The notes under the pieces: generated by a model
What the model saw: the letters and a program-made list of their open reading frames with translations, nothing else
Database searches by the model: none
What the model was told of the DNA's origin: nothing
DNA from: an uncultured Ignavibacteriales bacterium
GTDB lineage: Bacteria > Zixibacteria > MSB-5A5 > GN15 > FEB-12
Direction: 5' to 3'
DNA length: 64,000 nt
Assembly: GCA_964464605.1 (NCBI GenBank)
Contig: CAYXJN010000003.1
Location: 124,001 to 188,000, forward strand
Shown: piece after piece, positions 1 to 64,000 of the stretch
How positions within the stretch are numbered: the stretch's first letter is position 1
Layout of the letters: every line of letters begins with the position of its first letter
Position numbers and translations under genes: made by a program

Positions 1-52
1 TCTTGCCAAGAAAAAACAGGCTGTGGCGACACCGGCATAAGCACATTTTGCA

Positions 53-1018
53 ATGCTTCATCTCGACCCCAAAGAACTTCCTGTCCAACGTATTCAATCG
101 CTCATGCTCGGCGGCGTTTCTCCGCGACCGATAGCGTTGGTATCGACGATTTCAGCCGATGGCGCCCCGAACCTCTCCCCATTCTCTTGGTTCAACTGTT
201 TCGGTTCAAATCCGCCGACGGTTGCGTTTTCACCATCACGCCGTATTCGTGACGGCAGCCTAAAACATACCTACCACAACCTGATGGCGACCAAAGAATG
301 CGTTATCCAGAGCGTGACGTATCCGATGGTACAGCAGGTATCACTCGCTTCCACGGAATACGCTGAAAGCGTGGATGAGTTTGTTAAATCAGGCTTAACT
401 AAGATCCCCTCCGACATCGTCAAACCGTTTCGCGTTGCCGAATCCCCGTTTCAGATGGAATGTGTGCTGAAGCAGATGATTCATCTCGGGGATGGCCCCG
501 GCTCCGGTAATCTGGCAATTTGCGAAGTTATCCGTTACCATATCGCTGAAGATATTTTCGAAAACAATATTATTATCCCCGACAAAATCGATCTGGTCGC
601 CCGCAACAGCGCTGATTACTACACCCGCGCCAGCGGCAATGCGATTTTTGCCGTCGAAAAACCGGTAACCCGCACCGGAATCGGGTTTGACCAATTGCCG
701 AAATTTATTTTCAGCTCGCATATTCTTACAGCCAACAACCTGGCACAATTGGCCAATACCGAACAGATACCTACCCAGGATGAGGTTCGCAGCTTTATCA
801 ACGCCCTTGAACCGGTCGAGTACAATGCGCAGGCATTCGAGCGAGCCGAAAGACAGAAGAACTACCAACAGATGTTAACCATCTCCTTAGGTGCGGTGAA
901 AACAAATCATGATGACGCTACACATTGTCTCGAACGAGTAGCTAAAACTGCTCTCGACAAAAACGATGCCCTGTTTGGCTTCAAAACACTGTTGTTCGCT
1001 GAATCAGTAACGCACTAA
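53..1018 (+). CDS. Flavin reductase-like (DIM6/NTAB family) FMN-binding protein with C-terminal extension
   Basis: PRPIALVST, NLSPFSWFN, KHTYHNL and PFRVAESPFQMEC motifs; first gene seen of a Phe/Tyr catabolic run. Confidence 0.85.
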   Translation: MLHLDPKELPVQRIQSLMLGGVSPRPIALVSTISADGAPNLSPFSWFNCFGSNPPTVAFSPSRRIRDGSLKHTYHNLMATKECVIQSVTYPMVQQVSLASTEYAESVDEFVKSGLTKIPSDIVKPFRVAESPFQMECVLKQMIHLGDGPGSGNLAICEVIRYHIAEDIFENNIIIPDKIDLVARNSADYYTRASGNAIFAVEKPVTRTGIGFDQLPKFIFSSHILTANNLAQLANTEQIPTQDEVRSFINALEPVEYNAQAFERAERQKNYQQMLTISLGAVKTNHDDATHCLERVAKTALDKNDALFGFKTLLFAESVTH

Positions 1019-1022
1019 TCCG

Positions 1023-2969
1023 ATGTCTGAACCGCTCTGGATACCGTCACGTCAACGGATTCAAAAATCCCGCATGTATCAGTTTCTGAAAAAGCGGGAG
1101 GCGGCAACCTATCTTTCATTTCCTGATTATCACGCGCTCTACAATTGGTCGATTGCAAACATCGATTCATTCTGGGAAGCAATCTGGGACGAAGCCGAAA
1201 TTATCCACTCACAAAAATATACATCTGTCCGTACCGGAGCAGAAATGCTCGATACCAAATGGTTCACGGGCGCAAAACTGAATTTTGCAGAAAATCTTCT
1301 GCGCTATCGTGACAACCAAACCGCGCTGATCGGTTACGCCGAAGACAGCGAAACAATTCGCATCAGTTATGCTGAGTTGTTTGCACAGGTAGCATCGCTG
1401 GCCGCTTATTTTCGCTCCATCGCCGTAAAACCGGGAGATAGAATCGCCGGGTATATGCCGAATATTCCGGAAACAGTGATTGCGATGCTGGCCACCACGG
1501 CTATCGGCGCTATATGGTCCTCCTGCTCCCCCGACTTTGGTATTCAGGGAGTGCTCGACCGATTCGGACAGATTACTCCGAAAGTATTGATCACCGCACA
1601 CGGAAACCGGTATGCCGGAAAAGAGATCGATACCTACGAACGAGCGCTATTGGTGGCAAATCAGATTCCGGAAATCGAGCAGATCATAGTCGTCACTCGC
1701 TTAAAAGAAATTACCAACAAGTCATTACCGGCAAACGTGACACTCTGGAATACCGCGTTATCACAAAAAACAAATGAACTCGATTTCTATCAGGCACCGT
1801 TTGATTATCCGCTCTATATCATGTACTCCTCCGGCACAACGGGTAAACCGAAATGTATGGTCCATGGCACGGGTGGAACATTGCTGCAGCACTTTAAAGA
1901 ACTCGCTTTGCATACTGATTTACGACGTGATGATGTCATTTTCTATTACACCACTTGCGGATGGATGATGTGGAACTGGCTGATCTCTTCTCTGTCAATC
2001 GGTGCAACGGTTCTGCTGTATGATGGCGCACCTTCGCATCCGAATATCGACGTCCTCTGGAATATCGCGGAGACGGAAAGAATCTCCGTTTTCGGAACCA
2101 GCCCCAAATTCTTAGCCGCGTGTGACCATTTAGCCCGTTACCCCAGCCGCGACCATAATCTCGAAAAATTACGTGCTATTCTTTCTACCGGCTCCCCCCT
2201 TTCCGAAGAGCAATTCCGCTGGGTGTATAAACAGGTGAAAGCGGATTTACAATTATCATCTATCTCCGGCGGAACGGATATTGTTTCCTGTTTTATGCTC
2301 GGTTCTCCGATGCTTCCGGTCTACCCCGGCGAAATTCAATGTCGCGGCTTAGGAATGGATGTACACGCCTTCAATGACAATGGTAAACCGGTTATCGATG
2401 AAGTCGGCGAGTTAGTTTGCAAATCTCCATTTCCGTCCATGCCGGTCTCTTTCTGGAATGACCCGAATGGAAACGCATATAAGGCTGCATATTTTGATCA
2501 TTACCCGAATATTTGGCGGCACGGGGACTTTATTAAAATTACCGCGCACGGCGGAGTGATTGTCTATGGCCGTTCCGATGCCACCCTCAACCCCGGCGGA
2601 GTGCGAATCGGCACTGCCGAAATTTATGACCCGGTGGAAAGCCTGCCGGAAATTCAGGATTCACTGGTTATCGGCCAGCAAATCGACGGCGATGTCCGTA
2701 TCATCTTGTTTGTCGTTCTGCGGGATGGACAAACACTGACCAATGAGTTGAAAGACCGTATACGGGCTAAAATCCGTGAAACCCAAACCCCCCGGCATTT
2801 ACCTGCAAGAATCATCCAGATTCTGGATGTCCCTCGCACTATTAGCGGGAAAAAAGTCGAACTGGCGGTGGCCAATATTATCCATGGTCGGACGGTGACT
2901 AACCGGGATGCCCTGGCCAATCCTGCTGCCTTAGACCAGTTTACGGATCTGGCCGAGCTGCATACGTGA
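1023..2969 (+). CDS. Acetoacetate--CoA ligase
   Basis: YIMYSSGTTGKPK AMP-binding loop, TTCGWMMWNWL, SISGGTD, GRSDATLNPGGVRIGTAEIY, ALANP C-terminus. Confidence 0.93.
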   Translation: MSEPLWIPSRQRIQKSRMYQFLKKREAATYLSFPDYHALYNWSIANIDSFWEAIWDEAEIIHSQKYTSVRTGAEMLDTKWFTGAKLNFAENLLRYRDNQTALIGYAEDSETIRISYAELFAQVASLAAYFRSIAVKPGDRIAGYMPNIPETVIAMLATTAIGAIWSSCSPDFGIQGVLDRFGQITPKVLITAHGNRYAGKEIDTYERALLVANQIPEIEQIIVVTRLKEITNKSLPANVTLWNTALSQKTNELDFYQAPFDYPLYIMYSSGTTGKPKCMVHGTGGTLLQHFKELALHTDLRRDDVIFYYTTCGWMMWNWLISSLSIGATVLLYDGAPSHPNIDVLWNIAETERISVFGTSPKFLAACDHLARYPSRDHNLEKLRAILSTGSPLSEEQFRWVYKQVKADLQLSSISGGTDIVSCFMLGSPMLPVYPGEIQCRGLGMDVHAFNDNGKPVIDEVGELVCKSPFPSMPVSFWNDPNGNAYKAAYFDHYPNIWRHGDFIKITAHGGVIVYGRSDATLNPGGVRIGTAEIYDPVESLPEIQDSLVIGQQIDGDVRIILFVVLRDGQTLTNELKDRIRAKIRETQTPRHLPARIIQILDVPRTISGKKVELAVANIIHGRTVTNRDALANPAALDQFTDLAELHT

Positions 2970-3053
2970 CCTCAAAATGGCGGTTCCTGCTTGCCTTTGA
3001 ACCGCCTGCCGATATATGTTTATAAGAGTCAGTAACGGGATGAAAGGATAACC

Positions 3054-4913
3054 ATGCCCTTCGGAGTACCAGCGTTTTCACATCAGGCACCCCAGCGTTT
3101 TTGCAAACCGGGAACTACCCATACTACCGGTGCAGCAGCAAAACGGCCGATTTGGGAAACTGTCGATAATGACGCGCTCAAAAAACTTCCGAATCATCTC
3201 AAGCAATTCATAGTCGACCAGCGTTACGATGATTACACCGCGCAGGACCATGCGGTCTGGCGGTATATTATGAAACAGGCGATCTATTTCCTGCGTGAAA
3301 ACGCGCATCGCTTGTACTTCAAAGGATTGCTTGAAACCGGGATCGACTTAAACGCTATCCCCCGCATTACCGACATGAACCGAATCCTCGGCGCGATCGG
3401 CTGGGGTGCAGTGGCGGTCGATGGGTTTATCCCTCCGGCAGCCTTCATGGAATTCCAGGCTTACAAAGTTCTGGTTATCGCCTGCGAAATGCGGCAGATA
3501 CACCATATCGAATACACCCCGGCGCCGGATATCGTGCATGAAGCCGCCGGCCATGCACCGATTATTGTCGACCATGACTACGCCGCCTACTTACAGCGGT
3601 TTGGCGCAATCGGTGCGAAGGCGATGTCTTCCCGCAAAGATTTCGAACTCTACGAAGCTATCCGCCACTTGTCGATTATCAAAGAAGTACCCGGTTCTGA
3701 TCCGGAAGCGATCAAACACGCCGAGCAAGTCGTCGCTGAACGGCAGAAAAATCTCGGCGCACCCTCTGAAATGGCGCGCTTAAGCCGCCTGCACTGGTGG
3801 ACAGTTGAATATGGCCTTATCGGCAATCTGATGAATCCGAAAATCTACGGCGCAGGATTGCTTTCCTCTATCGGTGAGTCCGGAACCTGTTTGGATGAAC
3901 ACGTCAAAAAGATTCGTTATTCGATTGATGCGCAAAATTACCCGTTCGATATCACCACCCAGCAGCCGCAGTTGTTTGTCGTGGAAGAATTCGATGAACT
4001 GACAACGGTGCTTGAGCAATTCGCCGATCAGATGGCGTTTCGTGTCGGCGGCAAATACGGCATCGACGCCGCCATCGAATGCAACAATGTATCAACTGTC
4101 GAGCTTTCCTCCGGAATACAGGTAACAGGAACATTTACTGAAGCGTTATTCCATAATCAGCAGCCAAGCTTTATTAAATCGACCAGTGCATCGGCCTTGG
4201 CATACCAATACACCGAATTGCCGGGACATGATAAAGGATATCATCGTGACGGTTTCAGCACCCCGATTGGCCGTTTAGCTGAAAGCACGACTCCGCTTGA
4301 GAACATGAACGGCTCGCAGCTTGAGGCGATGAATATCCGTGAAGGTGCGCAGTCACAGCTGATTTTTGAAAGCGGTATTACGGTGAATGGCTGTTTGGAA
4401 AAAATCGAACGGAAAGATGGCAAAAACATCCTGTTCGTTTTCACCAATTGCACTGTTATGAATGGCTCGACGACCCTGTTTAGACCGGAATGGGGGGCAT
4501 TCGATATGGCGATCGGTGAAAAAGTCGTTTCGGTCTTCAATGGCGCCGCCGACAAAGATGCCTATGAACAGATTGCGTTAGTGGGCAAAGAACGTTCAAT
4601 CAAAGTTACGTATGACAGTAAACAGCAGCGTTTGCACGGTTTATACAAGCAAGTACGGGATGCCCGCGAAGGGCGCGCGCCAGTTTCGGTTATTCCGGAA
4701 ATCTGGAACAGCATTCAGCGTGATTATCCCGATGACTGGCTCTTGGCAATGGAGATGTGCGAACTGTTGACCCGCGAAGATATATACCCCGAGCAGCGCG
4801 TCGCCATGCGCAGTTGGCTTGAAGCGAAACTGACGCATGAGCCGGAGCTAACCAAGTTAATCAAAGACGGATTCAATTTAATCGACTTACGAAAATTCAA
4901 TCCGAAAGATTGA
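3054..4913 (+). CDS. phhA: Pterin-dependent aromatic amino acid hydroxylase (phenylalanine 4-monooxygenase, long form)
   Basis: YTPAPDIVHEAAGH and WWTVEYGL (2-His-1-Glu iron triad), YGAGLLSSIGE; ~290-aa C-terminal extension; AAAGGA SD upstream. Confidence 0.9.
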   Translation: MPFGVPAFSHQAPQRFCKPGTTHTTGAAAKRPIWETVDNDALKKLPNHLKQFIVDQRYDDYTAQDHAVWRYIMKQAIYFLRENAHRLYFKGLLETGIDLNAIPRITDMNRILGAIGWGAVAVDGFIPPAAFMEFQAYKVLVIACEMRQIHHIEYTPAPDIVHEAAGHAPIIVDHDYAAYLQRFGAIGAKAMSSRKDFELYEAIRHLSIIKEVPGSDPEAIKHAEQVVAERQKNLGAPSEMARLSRLHWWTVEYGLIGNLMNPKIYGAGLLSSIGESGTCLDEHVKKIRYSIDAQNYPFDITTQQPQLFVVEEFDELTTVLEQFADQMAFRVGGKYGIDAAIECNNVSTVELSSGIQVTGTFTEALFHNQQPSFIKSTSASALAYQYTELPGHDKGYHRDGFSTPIGRLAESTTPLENMNGSQLEAMNIREGAQSQLIFESGITVNGCLEKIERKDGKNILFVFTNCTVMNGSTTLFRPEWGAFDMAIGEKVVSVFNGAADKDAYEQIALVGKERSIKVTYDSKQQRLHGLYKQVRDAREGRAPVSVIPEIWNSIQRDYPDDWLLAMEMCELLTREDIYPEQRVAMRSWLEAKLTHEPELTKLIKDGFNLIDLRKFNPKD

Positions 4914-4920
4914 TTCGGCT

Positions 4921-5256
4921 ATGCCGCCGTTAATCGAACTGCACTGCTCGCCGCTTCCCAAAGGAACACCCGCCCTTAGTTCCGAACAATACGCACAGTA
5001 TATCGACGACCTCCCGCACTGGACAATTACCAATTCCGGCAAAGCGATCGAACGTAATTTTGTGTTTAAAAATTTCGCGGAAGCATTAGTCTTTGTGAAC
5101 AAAGTCGGCGCGCTGGCCGAAGAGGAAGAACATCACCCTGATATCCTGATGCATGGCTGGAAAAACGTGCGTATATCTTTGTACACGCACACGGTTGGTG
5201 GATTATCGCTCAATGATTTTATTGTCGCGGCGAAAACAGATCAACTCTGCAAATAG
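4921..5256 (+). CDS. phhB: Pterin-4a-carbinolamine dehydratase
   Basis: FKNFAEAL, EEHHPDI, YTHTVGGLSLNDFIVAAK; directly follows the hydroxylase. Confidence 0.95.
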   Translation: MPPLIELHCSPLPKGTPALSSEQYAQYIDDLPHWTITNSGKAIERNFVFKNFAEALVFVNKVGALAEEEEHHPDILMHGWKNVRISLYTHTVGGLSLNDFIVAAKTDQLCK

Positions 5257-5958
5257 TTACAATTTCCCGGCCTGATTGCCGATTGTAATCGATTCAACCA
5301 ATACATCCGGCGGCTGGTTAATCGCGAAAACAATCGCTTCAGCTACTTTATCGGGGGAAAGCATTTTCTCCCGAGGCCAATTACCGGGAACCGTATGCCA
5401 AAGCTCGGTGTCGGTTGCGCTCGGATAGACGTTTACCACTCGAATCCCCCGCTCACGAACCTCTTCCCGCAAACTTTGCGAAAACCCTTCAAGCGCAAAC
5501 TTGGTGGTGCAATAACTGCCCCACTTCGGAAATCCATTTTTTGAGGCAATGGAAAGAATATTGACGATACTTGCCCCGCGATGCATATGCGGCAGGAGTC
5601 CCTTGGCAATAATAAACGGCGCAGTCACGTTTACCGACAAAGCATCCTGCCATTCGTTGATACCCAGCTGCTCAATCGGTTTTACCAGTGTCATACCGGC
5701 ATTGTTGATAACAGCATCGAACGATTTATTCTGAATCGCAACGACCATCGCTTCAACGTCACTCGCGTTGCGGAAATCATGATTGAGTTCAGTTATCAAG
5801 CATGCATCCGATTTCCGCTCCATCAAATGCACCGTTTCAGAAAGCGCTTTTTTGTCCCGCCCGTGCAGAAAAATATCGACGCCGCTTGCCGCTAAGTGAA
5901 CCGCTATCGCCCGTCCGATACCGCGACTGGCTCCGGTTATCAAATACCGTTTCATCAC
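5257..5958 (-). CDS. SDR oxidoreductase, probable sepiapterin reductase-like
   Basis: TGASRGIG, NNAG, S...YCTTK catalytic motif; overlaps the PTPS stop in the folE-PTPS operon. Confidence 0.75.
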   Translation of the reverse strand: MMKRYLITGASRGIGRAIAVHLAASGVDIFLHGRDKKALSETVHLMERKSDACLITELNHDFRNASDVEAMVVAIQNKSFDAVINNAGMTLVKPIEQLGINEWQDALSVNVTAPFIIAKGLLPHMHRGASIVNILSIASKNGFPKWGSYCTTKFALEGFSQSLREEVRERGIRVVNVYPSATDTELWHTVPGNWPREKMLSPDKVAEAIVFAINQPPDVLVESITIGNQAGKL

Positions 5959-7187
5959 ACACCTCCCGGCGTATCACGTCTGAGCGTGAATCGATTATTC
6001 GGCGTTTCCCAGAGCCGCATGCGGAAAGGATCTCGCTCGAACACCGCCTTTCCTTTATCCCAAAGTCCGCGCAAAATATTTTCACCGGTGCTCGGGCGAT
6101 CGGCAAAATAGGGAATTTCGGCGTCAAGATGCTTGTAATTCCAGTCAGCGACTATGCTCTGCATCATCTGCTCGAATGTCGGTAACGGAAACAACGTTCC
6201 GCTGGTTTCATCTAATGAGCCGTCAAGTGCGCACTCGATAAGGTACTCATGCCCATGCCCGGCCGGATTGTTGCATTTGCCATAGAGTTCACGATTTTCC
6301 GAAGCATTGAATGACTTCGCATTGAGCCTGTGCGCAGCAAAAAAGTGCGTCGTAACTCCCATAACAAAACGAGAGCTATTAAGACATTCGACGTAAAAAT
6401 TATCATGTTCATGAATGCGTACGCGAATAACCGGGATGGAAGGACGCAAGCGGCGATACAAAATAGCGGCTAACGATTCGGTCGTATTCGGCTCGGTTTT
6501 GAATTCCGGCAGTTGTTCAGTTAAATTGGTGTGGTCAAGCTGCGCGCGTAACGATTCGACGGCATGATTGACTTCCGAATACGGTAAATGCGTCCCGATT
6601 TTTTCTTCAACGTTTCCGCCTAATGTCACCCGCACCCGGTATTCATGCCCATGCCCTTTCGGTGAGGCTGCCGCGCCGATTAATTTTTCATTTTCTGAAT
6701 CACTCAACTTTGGCGACCAGGTTCGCCGTGCGGCAGAGAACGAAAATGAGTAATGCTTTTCGATACGTCCATCGGCATAGGCAACCGCAGCAGTATATGG
6801 GGATTCCTGAAGATAACAGGATACCAATGACGCCGTCTCATTAACAAATAATGATTCCGCTTCTCTATATAATTCCCGCGAAAGATTTTCAACCGTCGCG
6901 GGCATCCGGTGAAACGGCGGGGTATCGAGATTCAGATATTTGTGGTCGTAACGGGAATCCAAAAGTAGTTTAATTTTTTCTTTGATAACGGAGATATTCA
7001 AGATCATTCCGGTCGCCAGGTCGATCGGCCCATGAAAGGAAAAAAATGCGACATAATTATGCCCATGCCCCAGCTTCCCGTATGATTCGGTATCGTACTG
7101 TTTTTTGTTTTGTTCTTCCGTCCAGTCTTCCCGCCAACAGCGATGGGAAGAGGAAAACTCGAAACGCTTGCTGATTGTTGCGTACAT
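5955..7187 (-). CDS. 6-pyruvoyl-tetrahydropterin synthase with three tandem PTPS (T-fold) domains
   Basis: Three GHGH(N/E)Y motifs and three TxE(N/S) motifs; third domain has YGKCNNPAGHGHEY (CX5HGH, PTPS-II type). Confidence 0.88.
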   Translation of the reverse strand: MYATISKRFEFSSSHRCWREDWTEEQNKKQYDTESYGKLGHGHNYVAFFSFHGPIDLATGMILNISVIKEKIKLLLDSRYDHKYLNLDTPPFHRMPATVENLSRELYREAESLFVNETASLVSCYLQESPYTAAVAYADGRIEKHYSFSFSAARRTWSPKLSDSENEKLIGAAASPKGHGHEYRVRVTLGGNVEEKIGTHLPYSEVNHAVESLRAQLDHTNLTEQLPEFKTEPNTTESLAAILYRRLRPSIPVIRVRIHEHDNFYVECLNSSRFVMGVTTHFFAAHRLNAKSFNASENRELYGKCNNPAGHGHEYLIECALDGSLDETSGTLFPLPTFEQMMQSIVADWNYKHLDAEIPYFADRPSTGENILRGLWDKGKAVFERDPFRMRLWETPNNRFTLRRDTPGGV

Positions 7188-7195
7188 GGAAGCGG

Positions 7196-7744
7196 TTATT
7201 TCCCGATGAGTTTCATAAACTCGGTGCGGGTCGCATTTTCGGTTAAAAACTCACCGAGCAGGCATGAGGTAATCATCGTTGAGTTTTGTTTCTCAACGCC
7301 GCGCATCATCATACACAAATGCTTGGCCTCAATAACAACCGCCACACCGCGTGCTTTGGTGTAGGTCATCATGCAATCGGCAATCTGCTTGGTCAGACAT
7401 TCCTGAATCTGCAATCGCCGCGCGAAAACATCGACAATCCGCGCAACTTTCGACAGTCCGATAATCGAATCATTCGGAATATAGGCGACATGGCATTTCC
7501 CGATAAACGGTAGCAGGTGATGCTCGCACATCGAATAAAGTTCGATATCTTTTACCAAAATCATTTCATGCGATTTCGCCTTGAATATCGCTCCGTTGAT
7601 AATCGTATCAATATCCTGCGAATATCCCTGTGTCAGAAATTTATACGCACGGGCTGCCCGCTCCGGAGTTCTGCGAAGCCCCTCACGGTTGACATCCTCG
7701 CCCAGGCCGACAAGCAGGTCGTTAAATACCTTTTCTAATGACAT
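7196..7744 (-). CDS. folE: GTP cyclohydrolase I
   Basis: [43 protein letters not shown]. Confidence 0.97.
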
Positions 7745-7827
7745 GCGGTCCTCTTTATATTCTTAACGCGTTACCGGTAAAACATAGCATGAAAACGGCG
7801 CTTCCACAACGGTCGGAGATTTCCGAT

Positions 7828-8859
7828 TTATGTATTACCGGAAAAATGGTCCCATCCCGCTTTGGGCAGCGGTTCGCGCTTTCCACCAGAAGTAACAAGC
7901 CAGCGGCCATTTTGTTCACCGGTAATTATTCCTATTTCCGCGCAGGCGATACCATTTTGCTGAGCGATTGTTTCAATGAGGCGAATATCGGTATCTGCTC
8001 GTACAGTAAACAGCAATTCATACGATTCACCGCTGTTCAGAATAAAATCTTGAGTCGATTTTCCGGTCGCCTGAGTGGCTTGAGATAAAATCCGGTTTTG
8101 CGTAAGCGAATCGATATTCAGTTCACAGCCGACTTTGGATGATTCACAGATATGCGCGAGATCAGTACAGACGCCATCGCTGACATCGATCATCGCCGTC
8201 GCCAAACCGGATTCTGCTAACGCAACACCCAATATCACTCGAGGCGTCGGTGCCAAAAGCGCATCAACACAGGACTGTAACTCTTTTGGATACTTGTTCC
8301 CGAATTGCTCAAGTACTTTCAATCCTGCTGCGGCCATTCCGGGTGTACCGGAAACGAATACTTTGTCTCCCGGTTTTGCTTGTGAGCGAGTTAGCAGCTG
8401 TTTCGGAGACACAAAACCGAGCAGGGTAATGTCGATACAAATCTCCTGCGATGACCGCGCCAAATTGCCGCCGATAATGGTAGTGTTGTAGGTGGCAGCT
8501 TCGGAAACAATCCCCTGATATAAAGCGTCAAAAAATTCAGAAGGCAGTTCAGCCGGCAATCCGAGTGAAACCAATGCAAATGCCGGCTTCCCCCCCATGG
8601 CGGCGATATCGCTCAGATTCACCGCTACCGTTTTTCTGCCGATCTGCTCCGGTGATGACCAATCGCGACGAAAATGATTTCCCTCAATTTGAATATCATT
8701 AGTCACTAACAGCAATCGGCTGTCATCGATACGAATAACTGCGGCATCATCCCCAATGCCGATGATTACATCTTTCGGGTTCGTATTCGGCAACATACGG
8801 TGAATCCGCTGGATAAGTTCCGCTTCACCGATTGCCGCTATGGTACGAAAATCAGCCAT
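7828..8859 (-). CDS. thiL: Thiamine-monophosphate kinase
   Basis: GIGDDAA, EGNHF, VNLSDIAAMGG, MIDVSDG, C-terminal GWDHF. Confidence 0.92.
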   Translation of the reverse strand: MADFRTIAAIGEAELIQRIHRMLPNTNPKDVIIGIGDDAAVIRIDDSRLLLVTNDIQIEGNHFRRDWSSPEQIGRKTVAVNLSDIAAMGGKPAFALVSLGLPAELPSEFFDALYQGIVSEAATYNTTIIGGNLARSSQEICIDITLLGFVSPKQLLTRSQAKPGDKVFVSGTPGMAAAGLKVLEQFGNKYPKELQSCVDALLAPTPRVILGVALAESGLATAMIDVSDGVCTDLAHICESSKVGCELNIDSLTQNRILSQATQATGKSTQDFILNSGESYELLFTVRADTDIRLIETIAQQNGIACAEIGIITGEQNGRWLVTSGGKREPLPKAGWDHFSGNT

Positions 8860-8861
8860 TA

Positions 8862-9932
8862 TTATTTCTTTTCTGCCAGCGCTTTCATATACGCAGGCCA
8901 GAACGGGTCCGACTCCGGAGAGGTTAGCGCTTTTGTTTGACCGCTCTCCACTATCCGCACACCTTTTTCTTTCGGAACAATCTCGCCGATTTCAAAGGCG
9001 GTAATCCCTTCATTACCCAAATGTGTTAACAATTCAGCTTTCTTATTCGGTCGGCAGGTCAACACAAGTGTCCCTTCGCTAGATGCTGAATATGGATCAA
9101 TCGAAAACAATGAGCATATTTGCTCTGTTACCTGCCGAATATGAATCGAGCTTCTATTGATCAGCATTCCGGTATTGGCTGCTTCTGCAATTTCGCACAG
9201 CGCGCCAAAGACACCCCGCTCAGTAGCGTCGTGCATCCCGGTTACACCGTTGCCTCTTACACCAATTTGCACGGCGGTAAGGGCATCTTTGACGACCGAC
9301 ATTTCATCAAAAACTGATTCCGCTTCTTTTGCTGTCTTGTCACCGCAGGCTGCACGGATTTCATCTGAAAACATGACACCCATAATCCCGGTTGTTTCGA
9401 TTGCCGCTCCTTTGGTGAGAATGACGGCATCATTGATCTGCGCCATCGATGGAGTGAGATACTTTTCCCTTTCCCCGACAGAAAAAATAGTCGCCCCGCC
9501 TAACATCGGATAGGAGCAGTCATCATACCATCCGGTGTGTCCGGTAACAATCGCGATTCCCAAATCGTTACACGCAGCATGGACCGCATCCCACAGCTGC
9601 TCAAATTCTTTTTCCGACATTTCCGGCGGAAGATTCAAGTCTATCGACAGGTATTGCGGTGGAATCCCGGAAGTTGTGGCATCGGAGGCGATAATATGCA
9701 CCGCGAACCAGGCTGCCCGTTTCCAGCCGAATTCCGGCACGACAAAGAACGGATCGGATGTCATAATCAGCACATTACCGTTCCCGATATCGATAATCCC
9801 GTTGTCACTCCCGACTTTCGGTCCAACCAGTACACTGCTGTTTTGCCGTCCTAATTTGGGCAAAATAGCCCGTTCAAACAGGCTGACGGAAACTTTGCCG
9901 GAAGCGGCTGGTTTTAAACGATTTTTTTGCAT
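8862..9932 (-). CDS. AIR synthase/PurM-like family protein (HypE-like, lacking the C-terminal PRIC)
   Basis: TSDP, ASDATTSG, VTGHT, MHDATERG, SSEGTL motifs; probable start ATG 9932 (ORF track begins 9983). Confidence 0.8.
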   Translation of the reverse strand: MQKNRLKPAASGKVSVSLFERAILPKLGRQNSSVLVGPKVGSDNGIIDIGNGNVLIMTSDPFFVVPEFGWKRAAWFAVHIIASDATTSGIPPQYLSIDLNLPPEMSEKEFEQLWDAVHAACNDLGIAIVTGHTGWYDDCSYPMLGGATIFSVGEREKYLTPSMAQINDAVILTKGAAIETTGIMGVMFSDEIRAACGDKTAKEAESVFDEMSVVKDALTAVQIGVRGNGVTGMHDATERGVFGALCEIAEAANTGMLINRSSIHIRQVTEQICSLFSIDPYSASSEGTLVLTCRPNKKAELLTHLGNEGITAFEIGEIVPKEKGVRIVESGQTKALTSPESDPFWPAYMKALAEKK

Positions 9933-10067
9933 TTCTTCGGGTACCTTACAAGTCAAAAAGCAAGGAAATCGGGGTATCGTCAAGCAGCTTGTAAACTATC
10001 TGTAAATACGCCGGAAACAATACTTTCACTGTTTTTTCCGTTAGGACTCACTCATATTACCCGTACC

Positions 10068-11723
10068 ATGAAAAAAATAATCCTGTCTCTCTTCGTTCCC
10101 CTTTGTATCGGACTCTCTCTACCGGTTTCTGCCCAGCAGGATACCACACTCGCGAAGCCGAAACTGGCTGTGCTTTTGGTTATTGACCAAATGATGCCAG
10201 AATTTCTCTCCCGTTTTGACAAATTCTATACCGGTGGATTCCGCCGTATCAACGACAATGCATTCGTGTTCGACAGCGGCGCGCATGACCATGCCTGCAC
10301 CGAAACCGGACCGGGGCATGCGACAATCGGCACCGGACGACACCCGTCAAAAAACGGTATCATTGCCAATGAATGGTACGATCGGAAACTCGATCGATCG
10401 ATGTACTGCGTAGAGGATTCCGCCACCACGCTCACCGGGCTGCCGGATCAAAAGGGATATTCCCCGCGTAACATCGCAACCGATGGGTTAGGCGACTGGC
10501 TCAAAAAAGCGAATCCCGCTAGCAAGGTTATCTCCCTTTCCCTAAAAGACCGTTCTGCGGTAGGAATGGGCGGACAGCATCCGGATGCGGCAGTCTGGTG
10601 GAATCGAAACGACGGAAACTTTGTGTCTTCAACGTATTATGATTCGATATTGCCGGCATGGGTAACTGCGTTCAACGAACGGCGCGTGTTTGATTCGCTA
10701 CGCAATAAAACATGGGAAAAAATATTGCCGGATTCCTGCTATGATCTTTCCACCTTCGACAGTTTCCCCGGTGAAAGCAACGGCCCGGATTTATTAAATA
10801 ATTTTCCTCATGAACTCACATGGGATTCTGCGAACACTAAACCGTTTACCCGGACATATTTGTATGTCTCCCCCTTCGCTGATGAAGCACTGCTCAATCT
10901 CAGCAAGGACGCGATTACCGTCGAACAACTCGGTACGGATAGTATTCCTGATTTGCTGGCACTCAGCCTTTCTTCTTCCGATGCAATCGGACACACCTAC
11001 GGCCCCAACAGTCAGGAAATTCAGGATTATTATATTCGTATCGATCGGAAACTCGGTGAGTTTTTCTCCTTTTTAGATTCGACTGTCGGCGCACAATCCT
11101 ACGTTGTCGCGCTTTCAGCTGATCATGGTGTGCTCCCCTTGCCGGAATATCTCGATATGTTCGGCATTCCCAGCGAACGGATTTTAACTAAAACTATGGA
11201 TTCGGATTTAGAGCAGATTATCACAAGAATGGAATCGGAAGGACTCGGTAAAAAAGACTGGATAAAAGGAAATCCGCAGGAAGTATATCTCGTCGCCGAT
11301 TCCGGTACGACTGACTCAGTAAAAACAGCGGTCATCAACCGCCTGCAGAATGAGCTAAAATTGCTGCCATATGTTGCGGATGCCTACACAAGAGCCCAAA
11401 TGATGACCAAGATGCAAAGCCCGGATCCGTTTTTGACATACTACCGCAACAGCTTCTTCCCTGCCCGCTTTGCTGATTTGATTGTTCGCTACAAAGAAAA
11501 TAATTTGATGTTCGCCTCACAGTATGGTACTACTCACGGGACACCTTATTGGTATGACCGGCATGTACCGTTGCTCTTTTTTGGCGCGGGAGTAACGAAG
11601 GGGAATAACCCGAAACCGGCGCGGACAGTCGATATTTCCGTGACGATTGCGGCGATGCTTAAAATAAAGACACCAAAAGATGTTGACGGTGAATCACTCT
11701 TGTCAGCAATTCATCATCAGTAA
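10068..11723 (+). CDS. Secreted alkaline phosphatase superfamily protein (PafA-like)
   Basis: Signal peptide MKKIILSL, VIDQM, TETGPGHATIGTG (Thr nucleophile), SLKDRSA, DAIGH, ADHG, THGTPY. Confidence 0.9.
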   Translation: MKKIILSLFVPLCIGLSLPVSAQQDTTLAKPKLAVLLVIDQMMPEFLSRFDKFYTGGFRRINDNAFVFDSGAHDHACTETGPGHATIGTGRHPSKNGIIANEWYDRKLDRSMYCVEDSATTLTGLPDQKGYSPRNIATDGLGDWLKKANPASKVISLSLKDRSAVGMGGQHPDAAVWWNRNDGNFVSSTYYDSILPAWVTAFNERRVFDSLRNKTWEKILPDSCYDLSTFDSFPGESNGPDLLNNFPHELTWDSANTKPFTRTYLYVSPFADEALLNLSKDAITVEQLGTDSIPDLLALSLSSSDAIGHTYGPNSQEIQDYYIRIDRKLGEFFSFLDSTVGAQSYVVALSADHGVLPLPEYLDMFGIPSERILTKTMDSDLEQIITRMESEGLGKKDWIKGNPQEVYLVADSGTTDSVKTAVINRLQNELKLLPYVADAYTRAQMMTKMQSPDPFLTYYRNSFFPARFADLIVRYKENNLMFASQYGTTHGTPYWYDRHVPLLFFGAGVTKGNNPKPARTVDISVTIAAMLKIKTPKDVDGESLLSAIHHQ

Positions 11724-11737
11724 AGTTCTTTGCGGTA

Positions 11738-13708
11738 TTACGGGCAGTGCGGCGGCGGCCCACCGTTGAACAGATAATTCACCAAATAAACTAAATCAGC
11801 TACGGTTATTCCTCCGCTGCCGTTCACATTGGCTGCGTTCAAATTCGGCGGCGGGTTTCCGTTTTGGAAAAGATAACTAACCAAATAGACCAAGTCACTT
11901 ATTACCGGCCCAGCGCCGTTCCCATTCACATCACCGGGACGATACGGACAAAACACCCGCATCATGACATTCAGTTCGGTCGTATCACCGGAAGAAATGG
12001 CAACATTGTTAATCACCGTGTCGGCGAAACCGGGACCTGAAAAAAGCACCGAGTAGGTTCCCGGGAATATCTGGGTAAGACTGTACTCACCATCAATTGA
12101 CGAGGAATCTACTCTCGCCGGTGAGAGTATTTCCGCCTGAACACCGGCAAGCGGCGCTGAAGCAATATCTGAAACTACGCCGCGTACGACACCGAGCGAC
12201 GAGGCATTCCAGACATGCACCGTACCGATTGACCAATCCCAGGTTGTCGTGCCGCCATCGGTAATGGAAGCGCCGACATAATAATAACCGCTGTCTATAT
12301 AACTGGAATTGACAATCTGCATACCGGCTGCTGCCGGAGTGTTGACGGATGTCGGTATCACCACCGCGCTATCGGTAAAATTCGGCTCACGGTTTAACCA
12401 GATTGTCACCCAGCGCTCATCATTTTCCGGATCGCTGCTGGTCCAGGTAACCGGCAGGGTTTCGATACCGTGAATGATATCGACATTGCCGGATGTCTGC
12501 GATGTCACCTGTACCGCCGGCGGGTTATTGGCTGGCGGATCGATTCTGAGTTCATAATAGGGATTGGTGGCATCCAGATACCCGTATACACGAATGAAAT
12601 ACCATCCCTTTGTCAATCCGTTTAGCAAAATCTTTTCTCTATTCGTGCTGCCGTCCGACTGGCGGAGCACTGTACCGCTGGCATTGCAGATTTGCAAATC
12701 AAGATCGCCGATCGAATGCTGGAATAAAATAACGACCGAATCGTTAGAACTGCCGGTACTGTTGTTGTAGAATTTGAAAATATCGGCATTGCCGGCCTGA
12801 TGAATCCCCAATGCCGTAATTTCAGTATATGGATTAGTCGGTCCCAAATGCGGGCTATTCGGTGCGCCAACTACGCGGGCAGTAACGGAATCAAAGGTAT
12901 TATTCGGTTCGTAGGAATCAGGAAGAAATGCACCCGGATTACCGATCACCACTTGAATGCGGGTGATATTGTTGGTTTCATCCTTTTCCAGAAAATGATC
13001 TTCCGGGTCTGCCTCCGATTCGAGCCAGTAGATTCCGTCGGGCAGACCGGTGATATCAATATTTTGTCCTTCTAAATCTTTCGAATAAATATCTGCCCAG
13101 CCGACTGACAACCCCTGCACGGTATTTCCGCAGGAGAAGAAGCGCCCATCCGGATCAAAATTCGGCAGCTGCGTATCATAAATATCCAAATCCAGAATAC
13201 AGAAACTGGTTTTTCCGCCGGTTGCAACAATAGCACCGACACCGTTGCCGGGAAGCACTTCCCGCAAGCGATAGGTACACCAGTCTTCGACATGGATATG
13301 ATCATGGAATTGATGGAACACAAATTTACCGGCCAGACGCTCCCAAAAGGTGCCGTCATCCCGATAAATTCGTTGATTCACATCCTGAGTCTGACCACCG
13401 CCCAAACCACCGCCGTTGCCGAGGCCACGGGCGTAAAGCGGCCCGTCACCGATATTTGGTGTGCCGTTGGAAAGCCTGAGATGTTTGTGACCCGGCTGGA
13501 TACTCGTAACAATATCGTGATCCAAAAGATCAGATTCACGAATAATAATATCAGGTAATAAATCAACCGCCTGTCCTGCCTTTACCCGCTGTTCTTTGGT
13601 TGCCTGTTCAGCCGAAGATGCTTCTGAAGCCAAAGGGGCTGTCGCACCCATTCCGAAGGTTATCACCAGAAATGCGGCTGTCTGCGTCAGTCTGTTGCGA
13701 TTAATCAT
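11738..13708 (-). CDS. Secreted lysyl oxidase-like protein with PPC, Ig/carboxypeptidase-regulatory-like and dockerin domains
   Basis: NIGDGPL, HQFHDHIH, KTSFCILD, QGLSVGWADIY, IDITGLPDGIY...ETNN; DSYEPNN..GWYFIRVYGY; duplicated SDLVYLVSYLF/ADLVYLVNYLF. Confidence 0.85.
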   Translation of the reverse strand: MINRNRLTQTAAFLVITFGMGATAPLASEASSAEQATKEQRVKAGQAVDLLPDIIIRESDLLDHDIVTSIQPGHKHLRLSNGTPNIGDGPLYARGLGNGGGLGGGQTQDVNQRIYRDDGTFWERLAGKFVFHQFHDHIHVEDWCTYRLREVLPGNGVGAIVATGGKTSFCILDLDIYDTQLPNFDPDGRFFSCGNTVQGLSVGWADIYSKDLEGQNIDITGLPDGIYWLESEADPEDHFLEKDETNNITRIQVVIGNPGAFLPDSYEPNNTFDSVTARVVGAPNSPHLGPTNPYTEITALGIHQAGNADIFKFYNNSTGSSNDSVVILFQHSIGDLDLQICNASGTVLRQSDGSTNREKILLNGLTKGWYFIRVYGYLDATNPYYELRIDPPANNPPAVQVTSQTSGNVDIIHGIETLPVTWTSSDPENDERWVTIWLNREPNFTDSAVVIPTSVNTPAAAGMQIVNSSYIDSGYYYVGASITDGGTTTWDWSIGTVHVWNASSLGVVRGVVSDIASAPLAGVQAEILSPARVDSSSIDGEYSLTQIFPGTYSVLFSGPGFADTVINNVAISSGDTTELNVMMRVFCPYRPGDVNGNGAGPVISDLVYLVSYLFQNGNPPPNLNAANVNGSGGITVADLVYLVNYLFNGGPPPHCP

Positions 13709-13796
13709 CTACCATTCTCCTTCGCATCCCCGTTATGCGTAAAAGGTACGGAGAAATAGCGGCAATGCAACGATAAAAAGCATGGTTTAAAACCAG

Positions 13797-13826
13797 AAAA
13801 AAAGAGCAGGAGATGCCTGCTCTTTC
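13797..13826 (-). terminator. Intrinsic terminator of the SET gene
   Basis: GAGCAGG-AGATG-CCTGCTC stem with an A7 run on the left (U-tract on minus). Confidence 0.75.
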
Positions 13827-13843
13827 GCATTTCGTACGCAAAT

Positions 13844-14374
13844 TTACTGTTTCGCTGTCATGTTTTTAGGAATCAGATGCCGCTTCTTTTTGGGCACGAG
13901 CAAAATAGTCCCGCGGCAAGTTTCCGCCTTGCAATGGCAGGGATAGAACTTGATAAGGTTCCGTGTAATCGGCTCTGATACTTCAAAATGGTAGTCGTAA
14001 ACTAGCTCTTCTCCAGGCTGAATGGTACGGGTGGCATAAATAAAGACCCGTTTATTTTCAATTGCCGCTTCACAATTCGGATCGCAGGAATGGTTGATAA
14101 AGCGTGCTTCATTCCCTCCCTGACCCGCATCGATAGTTGTTTTTTTATCGATCCCGAAAAGAAAAGTGTGGTGACGCTCCATATCATTTTCGTTGTAATA
14201 CGTAGCCTCGTCATCGGGATGAATTCGGCGACCGGTGTACTCGACAATCCGGGTGCCTTTGCGAATCTTGCGAACGGCAAAGGCTCCCCGCCCCTGAATT
14301 TTGGAGCGTTTTACTTTGAAGAACGTCTGGTGTAGTTTGTAGCTCATAGGACTCTTTTGTGTTTGTTGAAGCAT
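13844..14374 (-). CDS. SET domain protein (lysine methyltransferase family) with post-SET Cys cluster
   Basis: GRGAFA, EYTG, RFINHSCDPN, GEELVYDY, CHCKAETCRG; start ATG 14374 has a GGAGG SD. Confidence 0.92.
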   Translation of the reverse strand: MLQQTQKSPMSYKLHQTFFKVKRSKIQGRGAFAVRKIRKGTRIVEYTGRRIHPDDEATYYNENDMERHHTFLFGIDKKTTIDAGQGGNEARFINHSCDPNCEAAIENKRVFIYATRTIQPGEELVYDYHFEVSEPITRNLIKFYPCHCKAETCRGTILLVPKKKRHLIPKNMTAKQ

Positions 14375-14488
14375 CTGCTTCGGCCTCCGGTGGGTGATTC
14401 CTTGTCTATCGGAGGGGAGCAAATATAATGCTTATCCCTCAAAATTCAACCGCCTGCGTCGATTCCCTGTAACCCATTGTCTACAAAC

Positions 14489-14517
14489 AAGAAAGCCCCG
14501 TTTCCGGGGTTTTCTTC
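14489..14517 (-). terminator. Intrinsic terminator (possibly bidirectional)
   Basis: AAGAAAGCCCCG-TTTC-CGGGGTTTTCTT inverted repeat. Confidence 0.65.
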
Positions 14518-14569
14518 TATTTATCGGCAGTCTTGCTTACTGCAAGGCTTTACCTACTCATTGCAGATA

Positions 14570-15463
14570 TTAGAGGGTCGGTTCACCGCCGCAGGGGAGT
14601 TCGAGTTCCCACTCAAATTCACCGTTATTGGCCGAAATACTGATCGTACCTTCAGCAAAGGTTGCTTTCCAGTACCAGCTACCGTCAAATGAACCGGTAC
14701 CTTCTTCCGTTTCGCAAACCGAGCTAACCGTTCCCATCATGGTTACAGAACCGAGAATCGGGCAGGTTTCGCTGGCCTGAAGCGCCGGCAAGGTTGTAGT
14801 AACATCATCGAATGACGCATCCATATTCAGGTCAGTATTGCAACCGGAGGTAAGACCGTTTGCTTCTACCTGATGATTGACGCCGCCGTTGATTTTGATT
14901 TCACCGCCACCCGGTATGGCACCCGGCTCACCGGTGACAGACCAATGAGAAGAAGCGGTAATCGTAAAGCTGCCATCTTCATTTTCAAAGCTGATAACCG
15001 CTAACTGACCACAGCGAACTTCAGTCACAGCTTCCGTATTCGGCCACTGCACGGCACTATCCCCTTCACGGAACTGAATAGAATCCTGATACACGGCCGT
15101 TACGCCGCGGGAGGTATCGGTATAACTCCAGTACGTGTGCCAGTAGTGGGAAGCATCGTTATAGGTGGCTACAAAAGAATCTGTTTCCGCTGAGGCAAAG
15201 TGCCCACTGAAAGCATTACGGTCCTTGGAGATTGGGCTGCTGCTCATGCCGAGAATCATTCCGCACTGCTCGAACATACCATCAACCATATCACCGCTGA
15301 CATCGCTTAATCCGCTGGCGACGTCCTGAAAATCCTGAAACTCCTGACTTTCCGGATCACCCGGTTCAAGATTCGTGCCTTTGTTGCTGCTTTCACAGCC
15401 GACCAAAGCCAAAGCTCCGGCTAAAACAGCAGTTGTCGTAAGTCCTGCAAGAAACTTAGTCAT
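14570..15463 (-). CDS. Hypothetical acidic lipoprotein
   Basis: MTKFLAGL...LALVGC lipobox; GAGGAGG SD before ATG 15463. Confidence 0.75.
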   Translation of the reverse strand: MTKFLAGLTTTAVLAGALALVGCESSNKGTNLEPGDPESQEFQDFQDVASGLSDVSGDMVDGMFEQCGMILGMSSSPISKDRNAFSGHFASAETDSFVATYNDASHYWHTYWSYTDTSRGVTAVYQDSIQFREGDSAVQWPNTEAVTEVRCGQLAVISFENEDGSFTITASSHWSVTGEPGAIPGGGEIKINGGVNHQVEANGLTSGCNTDLNMDASFDDVTTTLPALQASETCPILGSVTMMGTVSSVCETEEGTGSFDGSWYWKATFAEGTISISANNGEFEWELELPCGGEPTL

Positions 15464-15617
15464 TACTGAGACCTCCTCGATGTATTTATTTGCATGGGTT
15501 TTCTCGTGGATGCACTTAGTATCGACAGCTGTTTTTTCTGATTTCACCCGATTTCCTAACAATCGAAAATCTGCCCAAAAAGCGGACAGACAACCCATTG
15601 TTTGAAAACTGAACAAC

Positions 15618-15647
15618 AAAAAACGACCGGGGTATTCACCCGGTCGT
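15618..15647 (-). terminator. Intrinsic terminator of msrA
   Basis: ACGACCGGG-GTATTCA-CCCGGTCGT stem with an A-run. Confidence 0.7.
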
Positions 15648-15672
15648 CATAAATAAACGCTAACGTGATTTG

Positions 15673-16236
15673 TTAGTTTTTGATGTGACAGGAAGGAGCG
15701 CCCCGTTTTGCCAAGTATTGCTGATGATATTCTTCAGCCTTATAAAACGGTACAGCCTGCACGATTTGCGTTACCACCGGCCGTTTGAATTTGCCGCTTT
15801 TATCCAGCGCCTGTTTTGATGCTTCCGCTATTTTCTGCTGTTCCGGCGAATGATAAAACACCGCCGAACGATATTGTGAACCGTAGTCCGGTCCCTGACG
15901 GTTGAACTGCGTCGGGTCATGATTTTCCCAGAAGATATTCAGCAACTGCTCGTAGCTGACAACCTTCGGATCAAACTCAATTTCGATTGCTTCCGCATGA
16001 CCGGTAGTATCAGAGCAGACTTCTTTATACGTCGGATTCACCGTCGCACCGCCCGTATACCCGACCTGTGTCGATACGACGCCTTTAACCATACGGAATG
16101 TTTCTTCTACACCCCAAAAACAGCCTGCCGCAAATGTCGCCTTCTCCAATTTCTTTTCCTCCTTCTTGGCAGTATCAGCAAAAGCGACTACCGCCGCGAT
16201 CAACGCCAGACTTACCAACAAACCGAATACTTTCAT
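15673..16236 (-). CDS. msrA: Peptide-methionine (S)-S-oxide reductase with signal peptide
   Basis: [33 protein letters not shown]. Confidence 0.96.
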
Positions 16237-16358
16237 ATATCCTCCGATTTACCTATTGAACCGTTCGGACCGGTTACTGGTTCCGCCCGGCCGGTTATTA
16301 CATTTAGCCATTGGACGGAGGAGAAGAGAAAATCTTACAACGATTACAAGATAATGAA

Positions 16359-17840
16359 TCAGCGTCGGGTTCCGCCAAATAATGACCCGAGAATCCCCCG
16401 CACGACCTGTCGGCCGATCTGCGACCCGACCGCACGGGCGGCGCTTTTGGCAAAAGCATCCCCAAGGCTGTCCGGCTGGCGACCCCGTCTGCGGGTAGTT
16501 GACCCGCCCAGCATATCCCCAAGCATATCGAATCCGGTATTGCCGCTTTGTGGTGCCGGCCGTTCTGCGCGTTGTTTTAAGCGTTCATAAGCAGATTCAC
16601 GATCAACGGCATTCGTGTATTGGCCATGAATCAATGATTTCTGCAGCACACCGTTACGCTCGGATATATCGATAGGCCCAATCTGACTTTGCGGCGGACA
16701 AATATGCGCACGCTCGACCATACCGGGTGTACCTTTTTCATCTAAAAATGAAACGAGTGCTTCCCCGATTCCAAGTTCAGTTATAGCAGTGTTGACATCG
16801 ACTTTCGGATTCGAACGAAATGTTTCCGCTGCCGCTTTTACCGCTTTTTTATCCTGCGGGGTAAAAGCGCGGAGCGCATGCTGCACTCTATTTCCTAATT
16901 GTCCTAAAACCGTCTGCGGAATATCGAGCGGATTTTGTGTGACGAAATAAATACCGACTCCCTTGGAGCGAATCAACCGCACGACTTGCTCGATTTTATC
17001 TTCCAACGCTTTGGGTGCATCTTCAAAAAGCAGATGCGCTTCATCGAAGAAGAACACCAACTTCGGTTTTTCCATATCACCGACTTCCGGCAACTGCTCA
17101 AACAGTTCAGCCAAAAGCCAGAGCAAACAGGTAGCATATGTTTTTGGAGATTGATACAGCTTATCAGCCGCGAGGATATTAATCATTCCGCGTCCATTGG
17201 CATCGGTCTGCATCAAGTCATCAAGATTAAGTGCCGGCTCTCCGAAGAAACTCCCCGCACCTTGCTCTTCCAGTGTGAGCAAATTGCGCTGAATCGCACC
17301 GATACTGGCTGAGGAGACATTCCCATACGTCGCGAATATCTGTTTCGCATTATCGCCGACATACTGCACCATCGCGCGAAGATCTTTCATGTCCAAAAGC
17401 AAAAGACCGTTTTCATCGGCGGCTTTAAACACAATCTGTAAAACACCGCTTTGTGTATCATTCAAATTTAACAGGCGGCTGAGTAACAACGGCCCCATAT
17501 CGGAAATAGTCGTGCGGAGCGAGTTCCCTTGCTGGCCATAGACATCCCAAAACTCGACCGGATACGCCAACCCGGAAAAATTGGTTAATCCAAGCTGTTT
17601 TGCGCGTTCGACAATCGCCGGTTTTTGTCCTCCCGGTTTACTGATTCCGGAGAGATCCCCTTTCACATCGGCTAAAAAGACTGGTACGCCGATACTGCTG
17701 AACCGTTCGGCCATCACCTGCAGCGTGACCGTTTTACCGGTTCCGGTGGCTCCGGCGATTAAACCGTGACGGTTCGCCATTCTCGGATGAATCGCGATTT
17801 CAATTTCACTCTTGGCAACAACTAACGGGGAAATACTCAT
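16359..17840 (-). CDS. DUF853/YjgR HerA-like ATPase
   Basis: [37 protein letters not shown]. Confidence 0.93.
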
Positions 17841-17889
17841 GTGGACAATGATAGCAAATTGACCGAGATACTGGCAAGTAGCAGAAAAG

Positions 17890-18192
17890 TTATTGTTTCC
17901 GTATCAACGCCGCTCGCATCGGGGCAAGCTCATAGGTCATCAGTCCACCAATAACCGTTGGGTCATTCGCGCCTATCGTGTGCGCGTCCGCTTCGGTTTC
18001 GACATCGACAATCCCCAGCCCCCACGCCCCGTGTTTCGGGTCGAACACCGGCCCGACGACAATAGCCGTCCCCTTTTCGCATAAATCTTTCCAATACAAA
18101 AAATGTTTACCCATTAGTTCCTGCTCATCGGGAGTCATATCGTCTGCAAATGTTTTGCGCGGGGGAATAAGTTTGATTAGAAATTGCTGCAC
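17890..18192 (-). CDS. YciI family protein
   Basis: H..Y, GPVFDP, NDP motifs; probable GTG start at 18192 just after the symporter stop. Confidence 0.75.
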
Positions 18193-18193
18193 A

Positions 18194-19510
18194 TTAAATC
18201 CAATTCTTTTCGGCTGTTGTTGCCAACGCATGCCCTTCCGAATGGGCGACATAGGTTGCAGCAGTTATATCTCCCGCGACATTGACTGTCGTGCGGCACA
18301 TATCGAGTACCCGATCGACCCCCAGAATAATCGCAATCAAAGTCGGGTTCATATTCATCGTCGCAAGCACAACCACAATAAACGGAATCGACCCCGATGG
18401 CACTCCGGCCGTTCCGATTGCACCTAAAATCGCCAGATACGCCACCATAATCTGCTGGCCGAGAGACAAATCTATCCCCGCCAACTGCGCGAGAAACAAA
18501 ACAGTCACCCCTTCATAAATAGCAGTCCCGTTCTGATTCGCTGTTGCCCCGACCGTCAGCACGAAGTTGTTGATATTGCGCGGGACATTCAGATTATGCT
18601 CAGTTACGGCCAGTGAAGTCGGCAGGGTTGCATTCGATGATGAAGTCGAAAAGGCGGTAAGCATAATCGTCTTAATCCGTCGGAAGAAATCAATCGGTGA
18701 AAGTTTCGATAGCAGTTTCACTGAGATCGAATAGACACCGAACATCTGCAAGCTCAATCCGAGCAGCACCGTGATAACAAACCAGGCCAATGCGCTGAGC
18801 AAAGATGCGCCAAACTGCGCGATGTTCGTAAATAACAAACAGGCCACCGCAAACGGAGCGGCGTACATGATAAGGTCAATTATTTTCGCTGAAATTTTAA
18901 AGAGTGAATCGCACAGATCGAGCATAGGCTTGCTGATGCTATTCGATAAAAGCGTCGCGCCGATTCCGAGGATGAGCGCGAAGAACATCAGATGCAAAAG
19001 ATTCGGTGGATCGCTCGCCATTGCCGTCAGCGGATTGCTCGGCACAATCGTTTTGACTATCTGCATGAGCGGTGAATCGTTTGAATTTCCTTTTTGCGAT
19101 GATTCAATTCGTTTCTGCGCATCGGCTCCGTATTTTTCTTCAAGCGCCTGCGCGGTCGCCGGATCAACTCGTGTTCCGGGCTGGATTATATTCGTAATCG
19201 CAATCGCGATAACTACTGAAATCGCAGAAATAATCAGGGTATAGGCAACCGATTTCCCGCCTATCCGCCCCAGCGCGCGAATGTCGCCGATGCCTGCTAC
19301 TCCAACCACCAACGATGAAAACACGAGCGGAATCACCATCATCAAAAGCAGCCGCAAAAACAGCGTACCGACCGGTTCGGTGATATGCCGAATTGTCCAG
19401 ACTATTCCGGCGTTATCCCCACCCCAAATCGCATTCGCCCCGATACCGGCGGCTGCACCGATAACAAGACCTAACAGAACACGGGTATGTAAGGGGATTT
19501 TTTTAGGCAT
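18194..19510 (-). CDS. Dicarboxylate/amino acid:cation symporter (DAACS, GltP-like)
   Basis: AFSTSSSNATLP, GATANQNGT, GTAGVP, DRVLDMCRTTVNVAGD. Confidence 0.93.
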   Translation of the reverse strand: MPKKIPLHTRVLLGLVIGAAAGIGANAIWGGDNAGIVWTIRHITEPVGTLFLRLLLMMVIPLVFSSLVVGVAGIGDIRALGRIGGKSVAYTLIISAISVVIAIAITNIIQPGTRVDPATAQALEEKYGADAQKRIESSQKGNSNDSPLMQIVKTIVPSNPLTAMASDPPNLLHLMFFALILGIGATLLSNSISKPMLDLCDSLFKISAKIIDLIMYAAPFAVACLLFTNIAQFGASLLSALAWFVITVLLGLSLQMFGVYSISVKLLSKLSPIDFFRRIKTIMLTAFSTSSSNATLPTSLAVTEHNLNVPRNINNFVLTVGATANQNGTAIYEGVTVLFLAQLAGIDLSLGQQIMVAYLAILGAIGTAGVPSGSIPFIVVVLATMNMNPTLIAIILGVDRVLDMCRTTVNVAGDITAATYVAHSEGHALATTAEKNWI

Positions 19511-19538
19511 GAACGAAAATTCCTGCGTACATAGGGCA

Positions 19539-19567
19539 ATGATAATGAATTAAACTGCGCAGGTCAA
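19539..19567 (-). promoter_or_regulatory. Sigma70-like promoter for the symporter
   Basis: Minus strand TTGACC-17 bp-TATCAT. Confidence 0.55.
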
Positions 19568-19722
19568 AACCCCTGTGGTCTTGACTTCTTTAATTGACGG
19601 TCGCCCACAGCTTGCTGTGGGGTCAATAAGAAAAGCAGTTGTTCACACCCTAAAGGGTGTGCCACCCGAGATCCTTTAAACATACACTTCACATAGAAAC
19701 CCACTTTAAAAGGCGGGGCACC
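19561..19722. repeat. Cluster of four REP/IS200-IS605-end-like palindromes
   Basis: AGGTCAA..TTGACTT; ATTGAC..CCCACAGC-TT-GCTGTGGG-GTCAAT; CACACCCT-AA-AGGGTGTG; CCCACTTT-AA-AAGGCGGG. Confidence 0.55.
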
Positions 19723-19731
19723 AATCGTAAG

Positions 19732-20310
19732 TCACTTTTTCCATCGCGTCGGGCCAATTCGCTGTCCGGCGGCTGAGTCGGCAATAAGTTGGTCAAGGCG
19801 ACGTAACTGCGTTGCTTCCTGTTTTGCGCTCATTACCCAATGAGTAGTTACTTTTCGGTACCAGGGTGGCTGTTCCTGAAAATATGCCCATGCCTTCTTG
19901 TTCGCTTTTAATTTCTTTTCGTATGCCGGTAAGAGCTCGGTCGGCGCTTTCTGCTCATACGAAGCAGTTCGTTCTTTTGCCGGATTACGTTTTTCGTGCG
20001 CCGCTAATCCGGCTGAATCCATTAATCCTGCTTTTTTGAGTTCCGCAACTTTCTTGAGATTGATTCCACTCCAGGTACTACCGGATTTTCGCGGTGTGAA
20101 CCGGATAGTATAGCTGATGTTATCGATTGATTTCCGCACCCCGTCTATCCAGCCAAAACAGATCGCTTGATCAACCGACTCCGACCAGGTCATACTCGGT
20201 TTGCCGGAACCGGCCTTATAGAACCCGACAAGCAACTCTTGCTTTTTATTATGGTTCTTTTCCAGCCATTTCCGAAAGTCGGTGCGGGATTTAAAGAAGA
20301 GGGGGAGCAT
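19732..20310 (-). CDS. YdeI/OmpD-associated (OmdA) family protein
   Basis: FRKWLEKNH, AICFGWIDG, RFTPRK..STWS, WVMSAKQEATQLRRL; probable start 20310. Confidence 0.88.
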   Translation of the reverse strand: MLPLFFKSRTDFRKWLEKNHNKKQELLVGFYKAGSGKPSMTWSESVDQAICFGWIDGVRKSIDNISYTIRFTPRKSGSTWSGINLKKVAELKKAGLMDSAGLAAHEKRNPAKERTASYEQKAPTELLPAYEKKLKANKKAWAYFQEQPPWYRKVTTHWVMSAKQEATQLRRLDQLIADSAAGQRIGPTRWKK

Positions 20311-20371
20311 CGGTAATTGAATCCACCAAGTACTTGTCCATTTTTTACTTCCAACAAATAGTTTTAAATAA

Positions 20372-20713
20372 CTATTGCTGGAAATATTTTTTGGCCTCTT
20401 CAAACGAATTAGAGAATTTAAATACGGATATTAATTTTGTTATAGTAAACAATGATTCGATTTTATCAGTGATGCCAATCATTACTAAATCTCCTCCTCC
20501 ATTTCTGATGCTCGTATAAGCAGAAATCAGTACAGCTGTACCGGTTGAATTCATCCAATCTATGCCTGCAATATCAATGATAAAATTCTTATGTCCTTTT
20601 TCAATAGAAGCTCGAATATCTTCGAGAAATTCGCTAGTTTCCATACCACCCATAATTTTTTCGCTTAAACGAAAAACTACGATGCCATCAGTTATTTCTG
20701 TGCTGTACTTCAT
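20372..20713 (-). CDS. STAS-domain anti-sigma factor antagonist
   Basis: IDIAGIDWMNSTG, LFTITKL; AT-rich. Confidence 0.9.
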   Translation of the reverse strand: MKYSTEITDGIVVFRLSEKIMGGMETSEFLEDIRASIEKGHKNFIIDIAGIDWMNSTGTAVLISAYTSIRNGGGDLVMIGITDKIESLFTITKLISVFKFSNSFEEAKKYFQQ

Positions 20714-20931
20714 TTTTCTAATTGATTTTTTTCAGAATGTGATTGCTTTTGGGCAATAAGGAAGTCAATCATTTTTGCATTTACTTCTTCTTGAGCTCTT
20801 TCTTTCGCTCGTAGATTTTTGAGCAAATAAAAAATAATTAACACTTGAACAAATATGACGAAAATAAGCAACGCAGCTATGACACCAAGTTTAACTGCCG
20901 CATTAACAACATCATTGTATTCTGGGATCAA
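20710..20931 (-). CDS. Small single-TM hypothetical protein
   Basis: One hydrophobic helix, GAGG SD, ATGA overlap with the STAS gene. Confidence 0.6.
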   Translation of the reverse strand: MIPEYNDVVNAAVKLGVIAALLIFVIFVQVLIIFYLLKNLRAKERAQEEVNAKMIDFLIAQKQSHSEKNQLEK

Positions 20932-20969
20932 TACACCTCTCCCCTAAAAGCCTAAAAGATTATCATTTA

Positions 20970-20998
20970 ACTATAATTAACAAGATGACGAATGTCAA
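20970..20998 (-). promoter_or_regulatory. Near-consensus sigma70 promoter
   Basis: Minus strand TTGACA-17 bp-TATAGT upstream of the 73-aa gene and STAS gene. Confidence 0.7.
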
Positions 20999-21013
20999 GA
21001 GTTAGATCGTTCA

Positions 21014-21520
21014 CTACCAACCCATCCTTACACCTATGCTTGTCGCGTCGCCGCCACCTTCGACGGGATTACCCGCTTTATCGAATGCTTCATAACGAAT
21101 CGTAGAAGTGTAAGATTTGCCATCTGTGCTCATCGTAATCGTTTCAGTGAGAACCCCATGCCCTGCCGGAAGCCAACCGCTGCCTGTCGGTAAACCGTCA
21201 GTCGGAGTTGGCAGCCGATTAGCGTAGAATTCATAGCGCAACTCGTAGATATTTGCATCGGTCTGTTTCCATACACCATAGGCAGGCGGAACGGGAGGAA
21301 GCGCGTCATAGTTAGATGATTCCGTCATCGTGCCGCCGGCATTAAACGCATACATAAACTCAAGGTCGTTGACTAATGCAAACGCACCGCTGGTGAATTG
21401 TATCTTTGATTTCCATGCCCCGACTAACGCCGGGTTGGTAGCGGCTGTATCAGCTTTCTGCGCTGTTTGCGCACAACCGATGAGTATTGCAAGAGTCAGA
21501 ATGAGTAGTATCTGTTTCAT
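21014..21520 (-). CDS. Hypothetical lipoprotein (predicted beta-rich)
   Basis: ILIGC lipobox; LVGAW and GVW motifs typical of lipocalin-like barrels. Confidence 0.7.
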   Translation of the reverse strand: MKQILLILTLAILIGCAQTAQKADTAATNPALVGAWKSKIQFTSGAFALVNDLEFMYAFNAGGTMTESSNYDALPPVPPAYGVWKQTDANIYELRYEFYANRLPTPTDGLPTGSGWLPAGHGVLTETITMSTDGKSYTSTIRYEAFDKAGNPVEGGGDATSIGVRMGW

Positions 21521-21562
21521 TAAAGTTCCTTATTTAGTGTTCTGAAGAAGATGGGTGGCACC

Positions 21563-22684
21563 TTACTTAGACTCTTTGGCTTTCTCACTTGCTTGCTTAA
21601 CTTCGTAGACCCAGGCAATTTCATTTCTTGATGGTTCATCAATATTTAAAAATACCTTTACGAGCTCTAAACCCACAGCACCCGCAATAACAGATGCGCC
21701 AGTCAATGCACCAAGTCTCAAATCGCTCAATGACATGACTTTTCCACCGGCTGCAAACCCAGTCACCCATGTTCTAGGGTCAAAAGTTGCAGAAATGGTA
21801 CCAAGTGTCCTCTTGATACCATGCTTTCTTAATACGTCTTCATAGTCATACAATTTTTCAGAAATATCATCGCGGATAAAAGCAAAACTCTTACCTACCA
21901 TTTCTTTATCCATCCAATGAATAAAGCGTTTATACTTTCGCTTAGATTCTTCATCTTCTCGAAATTGACGAACTTGATCCCAACTGAGAGCCTCTTCGTC
22001 AACTATGTCGAGATTTGATAGAATAGATACCACAACTTCCGTTTTACCTTCCGAAAAGTCCATGTTCTGATTGTAACGTGATGAATATACTGGTATAGCA
22101 ATCAAGTTATGTTCATACTTCATCGCTTCGGCAAGCGACTTTGCATAGCGAGATTTCGTTAACTCCATGACTCCCTCCAATGTAGTACCCGATTGAATTG
22201 CTTTGTCAAAATCGGAATCAAGGAAAGAGTCAAGAATGGCCTTCATTGCGTCTGAGAGATCACGCAGGGGGCCGCCCTTTTCTAAAGCAACCCTTTGAAT
22301 ACCTACATCTTCAATCATTTTCGCCATGAAGCCCGATAGTAGATCTTTTACGGCAAAATCAATTTCATATGTCGTCATACAGCAAAACCGGATGTCAGCA
22401 GGCACTAGCTCAGCATAAAATGAGTGTATCCTATCGTAACATAGTGCAGCAGTCTTTTTACAACCCATAGCAATAGCAGCCGTCTCTCGGTTACTTAAAC
22501 CAGCAAAGCTATCCTCCCACGACTTAGCGAATGCACTACTGATCGTCGGGATGTCAAATACATTGTCCCTGATAGATGGAGGAATTGCTTCATTGATACT
22601 ATTCGCTATTATTGTCTCTATTTTATTCATAGACATAAATTCCCCCATATCATTAGTACTACCATATGCTGGTATTGCGAACAA
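21563..22684 (-). CDS. Hypothetical protein (AT-rich islet); true start probably 22648-22630
   Basis: Long ORF with atypical composition and a C-terminal hydrophobic segment. Confidence 0.7.
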   Translation of the reverse strand: MFAIPAYGSTNDMGEFMSMNKIETIIANSINEAIPPSIRDNVFDIPTISSAFAKSWEDSFAGLSNRETAAIAMGCKKTAALCYDRIHSFYAELVPADIRFCCMTTYEIDFAVKDLLSGFMAKMIEDVGIQRVALEKGGPLRDLSDAMKAILDSFLDSDFDKAIQSGTTLEGVMELTKSRYAKSLAEAMKYEHNLIAIPVYSSRYNQNMDFSEGKTEVVVSILSNLDIVDEEALSWDQVRQFREDEESKRKYKRFIHWMDKEMVGKSFAFIRDDISEKLYDYEDVLRKHGIKRTLGTISATFDPRTWVTGFAAGGKVMSLSDLRLGALTGASVIAGAVGLELVKVFLNIDEPSRNEIAWVYEVKQASEKAKESK

Positions 22685-22740
22685 GCATTAAGTTAAGTAA
22701 GGTAAATTCGTATCAAAAACAGACACATTACTTTTCCTTC

Positions 22741-22866
22741 TCACACCTGATAAATCTGAATCAAATTCCCGCAGGTGTCTTCGAACATGGCCAGTGTGAC
22801 CGGTCCCATCGTTGCTGGAAGTTTGTGGAATTTCACGCCGATAATGCTGGATAATAGAATTTTCAT
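22741..22866 (-). pseudogene. VOC/glyoxalase family gene remnant with large in-frame internal deletion
   Basis: Translates to MKILLSSIIGVKFHKLPATMGPVTLAMFEDTCGNLIQIYQV with a GGAGG SD; FEDTCGNLIQI is a VOC C-terminal motif. Confidence 0.7.
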
Positions 22867-22878
22867 ATCGCCTCCACC

Positions 22879-23331
22879 TTATCGATCATATTTTTGATAG
22901 CACACATATCGTGAAACACCTCTCTTTTGATAATCTGGAAAGTCTTCTGGTCGAATCAAAATCCATACGTCTTCAAAACGCTGGACTATAAAAGCGCGAA
23001 GGTAGCCAGTCATCGCTCCATCCTCATTGGCAGGAGTCAAAATCAATAACGTATCTGAGATATTCCATAACCCCGAAGCATCTCCATATTTACCTAAACA
23101 ACCATGCCAATCAGCAGAATAAGTGCTATCGACATTCAAAGTAAGGACAACGTTCATTCCCAAACCATCAACCGAATAGTATTTACCAACCAAGGAATCT
23201 GAGTTTGCTGGCGCTACTGTTACCCCAAACTTGGGAGAGGAATTTGGCAGCGGTTCCGTTATTCTCAATTTTGTAGAGCTCCCACACCCGGTAATGACGT
23301 ATGTAAAAATGATTAGGCAAATACCCCGCAC
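22879..23331 (-). CDS. Hypothetical lipoprotein starting just after tRNA-Ser
   Basis: GTG 23331, VITGC lipobox; the ORF-track N-terminus is a translation of the tRNA. Confidence 0.6.
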   Translation of the reverse strand: MRGICLIIFTYVITGCGSSTKLRITEPLPNSSPKFGVTVAPANSDSLVGKYYSVDGLGMNVVLTLNVDSTYSADWHGCLGKYGDASGLWNISDTLLILTPANEDGAMTGYLRAFIVQRFEDVWILIRPEDFPDYQKRGVSRYVCYQKYDR

Positions 23332-23338
23332 AATAATG

Positions 23339-23423
23339 CGGAGAGGTAGGGATTCGAACCCTAGATACCTTGCGGTATAACGGTTTTCGAGACCGCCGCT
23401 TTCGACCACTCAGCCACCTCTCC
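23339..23423 (-). tRNA. tRNA-Ser(CGA)
   Basis: GGAGAGGTGGCTGAGTGGTCGAAAGC..CTCGAAA anticodon loop, long variable arm, GTTCGAATCC T-loop, CCTCTCCG; CCA not encoded. Confidence 0.96.
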
Positions 23424-23552
23424 TTAATTTGATGCCCCGCAGTTCGGGACGGGGGACAATGTATGGTATTTTGATTCGTCCGTAAAGTAGGAGACATCGT
23501 TGAAAATCGCTTGCCTATTTTGCCCTAAATCATTTGTTAGCCAGGAAACCCA

Positions 23553-24806
23553 ATGCCAGTGCCGCACGGAACATTCACCTTTTTTGATTCACCACGCCTG
23601 ACACGGCTGGTCACGATTGCCCTTATTCTTTTTGCCGGCTGTTCGCTGATCTTGTTTTTCTATCAAAGCATAACCGTCGTCAACAAACTCGCCCTGATTG
23701 ATTTGACCGGATATATCAAAGCTTCAAAGCGATTTTTCAGCGATATCAACCCGTACCTTGAAGGAAAGCGCCGCTTTATTTATCCCCTCTTTTTGCTCAT
23801 CATTGTGTATCCGCTCCAAAGTTTGGTAACTACCCCTCTGGGAAAATCGATAGCCGCTGCAATTTGGTCATGTGGCGCTTTTACAACTTTTTTTCTTACG
23901 GTCGCAGCGAGTTGGAAATACCTGTACGGACAAACGCAGATTGCAAGTTTACGATATCGAATAGTCCAGACGGCGATACTCGTAGTAATGCTTCATCCGT
24001 TCTTACAGGATGAATTCTTAAACGGTCAGACCAACCTGTTCGTAATCGGGGCACTTTGTGCCTTCTATTTGTTTTCCGAGAATCAAAAAGAACTATGGGC
24101 GGGATTCTTTTTGGCGATTGCCGCCGCACTCAAAATCGCTCCGGCCTTTTGTTTAGCATATGTGCTGTTTACCAAGCAATGGAGAACGATCGGTTATTTT
24201 GTTTTCTTTTTCTTACTCTTCACGCTCGGTATTCCATTGTTGATTAACGCGAAAACTGTTTCACTCTATCAATATTATATCAACGACGTGATGCCGTCGT
24301 TAACTGCGCTTGAAACATTGGAGGGGTTCCGTTCTTTTTCGCTCCCCTCAACCGCAGGACATCTGTTTGGGTTTGCATGGTCATCGACAACCAAAGTTAT
24401 CGCGAGCGCCTGTACCGCATTACTGCTCTGGCTGCCGATATGGCTACGGGCAAAAGACAGATTCACTCAGGCAAGTGCATCGTACAAATTTACCTGCTTC
24501 AGCGCCATTATCGCCACGTTACCGCTTGCCTTTCCGATGTCGGAAGCGCATCACCTGCTGCTTTTGACCATGCCGTTTATGGCGGTTATTGCCTATTGGG
24601 AGTATCTGATCAGCATGGGCAAATCACCATTGAACGATAAACTCACCCTGTTACTATTGCTGTCAATCTTCGGATTGCATGTCGGCCACGGTTTAAAAGA
24701 GATACCGTTGCGGTGCATCAGCCTTATCGGCGTGTATGTCTGTATGCTGGAACTGCTAAAGCAAAAGCGAACTACTGACGCAGAAACTCCCCACGCTCGA
24801 CCATAG
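23553..24806 (+). CDS. GT87/DUF2029 family GT-C membrane glycosyltransferase
   Basis: DLTGY, FIYPLF, NGQTN, ALKIAP, EAHH motifs; multi-TM. Confidence 0.82.
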   Translation: MPVPHGTFTFFDSPRLTRLVTIALILFAGCSLILFFYQSITVVNKLALIDLTGYIKASKRFFSDINPYLEGKRRFIYPLFLLIIVYPLQSLVTTPLGKSIAAAIWSCGAFTTFFLTVAASWKYLYGQTQIASLRYRIVQTAILVVMLHPFLQDEFLNGQTNLFVIGALCAFYLFSENQKELWAGFFLAIAAALKIAPAFCLAYVLFTKQWRTIGYFVFFFLLFTLGIPLLINAKTVSLYQYYINDVMPSLTALETLEGFRSFSLPSTAGHLFGFAWSSTTKVIASACTALLLWLPIWLRAKDRFTQASASYKFTCFSAIIATLPLAFPMSEAHHLLLLTMPFMAVIAYWEYLISMGKSPLNDKLTLLLLLSIFGLHVGHGLKEIPLRCISLIGVYVCMLELLKQKRTTDAETPHARP

Positions 24807-25284
24807 CAAGCTGTCGCTCCAATATCTTTTTCAAACCGCCGTAACGCGGTCGCACGACCTGAAAAACTAAGAATGAAAAAAAGACTAAAAAGACAACATG
24901 GTTGAACCGGGCAGTGAGATAAAAATACAGAAAGCCATATACACAGATACCGGCGATAATCAAAAAGATCGGACGCGATTTCCGGTTCAAATACTCGGTG
25001 ACATCATCCTCAAATGTCGCAACCCGGCGCACCATCGGTTGTGCATGCAATTTATACTTCCACCAGAACCCATAGGCAGCGTGTCCGAAAGCAAGCGCGC
25101 AGAAAATATAAAAGAGTATATCCGCAAAGTCGCCGATTTGATTCGACAAATACCCTTCCTGGTTTTGATAATAACAAATCATCAACCCGGCCATCGGAAC
25201 GATAACATTTATGACCAGCGCAAAGTAAAGCGGTTTGGCGATAATCCGGTTTAAATCTATCTCATCAATATCGATGTCACTCAT
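24772..25284 (-). CDS. Hypothetical 4-TM membrane protein
   Basis: Four hydrophobic segments; overlaps the upstream gene stop. Confidence 0.7.
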   Translation of the reverse strand: MSDIDIDEIDLNRIIAKPLYFALVINVIVPMAGLMICYYQNQEGYLSNQIGDFADILFYIFCALAFGHAAYGFWWKYKLHAQPMVRRVATFEDDVTEYLNRKSRPIFLIIAGICVYGFLYFYLTARFNHVVFLVFFSFLVFQVVRPRYGGLKKILERQLAMVERGEFLRQ

Positions 25285-25736
25285 GGCGTCTGTACCTTTT
25301 CAATAAAGCTTTGCAGGGTCGATTCACGCGGGAAATAAATAATGGTCGCGAGTATCCCGATCGGATAAAAATAGAGCATCCAATCGAGATTATGCGTCGT
25401 GAAATAGACAATCATCCCGAAAATATAAATCGCTTCAACCAACGCCGCTCGGATAATCATTAATGACATAAACGCGCTTACCGGTTCGATAGCTTTGTTT
25501 TGCTTAAACTGTTTTGTCTGCGCCTTTTCAATAAGCGGAATCAAAAACACCGGCTCTATCAAGGCGACAAGGATTAACATCTGAAAGGTCATTTGATTAG
25601 CGGTTGGGTCCATCGGCGGCAGATTCAACACCTGCGTGATTCCCAAATAGACAAGCGGAAACCCGATAGTCAGCACTGCATAAATAACTTGCGACGTTTT
25701 GAATTTCTTTTTCTGGGGTTCATCGAGCTGAATCAA
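25281..25736 (-). CDS. Hypothetical 4-TM membrane protein
   Basis: Four hydrophobic segments; overlaps the tadA stop. Confidence 0.7.
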   Translation of the reverse strand: MIQLDEPQKKKFKTSQVIYAVLTIGFPLVYLGITQVLNLPPMDPTANQMTFQMLILVALIEPVFLIPLIEKAQTKQFKQNKAIEPVSAFMSLMIIRAALVEAIYIFGMIVYFTTHNLDWMLYFYPIGILATIIYFPRESTLQSFIEKVQTP

Positions 25737-26230
25737 TTAATTCCCCCTTTCTCGGCGCGCGCTTTGCGGAAAAATGACTGCATCAACTCAATCGCCTGTT
25801 CAGCCAATATGCCGCGATAGACTTGTATCCGGTGATTCAGTTTCTTCTCGTTGGGAACATCAAATATCGATCCGCATGCTCCGAATTTGGGGTCAGGCGC
25901 ACCGTAGACAATCGTTCCGACTCGCGCCAGCGATGCCGCACCTGCGCACATCGTACACGGCTCAATCGTTGAAAAGAGCCAGCTGTCTTCCAAGCGCCAG
26001 TCTCCGAAATAATTGAACGCGGCGGATAAGGCCATCATCTCGGCGTGGGCGGTTGCATCATGCAGCGCCTCCGTGCGATTGTATCCGCGCCCGATGACGC
26101 GGTTGTTGTGCACGACAATTGCGCCGATCGGGACTTCGTTTTGCTCAAAGGCCTCTTCGGCTTCGCGTAATGCAAGCGCCATAAAATGCTGCATCTGTTC
26201 CGGATCCATGCGATGAATATACCGCCACAC
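25733..26230 (-). CDS. tadA: tRNA adenosine(34) deaminase
   Basis: EVPIGA, HAE, EPCTMC, DPKFGACGS, LNH; start may be ATG 26209. Confidence 0.92.
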   Translation of the reverse strand: MWRYIHRMDPEQMQHFMALALREAEEAFEQNEVPIGAIVVHNNRVIGRGYNRTEALHDATAHAEMMALSAAFNYFGDWRLEDSWLFSTIEPCTMCAGAASLARVGTIVYGAPDPKFGACGSIFDVPNEKKLNHRIQVYRGILAEQAIELMQSFFRKARAEKGGIN

Positions 26231-26259
26231 AAACCGCCCCGCAATGTTGAGATACCGGA

Positions 26260-27399
26260 TTACAAAAGAATACGGCGAGTGATTTCATCCGCCAGATAAA
26301 TCCCCTCTTCAGATAAACGGACAATATCCCCTTCAACCAAAATATGACCGGACTCGACGAAGATATCATACTGCTGCCGATTAATACGCGTATCGAATGG
26401 TATCCCGAACCGTTTGGTAAACTGATTTTGGTTAAGGCCGCGCGCTGTGCGGAACGCGAGCATGATCGCTTCATTCATTCGCTCAATCGGTCCCGATTCA
26501 TCAATGATTCGCGGCAACTGCCCGTTTTTCAGCTGCTGAACATAGTCAACCAAACTGGAGACATTCGCAAATCGTTCATTGTTCATAAAGGAATGCCCCG
26601 AGGGTCCAAGCGCCAAATATTCATTCCCTTCCCAATACCCTAAATTATGCTGGCATTCAAAACCGGACTTGGCGAATGAAGAAACTTCGTACCGTTTATA
26701 TCCGGCTTCTTCCATCCGCTCACAACCGCCGCGATAGATAGCGAGCATCAAATCGGAGTTTGGTACTTTTACCGTTCCCGCTTCCACCGCTTTTGCAAGG
26801 GGAGTATTCGGCTCGATAGTAAGTTGATAGTAGGAAATATGCGGCGGATTAAGCGCGATCAGTTCATCCAAATCCTTAGATGCCGCTTTGGTTGTCTGTT
26901 TCGGCAAACCGAACAATAAATCGGTCGCGTAATGGGTGAAACCGAGAGTATTGACTAAATAAACTGCCTTATAAATCTGCTCAACCGAATGCCCGCGCCT
27001 GAGTTTTCGCAGTGTTTCCTCATTGAATGTTTCAACGCCAACCGTCGGTCGGGTGACGCCTATCTGTTTTAGGGCGGTAAGTAATTCGACTGTTACCGAA
27101 TCAGGGGAAGTTTCCAGTGAAAACTCAATCCCCTCCGGAACGGTGAAGTGCTTTTTCAAAACGGCAAACCATTCGGCGAAAAGCTCGATATTGGTCAGCG
27201 AGGGGGTACCTCCTCCAACAAAAATCGTGGAGATAGTTCTGTCCCGATTAGCGTAGAGTTCAGCCGCTAACTCAGTTTCACGGTGGAGAGCTTTGTAATA
27301 AGCTTGTTCAAGCGGATGCTGGTGCATCTCCTTATAGAAATCACAGTAGGAGCACTTATAGGCGCAGAATGGATAATGGAGATAGAGGCCGAACGGCAT
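26260..27399 (-). CDS. hemW: Radical SAM heme chaperone
   Basis: LYLHYPFCAYKCSYCDF, GGGTPS, YEVSSF, HNLGYW; start overlaps the lepB stop. Confidence 0.9.
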   Translation of the reverse strand: MPFGLYLHYPFCAYKCSYCDFYKEMHQHPLEQAYYKALHRETELAAELYANRDRTISTIFVGGGTPSLTNIELFAEWFAVLKKHFTVPEGIEFSLETSPDSVTVELLTALKQIGVTRPTVGVETFNEETLRKLRRGHSVEQIYKAVYLVNTLGFTHYATDLLFGLPKQTTKAASKDLDELIALNPPHISYYQLTIEPNTPLAKAVEAGTVKVPNSDLMLAIYRGGCERMEEAGYKRYEVSSFAKSGFECQHNLGYWEGNEYLALGPSGHSFMNNERFANVSSLVDYVQQLKNGQLPRIIDESGPIERMNEAIMLAFRTARGLNQNQFTKRFGIPFDTRINRQQYDIFVESGHILVEGDIVRLSEEGIYLADEITRRILL

Positions 27400-28124
27400 T
27401 AGAGAGACATGCCAACCCGATCCCAGCGAGTGTGCGACGGAAAGTTCCAGAGAACATATCCCGACCACTGGACCAGATTGACAATGTATGGAAACTCCCA
27501 GGCAGGTTCATCCTTATTCGGTTCCCAAGACCAATACACAAATACCGCTTTTCCTCTGATATTTTCACGCGGGACAGCACCCCAGAAGCGGCTGTCGCGG
27601 GAATCATCCCGATTATCCCCCATTACAAAGTAACTGTTCTCCGGCACGAGATACGGACCGAAGTTGTCACGAAATGAGAGATCGGCGGGGAGGATTTTGG
27701 CATCGATGTTTTTGGAGCCACTGGGAATCTGCACAAGTTCACCGTCTACATATACCGCTTTGTCTGCTATCTGAACGGTCTGGCCGGGAAGAGCGACAAT
27801 GCGCTTGATAAAATCCTTCTCCGGATTGTTCGGATACATGAACACGATAATGTCCCCGCTTTGCGGCGGAGTGCCGTACTCGTACGCCAGCTTGTTCACG
27901 AACAGATAATCCCCTTCAGTGAGGGTATCTTCCATTGAGGCCGAGCTGACCCGGTAGGCGGAAACGACGAAAATGCGCAGGAGAATAGCGGCAGACAAAG
28001 CCAAAATCGCGGTTTCAAAGTACTCCCGCCAAACCGGACGTTGCGGTTTGTAACGAAGCACGTTTGATGCGTGACGATGGGCTTCCGCCTGCTGATGATC
28101 CCTGAGTAGAAAATCCTGAGCCAT
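27399..28124 (-). CDS. lepB: Signal peptidase I
   Basis: SASMEDTL (Ser), FIKRIV (Lys), GDNRDDSRDSRFWG. Confidence 0.93.
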   Translation of the reverse strand: MAQDFLLRDHQQAEAHRHASNVLRYKPQRPVWREYFETAILALSAAILLRIFVVSAYRVSSASMEDTLTEGDYLFVNKLAYEYGTPPQSGDIIVFMYPNNPEKDFIKRIVALPGQTVQIADKAVYVDGELVQIPSGSKNIDAKILPADLSFRDNFGPYLVPENSYFVMGDNRDDSRDSRFWGAVPRENIRGKAVFVYWSWEPNKDEPAWEFPYIVNLVQWSGYVLWNFPSHTRWDRVGMSL

Positions 28125-28267
28125 ACTTGTTTGAAGTTATCGGTTTCTCCCCATACTTTCTTTAGGGGGGTTAGCTGAGGAAATATAACATAGGAAACCG
28201 GAGATAGATAGTCAGGATAAGCACGTGATAGCTTCATCAACCGGATTGGAATGAGAATATGGAGAAA

Positions 28268-28301
28268 TAAAAAACCGGCCTTTCGTTTAGAAAAGCCGGT
28301 T
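28268..28301 (-). terminator. Intrinsic terminator after the paralog pair
   Basis: AACCGGC..GCCGGTT stem with an A-run on the left. Confidence 0.6.
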
Positions 28302-28346
28302 AGCTTTGCAGTTACTGAGATAAGTTTCGAAAGATTACAATCTTTC

Positions 28347-28832
28347 TTATCTCACCTTTAGCGCTTCGTTGTCTCGTTTGGCATGTTCATGCGACATGGC
28401 AACAACCTGAGGATCGCTTGAAGTCAAAACAGTAAGCCGCACTCCACCAATACCGATAAAGCTTTGCATGGAGGTCCCGTAAGTTTTCGCCATTGTCATC
28501 AATGACGCACAATGCGGACATTCCGGCGTTTCAATACCAGCTATAGACATACTCGGATCGCTGAATACAGCTAATTGAACTCGGTCATAAGCAGCTTCAT
28601 AGCCCTTATCGACTACAAATACTTCAATCAAACCGCTTTCGTATGGTTGTGAGTACCAATTCATATGATCAACGAGTCCTTTTTCTGCCGCCACTGCCTT
28701 ATAAAATGCACAGTGTTGCATGTCGAACCAGCCTGAACCAGCTGCCCCGGTTGCCGTGATATCGTCACTCACAAACATGATCGTGCCGATAACGATAACC
28801 CCTGCAGTCAAAATTGCGACAATGCGTTTCAT
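28347..28832 (-). CDS. Secreted hypothetical protein, paralog of 28873-29379
   Basis: Signal peptide, WFDMQHCAFY, CPHC, TSSDP; AAAGGA SD. Confidence 0.78.
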   Translation of the reverse strand: MKRIVAILTAGVIVIGTIMFVSDDITATGAAGSGWFDMQHCAFYKAVAAEKGLVDHMNWYSQPYESGLIEVFVVDKGYEAAYDRVQLAVFSDPSMSIAGIETPECPHCASLMTMAKTYGTSMQSFIGIGGVRLTVLTSSDPQVVAMSHEHAKRDNEALKVR

Positions 28833-28872
28833 AATCTCATCCTTTCAGGTTGTTGCACGAAAGAGTAGGTTG

Positions 28873-29379
28873 TTACTGCTTCTCTTCTTCCATCGCCATC
28901 ATTTTGGCCATTTCTTCCGTATCACGGGCAGCGTGGGCATGCGTCATTTCGATGATCTTCGGATCGGTCGAGGTCACCATCAACAGATGAACGTTTTTGG
29001 AATCAACATTCTCCATCTTGGCTCCGGCTGCGCCCATGGCCATCATTGATGCACAATGTCCGCACATATTCATCTTTTCGCCGGCCATTGCTTTGCCGAT
29101 AAGACCCATCATGCTGGTATGGGCGCGTTGATAGGCTTCTTCAAACGCCGGATCAACCGTGCAGACACCGACCATACCGGTGGCAATCGGGTGAACTTCC
29201 CAAGTCATGTGTTCCATGAGTCCTTTTTCAGACATCATCGGTGCACAGAAGGCACAATCCTTCATGTTGAACCAGTTGGACGCCGGCGCGTCTGATTTGG
29301 CTGCCGTCGGGTCAACAGCCATAGCTGCTGCGACGACAACAAACATCATCGCGCACAACATTGCGGTGATACGCTTCAT
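28873..29379 (-). CDS. Secreted Met-rich protein with two CxxC motifs
   Basis: Signal peptide, CAFC, CGHC, about 26 Met in 168 aa; GGAGG SD. Confidence 0.82.
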   Translation of the reverse strand: MKRITAMLCAMMFVVVAAAMAVDPTAAKSDAPASNWFNMKDCAFCAPMMSEKGLMEHMTWEVHPIATGMVGVCTVDPAFEEAYQRAHTSMMGLIGKAMAGEKMNMCGHCASMMAMGAAGAKMENVDSKNVHLLMVTSTDPKIIEMTHAHAARDTEEMAKMMAMEEEKQ

Positions 29380-29561
29380 CTCTCATTCCTCCAGAAATAG
29401 TTAAGTGTACGTGGTGCCACGTATATCAGGCACAGTACCGTAATCTGACACAGCCTGATATCGTTAGCAAGTTTTTTGTCAGTCGAAATACTGTTCGTTT
29501 TCTTACAAAGATTTTTGCCGACCGACAGTCAGTTTGTACGGTGTACACAATGTGATAGTGC

Positions 29562-29589
29562 TTGACAAAAATTGAGCATACCGTAGCTT
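29562..29589 (+). promoter_or_regulatory. Sigma70-like promoter
   Basis: TTGACA-16 bp-TAGCTT. Confidence 0.45.
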
Positions 29590-29772
29590 GTATACACAGG
29601 CAGGAATGCAGGTTCCTGTCCCTCGCCTATCCGCCTCAACCGCCTTTTTTGACCCTCACAGAACCGCCAGTGTGGCAGACAGCTGTGCTGAAAAACGTCA
29701 TTCGGATGTTTTGAGCACAATACCATAGGCACAATAACTGCGAGTGAAAGACTCAAGTAAGGAGGGATGCGT

Positions 29773-29823
29773 ATGATACACACACACCGGCATCAACTGC
29801 ATGGGGAATCGGGAGGCCGGTAG
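29773..29823 (+). CDS. Candidate 16-aa His-rich peptide MIHTHRHQLHGESGGR
   Basis: TAAGGAGG SD 7 nt before ATG; TAG overlaps the next GTG. Confidence 0.35.
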   Translation: MIHTHRHQLHGESGGR

Positions 29824-30032
29824 TGGATATTCTAAAACGCATGAGGCGTTTGGCAGCAAACGCTCTTCGGGTGAAAACGGTACCAGTACCGCAGTGTACC
29901 CTGCAGATATCACGGGCTGTTGGCTGGCCCGGTACTTTTCTGAGCAATCAGAACGTTCCGCACACGCTCTATCATCCACACAGGGACGTGCATGGATATC
30001 TGAACCGAGCATGGCGAAACTGGCTCCGTTAG
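29823..30032 (+). CDS. Candidate 69-aa basic small protein
   Basis: GGGAGG SD and a GTG start coupled to the upstream TAG. Confidence 0.35.
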   Translation: MDILKRMRRLAANALRVKTVPVPQCTLQISRAVGWPGTFLSNQNVPHTLYHPHRDVHGYLNRAWRNWLR

Positions 30033-30059
30033 AACCTATAGAATTGTCCGTATAGAGAG

Positions 30060-30100
30060 GGCCCGCTGCTGTTTCGAAGGGAATTGCGGCGGGCTTTATT
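30060..30100 (+). terminator. Terminator-like hairpin
   Basis: GCCCGCTGC/GCGGCGGGC stem followed by TTTATT. Confidence 0.55.
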
Positions 30101-30315
30101 AGTTTATACCGTACCCTGGGGAAACCTTCCAACACCAGCCTGTAAGTGACACAGTAGGAAAAAGATTCCGAACTGTTCAGCCATCAATCAATTTTTCCGC
30201 TTACTCATTGTTACTATTAGACATACGCAATCGATTCAGCCGCAGTGCCATTTTCGGCATTCCGGTTGCAATTCCCCCTGTGAACCCAAACGGCACGTTT
30301 CAGAAGGAGTTCGCA

Positions 30316-30540
30316 ATGCGGGTAAAATTTGTACTGACAATGGATGATGCACTGGTTGGCGACCAAACAATCGACCAAATCGTCCTCGACTGGGAAGCAG
30401 ACATGGAGCAGGAACAGATTCTCGATGTCTCGCACAAATGGATTACCTCCAAAAACTTTTTGACCAACCGTATGGTCGGCTTGAATCGGGTCGGGGAATC
30501 CTCACTGACAATCGAACCGATGGAAGAGGGATTGTCATGA
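30316..30540 (+). CDS. Small acidic hypothetical protein
   Basis: AAGGAG SD before ATG 30316. Confidence 0.7.
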   Translation: MRVKFVLTMDDALVGDQTIDQIVLDWEADMEQEQILDVSHKWITSKNFLTNRMVGLNRVGESSLTIEPMEEGLS

Positions 30541-30872
30541 CAGGCGATTCACTGATTGTCCAAAGTGCAGCCTACCTTTCCTCAATGACCGCCAGCAGTG
30601 GTGACTTGAAATCGCTGGTTACCGCTGCCGAGCAGGCTATTCATACGCACTTCGGTACCAATGGTGTCATCGCAGCCTATGTTCTAACCGGTGCGTTAGG
30701 AATAGCTGTGCTGAATAAAATGATCAAGCTCGCACTTTCGGCCGTAATCTATCTGGTAATTCCGGCGTTAGCGTTAGCCTGGCTCGGCAGTCTGGTGCTC
30801 CCCTACTCCTTTGCCGCCCTCCTCCCCTTTACGACAGGTGGATGTTCCCTCTTTTTCCTATTCAAATCCTGA
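30537..30872 (+). CDS. Hypothetical membrane protein
   Basis: ATGA overlap with the previous gene; three hydrophobic segments. Confidence 0.65.
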   Translation: MTGDSLIVQSAAYLSSMTASSGDLKSLVTAAEQAIHTHFGTNGVIAAYVLTGALGIAVLNKMIKLALSAVIYLVIPALALAWLGSLVLPYSFAALLPFTTGGCSLFFLFKS

Positions 30873-30981
30873 CCCTCCCTCAAAATAGTTCAATCCGAAT
30901 GGCTGAAACTTTGGCCTTTTGGTTTCGTAGTATAATTCACGAATGACACAAGGCTCTTGATGATGGAGGTCAAAGAGAATT

Positions 30982-31671
30982 ATGCGTATGAAACAAATTG
31001 GATTCGCACTGATTACCGCGCTGTTGGCACTCGGTTTTACGATGCCGGTCGCGGCGAAAAACTGGGATTTCAACTGGAATAAACGCGGGGTGCGCGGCTC
31101 CGGTGATCTCACCACCAAAACCGTCACGGTTGACACGTTTACCAAAATTGAAAGCAACGGCGCATTTGATATTATTGTAAAAGTCGGTGGTACGCAGTCG
31201 GTCAGCATTACGTTCGACGACAACCTTATCGACCTTATCGACACGGATGTCCGTCGTGGCACGCTTATTTTAGATGCGAAAGACAGTTTCTCCTCGCGCA
31301 ACAACTGCAAAATCGAAATCACGGTAGCATCACTTGAAGAAGTTTATGTCGAAGGTTCCGGCGATGTGCGTGTGACTAATTTATCCGGCGATCTGTTTGT
31401 CTATGAAGTTGCCGGTTCCGGTGACTTCACTGCCGAAGGAACAGTCAAAGATATTGAGATCATCATCTCCGGTTCCGGTGATGTCGACACGCGCGACTTA
31501 AAAGCGAAAACCGCCCGCGTTGAAATTAACGGATCGGGTGATGTGATGATTTACGCGACCGAAAGCATCGATGGTGAAATCAACGGAAGCGGTGATATTC
31601 GCTACTACGGCAATCCGGCCAGCCGGAATGTACGCGTTGCCGGATCGGGCGGAATGTCTGCGGGACGGTAA
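30982..31671 (+). CDS. DUF2807 (head GIN domain) secreted protein
   Basis: Signal peptide, repeated GSGD motifs, YYGNP. Confidence 0.88.
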   Translation: MRMKQIGFALITALLALGFTMPVAAKNWDFNWNKRGVRGSGDLTTKTVTVDTFTKIESNGAFDIIVKVGGTQSVSITFDDNLIDLIDTDVRRGTLILDAKDSFSSRNNCKIEITVASLEEVYVEGSGDVRVTNLSGDLFVYEVAGSGDFTAEGTVKDIEIIISGSGDVDTRDLKAKTARVEINGSGDVMIYATESIDGEINGSGDIRYYGNPASRNVRVAGSGGMSAGR

Positions 31672-31710
31672 ATAAACTAACAGCACAGCTCTCTTTCTTT
31701 TTCTATACAT

Positions 31711-31744
31711 AAAGCCGCCCAAGCCAAAGGCGGCTTCTTTTTTA
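31711..31744 (+). terminator. Intrinsic terminator
   Basis: AAGCCGCC..GGCGGCTT followed by a T-run. Confidence 0.75.
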
Positions 31745-31872
31745 GTCAAAAAAACACCACCTGCGAACAAGTTGATTTAGTCATAATAATCTATTGAACT
31801 ATAATGACTTATGACAGTCTTTTTAGTTGCAATCGAGATGCGAATCTGTTATCTTTTCACAAGGAAAACAGA

Positions 31873-34155
<2,283 letters not shown>

Positions 34156-34156
<1 letters not shown>

Positions 34157-34734
34157 TGTTTCGCTTTTTTCGCATCATCGGTTTGACTGCGCTTTTCCTG
34201 CTCATGACGGTTTCAGTGTATGCCTTCGGCGCAAAGGAAAAGTCACCGGAAGAGCAAGCCACTGAAAACCAAAAGAAAGCGACGGAAGAATACAACAAGG
34301 GCGTACAGCATATGGACAAAGCGAAAGCGATCGCCATAAAAGGGGATTCCGCGTTTGCCTACAACTACCGCGCCACTGCCGATGCGAAAACGAAAAAGGA
34401 ACTTGAAAAGGCGGCAAACCGGTTTGTCAAAGCGACCGAAATAGATCCGAATATGAAAGAAGCCTTCAACAATCTTGGCTATACATACCGGAAACTGGGG
34501 AAACTTCCGGAATCAATCACCGCGTACGACAAAGCATTGGCAATCGATTCCCTCTTCGCGCAGGCACGTGAATATCGCGCTGAAACTTATTTGGCAATGG
34601 GACAATTAGACAAAGCGAAGGATGAGTACAAGATCCTTCGCAGGATGGAATCACCGCTTGCCGATACGTTGATGAAATCGATCGAGTTGTTCAAGCTCCA
34701 GCAGGTTGCCGGAGAAATTAATCACAACCATTAG
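34156..34734 (+). CDS. Secreted TPR protein
   Basis: TGATG coupling to gyrB, signal peptide, AFNNLGYTY TPR. Confidence 0.8.
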
Positions 34735-34735
34735 G

Positions 34736-35200
34736 CTATTTTGATTTGTCCTTCGGGGGGGGCGGGGTATCGTTCATAATATCATCCGGGTAATTTACTT
34801 TCGGCGTAAAAATGCCGAGCCAGCGCTGATACCATTTCCATTTCTTTTTCTCTTCTTTCAAAAACACTTTGATCTTTTTTTCCCGCTTGAGCGCGACAGC
34901 ATCCTGCGCTTCGATTTTCTGCAGCAAAATCTCAATTGATTCCCGTTTTTCCAAAGCTGAGCGGAATGTATCGTATTCTTTGAAATTGAAAATGGTTTGT
35001 ACTATCGGCTCAAAAAAGACCATCGCCTGCGATCCGATATAGTTAAGCGGCTTGACCGATTCTAAAAAGAGAATCGCCGGAACCGCCATTCCGCGGGCGA
35101 CGACTTTGGTGGCAACCTTTTCTAAAACTGCATCCTCTTCTGCAGGGAGAATCGGCTCGCTCGATTTGGGAAGATCACTATCGCGTCCGAACAGGCTCAC
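34736..35200 (-). CDS. Conserved hypothetical protein
   Basis: PAILFLESVKPLNYIGSQ; in operon with neighbours. Confidence 0.75.
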   Translation of the reverse strand: MSLFGRDSDLPKSSEPILPAEEDAVLEKVATKVVARGMAVPAILFLESVKPLNYIGSQAMVFFEPIVQTIFNFKEYDTFRSALEKRESIEILLQKIEAQDAVALKREKKIKVFLKEEKKKWKWYQRWLGIFTPKVNYPDDIMNDTPPPPKDKSK

Positions 35201-35670
35201 TTGGCTTCTCCAGAATCTGACGGAACATGTTTACCGACGAATGCGATAACCGCATCCTTATTATTTGAGAACATGACATACATTCCGCGAAAATTTTCTA
35301 ACCGGGACGGCTCCGCAAACGGAGACAACAACACGCCGTTTTTATCCGGATAAAAACTCCGGTACAACGACCATTGTTTTGTCAGCGTTTGGGTAGTCGT
35401 TTTGACTGTCACGCCGGTACTGTCAAGTTTGTAGCGGGTGGGGAAAAAGAATTTTGCCAGCGATGCCGCCATAATTACAAAGCCGAAAATCGCAAAGCCA
35501 ATCGATGCTGTCGCTGAAAAAACAAGCAATGGAATTATGATAATAAGCAAACAGACGCCAACCGATACCAGCGGCTTGCGCTTGACCGGATGGCACACCC
35601 ATTCCAGTGTTTCGCCAGGTTGTGCGGGCGTGGTAGTGAGTGGTTGGTCGTTCGGCAGAGAGTCGGACAT
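35197..35670 (-). CDS. Hypothetical 2-TM membrane protein
   Basis: Two TM helices, GVLLSPF..SRLENFRG. Confidence 0.75.
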   Translation of the reverse strand: MSDSLPNDQPLTTTPAQPGETLEWVCHPVKRKPLVSVGVCLLIIIIPLLVFSATASIGFAIFGFVIMAASLAKFFFPTRYKLDSTGVTVKTTTQTLTKQWSLYRSFYPDKNGVLLSPFAEPSRLENFRGMYVMFSNNKDAVIAFVGKHVPSDSGEAK

Positions 35671-35676
35671 CTGATA

Positions 35677-35877
35677 TTATTCCGGCGTACGGTAGCGCTC
35701 TTTTTTGACCGTTTCCATCATTTGCAAAAGTTCTTGCGGCGTGATCAGGTTTTTCTGCACCAAGAGCCGTACAAGCGCCTCCTGCGCAAGATTGTTCGAT
35801 AAGGCGAGTTCTTCGTAAGAGATATCCCGCGTTTTACCGTCTATCACCATCTTCAGGGCAAATTTTTTTTCATCCAT
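35677..35877 (-). CDS. Small hypothetical protein
   Basis: GAGG SD; operonic spacing. Confidence 0.7.
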   Translation of the reverse strand: MDEKKFALKMVIDGKTRDISYEELALSNNLAQEALVRLLVQKNLITPQELLQMMETVKKERYRTPE

Positions 35878-35899
35878 TGGCTACCTCGTATAGACAATA

Positions 35900-37693
35900 C
35901 TACTGTTCTTGATCAGAAGATGTTTCCGTCACTACCGGCTTTTCTTCCACCAGCACCGGCTGACCTCCCTGAACTCGATACAACGGTAAACGGGTATTAA
36001 CCCGCATTTGTGTAAAGATCACTCCGCCGGACAATCCGGAGTACCTGTTCGTAGTCAAAAGCTGCGCCGCAAGCGCATCTCGAGTCGGTTTGGCCGCGCC
36101 GAAGGAAGCACAAATGCAACTTAGCGCATCATACCCTACCCGCGCTAATCTTCCCGGAGCAGTTTGATATTCGTAGAGGTATTTCGAGGCAAACCGTACT
36201 TCCTCTTCCGTTTCCTGTGGCAGAATATAGGCAGAGGGGAAAATTGCATTCTTTAACACCGAGGTTCCCAATCCGTACACTGCCTGATCTCCCCATTCAT
36301 CGGAACCAAGATATGTTGAATTGACATTGTAAAATCGCAGTTGTGGCAAGAGTAAACGAATCTGTTCCGGTTTACCGGGCATGTATATACAATCAACCCG
36401 TATCGGCCGCTCTGCAATGTCGAGCGTGTCGCCGGCATCATTGATAAACGACAACGAGTCCGATTCTTTTGATCGTAGCGAGTATTTGATATCACCGATA
36501 ATCGATTTAAAATCTTTCTCACCGGAAACATAAAAAATCTGTACTGCTACGGTGCCGCCTGATTGTGTGAACCGATTGGTGAATGATTCCGCCATCCGGC
36601 GGTGCTCGGCATCATCCGATGTCAGTATCACCACCGTGTCAGCATGAAGTTGTTCGATTGCGTAGGATGCCATCCGTTCTGCCTGTACTGCGATATTAGG
36701 CGTGAGTTGAAACACTGAAGATGATAACTCGGTAAATCCGACATCCGATGCTGCCGGAACGATAATCGGCAAATTGGAACCGTTTAGCGCTGCGGCGGCA
36801 ACTGCGGATTCATCACTGGTGAGCGGTCCAATCGCGGCAATAAATGTATTATCTTTTGCGATTGTATTGAGCAAACCGGCACCGATAATTTTATCCCCTT
36901 CGGTGTCGTAGGGAACAAGTTGGATTGCTCGCGAACATTTTTCTGTCATACTGGCGATTTTTGCGCCGTTGAATATCTGCTCGGCAAACTCGGCATTTTC
37001 CCCGCTAAATGGAAGCACAACCGCTATTTTGACAGCGTTAGCCGTATCAACTGGTTTCGCAATAACTGGTGCCGCAGGTTCGCATAGTGCGGTTAGGCGT
37101 AATGCCCCTTCCGTATCGCCGCGCATGCTTCGCACGTTTGCCAATCGGGTTAAAAGCGGGCAGCGCGTATCTTTCGTGAGTGAAGATAAATCTGCTTCTT
37201 CCAGATATACGCCGGAGACATTACGAAACAAGACAGCCAGCGAACTATCAACCAGTGCTGTAAATTTGGTGTCCGGAGTCTTTTCTCCGGTCGCCAAGCC
37301 GTATGCCTGTAAATACTGCTGCGCCGCTTCGGTCGGTTGTTCTAAATAGCAATGGATGCCGCCTAAAAAGAAACAGGCCTCCTTGCGATAGCGTGAATCC
37401 GGAAACAAGGCAAGAAATTGCTCGAAGTGATGCTGCGCTTCGGCATAACGCTCGGCATGATACAATGACCGACCAAGCGCGAAACGGTACATGTCGACAT
37501 TCAGGTTGTCGGTCAGCAGCTGCGAGTAAATGCTGATCGCTTCATCGTTCTTATTCTTTTTTTCAAAATCGAGCGCCGCTTTGAAAAGCGAATCTGTCGA
37601 TTGCGCGAAACTGATTGGAGTTGTAACAAGAAAAATTATGAAAAGAGACGCCGTGAGAACCAGCGGCGATATCATGGTTCCCGGTCTCTTCAT
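35900..37693 (-). CDS. TPR plus type I periplasmic-binding-fold protein (LpoA/LppC-like)
   Basis: N-terminal TPRs, KIAVVLPFSG, IGPLTS, GYDA, GLSG. Confidence 0.75.
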   Translation of the reverse strand: MKRPGTMISPLVLTASLFIIFLVTTPISFAQSTDSLFKAALDFEKKNKNDEAISIYSQLLTDNLNVDMYRFALGRSLYHAERYAEAQHHFEQFLALFPDSRYRKEACFFLGGIHCYLEQPTEAAQQYLQAYGLATGEKTPDTKFTALVDSSLAVLFRNVSGVYLEEADLSSLTKDTRCPLLTRLANVRSMRGDTEGALRLTALCEPAAPVIAKPVDTANAVKIAVVLPFSGENAEFAEQIFNGAKIASMTEKCSRAIQLVPYDTEGDKIIGAGLLNTIAKDNTFIAAIGPLTSDESAVAAAALNGSNLPIIVPAASDVGFTELSSSVFQLTPNIAVQAERMASYAIEQLHADTVVILTSDDAEHRRMAESFTNRFTQSGGTVAVQIFYVSGEKDFKSIIGDIKYSLRSKESDSLSFINDAGDTLDIAERPIRVDCIYMPGKPEQIRLLLPQLRFYNVNSTYLGSDEWGDQAVYGLGTSVLKNAIFPSAYILPQETEEEVRFASKYLYEYQTAPGRLARVGYDALSCICASFGAAKPTRDALAAQLLTTNRYSGLSGGVIFTQMRVNTRLPLYRVQGGQPVLVEEKPVVTETSSDQEQ

Positions 37694-37701
37694 GATAGCA
37701 T

Positions 37702-38211
37702 CTACAGTGAATATTTTCCGAAATCTTCGGGGTTAATCCGTTTCAACCGTTCACGAAGCGATTCCGGATCGGTCGGCATCGGTGGCGGGACATCCGGGTT
37801 CGGATTTCGAATCTCCCCTTCCCGAATATTGAACAATTCCTCATTGACGAAAATCTTGGCGTTTGATTTGAGCGCTAAAGCGATCGAATCGGATGGACGG
37901 GCATCCACTTCATATGCATCCCCGTTCCGCTGGACGTGAAGCCGGGCGTAAAATGTCTGCTCGCGCAGTTCAACAATTTCCACCCGGTCAATTTTTGCCT
38001 GCAGCGTATCCATCACCTGCTTGAACAAATCATACGTCATCGGCCGTTTCGATTCCACGCCGGATAACTGCATGGCGATACCCCATGCTTCGGCGTGACC
38101 GATCCAGATCGGCAGCACTTTGTTGATGCCGATAGGGGACAATATGACCACCGGTGAATTGGTGGTCATATCGAGCGCGAGACCGTCTATTTTTGCTTCA
38201 AGCAGTTTCAA
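37702..38211 (-). CDS. Bifunctional nuclease (DUF151)
   Basis: LPIWIG..EA, RPMTYDL, DARPSDSIALA. Confidence 0.92.
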   Translation of the reverse strand: MKLLEAKIDGLALDMTTNSPVVILSPIGINKVLPIWIGHAEAWGIAMQLSGVESKRPMTYDLFKQVMDTLQAKIDRVEIVELREQTFYARLHVQRNGDAYEVDARPSDSIALALKSNAKIFVNEELFNIREGEIRNPNPDVPPPMPTDPESLRERLKRINPEDFGKYSL

Positions 38212-38664
38212 TTATACTCCGCTTTTCTTTACCACAAATAAGCGCAAGTTGGCGACCACGTCAGCATAAATCTTTACTGGAATCGTGTACACGCCGAGCA
38301 CTTTAATCGGGTTTTCCAGCTCAATTGCCCGCTTGTCGACCGTGACGCCTTCTTTGGCCAGTAGTTCGGCAATGTCGTTATTGGTAACCGACCCGAACAA
38401 TTTATCCTCTTCACCGACCTGTACTTCCTGGGTCAATGACAGTTTTTCAATACGATCTTTGATACGATCCGACTCACGGCGGCGTTTCCGGTCACGGATA
38501 TCCCGCTGAGTTTTGATTTCGTCGATCGAGGCCAGATTCCCTTTGGTGGCCGGAACGGCCAAATTGCGCGGAATCAGGTAATTGCGACCATAGCCGTTGC
38601 GGACTTCCACCGTTTGACCGGCGGCGCCCAAATCCGGCACGTCATGTCTCAAAATTACTTTCAT
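38212..38664 (-). CDS. rplI: 50S ribosomal protein L9
   Basis: MKVIL, GYGRNYLIP, KLFGSVT. Confidence 0.97.
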   Translation of the reverse strand: MKVILRHDVPDLGAAGQTVEVRNGYGRNYLIPRNLAVPATKGNLASIDEIKTQRDIRDRKRRRESDRIKDRIEKLSLTQEVQVGEEDKLFGSVTNNDIAELLAKEGVTVDKRAIELENPIKVLGVYTIPVKIYADVVANLRLFVVKKSGV

Positions 38665-38695
38665 AGCTTAGTCCTTCTTTTATACACACAATACA

Positions 38696-39772
38696 TTATT
38701 TCACTTCAGCAGCCGCGGCCGGGGCAGCAGGATCACTGTCTACCTTCCGCCAGTCGGCAAAACTATCAATAAATCCTAATAACGATATGATAAACAATCC
38801 GATCACTTGCGCGACGAACAACAGTACATACAGCATAATTCGCGTAAAAATACTGGCGCCGATTTTCTGCATCCCGTATTCAAGCAGCGACAGCCCGGTC
38901 AGGCAGTACCCGAAGGCAAGCATGAACAGGATATTATCGACCACCAACAGCACCATATCATTGGCACTGAGAATACGAACAGCAATCGCCACAATCACCA
39001 CCGGCATAATGGCAAACGGCATTTTCCATTTCACAAATGACCGTACGGCATGTCGAACATCGACCCGGCGGGCATGTCGCAAAAACAAGAGATGCGCTAT
39101 CGCGAACATCATAACGATGCCGAGCAAATTGAGGGCAGGAATCAACCGTATGATAAATTCGAGCCCCTGCTGCATCATCTCAAGCTGCGCCGACTGCTCC
39201 ATCACGCTAAGTCCCATCTTGGCCAAATCAGCGCGGGCATCTTCGATAAGCAGCTTGGATATGCCTTCGACATTTTCAGTAAATCCGTTCCAAAGCGGTG
39301 CGTATTGTACAACGGAACCGAGCATAACAATCGCCGTGCCAAACAAGAACACGCGCAGTTTCGGGTGGTAGCGCGCAGTAAAAAATCCGCCCGCCATTCC
39401 CGAAAGCGCAATCGTTCCGATCGGCACAACCGACAACAACAGCTTCGATTCACCACCCAATAACATCAGGGCAGCAAATGTCGCTGTTCCTGCCGCTGCT
39501 AACGCGATTGGAAGATGTTGTCCGAAAAAGGTGGTCACTTCAACTCCATAATACAAGTAGATACTCAATACGTATATAACCAGCGCGATGCCGAGCAGCG
39601 CGAACGGATTCTCCGCGAGGTGTGGCTGCACGACCAGTATGGCTCCGTACAACAGGAATCCGAGGATGACGCCATAGCGATGCAATCCCGCGCCATTGCG
39701 CTTTGGAACCTGTTTGTTTGAGCCATGCTCTGCTTCAACCGCAGAGCTATTACCGGAATGATTCACTTTCAA
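38696..39772 (-). CDS. DUF2232/YybS-like membrane protein
   Basis: Multi-TM, lies between rpsR and rplI, LGFIDSFADWRK C-terminus. Confidence 0.78.
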   Translation of the reverse strand: MKVNHSGNSSAVEAEHGSNKQVPKRNGAGLHRYGVILGFLLYGAILVVQPHLAENPFALLGIALVIYVLSIYLYYGVEVTTFFGQHLPIALAAAGTATFAALMLLGGESKLLLSVVPIGTIALSGMAGGFFTARYHPKLRVFLFGTAIVMLGSVVQYAPLWNGFTENVEGISKLLIEDARADLAKMGLSVMEQSAQLEMMQQGLEFIIRLIPALNLLGIVMMFAIAHLLFLRHARRVDVRHAVRSFVKWKMPFAIMPVVIVAIAVRILSANDMVLLVVDNILFMLAFGYCLTGLSLLEYGMQKIGASIFTRIMLYVLLFVAQVIGLFIISLLGFIDSFADWRKVDSDPAAPAAAAEVK

Positions 39773-40010
39773 ACGCCAGAATCGCCAAAATACGGGCGCG
39801 TTTTACCGCAATAGTAACTTTGCGCTGATGTCCGGCACAACAGCCGGTAACACGGCGGGAAATAATTTTCCCGCGTTCATTCACGAACCGGCGCAGCATC
39901 CGTTCGCTGCGATACGGTACTAATGCTAATTTATTATCGCAGAACCAGCAGACCTTACGGCGCCGTGGTTCCATCGGTTCTTTGCCTTCACTTCTATTAT
40001 TGTATCTCAT
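39750..40010 (-). CDS. rpsR: 30S ribosomal protein S18 (Zn-binding C+ type)
   Basis: RRRKVCWFC, ERGKI..RRVTGCCAGHQR, VKRAR. Confidence 0.95.
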   Translation of the reverse strand: MRYNNRSEGKEPMEPRRRKVCWFCDNKLALVPYRSERMLRRFVNERGKIISRRVTGCCAGHQRKVTIAVKRARILAILAFESESFR

Positions 40011-40032
40011 TATTTTGTCATCCTACTTTCGT

Positions 40033-40572
40033 TTAAAATTCTCCGCCTTCTGAACTACCGCTATCGCGACGTGGTTCACGTGATTCATGATGTCCACCGT
40101 AATCACGATGTTCGCGCGGGGGTCTTCCACCACCGTCACGGTCTCCTCTGCCGCCGCCGTCGTAGTCTCGGCGTTCGAAACGGCCGCCACGACGCGGGCC
40201 ACGGCCGCGATGCTGCTCACCTTCGGCTGCGTCACCTTCCTGACCAAAGCCGAACGGATCAACCGGCTGTCCGATTTTTTCCCGTTCTCCTTCATACACA
40301 ACGGTCAAATGACGAATGTATGATTCCTGCAGATGGTAGTGCCGTTCAAGCGCGGTTAACAGGGTGTTTTCACCTTCGAAGGTGATAGTCGTGTAGTACC
40401 CGTGATTCAATCCGTTAATCGGATAGGCTAATTTCCGGGTGCCGACACGATCTTCATGCAGAATCTTGCCGGAGTTGGCAGTAATGAGCGAAGCGACTTC
40501 CTTTACTTGACCGTCGATAGTCGCGTCATCAGTCTGCGGGTTGACAATAAACGTTGTTTCGTAAATGCGCAT
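40033..40572 (-). CDS. rpsF: 30S ribosomal protein S6 with long charged C-terminal tail
   Basis: MRIYETTFI, GTRKLAYPI, GYY. Confidence 0.95.
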   Translation of the reverse strand: MRIYETTFIVNPQTDDATIDGQVKEVASLITANSGKILHEDRVGTRKLAYPINGLNHGYYTTITFEGENTLLTALERHYHLQESYIRHLTVVYEGEREKIGQPVDPFGFGQEGDAAEGEQHRGRGPRRGGRFERRDYDGGGRGDRDGGGRPPREHRDYGGHHESREPRRDSGSSEGGEF

Positions 40573-40648
40573 CAGGATTATCCTCCCTATGGACGTTGGG
40601 TTTGCTTACGGCTTGTCCGGGGATACGCGGCCGGTCAAGCAGGGTTAA
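40573..40648 (-). promoter_or_regulatory. Probable S6:S18-binding rpsF leader RNA
   Basis: Minus strand CCCTGCTT..GGCCGC...GTCCATAGGGAGG; CCCT can pair with AGGG at the SD, with an internal CCG. Confidence 0.55.
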
Positions 40649-41228
40649 TTATTCTGTTGTATTTGTTCATGGCGCTTTGCACACCGTGAACGGAAGCGAA
40701 TATAACAGCTTCGGCGGCGGTCTGCACCATCTTTTTTTGGATTTCCAACTCATTGCGGGAGAAGCGACTAAGAACAAAATCGGCTACGTCCTCCCCCTCC
40801 GGCAACGGCCCAATTCCCAGCCTGAGCCGGGCATAGTCGGTTGTTCCTAATTCTTCGCTTAGAGAGGCAAGCCCGTTGTGACCGCCATCTGAGCCGGACG
40901 GGCGGAACCGCAGACTGCCGATCGGCAGCGCAAAGTCATCGACAACCACCAATAATTTACTGAGTGGAATCTTTTCCCGCTCTAACAGATATTTGGCAGC
41001 TTTTCCGGACCGGTTCATGTAGGTTTGCGGCCACCCGAGCAAAACACGATCTCCCGTTTTGCTTACCGCCGTTTTGACTAAACGATGTTGCTTTTCAAAG
41101 ATGAAATTTTCGGATGCGATGAGATCAAGCACATCAAATCCAATATTATGCCGCGTACCGGTGTACTCCTCGCCGATATTGCCAAGCCCTAATATGAGAT
41201 AATGCGTAGTCGGTTGTACGATATCCAT
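40635..41228 (-). CDS. pth: Peptidyl-tRNA hydrolase
   Basis: GLGN, TRHNIGF, TYMNRSG, GGHNGL, RLRLGIG. Confidence 0.96.
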   Translation of the reverse strand: MDIVQPTTHYLILGLGNIGEEYTGTRHNIGFDVLDLIASENFIFEKQHRLVKTAVSKTGDRVLLGWPQTYMNRSGKAAKYLLEREKIPLSKLLVVVDDFALPIGSLRFRPSGSDGGHNGLASLSEELGTTDYARLRLGIGPLPEGEDVADFVLSRFSRNELEIQKKMVQTAAEAVIFASVHGVQSAMNKYNRIINPA

Positions 41229-42151
41229 TAGGTCGAAGACCTTTTACCGTTCATAAATTGCGATAAATAGACACCACCCAACACCAATGCGCCGCCGACA
41301 CCGGTTGCCCAGGTGAACGGCTCACCGAGATAGGGAATAGCCAGCGCGGTAGTGGCAAGCGGCTCTAAATACAAAAACATTCCGCTCTGGGTTGCGCCGA
41401 TTGTAGTAACCCCGATTTGCCAAAACCAGTTGGCGAGCACCATGCCGAAAAGAGCTAAGAACAGCAGAGCGATAATACCATCAGCCGGAAGCGAGACCAC
41501 TTTCGACCAGTCGCTCATAGTTATCATATACATCAAAAACAAAACCGTCGCCGGCCACATAGTGTGAAATGAAACCAAAATCGGATTCTGCTTTTTTGCG
41601 ACCGTTGTCACTAAAATCGAATACAATGACCAGGTAATAGTAGAACCAAGGATAATCCAGTCACCGATATTATTCAGCCAATCGATCGAATCGAATCTCC
41701 CTTTAGAGATAAGCAGAACAATCCCGACAGATGCGACCGCGATACCGATTGCAGTTCCTTTATGCAATTGCTCTTTTAACAGCAAACGGGACAAAAGCGC
41801 GATAGTCAGTGGTGTTACACCGATTATCCAGCCAGTATTGGTCGCGGTGGTAAAATGTAGTCCGGTAATTTGAATCAGTAAATGCCCTGCTAACAAAAAC
41901 GATGCGAACACCATCGTCCGCATCCCTTCCCCCTTGAAATCTATCTGTAATTTCATGAAGCGAATCATCAAAAAGAGAAACGGTAACCCGATGATATAGC
42001 GCATCGCCAGAAGCTCGACGCTGCCAAGATATTGCAGACAGATTTTGGTGGCGACAAAAGTCCAGCCCCAGATTACTATCGCGATGAGAAGGAGAAGTCG
42101 GGCGGTTGAAACGGAAGTTGTTTTTCCTGCTGCCATAGCAACAGATACCAA
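41228..42151 (-). CDS. DMT/EamA family transporter
   Basis: IWGWTF, about 10 TM, YLEPL; start may be ATG 42136. Confidence 0.88.
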   Translation of the reverse strand: MVSVAMAAGKTTSVSTARLLLLIAIVIWGWTFVATKICLQYLGSVELLAMRYIIGLPFLFLMIRFMKLQIDFKGEGMRTMVFASFLLAGHLLIQITGLHFTTATNTGWIIGVTPLTIALLSRLLLKEQLHKGTAIGIAVASVGIVLLISKGRFDSIDWLNNIGDWIILGSTITWSLYSILVTTVAKKQNPILVSFHTMWPATVLFLMYMITMSDWSKVVSLPADGIIALLFLALFGMVLANWFWQIGVTTIGATQSGMFLYLEPLATTALAIPYLGEPFTWATGVGGALVLGGVYLSQFMNGKRSST

Positions 42152-42189
42152 AAAGCTATGAGCGGAACAACTAAATATTCAGAAAATTA

Positions 42190-44409
42190 TTATTCGAATC
42201 GGGACGGCTGTTTTGCCAGCCGAGCGGAGTTTAGAACGACGAACAATGAGGAAAAAGCCATCGCTCCGGCAGCGACCATCGGAGAAAGTGTCCAGCCAAA
42301 GAGCGGGTAAAAAAGACCGGCGGCTAACGGAATCGCCAGTACATTATAGATAAACGCCCAAAAGAGATTTTGTTTGATCGTTTTCACCGTTAATGAAGCC
42401 AACTCGAAGGCGCGCCGCACTAATTGCAAATCCGAACCGGCTAACAGAATGTCGGCTGATTCTTTGGCAATATCGGTTCCGCTACCGACGGCGATGCCGA
42501 CTGTTGCAGCGGCCAGAGCAGGGGCATCGTTGATGCCATCCCCCACCATCGCCACTTTCATTCCGGAACGTTCGAGAGTATCCACGATCGTCTTTTTCCC
42601 GTCCGGTTTCACTTCGTACGCGATATGCGCAATGCCGATAGCATCCGCAACCCCTTGTACGGTTTTGTAAGAATCTCCGGAAACGAGCATGACGCGCTGC
42701 ATACGGGCATTAAACCATTTGACAATTTCGGCTGATTCAGTACGAACCCGATCCGCGAAGGAAACAATACCGCAGAGTTTTTCATTTCGTGAAACAAAAA
42801 CAACTGTGCGTGCTTTTTCCAAATCCGTAGCGCAGTCAAGCCGTGCTTCACTCACGCCGATACCTGCTTCCTCCAAAAATGCTCGATTACCGATACGAAT
42901 AGTATCTGTACCAACTTTAGCTAATACGCCGCGTCCGGGGATTGTTTCCACGCGCTGTACCTCGGCAGGCACAAGATTGCGGAGCCTGGCTGCTTCTACG
43001 ATTGCAGAGCCGAGTTGATGTTCCGACTTACTTTCGATTCCGGCGGCAAGACTCAGTAACGTGTTATCATCAATACCGTTGTACGTATGAATCTCTTTGA
43101 CTTCAAATTCACCGCGCGTGAGGGTACCGGTTTTATCAAAGACTAATGTATCAACAGTCGTCAACCTTTCGATAATATCACCACCCCGAAAAATAATCCC
43201 GGCTTTTGCGGCACGATTACTTCCCGCCAAAATAGCCGTCGGCGTTGCCAACCCTAATGCGCACGGACATGCGATAATGAGAACAGAAATAACAGAGCTG
43301 ATAAGATGCGGACTGTCCGGCGCCAACCAATACCAGAGCAAACCGGTAGTAAGCGCGATACCGAGCACAATCGGCACAAAGATTCCGGCGACCTTGTCGG
43401 CGAGACGCTGTATAGCTGGTTTCCCCACTTGCGCTTCAGTGACCATCCGGACGACATGAGCAAGGAAACTGTCTGACGGTTCAGTAGTAACTTTGAAGGT
43501 AAACGGGAAATTCCCGTTCACTGATCCGCCGATTACCGTATCGCCGGATTTTTTCTCGACCGGTAATGCTTCACCGGTAACCATCGATTCATCTAAAGCG
43601 GTATATCCATCGGTGATGACACCATCTGCAGGGATGCGCTCCCCCGCCTTCACTAACACCAGCATTCCCGGTTTCAGTGTTGCTGAATCAATAGCAATTT
43701 CGACACCGTTAATAATTGCCGTCGCGGTCGGCGGTCGCAAAGCGAGCAGTTCTTTCACTGCCTGTCCAGCACCCTGTTTGGTGTGCGCTTCAATATATCG
43801 CCCGAGCAAAATCAGTGTGATAATGACAGCAGCTGATTCAAAATAATAATGCGCTTCATGCGATTGATGCTGAAACATTACGATAAACTGATAGACACTC
43901 CATCCAAATGCCGCCAGTGAACCAAGCGAGATAAGACTGTTCATGTTCGCTTGCAAATGTCTGGTTTGGTTCCAGGCATCAGCTAGAATCGAACGTCCCG
44001 CTACAAATATCACAAAGAATGTTCCGACTAATTGCAGTGTGCCACTCCATAGTGGTAGAATAGGTAACGACATCACAAGCATCGGCACCATTGCGAGCAA
44101 CACAATGGGAATAGTTAAGAGTAGCGAGAGAATAAAATTGCGCTTTGCTGCTGCTGTTTCTTCGGCCGCTTTTTCAAGCGGATCTGCTGAACCCTCACTT
44201 GCGCCATACCCCAGTCTGCCAATTGTTTCGATAATCGTATCGGCTGAGGTCGTTTTCGGTTCGAACGCAACGGTTGCCGATGAGGTAAGCAAATTCACCG
44301 CACATGTTTTGACACCGGGAAGTTTTTTCAGGCCACGCTCAATAGTCGCGACACACCCGGCACAGTGCATCCCTTGAATCTGCAGCGTTACTTGATCCGG
44401 TTTACTCAT
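42190..44409 (-). CDS. copA: Cu(I)-translocating P1B-type ATPase
   Basis: GMHCAGC metal-binding domain, TGE, CPCALG, DKTGT, GDGIND, YN and MAFSS. Confidence 0.9.
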   Translation of the reverse strand: MSKPDQVTLQIQGMHCAGCVATIERGLKKLPGVKTCAVNLLTSSATVAFEPKTTSADTIIETIGRLGYGASEGSADPLEKAAEETAAAKRNFILSLLLTIPIVLLAMVPMLVMSLPILPLWSGTLQLVGTFFVIFVAGRSILADAWNQTRHLQANMNSLISLGSLAAFGWSVYQFIVMFQHQSHEAHYYFESAAVIITLILLGRYIEAHTKQGAGQAVKELLALRPPTATAIINGVEIAIDSATLKPGMLVLVKAGERIPADGVITDGYTALDESMVTGEALPVEKKSGDTVIGGSVNGNFPFTFKVTTEPSDSFLAHVVRMVTEAQVGKPAIQRLADKVAGIFVPIVLGIALTTGLLWYWLAPDSPHLISSVISVLIIACPCALGLATPTAILAGSNRAAKAGIIFRGGDIIERLTTVDTLVFDKTGTLTRGEFEVKEIHTYNGIDDNTLLSLAAGIESKSEHQLGSAIVEAARLRNLVPAEVQRVETIPGRGVLAKVGTDTIRIGNRAFLEEAGIGVSEARLDCATDLEKARTVVFVSRNEKLCGIVSFADRVRTESAEIVKWFNARMQRVMLVSGDSYKTVQGVADAIGIAHIAYEVKPDGKKTIVDTLERSGMKVAMVGDGINDAPALAAATVGIAVGSGTDIAKESADILLAGSDLQLVRRAFELASLTVKTIKQNLFWAFIYNVLAIPLAAGLFYPLFGWTLSPMVAAGAMAFSSLFVVLNSARLAKQPSRFE

Positions 44410-44483
44410 ACCCTATCGTAACAACGGAATATCCGGGAAGTTCTTGGAATGTCATGCGGGAAAAGATACGAAAGAAAGAGCGG

Positions 44484-45128
44484 TTATTTAACCCCAAAAG
44501 AGAATAAAAGTTCCGGGCAACGGCGGCGCAGCTCCTTGCGAACAATCATCCGCGCCTGATGCAAATGCCAGCGGGCGGTTGGCTCCGGAATGTTCATTTC
44601 ATCGGTCATTGCTTCGATTGAGCTGCCAATAACATCCCGCAAGTACAGTGCCTGTTTCTGCTTTGCTTTTAAGCGGAAGGCGGCCTGTGTAACATGACCA
44701 CGAAGGCGAATCCGCTCAAGCGTATTGCCATTTTCTCTGTAGACCAGGCTTGATTCATCGATATCAACCAACGATCCATGTTTATGCCGCTTATTGCTGC
44801 GTTTGAAATCAATCGCGGTGTTTACGGTTATCCGATACAACCAGGTCATGAACGGTTTACTGCTATCATATAAATGCAGATTCCCCCAAACTTTCAAAAA
44901 GGTTAGTTGGGCAATGTCTGCCGCATCATCCGGGTTATTGACGACCCGCAGAGCCAGCGCTCTGACCGGAATCCGTATCCTGCGTATCAGTTCGCTGAAG
45001 GCAGCCTGATCCCCTATTCTGCTCAATACAATAAGGTCTACCATCTCCGTTTTGCGGAGATAGGAATTGGATAAACCGGCCGTTTCCGGCTGACTTTCAT
45101 GCTGAATCTGCTCTACAACCGTTGGCAT
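44484..45128 (-). CDS. ECF-type RNA polymerase sigma factor
   Basis: GDQAAF, DAADIAQ, FMTWLYRITVN, region-4 HTH. Confidence 0.88.
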   Translation of the reverse strand: MPTVVEQIQHESQPETAGLSNSYLRKTEMVDLIVLSRIGDQAAFSELIRRIRIPVRALALRVVNNPDDAADIAQLTFLKVWGNLHLYDSSKPFMTWLYRITVNTAIDFKRSNKRHKHGSLVDIDESSLVYRENGNTLERIRLRGHVTQAAFRLKAKQKQALYLRDVIGSSIEAMTDEMNIPEPTARWHLHQARMIVRKELRRRCPELLFSFGVK

Positions 45129-45236
45129 CGCTCGTACTTTTTTTCACAAGCCTTTGCCTATTATAACGGGTTAAACAAAAGAAAGTTCCCCTTTTTAGTG
45201 GGTTACTTCAAAATCAGCTATTTAGCTGCTGGAGAA

Positions 45237-46139
45237 TTAATTCAGATTCAGGATGAACTGAGTCGGATTAACCGGTTTGCCGTTTTTCACTACTTCATAG
45301 TGCAAGTGCGGTCCGGTCGAATACCCGGTAGAACCCATCAATCCGATAACATCGCCGCGGGATACCCGGTCTCCCCGTTTCACTTTGATCTTGGAAAGAT
45401 GGAAATAATGCGTTTCGAGTCCGTAGCCATGATCGATAGTCACGTACTGGCCATGGCCGCCGTCGATACCGGCGCCGGAGACAATACCATAGGCCGATGA
45501 GACAATCTGTGTTCCGACCCGGTTGGCAATATCCATACCATTATGCATCTGGTATTTGCCAGTGAACGGATCGATCTTCATACCGAATCCACGGCTCATA
45601 TAACCGGTGGTCGGGCAAATGGACGGGGTATGGTCAAGCTGCTGTTTTTTGGCTAAGACAGCTTTTTCCACTTCGTCTAACTTTTGCACTTCGAATTGGG
45701 AAATCCGGGCGAGGTGTTCGATTTTCTGCCCGGCTAAAAGCGCTAACTGACGGTTCTCGCTCCAGTCCGGCGGGATATTGGACATCGGACCGCCGACCCC
45801 CAACTGACGCTGGCCAAGGTCGACTTCCGGCAATCCGAAAACTGCGCGGATAGCTATTTCTTTCTCCATAAGGTCATTGAAGTTTCCTTCTACTTCGGCC
45901 AAACGGGCCTGAAGTTTCTGGTACCGCTCCTTTAATTCAGCTGATTCAGCCCGGAGCGATTCAAGCTCCAAGCGGGCGACTTTCTGGGAAAAGAAAGAAG
46001 CTGTCATAAACAGGCTGCAGACCAAAAAGGCGGCAATACCAAAGACAGTAATATGAAGATATTTTTTCGGGATATTAATATGAGCGAGCTGACCCATCCG
46101 TTTCGAGATGAAGGTCAGGCGTACCTTATCGTACCACAT
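45237..46139 (-). CDS. M23 family metallopeptidase with TM and coiled coil
   Basis: HNGMDIA, YFHL, STGPHLHYEV; probable start 46139. Confidence 0.9.
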   Translation of the reverse strand: MWYDKVRLTFISKRMGQLAHINIPKKYLHITVFGIAAFLVCSLFMTASFFSQKVARLELESLRAESAELKERYQKLQARLAEVEGNFNDLMEKEIAIRAVFGLPEVDLGQRQLGVGGPMSNIPPDWSENRQLALLAGQKIEHLARISQFEVQKLDEVEKAVLAKKQQLDHTPSICPTTGYMSRGFGMKIDPFTGKYQMHNGMDIANRVGTQIVSSAYGIVSGAGIDGGHGQYVTIDHGYGLETHYFHLSKIKVKRGDRVSRGDVIGLMGSTGYSTGPHLHYEVVKNGKPVNPTQFILNLN

Positions 46140-46292
46140 CGTATTTCCTATATCGGCTTCAGGTTCCAATTTTGAACACAAGAAATGGAATAGAGCCCAC
46201 ACCATCCTTGTAATTGGCCGAAAGAAAGTCACCCGGTTGTCCATTGTCAAGCCTAAATTAGGAGACCGTTAATAAATATAACTCGTTGGGAT

Positions 46293-46439
46293 TTATTTGA
46301 TTAGGACATATTCTTGCTTCAGGATCTTGTTCACGATCCGGGCAAGCTTGTCCCCTTCAAGAGTCTGCAAACTGTATAAATGCCAATAGGTTTTCTTGGG
46401 TAAGCCTATTGAAGTCCGTTTTTTCTTCTCGTTTGCCAT
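46293..46439 (-). CDS. Unannotated 48-aa basic ribbon-helix-helix-like protein
   Basis: MANEKKKRTSIGLPKKTYWHLYSLQTLEGDKLARIVNKILKQEYVLIK with a GGGAGG SD. Confidence 0.55.
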   Translation of the reverse strand: MANEKKKRTSIGLPKKTYWHLYSLQTLEGDKLARIVNKILKQEYVLIK

Positions 46440-46771
46440 AAAAACCTCCCGATTACTCATTTTCCAGAGAGACCAATTTTCGGTTTCCGCTGGAGGCTCG
46501 TTTTAGTGTTCCTGCTGACAAATGACAATGCAGAGAGCATGCCCAAACGAAAAAGAGTATTTGAACGACCATAATTTACCTTAACTGGTTGTTTTTCAAT
46601 CGATTGCGAATTTCCGTGCAGTGTTTCAACATGGACATGAATAGGGGGAGTGCGCAATAACCTTGCATCTCCCCCATACTTTTGATTCAAAATCGGGCAG
46701 AGGGGCACTTCAACGTTTGACCAAACTGGAGATAAGCAATAGCTTCTCAAAAAATCAGGAGACCAAATATC

Positions 46772-47533
46772 GTGACGAACATGAAAGACGAAATCGTTTG
46801 CGTCACCGGAGCCTCATCCGGTATCGGGGCAGCCTGCGCAAAAAAATTTTCCGAGGCAGGCGCCAAGATAATCGCCGTCGCCCGCCGGGCTGACCGGCTG
46901 AAACAGGTAACCGGTTCACTACCTTCCCCCGTTCATTCCATTATTCTGGACGTACGCAACCAACCAGAAGTCGAAAGAACTTTCAGTTCTTTACCTGCCG
47001 AGTGGGCTAATATAGATGTGTTAGTCAACAACGCCGGTCTTGGCCGCGGGCTTGAAAAAATTTATGAAGGGAGTATCGATAACTGGAACGAAATGATCGA
47101 TACGAACATCAAAGGGCTGTTATATGTATCCCGTGCAATTATTCCCGGAATGGTAAAACGAAATTCCGGACATATCATTAATATCGGTTCGATCGCCGGG
47201 CATGAAGTTTACCCGAATGGCAATGTCTACTGCGCAACAAAACATGCCGTCGATGCGCTCACCAAAGGGATGCGGATCGATTTAGTTGACACGCCGATCC
47301 GGGTTTCTACGATCGATCCCGGTTTGGTTGAAACTGAATTTTCAATCGTCCGTTTCCGCGGTGACACAGAGCGGGCGAAAAAAACATATCAGGGATATCA
47401 GCCGTTAGTCGGTGATGATATTGCCGATACGGCGCTTTGGATAGCCTCCCGCCCGCCGCACGTACAGATTGCGGAAGTTATAATCTTCCCGACCGCACAG
47501 GCCTCTACCATGGTTCTCAACAAACAGGCATAA
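46772..47533 (+). CDS. YdfG-like NADP-dependent SDR
   Basis: TGASSGIG, NNAG, YCATK, DPGLVETEFS.VRF. Confidence 0.9.
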   Translation: MTNMKDEIVCVTGASSGIGAACAKKFSEAGAKIIAVARRADRLKQVTGSLPSPVHSIILDVRNQPEVERTFSSLPAEWANIDVLVNNAGLGRGLEKIYEGSIDNWNEMIDTNIKGLLYVSRAIIPGMVKRNSGHIINIGSIAGHEVYPNGNVYCATKHAVDALTKGMRIDLVDTPIRVSTIDPGLVETEFSIVRFRGDTERAKKTYQGYQPLVGDDIADTALWIASRPPHVQIAEVIIFPTAQASTMVLNKQA

Positions 47534-47534
47534 G

Positions 47535-48056
47535 ATGGACAGCAAAGCGAATACAACACCGGCTGAAACAATTGCGATCACCAATGCAGTTGATCTTTGG
47601 GAAACCGTTCGCGGATGGGTGCAAAACGGCATTAAAGATATGACCCGCGAAGAATTATTAACGCGCCTGGGACCGGAACGGAACCATGCCTGGTGGCTGT
47701 TTGGACATATAGTAGTTTGCACTGATATCGGCAAGTATCTGCAGAGTTCTGTTCATCGCAATGTACCGGAAGCATGGGAGCAGCATTTTGCCATGCGCAC
47801 CAAGCCGTCTGATACCGGTGACGGTTATCCGGACAAAGAAGCGCTCATCACGCAGTTTCAAACGAATATCGACGCCACAGTCGCAGCGACCAGACACATG
47901 AGTGATGCGAATTTCGCCGATGCACCCGCTATCGAATTACCCGCACCATTGAACAAATATTTTAAAACGAAACGGGAAGTGATAAGCGGATTCGCAACAC
48001 ATGCCTCGTATCACGCCGGGCAGATCGCGATTATCCGGAAGATGCTCGGCCGCTAA
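47535..48056 (+). CDS. DinB family protein
   Basis: NHAWWLFGH, HASYHAGQI. Confidence 0.85.
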   Translation: MDSKANTTPAETIAITNAVDLWETVRGWVQNGIKDMTREELLTRLGPERNHAWWLFGHIVVCTDIGKYLQSSVHRNVPEAWEQHFAMRTKPSDTGDGYPDKEALITQFQTNIDATVAATRHMSDANFADAPAIELPAPLNKYFKTKREVISGFATHASYHAGQIAIIRKMLGR

Positions 48057-48466
48057 GGGGACGACGTCCCCTTATTTTTTGGCCATTGGCAGGAGTCGTA
48101 CTTGCCGAACAATTTGTAGCGGTTGTTGGCAACGATATCATATAACCAATCCCGAATAACCCCGGGCAGTATTCGCTGCCACGACAACAACGACCAGATT
48201 CCGCCGATTGTCTGCCAGATGCGAATAGTCGCATCCGATTTACGCAGCAGCTTGTTATCCGCTATAACCAGCACCGACTCATTCTCTTCAGGCAACACCT
48301 GAAACGGACGGAGTGCTTGTGCTCCTTCATCCGACTGCCGCGGCAGTAGCGTAATCCGGTTTTCTGAATCATGCGTTTCGATAAACCGCACGATTCGATA
48401 GCAGAACCCGCAGTAGCCATCGTACACAACGGTGATTCGCTGAATAGTCGATGAATCATTACTCAT
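48053..48466 (-). CDS. DCC1-like thiol-disulfide oxidoreductase (DUF393)
   Basis: YDGYCGFC, RDWLYDIVANNRYKLFG. Confidence 0.9.
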   Translation of the reverse strand: MSNDSSTIQRITVVYDGYCGFCYRIVRFIETHDSENRITLLPRQSDEGAQALRPFQVLPEENESVLVIADNKLLRKSDATIRIWQTIGGIWSLLSWQRILPGVIRDWLYDIVANNRYKLFGKYDSCQWPKNKGTSSP

Positions 48467-48486
48467 CGTAATAGACTTGAACTTGT

Positions 48487-49380
48487 TTACGCGGTTTTGG
48501 TCGGTCGGCGGCTGTAAAGCACAAGCAGAACGCTGAGCAAAATGAGCATAGTCCCGGGAATGACCATCCCCGTGAATTCCTCATCGAAAAACAGAACGCC
48601 GATAAAAATAGCCACGAGCGGTATGACAAAGGCGGTTAACGAAATTACTACAGCCCGCAGTTTGGTTAACAGCCAGTAGTAGCACAAAAAAGCGACTACC
48701 GTTCCGATTACCGCAAGGTACAGAATCGTACCGACAGTCAACGGTGACAACGTCACCTGCGACCAGTCTTCCATCAACGGTGTTAGGAGCAACATCGGGA
48801 TTAAACCGAAAAACATCTGCACCCCGACTGTCACCAGCACGTTCGGCGGGGGAGTAGTCGTGATATTCGATTGGCGCCGTTTAATGATCGTTGTGGCAAC
48901 AGCCGAGGCAAAGGCGCCGATAATCGCGAACAGTGATCCATAAAATGACCAGCTGGAATGCTTTAACTGATCATACGATATCAGCACAATACCCAAAAAG
49001 CCGCAGAGCAATCCGATCCATCCCACCGCACGAATACGTTCTCCCGGTAAAAACCAGATCGACAACATCGCGATATTAAGTGGTATCGATGCATACAACA
49101 CCGCTGTGAGCGCAGAACTGATATACTGCTCTGCGTGATAGGTCCCGAAATAGGTAACCGCAAACATGAATATGCCCGGATATCCAAGATACCAGAGTTC
49201 TTTGAGCGTGGACGGATATTTGAATCCTTTAATAAGAACGATCAGATTGACAATTACTGTTGCTAAAACAAAGCGCAGCAATAGCGTGTACATGGGCGGA
49301 GAGTCTTGAAGACCGAGCTTGATGGCAATCCATGTCGACCCCCAGATCAAACAGAGGAGGATAAATGTCAAAAGCCTCAT
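48487..49380 (-). CDS. DMT/EamA family transporter
   Basis: IWGSTW, about 10 TM. Confidence 0.88.
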   Translation of the reverse strand: MRLLTFILLCLIWGSTWIAIKLGLQDSPPMYTLLLRFVLATVIVNLIVLIKGFKYPSTLKELWYLGYPGIFMFAVTYFGTYHAEQYISSALTAVLYASIPLNIAMLSIWFLPGERIRAVGWIGLLCGFLGIVLISYDQLKHSSWSFYGSLFAIIGAFASAVATTIIKRRQSNITTTPPPNVLVTVGVQMFFGLIPMLLLTPLMEDWSQVTLSPLTVGTILYLAVIGTVVAFLCYYWLLTKLRAVVISLTAFVIPLVAIFIGVLFFDEEFTGMVIPGTMLILLSVLLVLYSRRPTKTA

Positions 49381-49442
49381 AGCCGGTGAATAACTCGTAT
49401 TTTTAGTCGCAAGTCAATATCACCGGCTTGGCATCATGCAGC

Positions 49443-52226
49443 TTAGAACGGAGAAGGCATTGATCCGGGTGGCGGTTCCTGTCCCAGAAGCTGTTTCACT
49501 ATCGGATCGCCTAAATTAATTTTGTATTCAGCGAATTGGCGCGCCGCTTGTATCATTTCCTGCTGCCGTCCGAGATTCGACAGAACTGAAACCAACTTAC
49601 GGAACGAATAGCCGCTATTGGCATTCAGTTCAAACGATCGCCAAAGCAGGTTCACGCCATCCTCAACCATCGCCTGATTCTTGGTTCGCTTGCCCAATTC
49701 GGTTTTTGCCAATCCAAGGTCGCCCATGTAAAACAGATTGTTCGGATTGCTTGCCGCAAATGAAACAAGTGTATCATGTAAGCGTTGGGTGATGGCAGTA
49801 GCCTTGGCTGAATCGCCGCGCCGGTCTAAGGCATCACCGTAGATAACATAGGTCTGCCAATACTCCGGATACACCGTCATCATTTTATCCATGATCTTAA
49901 ATGCGCGCGCGGTATCGTCAGGAGTGCCGTGCCGCATCATTTCATCGTACAGCTTAATTGCCGAAACCCCAACGCCGACATACACGCCTGTTGCGTTTTC
50001 GTCACGATACACTCGTGAATCTTCATATCCGTCATAACGGAATTTGTTCATGAACAGGTCGTAGCTCTTTTCGACATCAATGAGCCCGGTCGGCGGGTTT
50101 TGCTGCAATTCATACACCAAACCGACACTGACGGCGCGTTGAGCGAGATTCAAAGGAGATTCAGAGGGGGATGAAGTAAAGCAAATTGGATACTTCCAGT
50201 TATTGGTTATCACGATTTCATCAACCATCATATCGGCAACGCGCACCACTTTTCCATTATGCACCCCTGCCTGCAGATAGGCTTGTCTGCGCCGCGCCCG
50301 GTCATTGAACATCTTGAGCGGTCGGGCGGGCTCTCCCTGTGCGACATTCTCGGTATCATACCAGAGAATCTGCTCATCGGTGAGGGGTATCGGCACACCG
50401 AAGATGTCCCGCATCTGTTTGACGTACCAATCTGTATTCAAAAGGGACAAGTTGACGATTTTTACATCGAGACGATACTTGAACGCCTCTTGTAGTGCCC
50501 AAAGCGGGAAAGTGTCATTATCACCTGAGCTAAAGAGAATGGCATCCTGAGGACAGCTGTCCAGAATATTTTTGGCGTAATAGTACGGAATATAATTATC
50601 GGAGCGGTCACAGGTGTGAAAACTGTGAGCGAAGGTCGTAACCGGCAGGAGCACCAAAATGGAACAGGCCATTACCACCTGTTTCTGTTTTGCGAAATCC
50701 GCACCGCCGAATTTGTTCTTTAAAAACAGCGCAATTTCCGCTACACCCATCCCCATTGCGATACCAAAGAACACGAAGGCGGGAGTAAAGAAATAATCAC
50801 GATCACGAACTTCCAAATACGCATCCCCCGTTCGGAAATCATACTGGGTGCCGTCCGCAAAATTCATATACAGTATCAACCCGGCTGAACAAAGCAGGAA
50901 CAAAGTCAAAAACGGCATGCCGATTTCTAAACGCCGCCTGATCGCCATCGTTATACCAATGATCCCAAGTACCAAGAACGGCAGAAACCCAAAGCCCGGC
51001 TTTGAATACTGCTCTTCGAAATATGACCAGAAGCCCATATGGGCATGACGGCCAAACTGATTTTCAAACGTACCGCGGCGATGGAACATCCGCTCCACCA
51101 TCGATTCAGAACCGTACTGTTTACGATCAAGGAAATTGATGAAGGTACTCCAATCGCGGGATGGATTATTTTCGTCAATACGCGGCCCGCCGTTTTCGAG
51201 CGGTACTGCAGAACGGATCGGAATAAAGGCATGCACCGACAAACCAACAAAGGCAACCACAACCAATGCCAACGCCGCTTTCCATTGGTTACGCACCGCC
51301 TGAGATTTGGCCATGAAGAAGGCGGCCAAAAGCAGCACCACGATGACTGGAGTGATTTTTTGATAGGTGCTGAAACCCATCATAACGGAGCTAACCGAAC
51401 CGATTGCAATAAGCATCGGGAAATGGATTTTCTTCCAGAGCAAAAGCGCTAATACCGCTAATAAAACTCCGGTTACAGTAAAGAATATTTTCTCCGGTTC
51501 TTGTCCACCTCGCCCATTTGAGAAAAGAAGGATAAGACACAATGAAATTATCATGAACAGGCAGACCATTAAATAATCCCGCTTTGTCGCCTCACGTTTT
51601 AGAATAAAGAAGATAGCACACATCGGAACGACAAGGAACACGGTCATATGTACGCCGACGCCGACCAAGGCTAAGTAAAATGCCATGATCAGATATTTGG
51701 CGGCATCGAACGTCCCCCGTTTGTCGAAATACTTGACCGTTAACCAGACAATCGCGACAGACAACAATAGCGCAACACCGTATACTTCCGCTTCAACCGC
51801 ATTTCCCCAGTTAGTGACGGAAAACGCGACAAACAGCGCGCCGGTAAATCCGCCGAGATAGCTTATCCAGCGGTTGATCGGCAAATGAGCATCATCGGAG
51901 AAGAAATAGCGAATTATGCGAACGGTAAGCAGATAACAGAACATCGCCATCAGCGCGGAAGACAGCACGGAGATAAGATTAATTCGCAGGGCAAAATCTC
52001 CGGCTAACGGCAGAACGTAAAACAGCCGCCCAATTAGGACGAACAGCGGCGTTCCCGGCGGATGCGGAATGCCGAGAATAGCGGAACAGGCAATAAATTC
52101 TCCGCAATCCCAAAACGGAATAGTCGGCTGAACGGTTATTGCATACGCAATCAACGAAATCAGAAACACCAGACCGGCAATGATGGCATTGGTACGGTCA
52201 AATCGCTCCTCGCTGACTATGGGCAT
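49443..52226 (-). CDS. DUF2723 / TMEM260-like GT-C membrane protein with C-terminal TPR-like region
   Basis: FWDCGEF, IPHPPGTP, EAEVY, EVRDRDYFF, GDNDTFPLW, NLSLLNTDWY. Confidence 0.88.
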   Translation of the reverse strand: MPIVSEERFDRTNAIIAGLVFLISLIAYAITVQPTIPFWDCGEFIACSAILGIPHPPGTPLFVLIGRLFYVLPLAGDFALRINLISVLSSALMAMFCYLLTVRIIRYFFSDDAHLPINRWISYLGGFTGALFVAFSVTNWGNAVEAEVYGVALLLSVAIVWLTVKYFDKRGTFDAAKYLIMAFYLALVGVGVHMTVFLVVPMCAIFFILKREATKRDYLMVCLFMIISLCLILLFSNGRGGQEPEKIFFTVTGVLLAVLALLLWKKIHFPMLIAIGSVSSVMMGFSTYQKITPVIVVLLLAAFFMAKSQAVRNQWKAALALVVVAFVGLSVHAFIPIRSAVPLENGGPRIDENNPSRDWSTFINFLDRKQYGSESMVERMFHRRGTFENQFGRHAHMGFWSYFEEQYSKPGFGFLPFLVLGIIGITMAIRRRLEIGMPFLTLFLLCSAGLILYMNFADGTQYDFRTGDAYLEVRDRDYFFTPAFVFFGIAMGMGVAEIALFLKNKFGGADFAKQKQVVMACSILVLLPVTTFAHSFHTCDRSDNYIPYYYAKNILDSCPQDAILFSSGDNDTFPLWALQEAFKYRLDVKIVNLSLLNTDWYVKQMRDIFGVPIPLTDEQILWYDTENVAQGEPARPLKMFNDRARRRQAYLQAGVHNGKVVRVADMMVDEIVITNNWKYPICFTSSPSESPLNLAQRAVSVGLVYELQQNPPTGLIDVEKSYDLFMNKFRYDGYEDSRVYRDENATGVYVGVGVSAIKLYDEMMRHGTPDDTARAFKIMDKMMTVYPEYWQTYVIYGDALDRRGDSAKATAITQRLHDTLVSFAASNPNNLFYMGDLGLAKTELGKRTKNQAMVEDGVNLLWRSFELNANSGYSFRKLVSVLSNLGRQQEMIQAARQFAEYKINLGDPIVKQLLGQEPPPGSMPSPF

Positions 52227-52386
52227 GGAATCAAGACTCCTTTATCTGAATCAGATATATTCACTCAAACAGGCAATAATCGGTTATACACCAAAATCGC
52301 CGAAGCGGGAATATATGCCGCAAAGAAAGCGGAGTCCAAAGATATTTCCTGAGACAACAGCGGGTTGTGAAACGGAAAAAGCGGGC

Positions 52387-54279
52387 TTAGGCGGCGTTTT
52401 CGAGCGCTTTCATCCGCTTGCGGGCATCAGCCGCATAGGGATGATTCGGGTATTTTTCCAGAAGTTCCCGATAGAGCTGTTGGGCGGCCTCTCTCCCCTG
52501 CAGGTGAAGTGACTTCAAATCAGCCAGTTCCTTGAGCATATACGGACGATAAAAAGAATCGGTAAAATCATGGATCCCCTGCTCCAAATAACCGGTCGCC
52601 TGTGTCGTGTCTGATTGCTTGAGCATGAGGTCGGCTAACATATAACAGGCAACGTCGGCGAGACGTTTGTCATCGCCGGACATCAGATCGGTCAATGCTG
52701 TTTTGGCGGAATCAGGCAGACCGATAACGCGATACCGCTCCGCATCGGCATACCGGCCTAACAGATCGGGATTATCCGAAGCATCGCCGACCACCAACTG
52801 TAAACGAAGTGCATCGTTCATGTATATCCCGCGCGGGAAATCGACGGTCAGCTTGCGGAGTTTAACGGCGCTGGAATCAAATTCTTTTAACAGAAACAAC
52901 ACATAACCGAGATGGTACTGAACATTCTCACTGTTGGTTTCATCAAGCTGTACCGCTTGTGCCTGCATAAGCGCTTCTTTCGCCTTTGCCAAATCACCTT
53001 TTTTCAAGAACACTTGCGGACGGCGCGACTGTGAGTTAAACCAGGCGAATCCTTCCCGGTAGTTGTTAATCACTGAGTCGAAGGCAGCTAAGGCATCATC
53101 GTACCGATGAGACCTTTCTAAATGCGTCAGTCCGATACGATAGAGCGCTTCCCCTTTGTCCGCCGGAACGGGTGACTTATTCACGATGATAGAATATGTG
53201 GCGACTGCGGAATCATACATTCCGGCTGCGGACAAGGCATCACCATAGAGAAAGTACATTTCAATCGAAGAGGGGCTTTCGGTATAACGCGGAAAATAAT
53301 ACCGCGCCATACTGATCGCCTGTGTATACAATTTCCTATCGAGACAGGCGTTCATATAGAACAACAGATTTTTGCCGTCCTGTTTGCCGACGGAATCAAG
53401 TATCAGCGCGGAAGTAAATGCGTCAGCAAATCGATTGTTTTTCAAATAGAATTGCGAAAGTACCTTCAGTGCTTCCGGCTGCTGGGGTGACTTGGTCAAT
53501 TCTTTCAGTGTTTTTTCCGCTTCCGGTGATGATTCCGGATAATCCAAAAGGGCTGCTAAATTGACGCGGGCGGATATTTGACGGTCATCCGGGTCCATAG
53601 AAGCCGTTAAATATTCTATCGCCGCTTTACCATACTGACGCTGCTGCTCGAAAATCTTTCCACGCTCGACTGCATACAAAGTGGGGTCTTTTCCCTGTAA
53701 TCGAAGTGAATCAATCAGCACCAGCGCGGAACTGTTCGCATTGGCTGCCACCATACTTTGAATCAGCATGCTCAGGCGATGTTTATCCAACGCCGGTACT
53801 TGTAAACGAGCTTTTGTGAAAGCGGAATGGGCGGCGGCTGTTTTCCCCTGACGATTCAACGTCTGCCCCAGATATAACCAATACTCAAAACTGTTCGGTT
53901 TTTTTTCCAACTGACGGCGAATCAACACTTCTGATTTGTCGTAATACTGAAGCGCGTCGTAGCTGTTGCGCAAAAGATTGAAAACCGCGCTGTTTTCCGG
54001 ATTTTTTTCGTAGAGCAGTTCCAGCAGTGCAGAAGCAGCCATGTAGTTGCCGTCGGAAATCAGTTGCCGTGCCGCTTGCAGTTGCTGCTCAAGCTCTGAC
54101 AATTGCCGTCCTCCTTGCGAGGGAACTTCTATTGCTCCTTGCAATACGCTTCGACCAGCAGAATCGGTAAGCACTTGCGGCTTATAGCTTGGCGCATCTT
54201 CGGCAAATGCAGTCGTGCTGATACACAAACAGACCAAAATGATCAAACGAGCCATATGCATGCGAAAACAAAAACTCAT
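52387..54279 (-). CDS. Secreted multi-TPR protein
   Basis: Signal peptide and repeated TPR/BamD-like helices. Confidence 0.82.
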   Translation of the reverse strand: MSFCFRMHMARLIILVCLCISTTAFAEDAPSYKPQVLTDSAGRSVLQGAIEVPSQGGRQLSELEQQLQAARQLISDGNYMAASALLELLYEKNPENSAVFNLLRNSYDALQYYDKSEVLIRRQLEKKPNSFEYWLYLGQTLNRQGKTAAAHSAFTKARLQVPALDKHRLSMLIQSMVAANANSSALVLIDSLRLQGKDPTLYAVERGKIFEQQRQYGKAAIEYLTASMDPDDRQISARVNLAALLDYPESSPEAEKTLKELTKSPQQPEALKVLSQFYLKNNRFADAFTSALILDSVGKQDGKNLLFYMNACLDRKLYTQAISMARYYFPRYTESPSSIEMYFLYGDALSAAGMYDSAVATYSIIVNKSPVPADKGEALYRIGLTHLERSHRYDDALAAFDSVINNYREGFAWFNSQSRRPQVFLKKGDLAKAKEALMQAQAVQLDETNSENVQYHLGYVLFLLKEFDSSAVKLRKLTVDFPRGIYMNDALRLQLVVGDASDNPDLLGRYADAERYRVIGLPDSAKTALTDLMSGDDKRLADVACYMLADLMLKQSDTTQATGYLEQGIHDFTDSFYRPYMLKELADLKSLHLQGREAAQQLYRELLEKYPNHPYAADARKRMKALENAA

Positions 54280-57200
54280 TCGTTCGGCTGAGTCTGCGGT
54301 TGAATCGTATGTGCACCGCTTTCGGCTTCAAGCAAGGTACGGAAGTAGGCTTTGACCTGTTCTTTATATTGCGGCGGGTAGTTGCCGCTTAAGAATTCAC
54401 GAAGTCTATCTTCGATATTCGCTTTGTCGTTCAACACATCAGATGAAAACGCCGGCGGCACAAACGGCGCGACATTCTGCGCGGTTGCGGCGCGACGCTG
54501 TTCCGTGAAATCTTTCCGCTGCAGGGAGCGGGAAGCTTCTAACATGCGGGAATAGATATTCAACTGCCGATCGAGCGTTTCTTGACCGACATTACCGCTT
54601 TCCAGCGCTTCTTCCACTTCTTTCATCTCTTTTGCGATGTCATCGAGGCGGCCTAAAATCTGACGTGATCCGCCGAACTCATCATTCAAATCTTCAAGCG
54701 ATTTGCGAATGGCTGACTGTTCGCCTGCCATTCGTTCCATTGCTTCGCGCCCAGCGGCACCGCTTGAACCCGGTTTCGGATTCGAGCCGCCGGGATTGTT
54801 GCATTGTCCCTGAGTCTTTTGATTCAGCTGCTGTTGTTTCTGACTGAGCGACTCCAATTGTGAGACATTTTTATCGCAGCTTCCGCCGTTGTTGCACTGT
54901 TTCTGCTGGTTCATCGATTCCATCAACCGCTGCGACGCTTTGTTGAGCGACGCCATCGCATCCCGCTGGTTCATCGTCGCCTGGCTGCCGCGAGTTCCTT
55001 CAAGCCCTTCGGCGGCCGCTTTCATTCCCTGAATAGCTTCTTTCACCAAACTTTGCAGTTCGGCGGCAACAAACGGGGAAGATTTGCCCAGTTCATCGAT
55101 TTGCGCCTGCAGCGATGCACTCGCTTCGGCCAGATCGAGCTGCTGGTGAGTCATATCCCGCAGTGCCGTCGATGTTGCGTTCATCATGGCCGCTTCCTGC
55201 ATCAGGTCTTCCTGGTTTTGCGAAAGCTGGTTGGCATCCTGAATCGTGTTCTTCATTTTTTTGGCAAACTCTTCGCTGTTTTGACCCTTCATGGAGGCCA
55301 ATGAAGACTGCATCTGCCCAAGCATGTTCATCATTTTCTTTTTCGCTTCCTTACCCTGTTCAGAAGCGGAGTTCTTTTCCTGTTTCTTGAGCGCGTCGGA
55401 CATCTGCTCTAAGTTTTTGTCGGCGTCGGTTTCCTTGAGCGCATCGGCAAATTTCTGAGCTTCCTTGTCCTGTTCCATCTTGGCTTCTTTCATCATCTGC
55501 TCAAGCTCGGACACTTCTTTTTTCAACTGCTCTAAAGATTCCTTGTTCTCATCCGCTTTTTTACTTAATGGGGAAAGCTGCGCTTTTTCTTTGGCCTCAT
55601 CGGTCGCTTTGTTGGCGTTTTCCTGCTTTTCGACCAGCTCTTCCATCTTCCGCATCATTGCTTCCATCTTTTGCTCTACCTGCATCTTTTTAAGAAGAGC
55701 AAGGGTGCGCTCCAGACGTTCGAGCATCTCTTTTTGCGAAAGGGAATATTCTTCCATCGCCTTTTTGATATCTTTCGGGTCCATCGACTTCAGCGCTTCC
55801 ATCAATTCTTTCTGCGCATCTTTCATCTCCGGCGTAGCGACATCTTCAAAAAGCTTTTGAATCTGCGCCATCTTTTCCATGATCTCGCGGGACAGCAAAG
55901 CGTTGTCCTGCATATTGTCGATCGATTTGTTCATCTCCTCTGCCATCTTTTCGATGTTGTCGAACAGCTCGGAGTTCTTATCGACAATCGCTTCCAGTTC
56001 TTTTTTATCTTCCCACTCTTTCGCGCCCTGGGATTTTGCCTCAGCCTGCATCTTGCGGGCAGCAGCCTGTAAGCGCTGGTTTACATCTTTTGCCTGATTG
56101 AAGAAATCTTCTGTTTTCTGAACACGATTGGTGCTTTCCTCTTCAGTTTGTGACAGCACCTCCTCAAGCGAGGGAAGTCGCGCGATAAATTGGCGTGTAC
56201 GGGAAATTTTGGGACCGTTAATCGCATCATTATCCGCAACTTCAAAATAATAGCCGACATAATCACCCGGCTTTAGACCGATCGATTCTAAATTCCAATT
56301 AAACTCGACATCCCCTTCGGTCTTGACACTTTCCGAATAATGCAAAACGGCAACATGTTCTTCCGACAGTCTCCCTTGCGACATCGTTTGGAATTTCAAT
56401 ACGAGCGATGAAAATCCGAAGTCATCAAAGATACGAACCTGTAACGGAAGCATCATGTCTACGTTGAGGTTGACATCGTATCCGGGGTATAACGCTTCAA
56501 CCGACGGGTATTCATCCGGAATCGCCGTGATGTAATATTCAATCGGATCAGGGTTCGCTTCACCAAGAGCATCGGTCAACATGATATGGTAGCTTTGCGT
56601 TTTATCGACGATCAGATTACCTTCCGCATACCGATCAGTGATATTGAGCGGAAGTGCGCCTACTGTAGCATCGGCAAATTGCAGTGATGCCGTTTTCATT
56701 GGCGCATTCGTTTCAACGCGAGCCGTAACGCGGCTGCCCACTACGGCTGAGAATGAACCATTGTTTTCATCGATAACGGTCGGCGGCAACTTTGTGTATG
56801 CCGGCGGGAACACTGAAAGTTTGATTCCGGTAACGCGCGGACGGTCGACAACGTCGACACTTTGTACTTCGGTAGTAATATCTCCCGCTTCGATATAGTA
56901 ATCGAAGGAGCGGCTTACCTGACGAAGCGTAAACGACGGCGCAATAGAATCACCATGCTGCGATAATGCTTTTTGTAAATTGCGAAGATCGACATCCGTT
57001 TTCTGCCAGCTCCCCCCGGCGAAGCGGTGGTAGATCGATGCGGTCTGTGGGAAATTATCTCCTGAGATTGCGGCACCGATAGTGATGTCGCGGAACTTAA
57101 TCCACTGCGTATTACCGGGAAACGCAACCACCTGATACCCAAGCGGCGGCGCGACTTTGGTGAGCGGGTCGGAGAATACTTCATATCCGCGCGTGAATAA

Positions 57201-57716
57201 TCCGGGTGCAATGACAACCAATAGCGTGGCGGCAATTGCAGCCAAGCCGAACGTTCTGCCGCTTTTACGAAGCGGCGCGAACGGAACAACTTCATCGAAT
57301 TTTATTTCACCCGTTTCTTTTAAAGCAACCTGTTCGGTCATGCGGACAAGTTCATCCGAGAATCCGCTTTGGTTCCCCATTCGGGAGAACTGTACCGCAG
57401 CAATAAGCACACCTTTGAGCGACGGGTACTTTTGCTCCAGGGCTACGGCGACGGCGTCAATAGAGCCGTACGAAAATGCACTGCGAATGTACTTGAATAC
57501 AAAGAAACCGAGCGCACCGAGTGAGAGGACTAACAGCGACATTTTCACCGCCACCGGAAGCACGAATAGAGTAGCGATAAATGACAATAACAGGGTAATA
57601 CCGATAGCCGCCGCAAGCAGAGTTGCCACCCCGGCTAAAAACAAGACCGCCCGCTGTTTGAACAATACCTGCTTTAACGCCTGCGCTAATTCTTCTCGTG
57701 ATCCTATATGCGCCAT
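54276..57716 (-). CDS. DUF4175-like membrane protein with long coiled coil
   Basis: Three N-terminal TMs, PPAYT, DDFG, EVADND, Q/E/M-rich coil, YPPQYKEQVKAYF. Confidence 0.8.
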   Translation of the reverse strand: MAHIGSREELAQALKQVLFKQRAVLFLAGVATLLAAAIGITLLLSFIATLFVLPVAVKMSLLVLSLGALGFFVFKYIRSAFSYGSIDAVAVALEQKYPSLKGVLIAAVQFSRMGNQSGFSDELVRMTEQVALKETGEIKFDEVVPFAPLRKSGRTFGLAAIAATLLVVIAPGLFTRGYEVFSDPLTKVAPPLGYQVVAFPGNTQWIKFRDITIGAAISGDNFPQTASIYHRFAGGSWQKTDVDLRNLQKALSQHGDSIAPSFTLRQVSRSFDYYIEAGDITTEVQSVDVVDRPRVTGIKLSVFPPAYTKLPPTVIDENNGSFSAVVGSRVTARVETNAPMKTASLQFADATVGALPLNITDRYAEGNLIVDKTQSYHIMLTDALGEANPDPIEYYITAIPDEYPSVEALYPGYDVNLNVDMMLPLQVRIFDDFGFSSLVLKFQTMSQGRLSEEHVAVLHYSESVKTEGDVEFNWNLESIGLKPGDYVGYYFEVADNDAINGPKISRTRQFIARLPSLEEVLSQTEEESTNRVQKTEDFFNQAKDVNQRLQAAARKMQAEAKSQGAKEWEDKKELEAIVDKNSELFDNIEKMAEEMNKSIDNMQDNALLSREIMEKMAQIQKLFEDVATPEMKDAQKELMEALKSMDPKDIKKAMEEYSLSQKEMLERLERTLALLKKMQVEQKMEAMMRKMEELVEKQENANKATDEAKEKAQLSPLSKKADENKESLEQLKKEVSELEQMMKEAKMEQDKEAQKFADALKETDADKNLEQMSDALKKQEKNSASEQGKEAKKKMMNMLGQMQSSLASMKGQNSEEFAKKMKNTIQDANQLSQNQEDLMQEAAMMNATSTALRDMTHQQLDLAEASASLQAQIDELGKSSPFVAAELQSLVKEAIQGMKAAAEGLEGTRGSQATMNQRDAMASLNKASQRLMESMNQQKQCNNGGSCDKNVSQLESLSQKQQQLNQKTQGQCNNPGGSNPKPGSSGAAGREAMERMAGEQSAIRKSLEDLNDEFGGSRQILGRLDDIAKEMKEVEEALESGNVGQETLDRQLNIYSRMLEASRSLQRKDFTEQRRAATAQNVAPFVPPAFSSDVLNDKANIEDRLREFLSGNYPPQYKEQVKAYFRTLLEAESGAHTIQPQTQPNE

Positions 57717-57788
57717 TATGACCTCACTGCTATCGTAAACGTATACATTCGTGTCAATGTGTAACCAAGGTAAGTATCGGCTGCTTTG

Positions 57789-58529
57789 TTAATATAACAG
57801 AGCATAGGTTAAAAGGTTAACACCCATTTGTAGGGCTAACTGCCGCTTTTCGGGCGGATCGTTGTGCACTTGCTGGTCTTCCCATCCATCCCCGATATCC
57901 GATTCCACCAGCAAATAGACGGCCACCCTGCCGTCAATGATTACTGCATACCCGCGCGGGGGCTTGCCGTCATGCTCATGTATTTTCGGCGGCCCGGAAG
58001 CAAAATCGGTAAAGCAGTGGTACAGGGGGTGGTCAAAGGGGACTTCTACCATTTCCCGCTCCGGGAAAAGCGCTTTTATCCCCTCTTTGGCCGAGGCTTC
58101 CATTCCATAGGAATCGTTAATAAACAGAAACCCACCTGCTGCCAGGTACGTGCGCATCCGCTGCCGCTCTTCGGCATTAAAGCTGATAGTCCCATGGCCG
58201 GTAGCAAACAGGAAGGGGTACTGAAACAGGTCTGCGTCCATGATTTCGACCTGCCGTTCGATGGTATCTATGACAAACGGGGTGTTTTCCCGGGCATATT
58301 TGAGCAGATTCGGGATTGCCGATGTCCCCCAGTACCAGTCCCCTCCTCCGCCATAGTGCAAACGGGCAACTTTGAGGGCGGAAGGGTTCTTGTGATAGCC
58401 GGTTTGCGGCTTCTGCATGCTGGGCATATCCATCTGCCCCAACCGTGCCCGCTGGGCCAAAAGTCCGGCGGCTATGCACGAGACTAAAAGGAGGGTAAAT
58501 ACGAGCGATTTTACGGAGAAATTTCGCAT
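57789..58529 (-). CDS. DUF4159 domain protein
   Basis: GGGDWY, YPFLFATGHG, GGFLFINDSYG, PKIHEHDG, DIGDGWE; probable start 58529. Confidence 0.88.
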   Translation of the reverse strand: MRNFSVKSLVFTLLLVSCIAAGLLAQRARLGQMDMPSMQKPQTGYHKNPSALKVARLHYGGGGDWYWGTSAIPNLLKYARENTPFVIDTIERQVEIMDADLFQYPFLFATGHGTISFNAEERQRMRTYLAAGGFLFINDSYGMEASAKEGIKALFPEREMVEVPFDHPLYHCFTDFASGPPKIHEHDGKPPRGYAVIIDGRVAVYLLVESDIGDGWEDQQVHNDPPEKRQLALQMGVNLLTYALLY

Positions 58530-58587
58530 ATAGTAATATACCCGGAAATGCTGATTTTCGACGGAAATAAACCCAAAAAAGAGAGAT

Positions 58588-58617
58588 AAAAAAGGCCGCC
58601 TAAACGGCGGCCTTTTA
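58588..58617 (-). terminator. Intrinsic terminator after secF
   Basis: AAAAGGCCGCC-TAAAC-GGCGGCCTTTT. Confidence 0.75.
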
Positions 58618-58640
58618 ACGGAATCAAAATGGTTCAACCC

Positions 58641-59564
58641 TTATTTGAATCGTGCCGGTTTACGCTGCTCCCATTCGTAAATAATCGGGCTGGCGACGAA
58701 AATCGAGCTATATGTTCCGATAACCACCCCGAGCACTAAGGCTAAGGCGAAGTTCCGGAGTGTTTCACCACCCAAAAACACCATTACCGTCACCACCACC
58801 ACCGTCGTGGAGGTGTTGATAGTACGGGAAAGCGTTTCATTGATCGAGCGGTTGATACAGTTCATAAACTGCGCCTTCGATCGGAATTTCCGCAGATTCT
58901 CACGAATACGGTCATAGACCACGACCTTATCGGTTAGTGAATACCCGGCCAAGGTCAACAGGGCGGTAATGACCAACAGATCGAATTCGACACCGAGGAC
59001 ATAGAAAATCCCGATCACGGCGAGCACGTCATGAATCATCGCCACCGTTGCCGCAACTCCCGAGCGAAAGTCAAAGCGGAACGCAATGTAGACAAGAATA
59101 CCGAGAATCGAGAGCATGACTGCCACGCGGGCATCACGGGCAAGCTGGTCACCGACTGCAGAGCCGATAACGTTTTCCGAGTCCTTGGTAAAGGTATTAC
59201 CCGGAAACTGCGTAGCCATCAATGCTGTCAGATGATCCGCTTCCTGCATCCCTTCCGATTCGGTTTTGGGCAGCTTGGTTTTGATAATATACGCATACGG
59301 GAACGAGAAATCTTTCACCTCGTTTATTTCTGCATCCGGAAACTCGGATGCTACCGCGTTACGCAGTTGATCGATGGAAACCGGCTGGGCAAAATGGCCT
59401 TGCACCATGATACCACCGGCGAAATCGATCCCGAGATTGGCTTTACCGAGCCACACCATACCGAGACCGAAAAGACCGACAACGGCAAGCACCGCAGAGA
59501 TAACGAACGCCATCTTGCGTTTGCCGATAAAATCTATACTTGGAACTCCAATAAGCGAAAACAT
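58641..59564 (-). CDS. secF: Protein translocase subunit SecF
   Basis: GIDFAGG, IHDV, GYSLTDKVVVYDRIRE, TLSRTINT, GTYSSIF. Confidence 0.95.
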   Translation of the reverse strand: MFSLIGVPSIDFIGKRKMAFVISAVLAVVGLFGLGMVWLGKANLGIDFAGGIMVQGHFAQPVSIDQLRNAVASEFPDAEINEVKDFSFPYAYIIKTKLPKTESEGMQEADHLTALMATQFPGNTFTKDSENVIGSAVGDQLARDARVAVMLSILGILVYIAFRFDFRSGVAATVAMIHDVLAVIGIFYVLGVEFDLLVITALLTLAGYSLTDKVVVYDRIRENLRKFRSKAQFMNCINRSINETLSRTINTSTTVVVVTVMVFLGGETLRNFALALVLGVVIGTYSSIFVASPIIYEWEQRKPARFK

Positions 59565-59577
59565 GGTTTTTCCTTCC

Positions 59578-61299
59578 TCAGATACTGAGCGTCTTGTAGT
59601 TCTTGCGGAAATCGAAAATCAATTTCGTGATGACGTACGCCGTGAACAGCGAAATCAACACACCCCAAAACAGGGAAACCGCAAACCCTTTGATGGTACC
59701 GGAGCCCATTAAGAACAGCGCACCGGCGGTGATTAATGTCGTTACGTGTGAGTCTAAAATAGCAACCCAGGCGCGGTCGTAACCGGCATCAATAGCCGCC
59801 CGTACCGATTTGCCGGCAATCAACTCTTCACGTATACGCTCAAATATCAGAATGTTGGAGTCGACCGACATACCGATAGTCAGAATAATTCCGGCTATGC
59901 CCGGCATGGTCAAGGTCGCACCCAACGCGGCCATTACGGCCAACAGGAAAAAGAGATTAAACAATAACCCGATATCGGCTATCAAACCGGATACGCGGTA
60001 GTAAAACGCGATATATGCCAAGACCAACAAAAGTCCTATAAGAGCAGCCCAGAATCCTTTTTTGATCGAGTCGGACCCAAGGGTTGCGCCTACCACGTTC
60101 TGCGCGATAATTTCCACCGGTGCAGGAAGCGCACCGGCTTTAAGCACGATCGAAAGATCGCGTGCATCTTCGAAGGTCGCCGATGAACCCATCGTAATCT
60201 GTCCGCGATTGCGAATCTTTGAGTTAATCATCGGAGCAGATTCAACCCGGTTGTCGAGCATGATCGCCAGCGGCTTATCGATATTCGAACCGGTTAACTG
60301 CCCGAAAATCGCGGCGCCTTCATCATTCAGCGTAAAGTCAACTGCGATGGCACCGATGTTATCCTGACCCATGACCACGGATTCAAGATATTTTCCGACG
60401 AACTGCGCTTTCCGCTTGAGCACGTACAGCCAGTAGACCTGACGGCCGGACTGGATTTCCGGACGGGTCGACCAGGCAAACTGAATATCTACCGGGATAA
60501 TTCCCTGTACTTCAGGAAGCGCCAGCCATCGTTCAATTTTTTCCTTGTCCCGCTCGGCAACGATAAAACCGGGCCAGTTCATACCTGTACGCTGGTTGCT
60601 GAGACCTAACTCAAGGTGTGATGAAAAGGTCGCTGAACCGTCGGTTGTTGCCGTCGGCTCTTCGAACGCAAATTCATCCTTCGTGGCGGCGCCGGTATCG
60701 GTATTCCCCATCAACTGTTTCAAAATATCCGCAGAATCATTCGAAGCGGTTGCAGGTTCTACCAATGGCGGAACAGCCGGCGGTGTCGAGGTAGCCGGCG
60801 TTGCGCCGCTTTCTTTTGCCGCCACAATCGAATCGATTTTTGCGATAACGAATGTCGCGTTATCGTAGCTTTCCATCAGCTTGAATTCAAGCAAGGCGGT
60901 CTGGCCGATAAGCTCACGGGCGTGGGAAGCATCCGTGTATCCCGGCAGATCGATCGAGATGCGGTCGGTTCCTTCTTTGACGATAATCGGTTCCGCCACA
61001 CCGAGCGCGTCTATTCGGTTGCGGATAACTTCAATCGCGCGGTCGACAGCATCCTTTCGTTCTTCTTCGTTTAGCTCTTCCATCTTGACGCGCATGACAA
61101 CGTGAATACCGCCCTGCAAGTCAAGGCCAAGGCGAATCGCTTTTTGCTGCATGTGCAACAGTGCGCCGGGATCTTTGTCACTGATCGCTTTTTTGTCTGC
61201 ATCACTCATCGTCCACAAATTGAACGTCGGCCAAAAGGCAAAGAGTGAGGCGACGACTAACAATGCGGTTAAACCTACCCGCAATGCGTTTTTTGACAT
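59578..61299 (-). CDS. secD: Protein translocase subunit SecD
   Basis: LGLDLQGG, RIDALGVAEP, AGALPAP, TMPGIAG, VDSNILIFERIREE. Confidence 0.96.
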   Translation of the reverse strand: MSKNALRVGLTALLVVASLFAFWPTFNLWTMSDADKKAISDKDPGALLHMQQKAIRLGLDLQGGIHVVMRVKMEELNEEERKDAVDRAIEVIRNRIDALGVAEPIIVKEGTDRISIDLPGYTDASHARELIGQTALLEFKLMESYDNATFVIAKIDSIVAAKESGATPATSTPPAVPPLVEPATASNDSADILKQLMGNTDTGAATKDEFAFEEPTATTDGSATFSSHLELGLSNQRTGMNWPGFIVAERDKEKIERWLALPEVQGIIPVDIQFAWSTRPEIQSGRQVYWLYVLKRKAQFVGKYLESVVMGQDNIGAIAVDFTLNDEGAAIFGQLTGSNIDKPLAIMLDNRVESAPMINSKIRNRGQITMGSSATFEDARDLSIVLKAGALPAPVEIIAQNVVGATLGSDSIKKGFWAALIGLLLVLAYIAFYYRVSGLIADIGLLFNLFFLLAVMAALGATLTMPGIAGIILTIGMSVDSNILIFERIREELIAGKSVRAAIDAGYDRAWVAILDSHVTTLITAGALFLMGSGTIKGFAVSLFWGVLISLFTAYVITKLIFDFRKNYKTLSI

Positions 61300-61403
61300 A
61301 TCACTATTCCTCTCCTAAAAAAGTATATACAGAGTATTTCCCGCGCTATTCGATCACGAACAGTTCAGGAAAACTAAATCAACTAATGCAACGATAGCGG
61401 TAG

Positions 61404-61829
61404 TTAGCTGGTGCCTGAGGGACGGGAGCCAACAAGAGTAACTTGTCTGGCCAGTGCGGTATGGACGGTACCACGGGAGGTGGGTAAATATGATGAAGAA
61501 ATATTTGAGTTCGTAGAAAGGCGTTCGTACAGATTTCCCAAATACTGCGCTTTGGTGTGCGTCGGCGCCTGAGTAATACCCGAAGCCTGCATGCTTACCA
61601 CAGCTGATTGCTGGCAGTACGGGCGCGGGGTCATGCCGTTGGTTTCTTTGTCCGGCGCGGGCGAGTTTATTAGCAGAACCGGGGTGGAAATCTCTTTTGT
61701 GGATTTAGGCTTGGCAGTTAAAACGGCGTCTGAAAGCGGGAAGGCCTGAGTGACCATAAAACAGACTGACAAAACAACAGGCAGAACTGTTCGCAGGAAG
61801 GTCTTTGTTTTGCAGAGTATTGCTTTCAT
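61404..61829 (-). CDS. Hypothetical protein with N-terminal hydrophobic segment
   Basis: Only sizeable ORF in the gap; low-complexity S/T/P body. Confidence 0.4.
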   Translation of the reverse strand: MKAILCKTKTFLRTVLPVVLSVCFMVTQAFPLSDAVLTAKPKSTKEISTPVLLINSPAPDKETNGMTPRPYCQQSAVVSMQASGITQAPTHTKAQYLGNLYERLSTNSNISSSYLPTSRGTVHTALARQVTLVGSRPSGTS

Positions 61830-61919
61830 AAACCGGCCGTCAATATAGCTGAATTCCTCGGCTTGGCAATTCCGTTCTCATCCACAGGGTATCAAGCAAA
61901 TCCTGCTCCAAACGGCTAA

Positions 61920-62825
61920 TTATCCACGGATTATCATGTTAACAATATCCCCGCGCAATAATGCTCCGACCAATTTCCCGTTTTCGGTAACAAACACTCT
62001 GCGGATATCCTTAAAAATCATCATAGCGGCCGCTTCGACAATACGGGTCGTCGGCGCCGTGGTTTCGAATTCCTGACGGTACAACTGCGAAACGCGGATT
62101 TTATCTTCCTGTTTGAGCAGTTCTTCAAACGGTTCGACATCCATTGAGTAATTCAAATTTGATATAAGCGTTTTGTAATCGGGCAAAGCGGCTTTAATCA
62201 AGTCCCGGTCGTCGATAACCCCGATCATAGTCCCATCTTTATCGAGGACCGGAATGGCGGTCATACGAAATCGAAACATCATATTGGCGGCATCGCGCAA
62301 CGTGTTGTCCGGTGTTACAGTCGCGGGAACATGGCGCATGACATCTTTCACCATCAGTTCTTTGTCGACAGTGACGTTGGCATCGGCTACGAGCTTGAGA
62401 AAATCCCGCTTGTTGGTGGTCGCTAAAATTTTTTCAAGCGAACCGGGCATACGGGCAAGGCTGGCGAAACCGGATAAGGTTTGTAAATACAGCTTGGCAA
62501 TCGTCGCTGGCGTCAACAGCAAGCAGAGGACATGCAGCGGAACGCCATCTGTCGTTTTATCGGTCAGCCCTTTTTTGGAAACGCCGACCAGGATATATAA
62601 TTCTGAAACTGCATCTGTTCGCGCGTGCGGAAAGGCAAAGCCGCGGCCGTATGACGTATTTTCGATCTCTTCCCGTTCACGCACCGAAGCTAAAATCGCG
62701 TCGAAGTTCAGCTTCAAGCCCTCATCCCGAATCATGTCGACTAATTCCCGAATCGCCTCATCCTTAGTCGTCGCGGCAAGATTCAGATTAACCCTGCGCT
62801 CCATGATTAAATTCGCGAGTTTCAT
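61920..62825 (-). CDS. PTS IIA (Ntr/Fru-type) domain fused to a CBS pair
   Basis: ERE..NTSYG.GFAFPHAR (phospho-His), then VKDVM..VTPDNTL and a second CBS repeat. Confidence 0.85.
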   Translation of the reverse strand: MKLANLIMERRVNLNLAATTKDEAIRELVDMIRDEGLKLNFDAILASVREREEIENTSYGRGFAFPHARTDAVSELYILVGVSKKGLTDKTTDGVPLHVLCLLLTPATIAKLYLQTLSGFASLARMPGSLEKILATTNKRDFLKLVADANVTVDKELMVKDVMRHVPATVTPDNTLRDAANMMFRFRMTAIPVLDKDGTMIGVIDDRDLIKAALPDYKTLISNLNYSMDVEPFEELLKQEDKIRVSQLYRQEFETTAPTTRIVEAAAMMIFKDIRRVFVTENGKLVGALLRGDIVNMIIRG

Positions 62826-63499
62826 GATACCACCACGCGCGCTCTATCCTCCGTGTAGGGTGTTAACGTAAACTCCTTCGGCGATACAACACCGCCCGAG
62901 ACGAGATAATTCACACCTTCCTGAATCGTCATATTCGTTACAACCTGGATCTGCGGTATTGGTGTCAGTACCACGAACCCTGACATCGGTGTTGGCGTGG
63001 AAGGGACAAAGACCGCTATTAATTCATTGTTGTTCATATCCTGTTTTATCTGCACCCGGTTAGTAATAAAACCAAGCGCCCACGTACCCAACCGGGGGTA
63101 TTCAATCATTACCACTTCACTAAACGACTGCGTACTCGGCAGGGCAATCGCCTCCAGCAGTTGTTTAGAAGCAGTATAAATCGGCTTGATTAACGGGACA
63201 TTCACAATCAGCCGTTCCCAGATTTGCACCACATACCGGCCGATAAAATTGTGCGTCAAAATCCCCATTACCAAAACGAGCGCCAGCGTAGCGACAATGC
63301 CTAAACCGGGCAGCGGACGGCCGACTAATTCAATAATAAGCGGCTGGAGAATGCCGTCGACGATATTAAAGAGAAAGCGGAGTACTAAATAGGTGAGAAT
63401 GAGCGGTACGACCACCAGCACACCCGCCAGAAAGTACCGTCGGAGCATCATAAAGAATGAGTTTCGGTCAGACATCTGATTTGGAGGAACCAATTCCAC
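62822..63499 (-). CDS. DUF502 membrane protein
   Basis: FLAGVLVVVP, IEYPR, FVPSTPTPMSGF, VSGG. Confidence 0.9.
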   Translation of the reverse strand: MELVPPNQMSDRNSFFMMLRRYFLAGVLVVVPLILTYLVLRFLFNIVDGILQPLIIELVGRPLPGLGIVATLALVLVMGILTHNFIGRYVVQIWERLIVNVPLIKPIYTASKQLLEAIALPSTQSFSEVVMIEYPRLGTWALGFITNRVQIKQDMNNNELIAVFVPSTPTPMSGFVVLTPIPQIQVVTNMTIQEGVNYLVSGGVVSPKEFTLTPYTEDRARVVVS

Positions 63500-63553
63500 C
63501 TGTGGACAACATACCGGTTGTAACCGGTAACTGTCAACTTGAAAAGGAACCGG

Positions 63554-63937
63554 TTACAGCATCGCTATAACTTCAATTTCTATTTTGACATCCCGCGGCA
63601 ACCGGGAAACTTCAACCGTCGAACGGGCGGGCGGATCGGCGGTGAAGTAACTTCCGTACACGCCGTTTACCGCTTCGAAATCATTCATGTCTTTCAAAAA
63701 AATCGTCGTTTTCACCACATGCGACAAATCGGTTCCGGCAGCGGCTAATAACCCTTTGATATTTTCCATCACCTTTCGGCACTGCTCACCCGCAGTCGCA
63801 CCGACAATCTCTTTCGTATTTGGATCGAGCGGAATCTGTCCGGAACAAAACAACATTTTTCCGCAGGCAACACGGATCGCCTGCGAGTATGGACCGATAG
63901 CGGCAGGAGCTTCGGTCGTTCTAATAATTTCTCTCAT
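63554..63937 (-). CDS. ridA: RidA/YjgF reactive intermediate deaminase
   Basis: PAAIGPYSQA, SGQIP, PARSTVEV..LP, IEIE. Confidence 0.93.
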   Translation of the reverse strand: MREIIRTTEAPAAIGPYSQAIRVACGKMLFCSGQIPLDPNTKEIVGATAGEQCRKVMENIKGLLAAAGTDLSHVVKTTIFLKDMNDFEAVNGVYGSYFTADPPARSTVEVSRLPRDVKIEIEVIAML

Positions 63938-64000
63938 CTATCGTCACTTTCTCATTCATAGGTTTTCTTGCACGTACGTAAACATAGCACACAACCTATG

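Follow-up and report, generated by a model that had tools for sequence, protein, structure and literature searches.

The DNA between positions 3,054 and 7,744 of the window (the whole stretch analysed, 64,000 nucleotides long) probably encodes the supply of a biopterin-type cofactor for catabolic phenylalanine hydroxylation, with a PTPS that folds as a pseudo-trimer on a single chain, a reading to which a probability of about 65% has been assigned. Family assignments, motifs, conservation, synteny and co-distribution were observed directly, and from these we infer the product, the role of the SDR, the operon structure and the assembly of the PTPS. FolE would convert GTP to dihydroneopterin triphosphate, from which domain 3 of the triple PTPS would form 6-pyruvoyl-tetrahydropterin, and the SDR, acting as a side-chain reductase, would yield a biopterin-type tetrahydropterin whose stereochemistry is not set by the sequence. 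This pterin would serve the convergently encoded long-form phenylalanine hydroxylase (PAH), with pterin-4a-carbinolamine dehydratase (PCD) dehydrating the 4a-carbinolamine after every PAH turnover. An earlier note on this DNA had proposed true BH4, or a stereoisomer of it, for Phe hydroxylation; a biopterin-type supply agrees with the PTPS-II site, the synteny and the co-distribution with PAH, and the sequence does not tell L-erythro-BH4 from other stereoisomers.

An open reading frame check of 3054-7744 recovered all five genes where the earlier note had placed them, with folE, PTPS and SDR genes on the minus strand meeting the PAH-PCD (phhA-phhB) pair on the plus strand. The folE-PTPS3-SDR operon opens with the gene for FolE, a GTP cyclohydrolase I (7196-7744, minus), followed by the triple-domain PTPS (5955-7187, minus) and by a classical SDR of 233 aa (5257-5958, minus), a putative sepiapterin-type side-chain reductase. 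On the plus strand, the long-form aromatic amino acid (phenylalanine) hydroxylase occupies 3054-4913, and PCD/PhhB (4921-5256; 111 aa) begins 8 nt after its stop. The stop codons abut at 5256/5257 as described earlier, the PCD TAG lying at 5254-5256 and the SDR stop at 5257-5259, which reads TTA on the plus strand and TAA on the minus strand. The SDR start, either GTG at 5958 or ATG at 5955, shares nucleotides with the PTPS stop TGA (5957-5955), an overlap by which the SDR is predicted to be translationally coupled to the PTPS gene. Promoter and terminator scans remained at background level, and the operons are drawn from gene spacing. In run X11, which is near-identical and possibly the source of the DNA, a 15.8-kb contig covers 2900-8000 with 4 differences, and in run X15, from another study, an 845-nt contig crosses the 5256/5257 junction with 0 differences. 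Since a related strain in run X14 carries 941 letters in place of 5244-5269, and the spacers between the convergent genes of relatives measure roughly 20-70 bp, the zero spacer is strain-specific. The host is an uncultured sludge bacterium. The triple-domain fusion of the PTPS, the 600-aa long form of the hydroxylase and the position of the plus-strand pair at the tail of a longer operon had been overlooked in the earlier note.

Judged from gene spacing, PAH and PCD close an eight-gene Phe/Tyr catabolic operon, in the order HPPD (TIGR01263, 388 bits), a distant, HgmA-like homologue of homogentisate dioxygenase, a HisC-family aminotransferase of aromatic type, a protein of the FAA hydrolase family (PF01557, 182 bits), a flavin-reductase-like protein (53-1018, plus; 321 aa), acetoacetate--CoA ligase (1023-2969, plus), PAH and PCD. 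The ligase (NF002937, 960.6 bits with a cut-off of 639; TIGR01217, 886 bits) would perform the last step of Phe/Tyr catabolism, from acetoacetate to acetoacetyl-CoA. The hydroxylase would be catabolic, with the operon taking Phe via Tyr and homogentisate to fumarate and acetoacetyl-CoA. PAH scores 757.9 bits against NF010657 (cut-off 346) and matches PDB 7vgm (592 aa) at E 5.6e-155; the reading frame as called comprises 619 aa, and its true start may lie further downstream, because neither the family nor the PDB alignment reaches upstream of residue 43-44. Two motifs that we take to hold the iron ligands, HEAAGH (residue 162) and GAGLLSSIGE (266), have been detected. PCD scores 102.7 bits against PF01329 (cut-off 26) and carries EEEEHHP...W...H...D at residue 67, and it lies below the cut-off of every NCBIfam equivalog, the best being 106.4 against 137.

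The PTPS gene product is a 410-aa chain that fuses three PTPS domains, each a PF01242 stretch encoded on the minus strand: domain 1 (residues 1-140; 6768-7187), domain 2 (residues 141-272; 6372-6767) and domain 3 (residues 273-410; 5958-6371). In a quick tree these form one clade each, with SH-aLRT values of 100, 99 and 98. The relevant motifs are defined in passages of PMC5041015 as CxxxxxHGH for PTPS-II, CxxxHGH for QueD and ExxHGH for PTPS-III. A motif scan of the three domains detected the PTPS-II signature in domain 3 only (CNNPAGHGH at residue 305), and the QueD and PTPS-III motifs in none. Domain 3, the catalytic PTPS-II domain, can be aligned with the rat and human enzymes at E values of about 1e-23 (1.7e-23 for rat PTPS 1b66), with the catalytic Cys and zinc His matched. 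In a residue census of 119 triple-PTPS family members, its zinc His (H286, H311, H313), Cys305 and Glu394 are kept in all 119, and N350-Y351 stand at the positions of the missing Asp-His pair, position 351 being Y in 98 members, F in 11 and H in 1. Domain 2 has a remodelled pocket, in which R154 replaces the first zinc His; R154, H179, H181 and E260 occur in 119/119, the D218-H219 pair is retained (D218 in 117, H219 in 116), and the Cys is absent, with Ala at the equivalent position in 112. Domain 1 also lacks the Cys, and its own pocket appears to be decaying, the zinc His being gone in about half of the relatives (H15 is found in 62 members, H41 in 68, H43 in 58 and E128 in 61); D81 and H82 are invariant (119/119). 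Only one of the three domains keeps the full animal-type CX5HGH site, so that the earlier description of a CX5HGH PTPS fits domain 3 but not the protein, a three-domain fusion in which domain 3 itself is without Asp-His.

The AlphaFold model of the triple PTPS has a pLDDT of 95.2 and a pTM of 0.91. In a Foldseek comparison with the PDB, every domain of the model was matched by a PTPS monomer, with a target-normalised TM of about 0.9; a third of the model was the most that any one PDB chain covered, the query-normalised TM never exceeding 0.32. A homodimer model reached an ipSAE of 0.78, against 0.00 for the best of 3 controls. Of 30 proteins whose solved structures are pairs of one chain, 20 attain this mark, as does 1 of 23 with single-chain structures; as PTPS hexamers have been solved, this pass may reflect likeness to known structures. 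The runs share at least 96% of contacts with a partner pLDDT of at least 91, and the least-error contacts, 309-83 and 285-84 included, all pair domain 3 with domain 1 of the other chain. The protein is probably a single-chain pseudo-trimer, two copies of which would meet head to head as the trimers of the canonical hexamer do. In rat PTPS, the Asp-His pair is reportedly donated by the opposite trimer, and a paper title from this literature names an 'intersubunit catalytic triad'. In the modelled dimer, domain 3, with its zinc site and Cys305, would be completed by the invariant Asp81-His82 from domain 1 of the partner chain, giving two canonical sites per dimer as opposed to six per hexamer. 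The decaying domain-1 pocket would face the Asp-His-less domain 3, and domain 2 would face domain 2, its invariant Cys-less Arg/His/His/Glu pocket being kept.

The synteny survey suggested by the earlier note was carried out on 80 related loci from Zixibacteria, Verrucomicrobiota and one Acidobacteriota MAG, and relatives do keep the two operons linked. In 77/80 loci folE immediately precedes the triple PTPS, and in 52/80 an SDR orthologue (42-55% identity) immediately follows it; an HgmA-like gene is found nearby in 48/80 and HPPD in 37/80. PAH was counted in the 62 loci that retain 5 kb or more of downstream sequence and was detected in 27, always convergent and long-form: it is present in 26 of the 41 loci with SDR and in 1 of the 21 without, and the acetoacetate--CoA ligase adjoins it in 16/62. 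A phylum sample of 151 genomes was also searched, taking PTPS matches at E<=1e-10 and PF00351 matches as PAH. PAH occurs in 47 of them, all with a PTPS match (36 triple, 11 single-domain), that is, in 47/77 genomes with such a match versus 0/74 without, counts that overstate the support as the genomes are kin and not independent.

It is very improbable that the triple PTPS makes 6-carboxytetrahydropterin, as QueD does, or 6-hydroxymethyldihydropterin, as PTPS-III does, for queuosine or folate. Public annotation does name family members '6-carboxytetrahydropterin synthase', the three domains together score 112.1 bits against the QueD model TIGR03367 (cut-off 89.25), and COG0720 enzymes are described as promiscuous in passages of PMC5041015; nonetheless, neither signature is present in any domain, and the best alignment of domain 3 is to animal PTPS. 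Because the genome has its own canonical QueD (HPCYRLHGH), encoded separately in a queC-queE-queD operon, and a folB-folK operon, CPH4 or 6-hydroxymethylpterin is an unlikely product. The folB gene scores 110.9 bits against TIGR00525 (cut-off 72.15); it is the single FolB-family gene, and with 26 bits against a FolX cut-off of 152, FolX was not found. FolE (TIGR00063, 247.6 bits with a cut-off of 181.6) is the single PF01227 match in the 100%-complete genome, in which a PF02649 search for FolE2 gave 0 matches. As the genome's only GTP cyclohydrolase I, it also feeds folB-folK and queCED and is therefore not dedicated, so that the dedication to Phe hydroxylation supposed in the earlier note is not supported. 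A second fact against dedication, that PF00351 has no match in 9 of the 45 genomes of the phylum sample that carry a triple PTPS (among them G137, one-contig and 96%-complete), indicates that the pterin has at least one further use besides PAH. It has been considered, at low probability, that the operon mainly serves such a role (another pterin-dependent enzyme, a pterin glycoside or a signal), the convergence with PAH-PCD being secondary. No PAH stands within 10 kb in 15 of the 41 long loci with SDR, PCD is convergent to SDR with no PAH beside it in L014, L031 and L041, coordinates suggest that G051 and G053, two of the genomes without PAH, are those of L031 and L032, and folE is a housekeeping gene whose position may partly reflect housekeeping needs. 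Set against these are the confinement of PAH to genomes with a PTPS match and its concentration in loci with SDR. In Verrucomicrobia, moreover, folE-PTPS3 shares a strand run with HPPD and an HgmA-like gene, a Tyr-breakdown context, and where no PAH neighbours folE-PTPS3, a long-form PAH is encoded elsewhere in the genome (5/5 Verrucomicrobial genomes).

The SDR scores 151.6 bits against PF00106 and carries TGASRGIG at 8, NNAG at 85, S136 and Y149xxxK153. Its best NCBIfam model, NF005672, stays under the cut-off (211.2 versus 234), Chlorobium sepiapterin reductase 2bd0 is 39th in its PDB list (E 1.3e-19), and neither mammalian SPR nor a dihydropteridine reductase structure is among the 60 matches listed. 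By sequence, it is a generic classical SDR and the orthologue of no solved sepiapterin reductase. This distance would suit a recycling enzyme, analogous to dihydropteridine reductase, or a protein unrelated to pterins, with reductases elsewhere reducing 6-pyruvoyl-tetrahydropterin, although we hold either to be unlikely. Similarly, 0/5 Verrucomicrobial genomes with both triple PTPS and PAH have an orthologue at E<=1e-30, and the SDR is thus not an obligate partner; non-orthologous SDRs stand beside PTPS-II in other lineages (L103), and no other dihydropteridine reductase was identified in the locus. Synthesis is favoured over recycling by the 15/62 long loci that have SDR and no PAH within 10 kb, and the start overlap and frequent position after the triple PTPS also speak for a side-chain reductase. 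In addition, the motif scan did not find TGxxxRxG, the pteridine reductase motif according to passages of PMC13259868. With no dihydropteridine reductase identified, only half of the recycling is present in a locus that had been credited with synthesis, use and recycling together. The flavin-reductase-like protein (PF01613, 65.1 bits; PDB 3bpk, NTA monooxygenase component B, E 6.5e-22) may, speculatively, be a candidate for the missing quinonoid-dihydropterin reductase; homologues occur in 23/80 related loci, directly upstream of folE in four Verrucomicrobial ones (L022, L029, L047 and L053).

The animal BH4 pathway has the same classes of GTP cyclohydrolase I, PTPS and reductase in the same order, with PAH as consumer and PCD as recycler, and domain 3 shares CxxxxxHGH, the zinc His and the pterin-anchoring Glu with animal PTPS. 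However, the reductase here is not an SPR orthologue, no dihydropteridine reductase was identified, folE is common to folate and queuosine synthesis, and animal PAH has a regulatory domain, whereas this hydroxylase is the bacterial long form of about 600 aa (NF010657). Animal PTPS consists of six identical subunits of about 140 aa, here replaced by one chain with three diverged domains, and with its generic SDR the system can hardly be called animal-style, as it had been. Bacterial PTPS-II and an SDR reductase are also found in Synechococcus PCC 7942 (biopterin glucoside) and Chlorobium tepidum (whose sepiapterin reductase, 2bd0, makes L-threo-BH4), where the PTPS-II proteins are, as far as is known, single-domain; the SDR here matches 2bd0 no better than generic SDRs, and the pathway abuts PAH-PCD and a homogentisate catabolic operon. 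That FolE is encoded next to PTPS-II is known from passages of PMC5041015, PMC5445326 and PMC7520308. The Pseudomonas/E. coli route likewise provides a reduced pterin for a bacterial PAH-PCD (phhAB) pair, in which FolX/FolM supply tetrahydromonapterin for PhhA (passages of PMC13259868), unlike the present genome with no FolX and an SDR without TGxxxRxG. In L103, from other Zixibacteria, a biopterin-type product and a link to Phe breakdown may likewise be assumed, but a single-domain canonical PTPS-II lies between two different SDRs (28-35% identical to the SDR here), with neither folE in the operon nor a fusion. Urate oxidase and GTP cyclohydrolase IB, weak Foldseek matches, also build a barrel from several T-fold units per chain, two in their case and three here. 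Biopterin-type supply for Phe hydroxylation would accordingly be a known kind of pathway, while the single-chain three-in-one fusion, probably a pseudo-trimer, is an undescribed, new form of PTPS.

The five genes that the earlier note had placed at this locus were confirmed at their positions, as two groups converging on opposite strands. On the plus strand, a long-form aromatic amino acid hydroxylase of 619 aa (PAH; 3054-4913) scores 757.9 bits against NF010657, the model of that family (cut-off 346), and PDB entry 7vgm (592 aa) matches its residues 44-613 with an E-value of 5.6e-155. It is followed by a pterin-4a-carbinolamine dehydratase (PCD; 4921-5256, plus strand), with 102.7 bits against PF01329 (cut-off 26) and scores below cut-off in all NCBIfam equivalog models, the best being 106.4 against 137. 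The minus strand carries folE (7196-7744; TIGR00063, 247.6 bits against 181.6; NF006825, 263.9 against 174), followed after a gap of 8 nt by a PTPS gene with three PF01242 stretches (5955-7187) and then by an SDR gene (5257-5958), whose start is overlapped by the TGA stop of the PTPS gene. The abutting stops at the junction were likewise recovered, the TAG of the PCD gene (5254-5256, plus strand) lying against the SDR stop (5257-5259, minus strand). A 15.8 kb contig from sequencing run X11, which may itself be the source of this DNA, covers 2900-8000 with 4 differences, and the junction is bridged by an 845-nt contig of run X15, from another study, so the gene arrangement is not an accident of assembly. 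In a related strain from a rhizosphere metagenome (run X14), 941 other letters replace 5244-5269, between the ends of the PCD and SDR genes, and the convergent genes of relatives are separated by short spacers; the zero spacer is therefore a feature of the strain. A scan of 2900-8100 gave promoter-like and terminator-like sites at background level (6 against 6.5 and 9 against 6.4 expected, respectively). Beyond folE, the window holds thiL (TIGR01379, 305.9 bits) followed by a second gene of the AIR-synthase family (7828-9983, minus strand), the latter, of 373 aa, reaching no NCBIfam cut-off and scoring best with hypE at 71 bits, as well as a PafA-like alkaline phosphatase/phosphodiesterase (9927-11723, plus strand; NF042991, 424.7 bits, under the cut-off of 650).

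The hydroxylase-dehydratase pair, described earlier as phhA-phhB, is present, with the addition, previously missed, that it ends a longer operon. Within the window it is preceded on the plus strand by a gene for a flavin-reductase-like protein (53-1018; PF01613) and one for acetoacetate-CoA ligase (1023-2969; NF002937, 960.6 bits). Four more genes on the same strand lie just outside the window on its own contig (G000:C3, about 119470-124040; L097:7470-12040), encoding 4-hydroxyphenylpyruvate dioxygenase (HPPD; TIGR01263, 388 bits), a distant homologue of homogentisate dioxygenase (HgmA-like; TIGR01015, 50.7 bits, far under the cut-off, and an E-value of 1.3e-7 with human HGO, 1ey2), a HisC-family aminotransferase and an FAA-hydrolase-family protein; a maleylacetoacetate isomerase was not recognised in this group of four. 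PAH and PCD thus come last in an operon of eight genes for Phe/Tyr catabolism, which constitutes a route from Phe through Tyr and homogentisate to fumarate and acetoacetyl-CoA, and it is this gene set that marks the hydroxylase as catabolic. From its operon with HPPD, the HgmA-like protein, FAA hydrolase and acetoacetate-CoA ligase, we infer phenylalanine as its probable substrate. Residues 1-42 of the PAH reading frame (3054-3180) have no counterpart in NF010657 or 7vgm, where alignments begin at residues 43-44, and the true start codon may lie downstream of 3054; as there is no internal ATG in 3054-3180, such a start would have to be GTG or TTG. Residues about 330-619 (about 4040-4913) match no Pfam domain, with a sub-threshold MIX match only, and are covered by 7vgm, for which the literature found consists of methods papers, with none on the biology of the structure.

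The nature of the pterin made here depends on the class of the PTPS, a 410-aa protein in which domains 1, 2 and 3 occupy residues 1-140, 141-272 and 273-410. COG0720 proteins are distinguished by the signatures CxxxHGH for PTPS-I/QueD, CxxxxxHGH for PTPS-II and ExxHGH for PTPS-III (PMC5041015). The triple PTPS has a single CxxxxxHGH; it lies in domain 3, as CNNPAGHGH at residue 305, and aligns with GKCNNPNGHGH of the rat enzyme. Domain 3 matches rat, human and Caenorhabditis elegans PTPS with E-values of about 1e-22 to 1e-23, its Cys and His residues falling on the rat positions, and the motif Cys has been described as the catalytic base (PMC2229834). Members of the family are named '6-carboxytetrahydropterin synthase' in public sources, which would make the protein a QueD. 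Neither CxxxHGH nor ExxHGH was found in the triple PTPS, and a canonical QueD (CYRLHGH) is encoded on a different contig of the window's own genome (G000; 2.8 Mb, 18 contigs, 100% complete), as part of a queC-queE-queD operon. A QueD/PTPS-I role was accordingly rejected, and given the motifs and the separate QueD the public name is probably wrong; it would mislead metabolic reconstructions of these MAGs. A PTPS-III folate bypass, which usually goes with the absence of FolB, was also discarded, as ExxHGH is missing and folB stands beside folK in an operon (TIGR00525, 110.9 bits against 72.15), the FolX model giving the same gene 26 bits only against a cut-off of 152. Since the genome has its QueD and FolB at other loci, CPH4 or 6-hydroxymethyldihydropterin is an unlikely product, and 6-pyruvoyl-tetrahydropterin is the one to be expected. 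The folE of the window is the sole GTP cyclohydrolase I in G000, in which no FolE2 was found, and the presence of folB-folK and queCED makes it common to the folate, queuosine and PTPS branches. The proposal that the system is dedicated to Phe hydroxylation consequently has to be given up, a second, dedicated folE being ruled out by the single copy in the genome.

The reductase is less readily assigned. The SDR carries TGASRGIG at residue 8, NNAG, S136 and Y149xxxK153, which are the motifs of a classical SDR; the Ser-Tyr-Lys triad and the dinucleotide motif are common to all such proteins and thus not specific for sepiapterin reductase. The Chlorobium sepiapterin reductase (2bd0) matches with an E-value of 1.3e-19, 39th in the list and behind many unrelated SDRs, and no mammalian sepiapterin reductase occurs among the 60 matches shown. 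Identity as a FolM/PTR1 pteridine reductase was considered as well; these enzymes have the N-terminal motif TGxxxRxG (PMC13259868), and TGASRGIG has Gly at the diagnostic position, without the motif Arg. Context points to a putative side-chain (sepiapterin-type) reductase, considering the coupling within the operon and the position of orthologues (42-55% identity) directly downstream of the triple PTPS in 52 of 80 related loci. The description of the pathway as animal-style therefore fails at this step, since the reductase is not animal and has no specific relation to characterised sepiapterin reductases. Nor is the system fully self-contained, as had been claimed, for no quinonoid-dihydropterin reductase, the enzyme acting after PCD, was identified in the locus. 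The flavin-reductase-like protein, a candidate to fill the place of the missing dihydropteridine reductase, matches component B of NTA monooxygenase (3bpk; E-value 6.5e-22), and its gene has counterparts directly upstream of folE and the triple PTPS gene in 4 Verrucomicrobial loci (L022:8649-9254, L029:8746-9348, L047:8657-9259 and L053:142-747).

The PTPS recognised earlier is present, with its PTPS-II site in domain 3; what had escaped notice is that it is a fusion of three PTPS domains, with 23-30% mutual identity. An AlphaFold model of the chain (pLDDT 95.2, pTM 0.91) is matched by PTPS monomers one domain at a time in Foldseek (TM normalised to target about 0.9), and in that search the extent of the model matched by any one PDB chain did not exceed a single domain (TM normalised to query at most 0.32). 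A residue census over 119 full-length relatives, drawn from the top 120 of 3218 family proteins by leaving out one short sequence, shows a strict asymmetry between the domains. Domain 3 retains H286, C305, H311, H313 and E394 in all 119 sequences, H286, H311 and H313 being the zinc ligands, and has lost the Asp-His pair (N350-Y351), with Tyr at position 351 in 98 sequences, Phe in 11, Trp in 3 and His in 1. In domain 1 the pair Asp81-His82 is present in all 119, while the domain's own pocket decays (H15 in 62, H41 in 68, H43 in 58 and E128 in 61 of 119) and has no Cys. Domain 2 retains Asp218 (117/119) and His219 (116/119), and has Ala at the Cys position in 112 of 119; its pocket has Arg154 in place of the first zinc His, together with H179, H181 and E260, all invariant in the 119. 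In a quick tree of 57 domain sequences, first, second and third domains each form one clade (SH-aLRT 100, 99 and 98), indicating that the triple architecture arose once, before the sampled family diversified; relations among the three and the single-domain PTPS genes paired in some genomes are not resolved by this tree.

How such a chain might assemble can be considered against the canonical enzyme, reportedly treated by Buergisser in 1995 under a title that speaks of an 'intersubunit catalytic triad'. Canonical PTPS is a homohexamer of subunits of about 140 aa, whereas the protein in the window has three PTPS folds in one chain of 410 aa. The hexamer is described as a dimer of trimers in which three monomers contribute to each active site (PMC7546909), and the modelled homodimer of the triple PTPS would be a pseudo-hexamer. 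The two-copy model passes the binding mark with an ipSAE of 0.78 (best of 3 controls 0.00), a mark reached by 20 of 30 proteins solved as one-chain pairs and 1 of 23 solved as single chains, and a pass that may reflect likeness to the solved PTPS hexamers. Model runs agree in at least 96% of contacts, with a partner pLDDT of at least 91. The 25 contacts of least error all run between domain 3 of one chain and domain 1 of the other, including 309-83 and 285-84, and the interface list is symmetric and takes in the domain 2 pocket with its Asp-His. It is plausible from these models that the Asp-His pair is supplied in trans to domain 3, with Asp81-His82 of the partner's domain 1 completing the canonical pocket; the decaying domain 1 pocket would face domain 3, which is without Asp-His, and domain 2 of one chain would face domain 2 of the other. 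Models and conservation taken together, this pairing would account for every residue kept and every residue lost in the census, and it predicts 2 canonical sites per dimer, compared to 6 per hexamer, plus 2 conserved non-canonical pockets.

The triple PTPS may, then, represent a new kind of T-fold enzyme, in which an ancestral homo-oligomer has become a single-chain pseudo-trimer with divided labour and a second, undescribed function in domain 2, a tentative reading to which we assign a probability of roughly 0.3. The zinc and Cys chemistry would reside in domain 3, domain 1 would survive mainly as an Asp-His donor to the partner, and the Arg154/His179/His181/Glu260 pocket of domain 2, facing its twin across the dimer, would carry the second function, which might consist in another reaction at the pyruvoyl side chain or in regulation through a bound pterin or nucleotide.

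The triple-PTPS family comprises 3218 proteins of 225-718 aa (E-value at most 1e-5), the best-named of them from Zixibacteria/GN15. Among contigs taken at one genome per species, 335 of 346 candidate stretches were confirmed, and synteny was counted on the best 80 loci by tblastn with the window's proteins; their MAGs bear the labels Zixibacteria, Ignavibacteriales, Verrucomicrobiota (Chthoniobacterales, Udaeobacter) and, in one case, Acidobacteriota. A locus with the Zixibacteria label, L009, shares its coordinates with G128, which belongs to the same family as the window, and this puts the window in Zixibacteria. The gene folE stands directly upstream of the triple PTPS in 77 of the 80. A PAH gene occurs in 27 of the 62 loci having at least 5 kb downstream, and is always convergent, which bears out the linkage of the two operons in relatives. 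The same 62 loci divide into 26 with SDR and PAH, 15 with SDR alone, 1 with PAH alone and 20 with neither, and they include PCD in 14 and acetoacetate-CoA ligase in 16. Catabolic genes also lie near the triple PTPS in part of the 80 loci (HgmA-like in 48, HPPD in 37, aminotransferase in 19 and FAA hydrolase in 17), as do flavin-reductase-like genes (23). Verrucomicrobial loci lacking SDR and PAH have HPPD, HgmA-like, sometimes flavin-reductase-like, folE and triple PTPS genes on one strand; in 5 of 5 genomes with such loci a long-form PAH lies elsewhere, and an SDR orthologue (E-value at most 1e-30) was found in 0 of the 5. In seven relatives (L014, L015, L021, L030, L031, L032 and L041), PCD is convergent to SDR with no PAH beside it, and genes for a TonB-dependent receptor or cytochrome-oxidase assembly lie downstream of such pairs; two PAH-less genomes of the phylum sample described below (G051 and G053) are, by their coordinates, apparently those of L031 and L032. 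This arrangement of PCD and SDR hints at another pterin-dependent enzyme.

In a phylum sample of 151 genomes, 150 of them at least 90% complete, matches to the triple PTPS (E-value at most 1e-10) were of full-length type in 45, of single-domain size only in 32 and absent in 74. PF00351, the PAH domain, occurs in 47 of the 151, comprising 36 of the 45, 11 of the 32 (which all belong to a single family, f5) and none of the 74; nine genomes have a triple PTPS and no PAH, including G137, which is a single contig and 96% complete. Because related genomes do not count as independent, the figures describe a pattern and do not amount to a test. According to this pattern, PAH in the phylum depends on the presence of a PTPS-II-type gene, and the pterin also serves some purpose apart from PAH. 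Other PTPS forms differ from that of the window. In one family (L098:6179-7558 and L099-L102), two adjacent single-domain PTPS-II genes are followed by folE, whereas another Zixibacteria family (L103) has one PTPS-II between two SDRs. The first of the paired genes is canonical, while the second has CX5HGH and a [ST]GEN motif like that of domain 3, without Asp-His, a combination which makes a hetero-oligomeric PTPS likely.

The pterin usually considered for phenylalanine hydroxylases of bacteria is tetrahydromonapterin (FolX/FolM), and biopterin in bacteria is known mainly from cyanobacteria and Chlorobium. What the locus studied here encodes is a cofactor supply of biopterin type (PTPS-II plus SDR), linked to a catabolic PAH-PCD pair, and such a pathway is of a known kind. 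What had been observed is confirmed, and of its interpretation the biopterin-type supply is supported, without the dedication, the full self-containment and the animal reductase. Clustering of PAH with PTPS-II or sepiapterin reductase may, reportedly, already be described by Pribat in 2010 and Phillips in 2012. A literature search returned no description of a biopterin-type pathway in Zixibacteria, and papers joining PTPS, sepiapterin reductase, bacteria and PAH were animal or clinical only. The new element is the asymmetric triple PTPS in a single chain, for which no description and no solved structure was found, tandem or fused PTPS being likewise absent from that search, as judged by titles among the matches listed.

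As a homo-oligomeric enzyme that has become an asymmetric single chain, the triple PTPS provides a clean natural example, and its pattern of kept and lost residues, divided between pocket and donor, is a testable prediction of how the active site between subunits is built. The second function of domain 2, if true, could account for the absence of the SDR from some lineages, and if the pseudo-trimer reading is true, the missing quinonoid-dihydropterin reductase may be encoded by the flavin-reductase-like gene that lies beside folE in two phyla. Zixibacteria and soil Verrucomicrobiota are poorly known and uncultured, yet widespread, and both, including MAGs labelled Udaeobacter, connect a pterin supply based on PTPS-II directly with a complete operon for Phe/Tyr catabolism.
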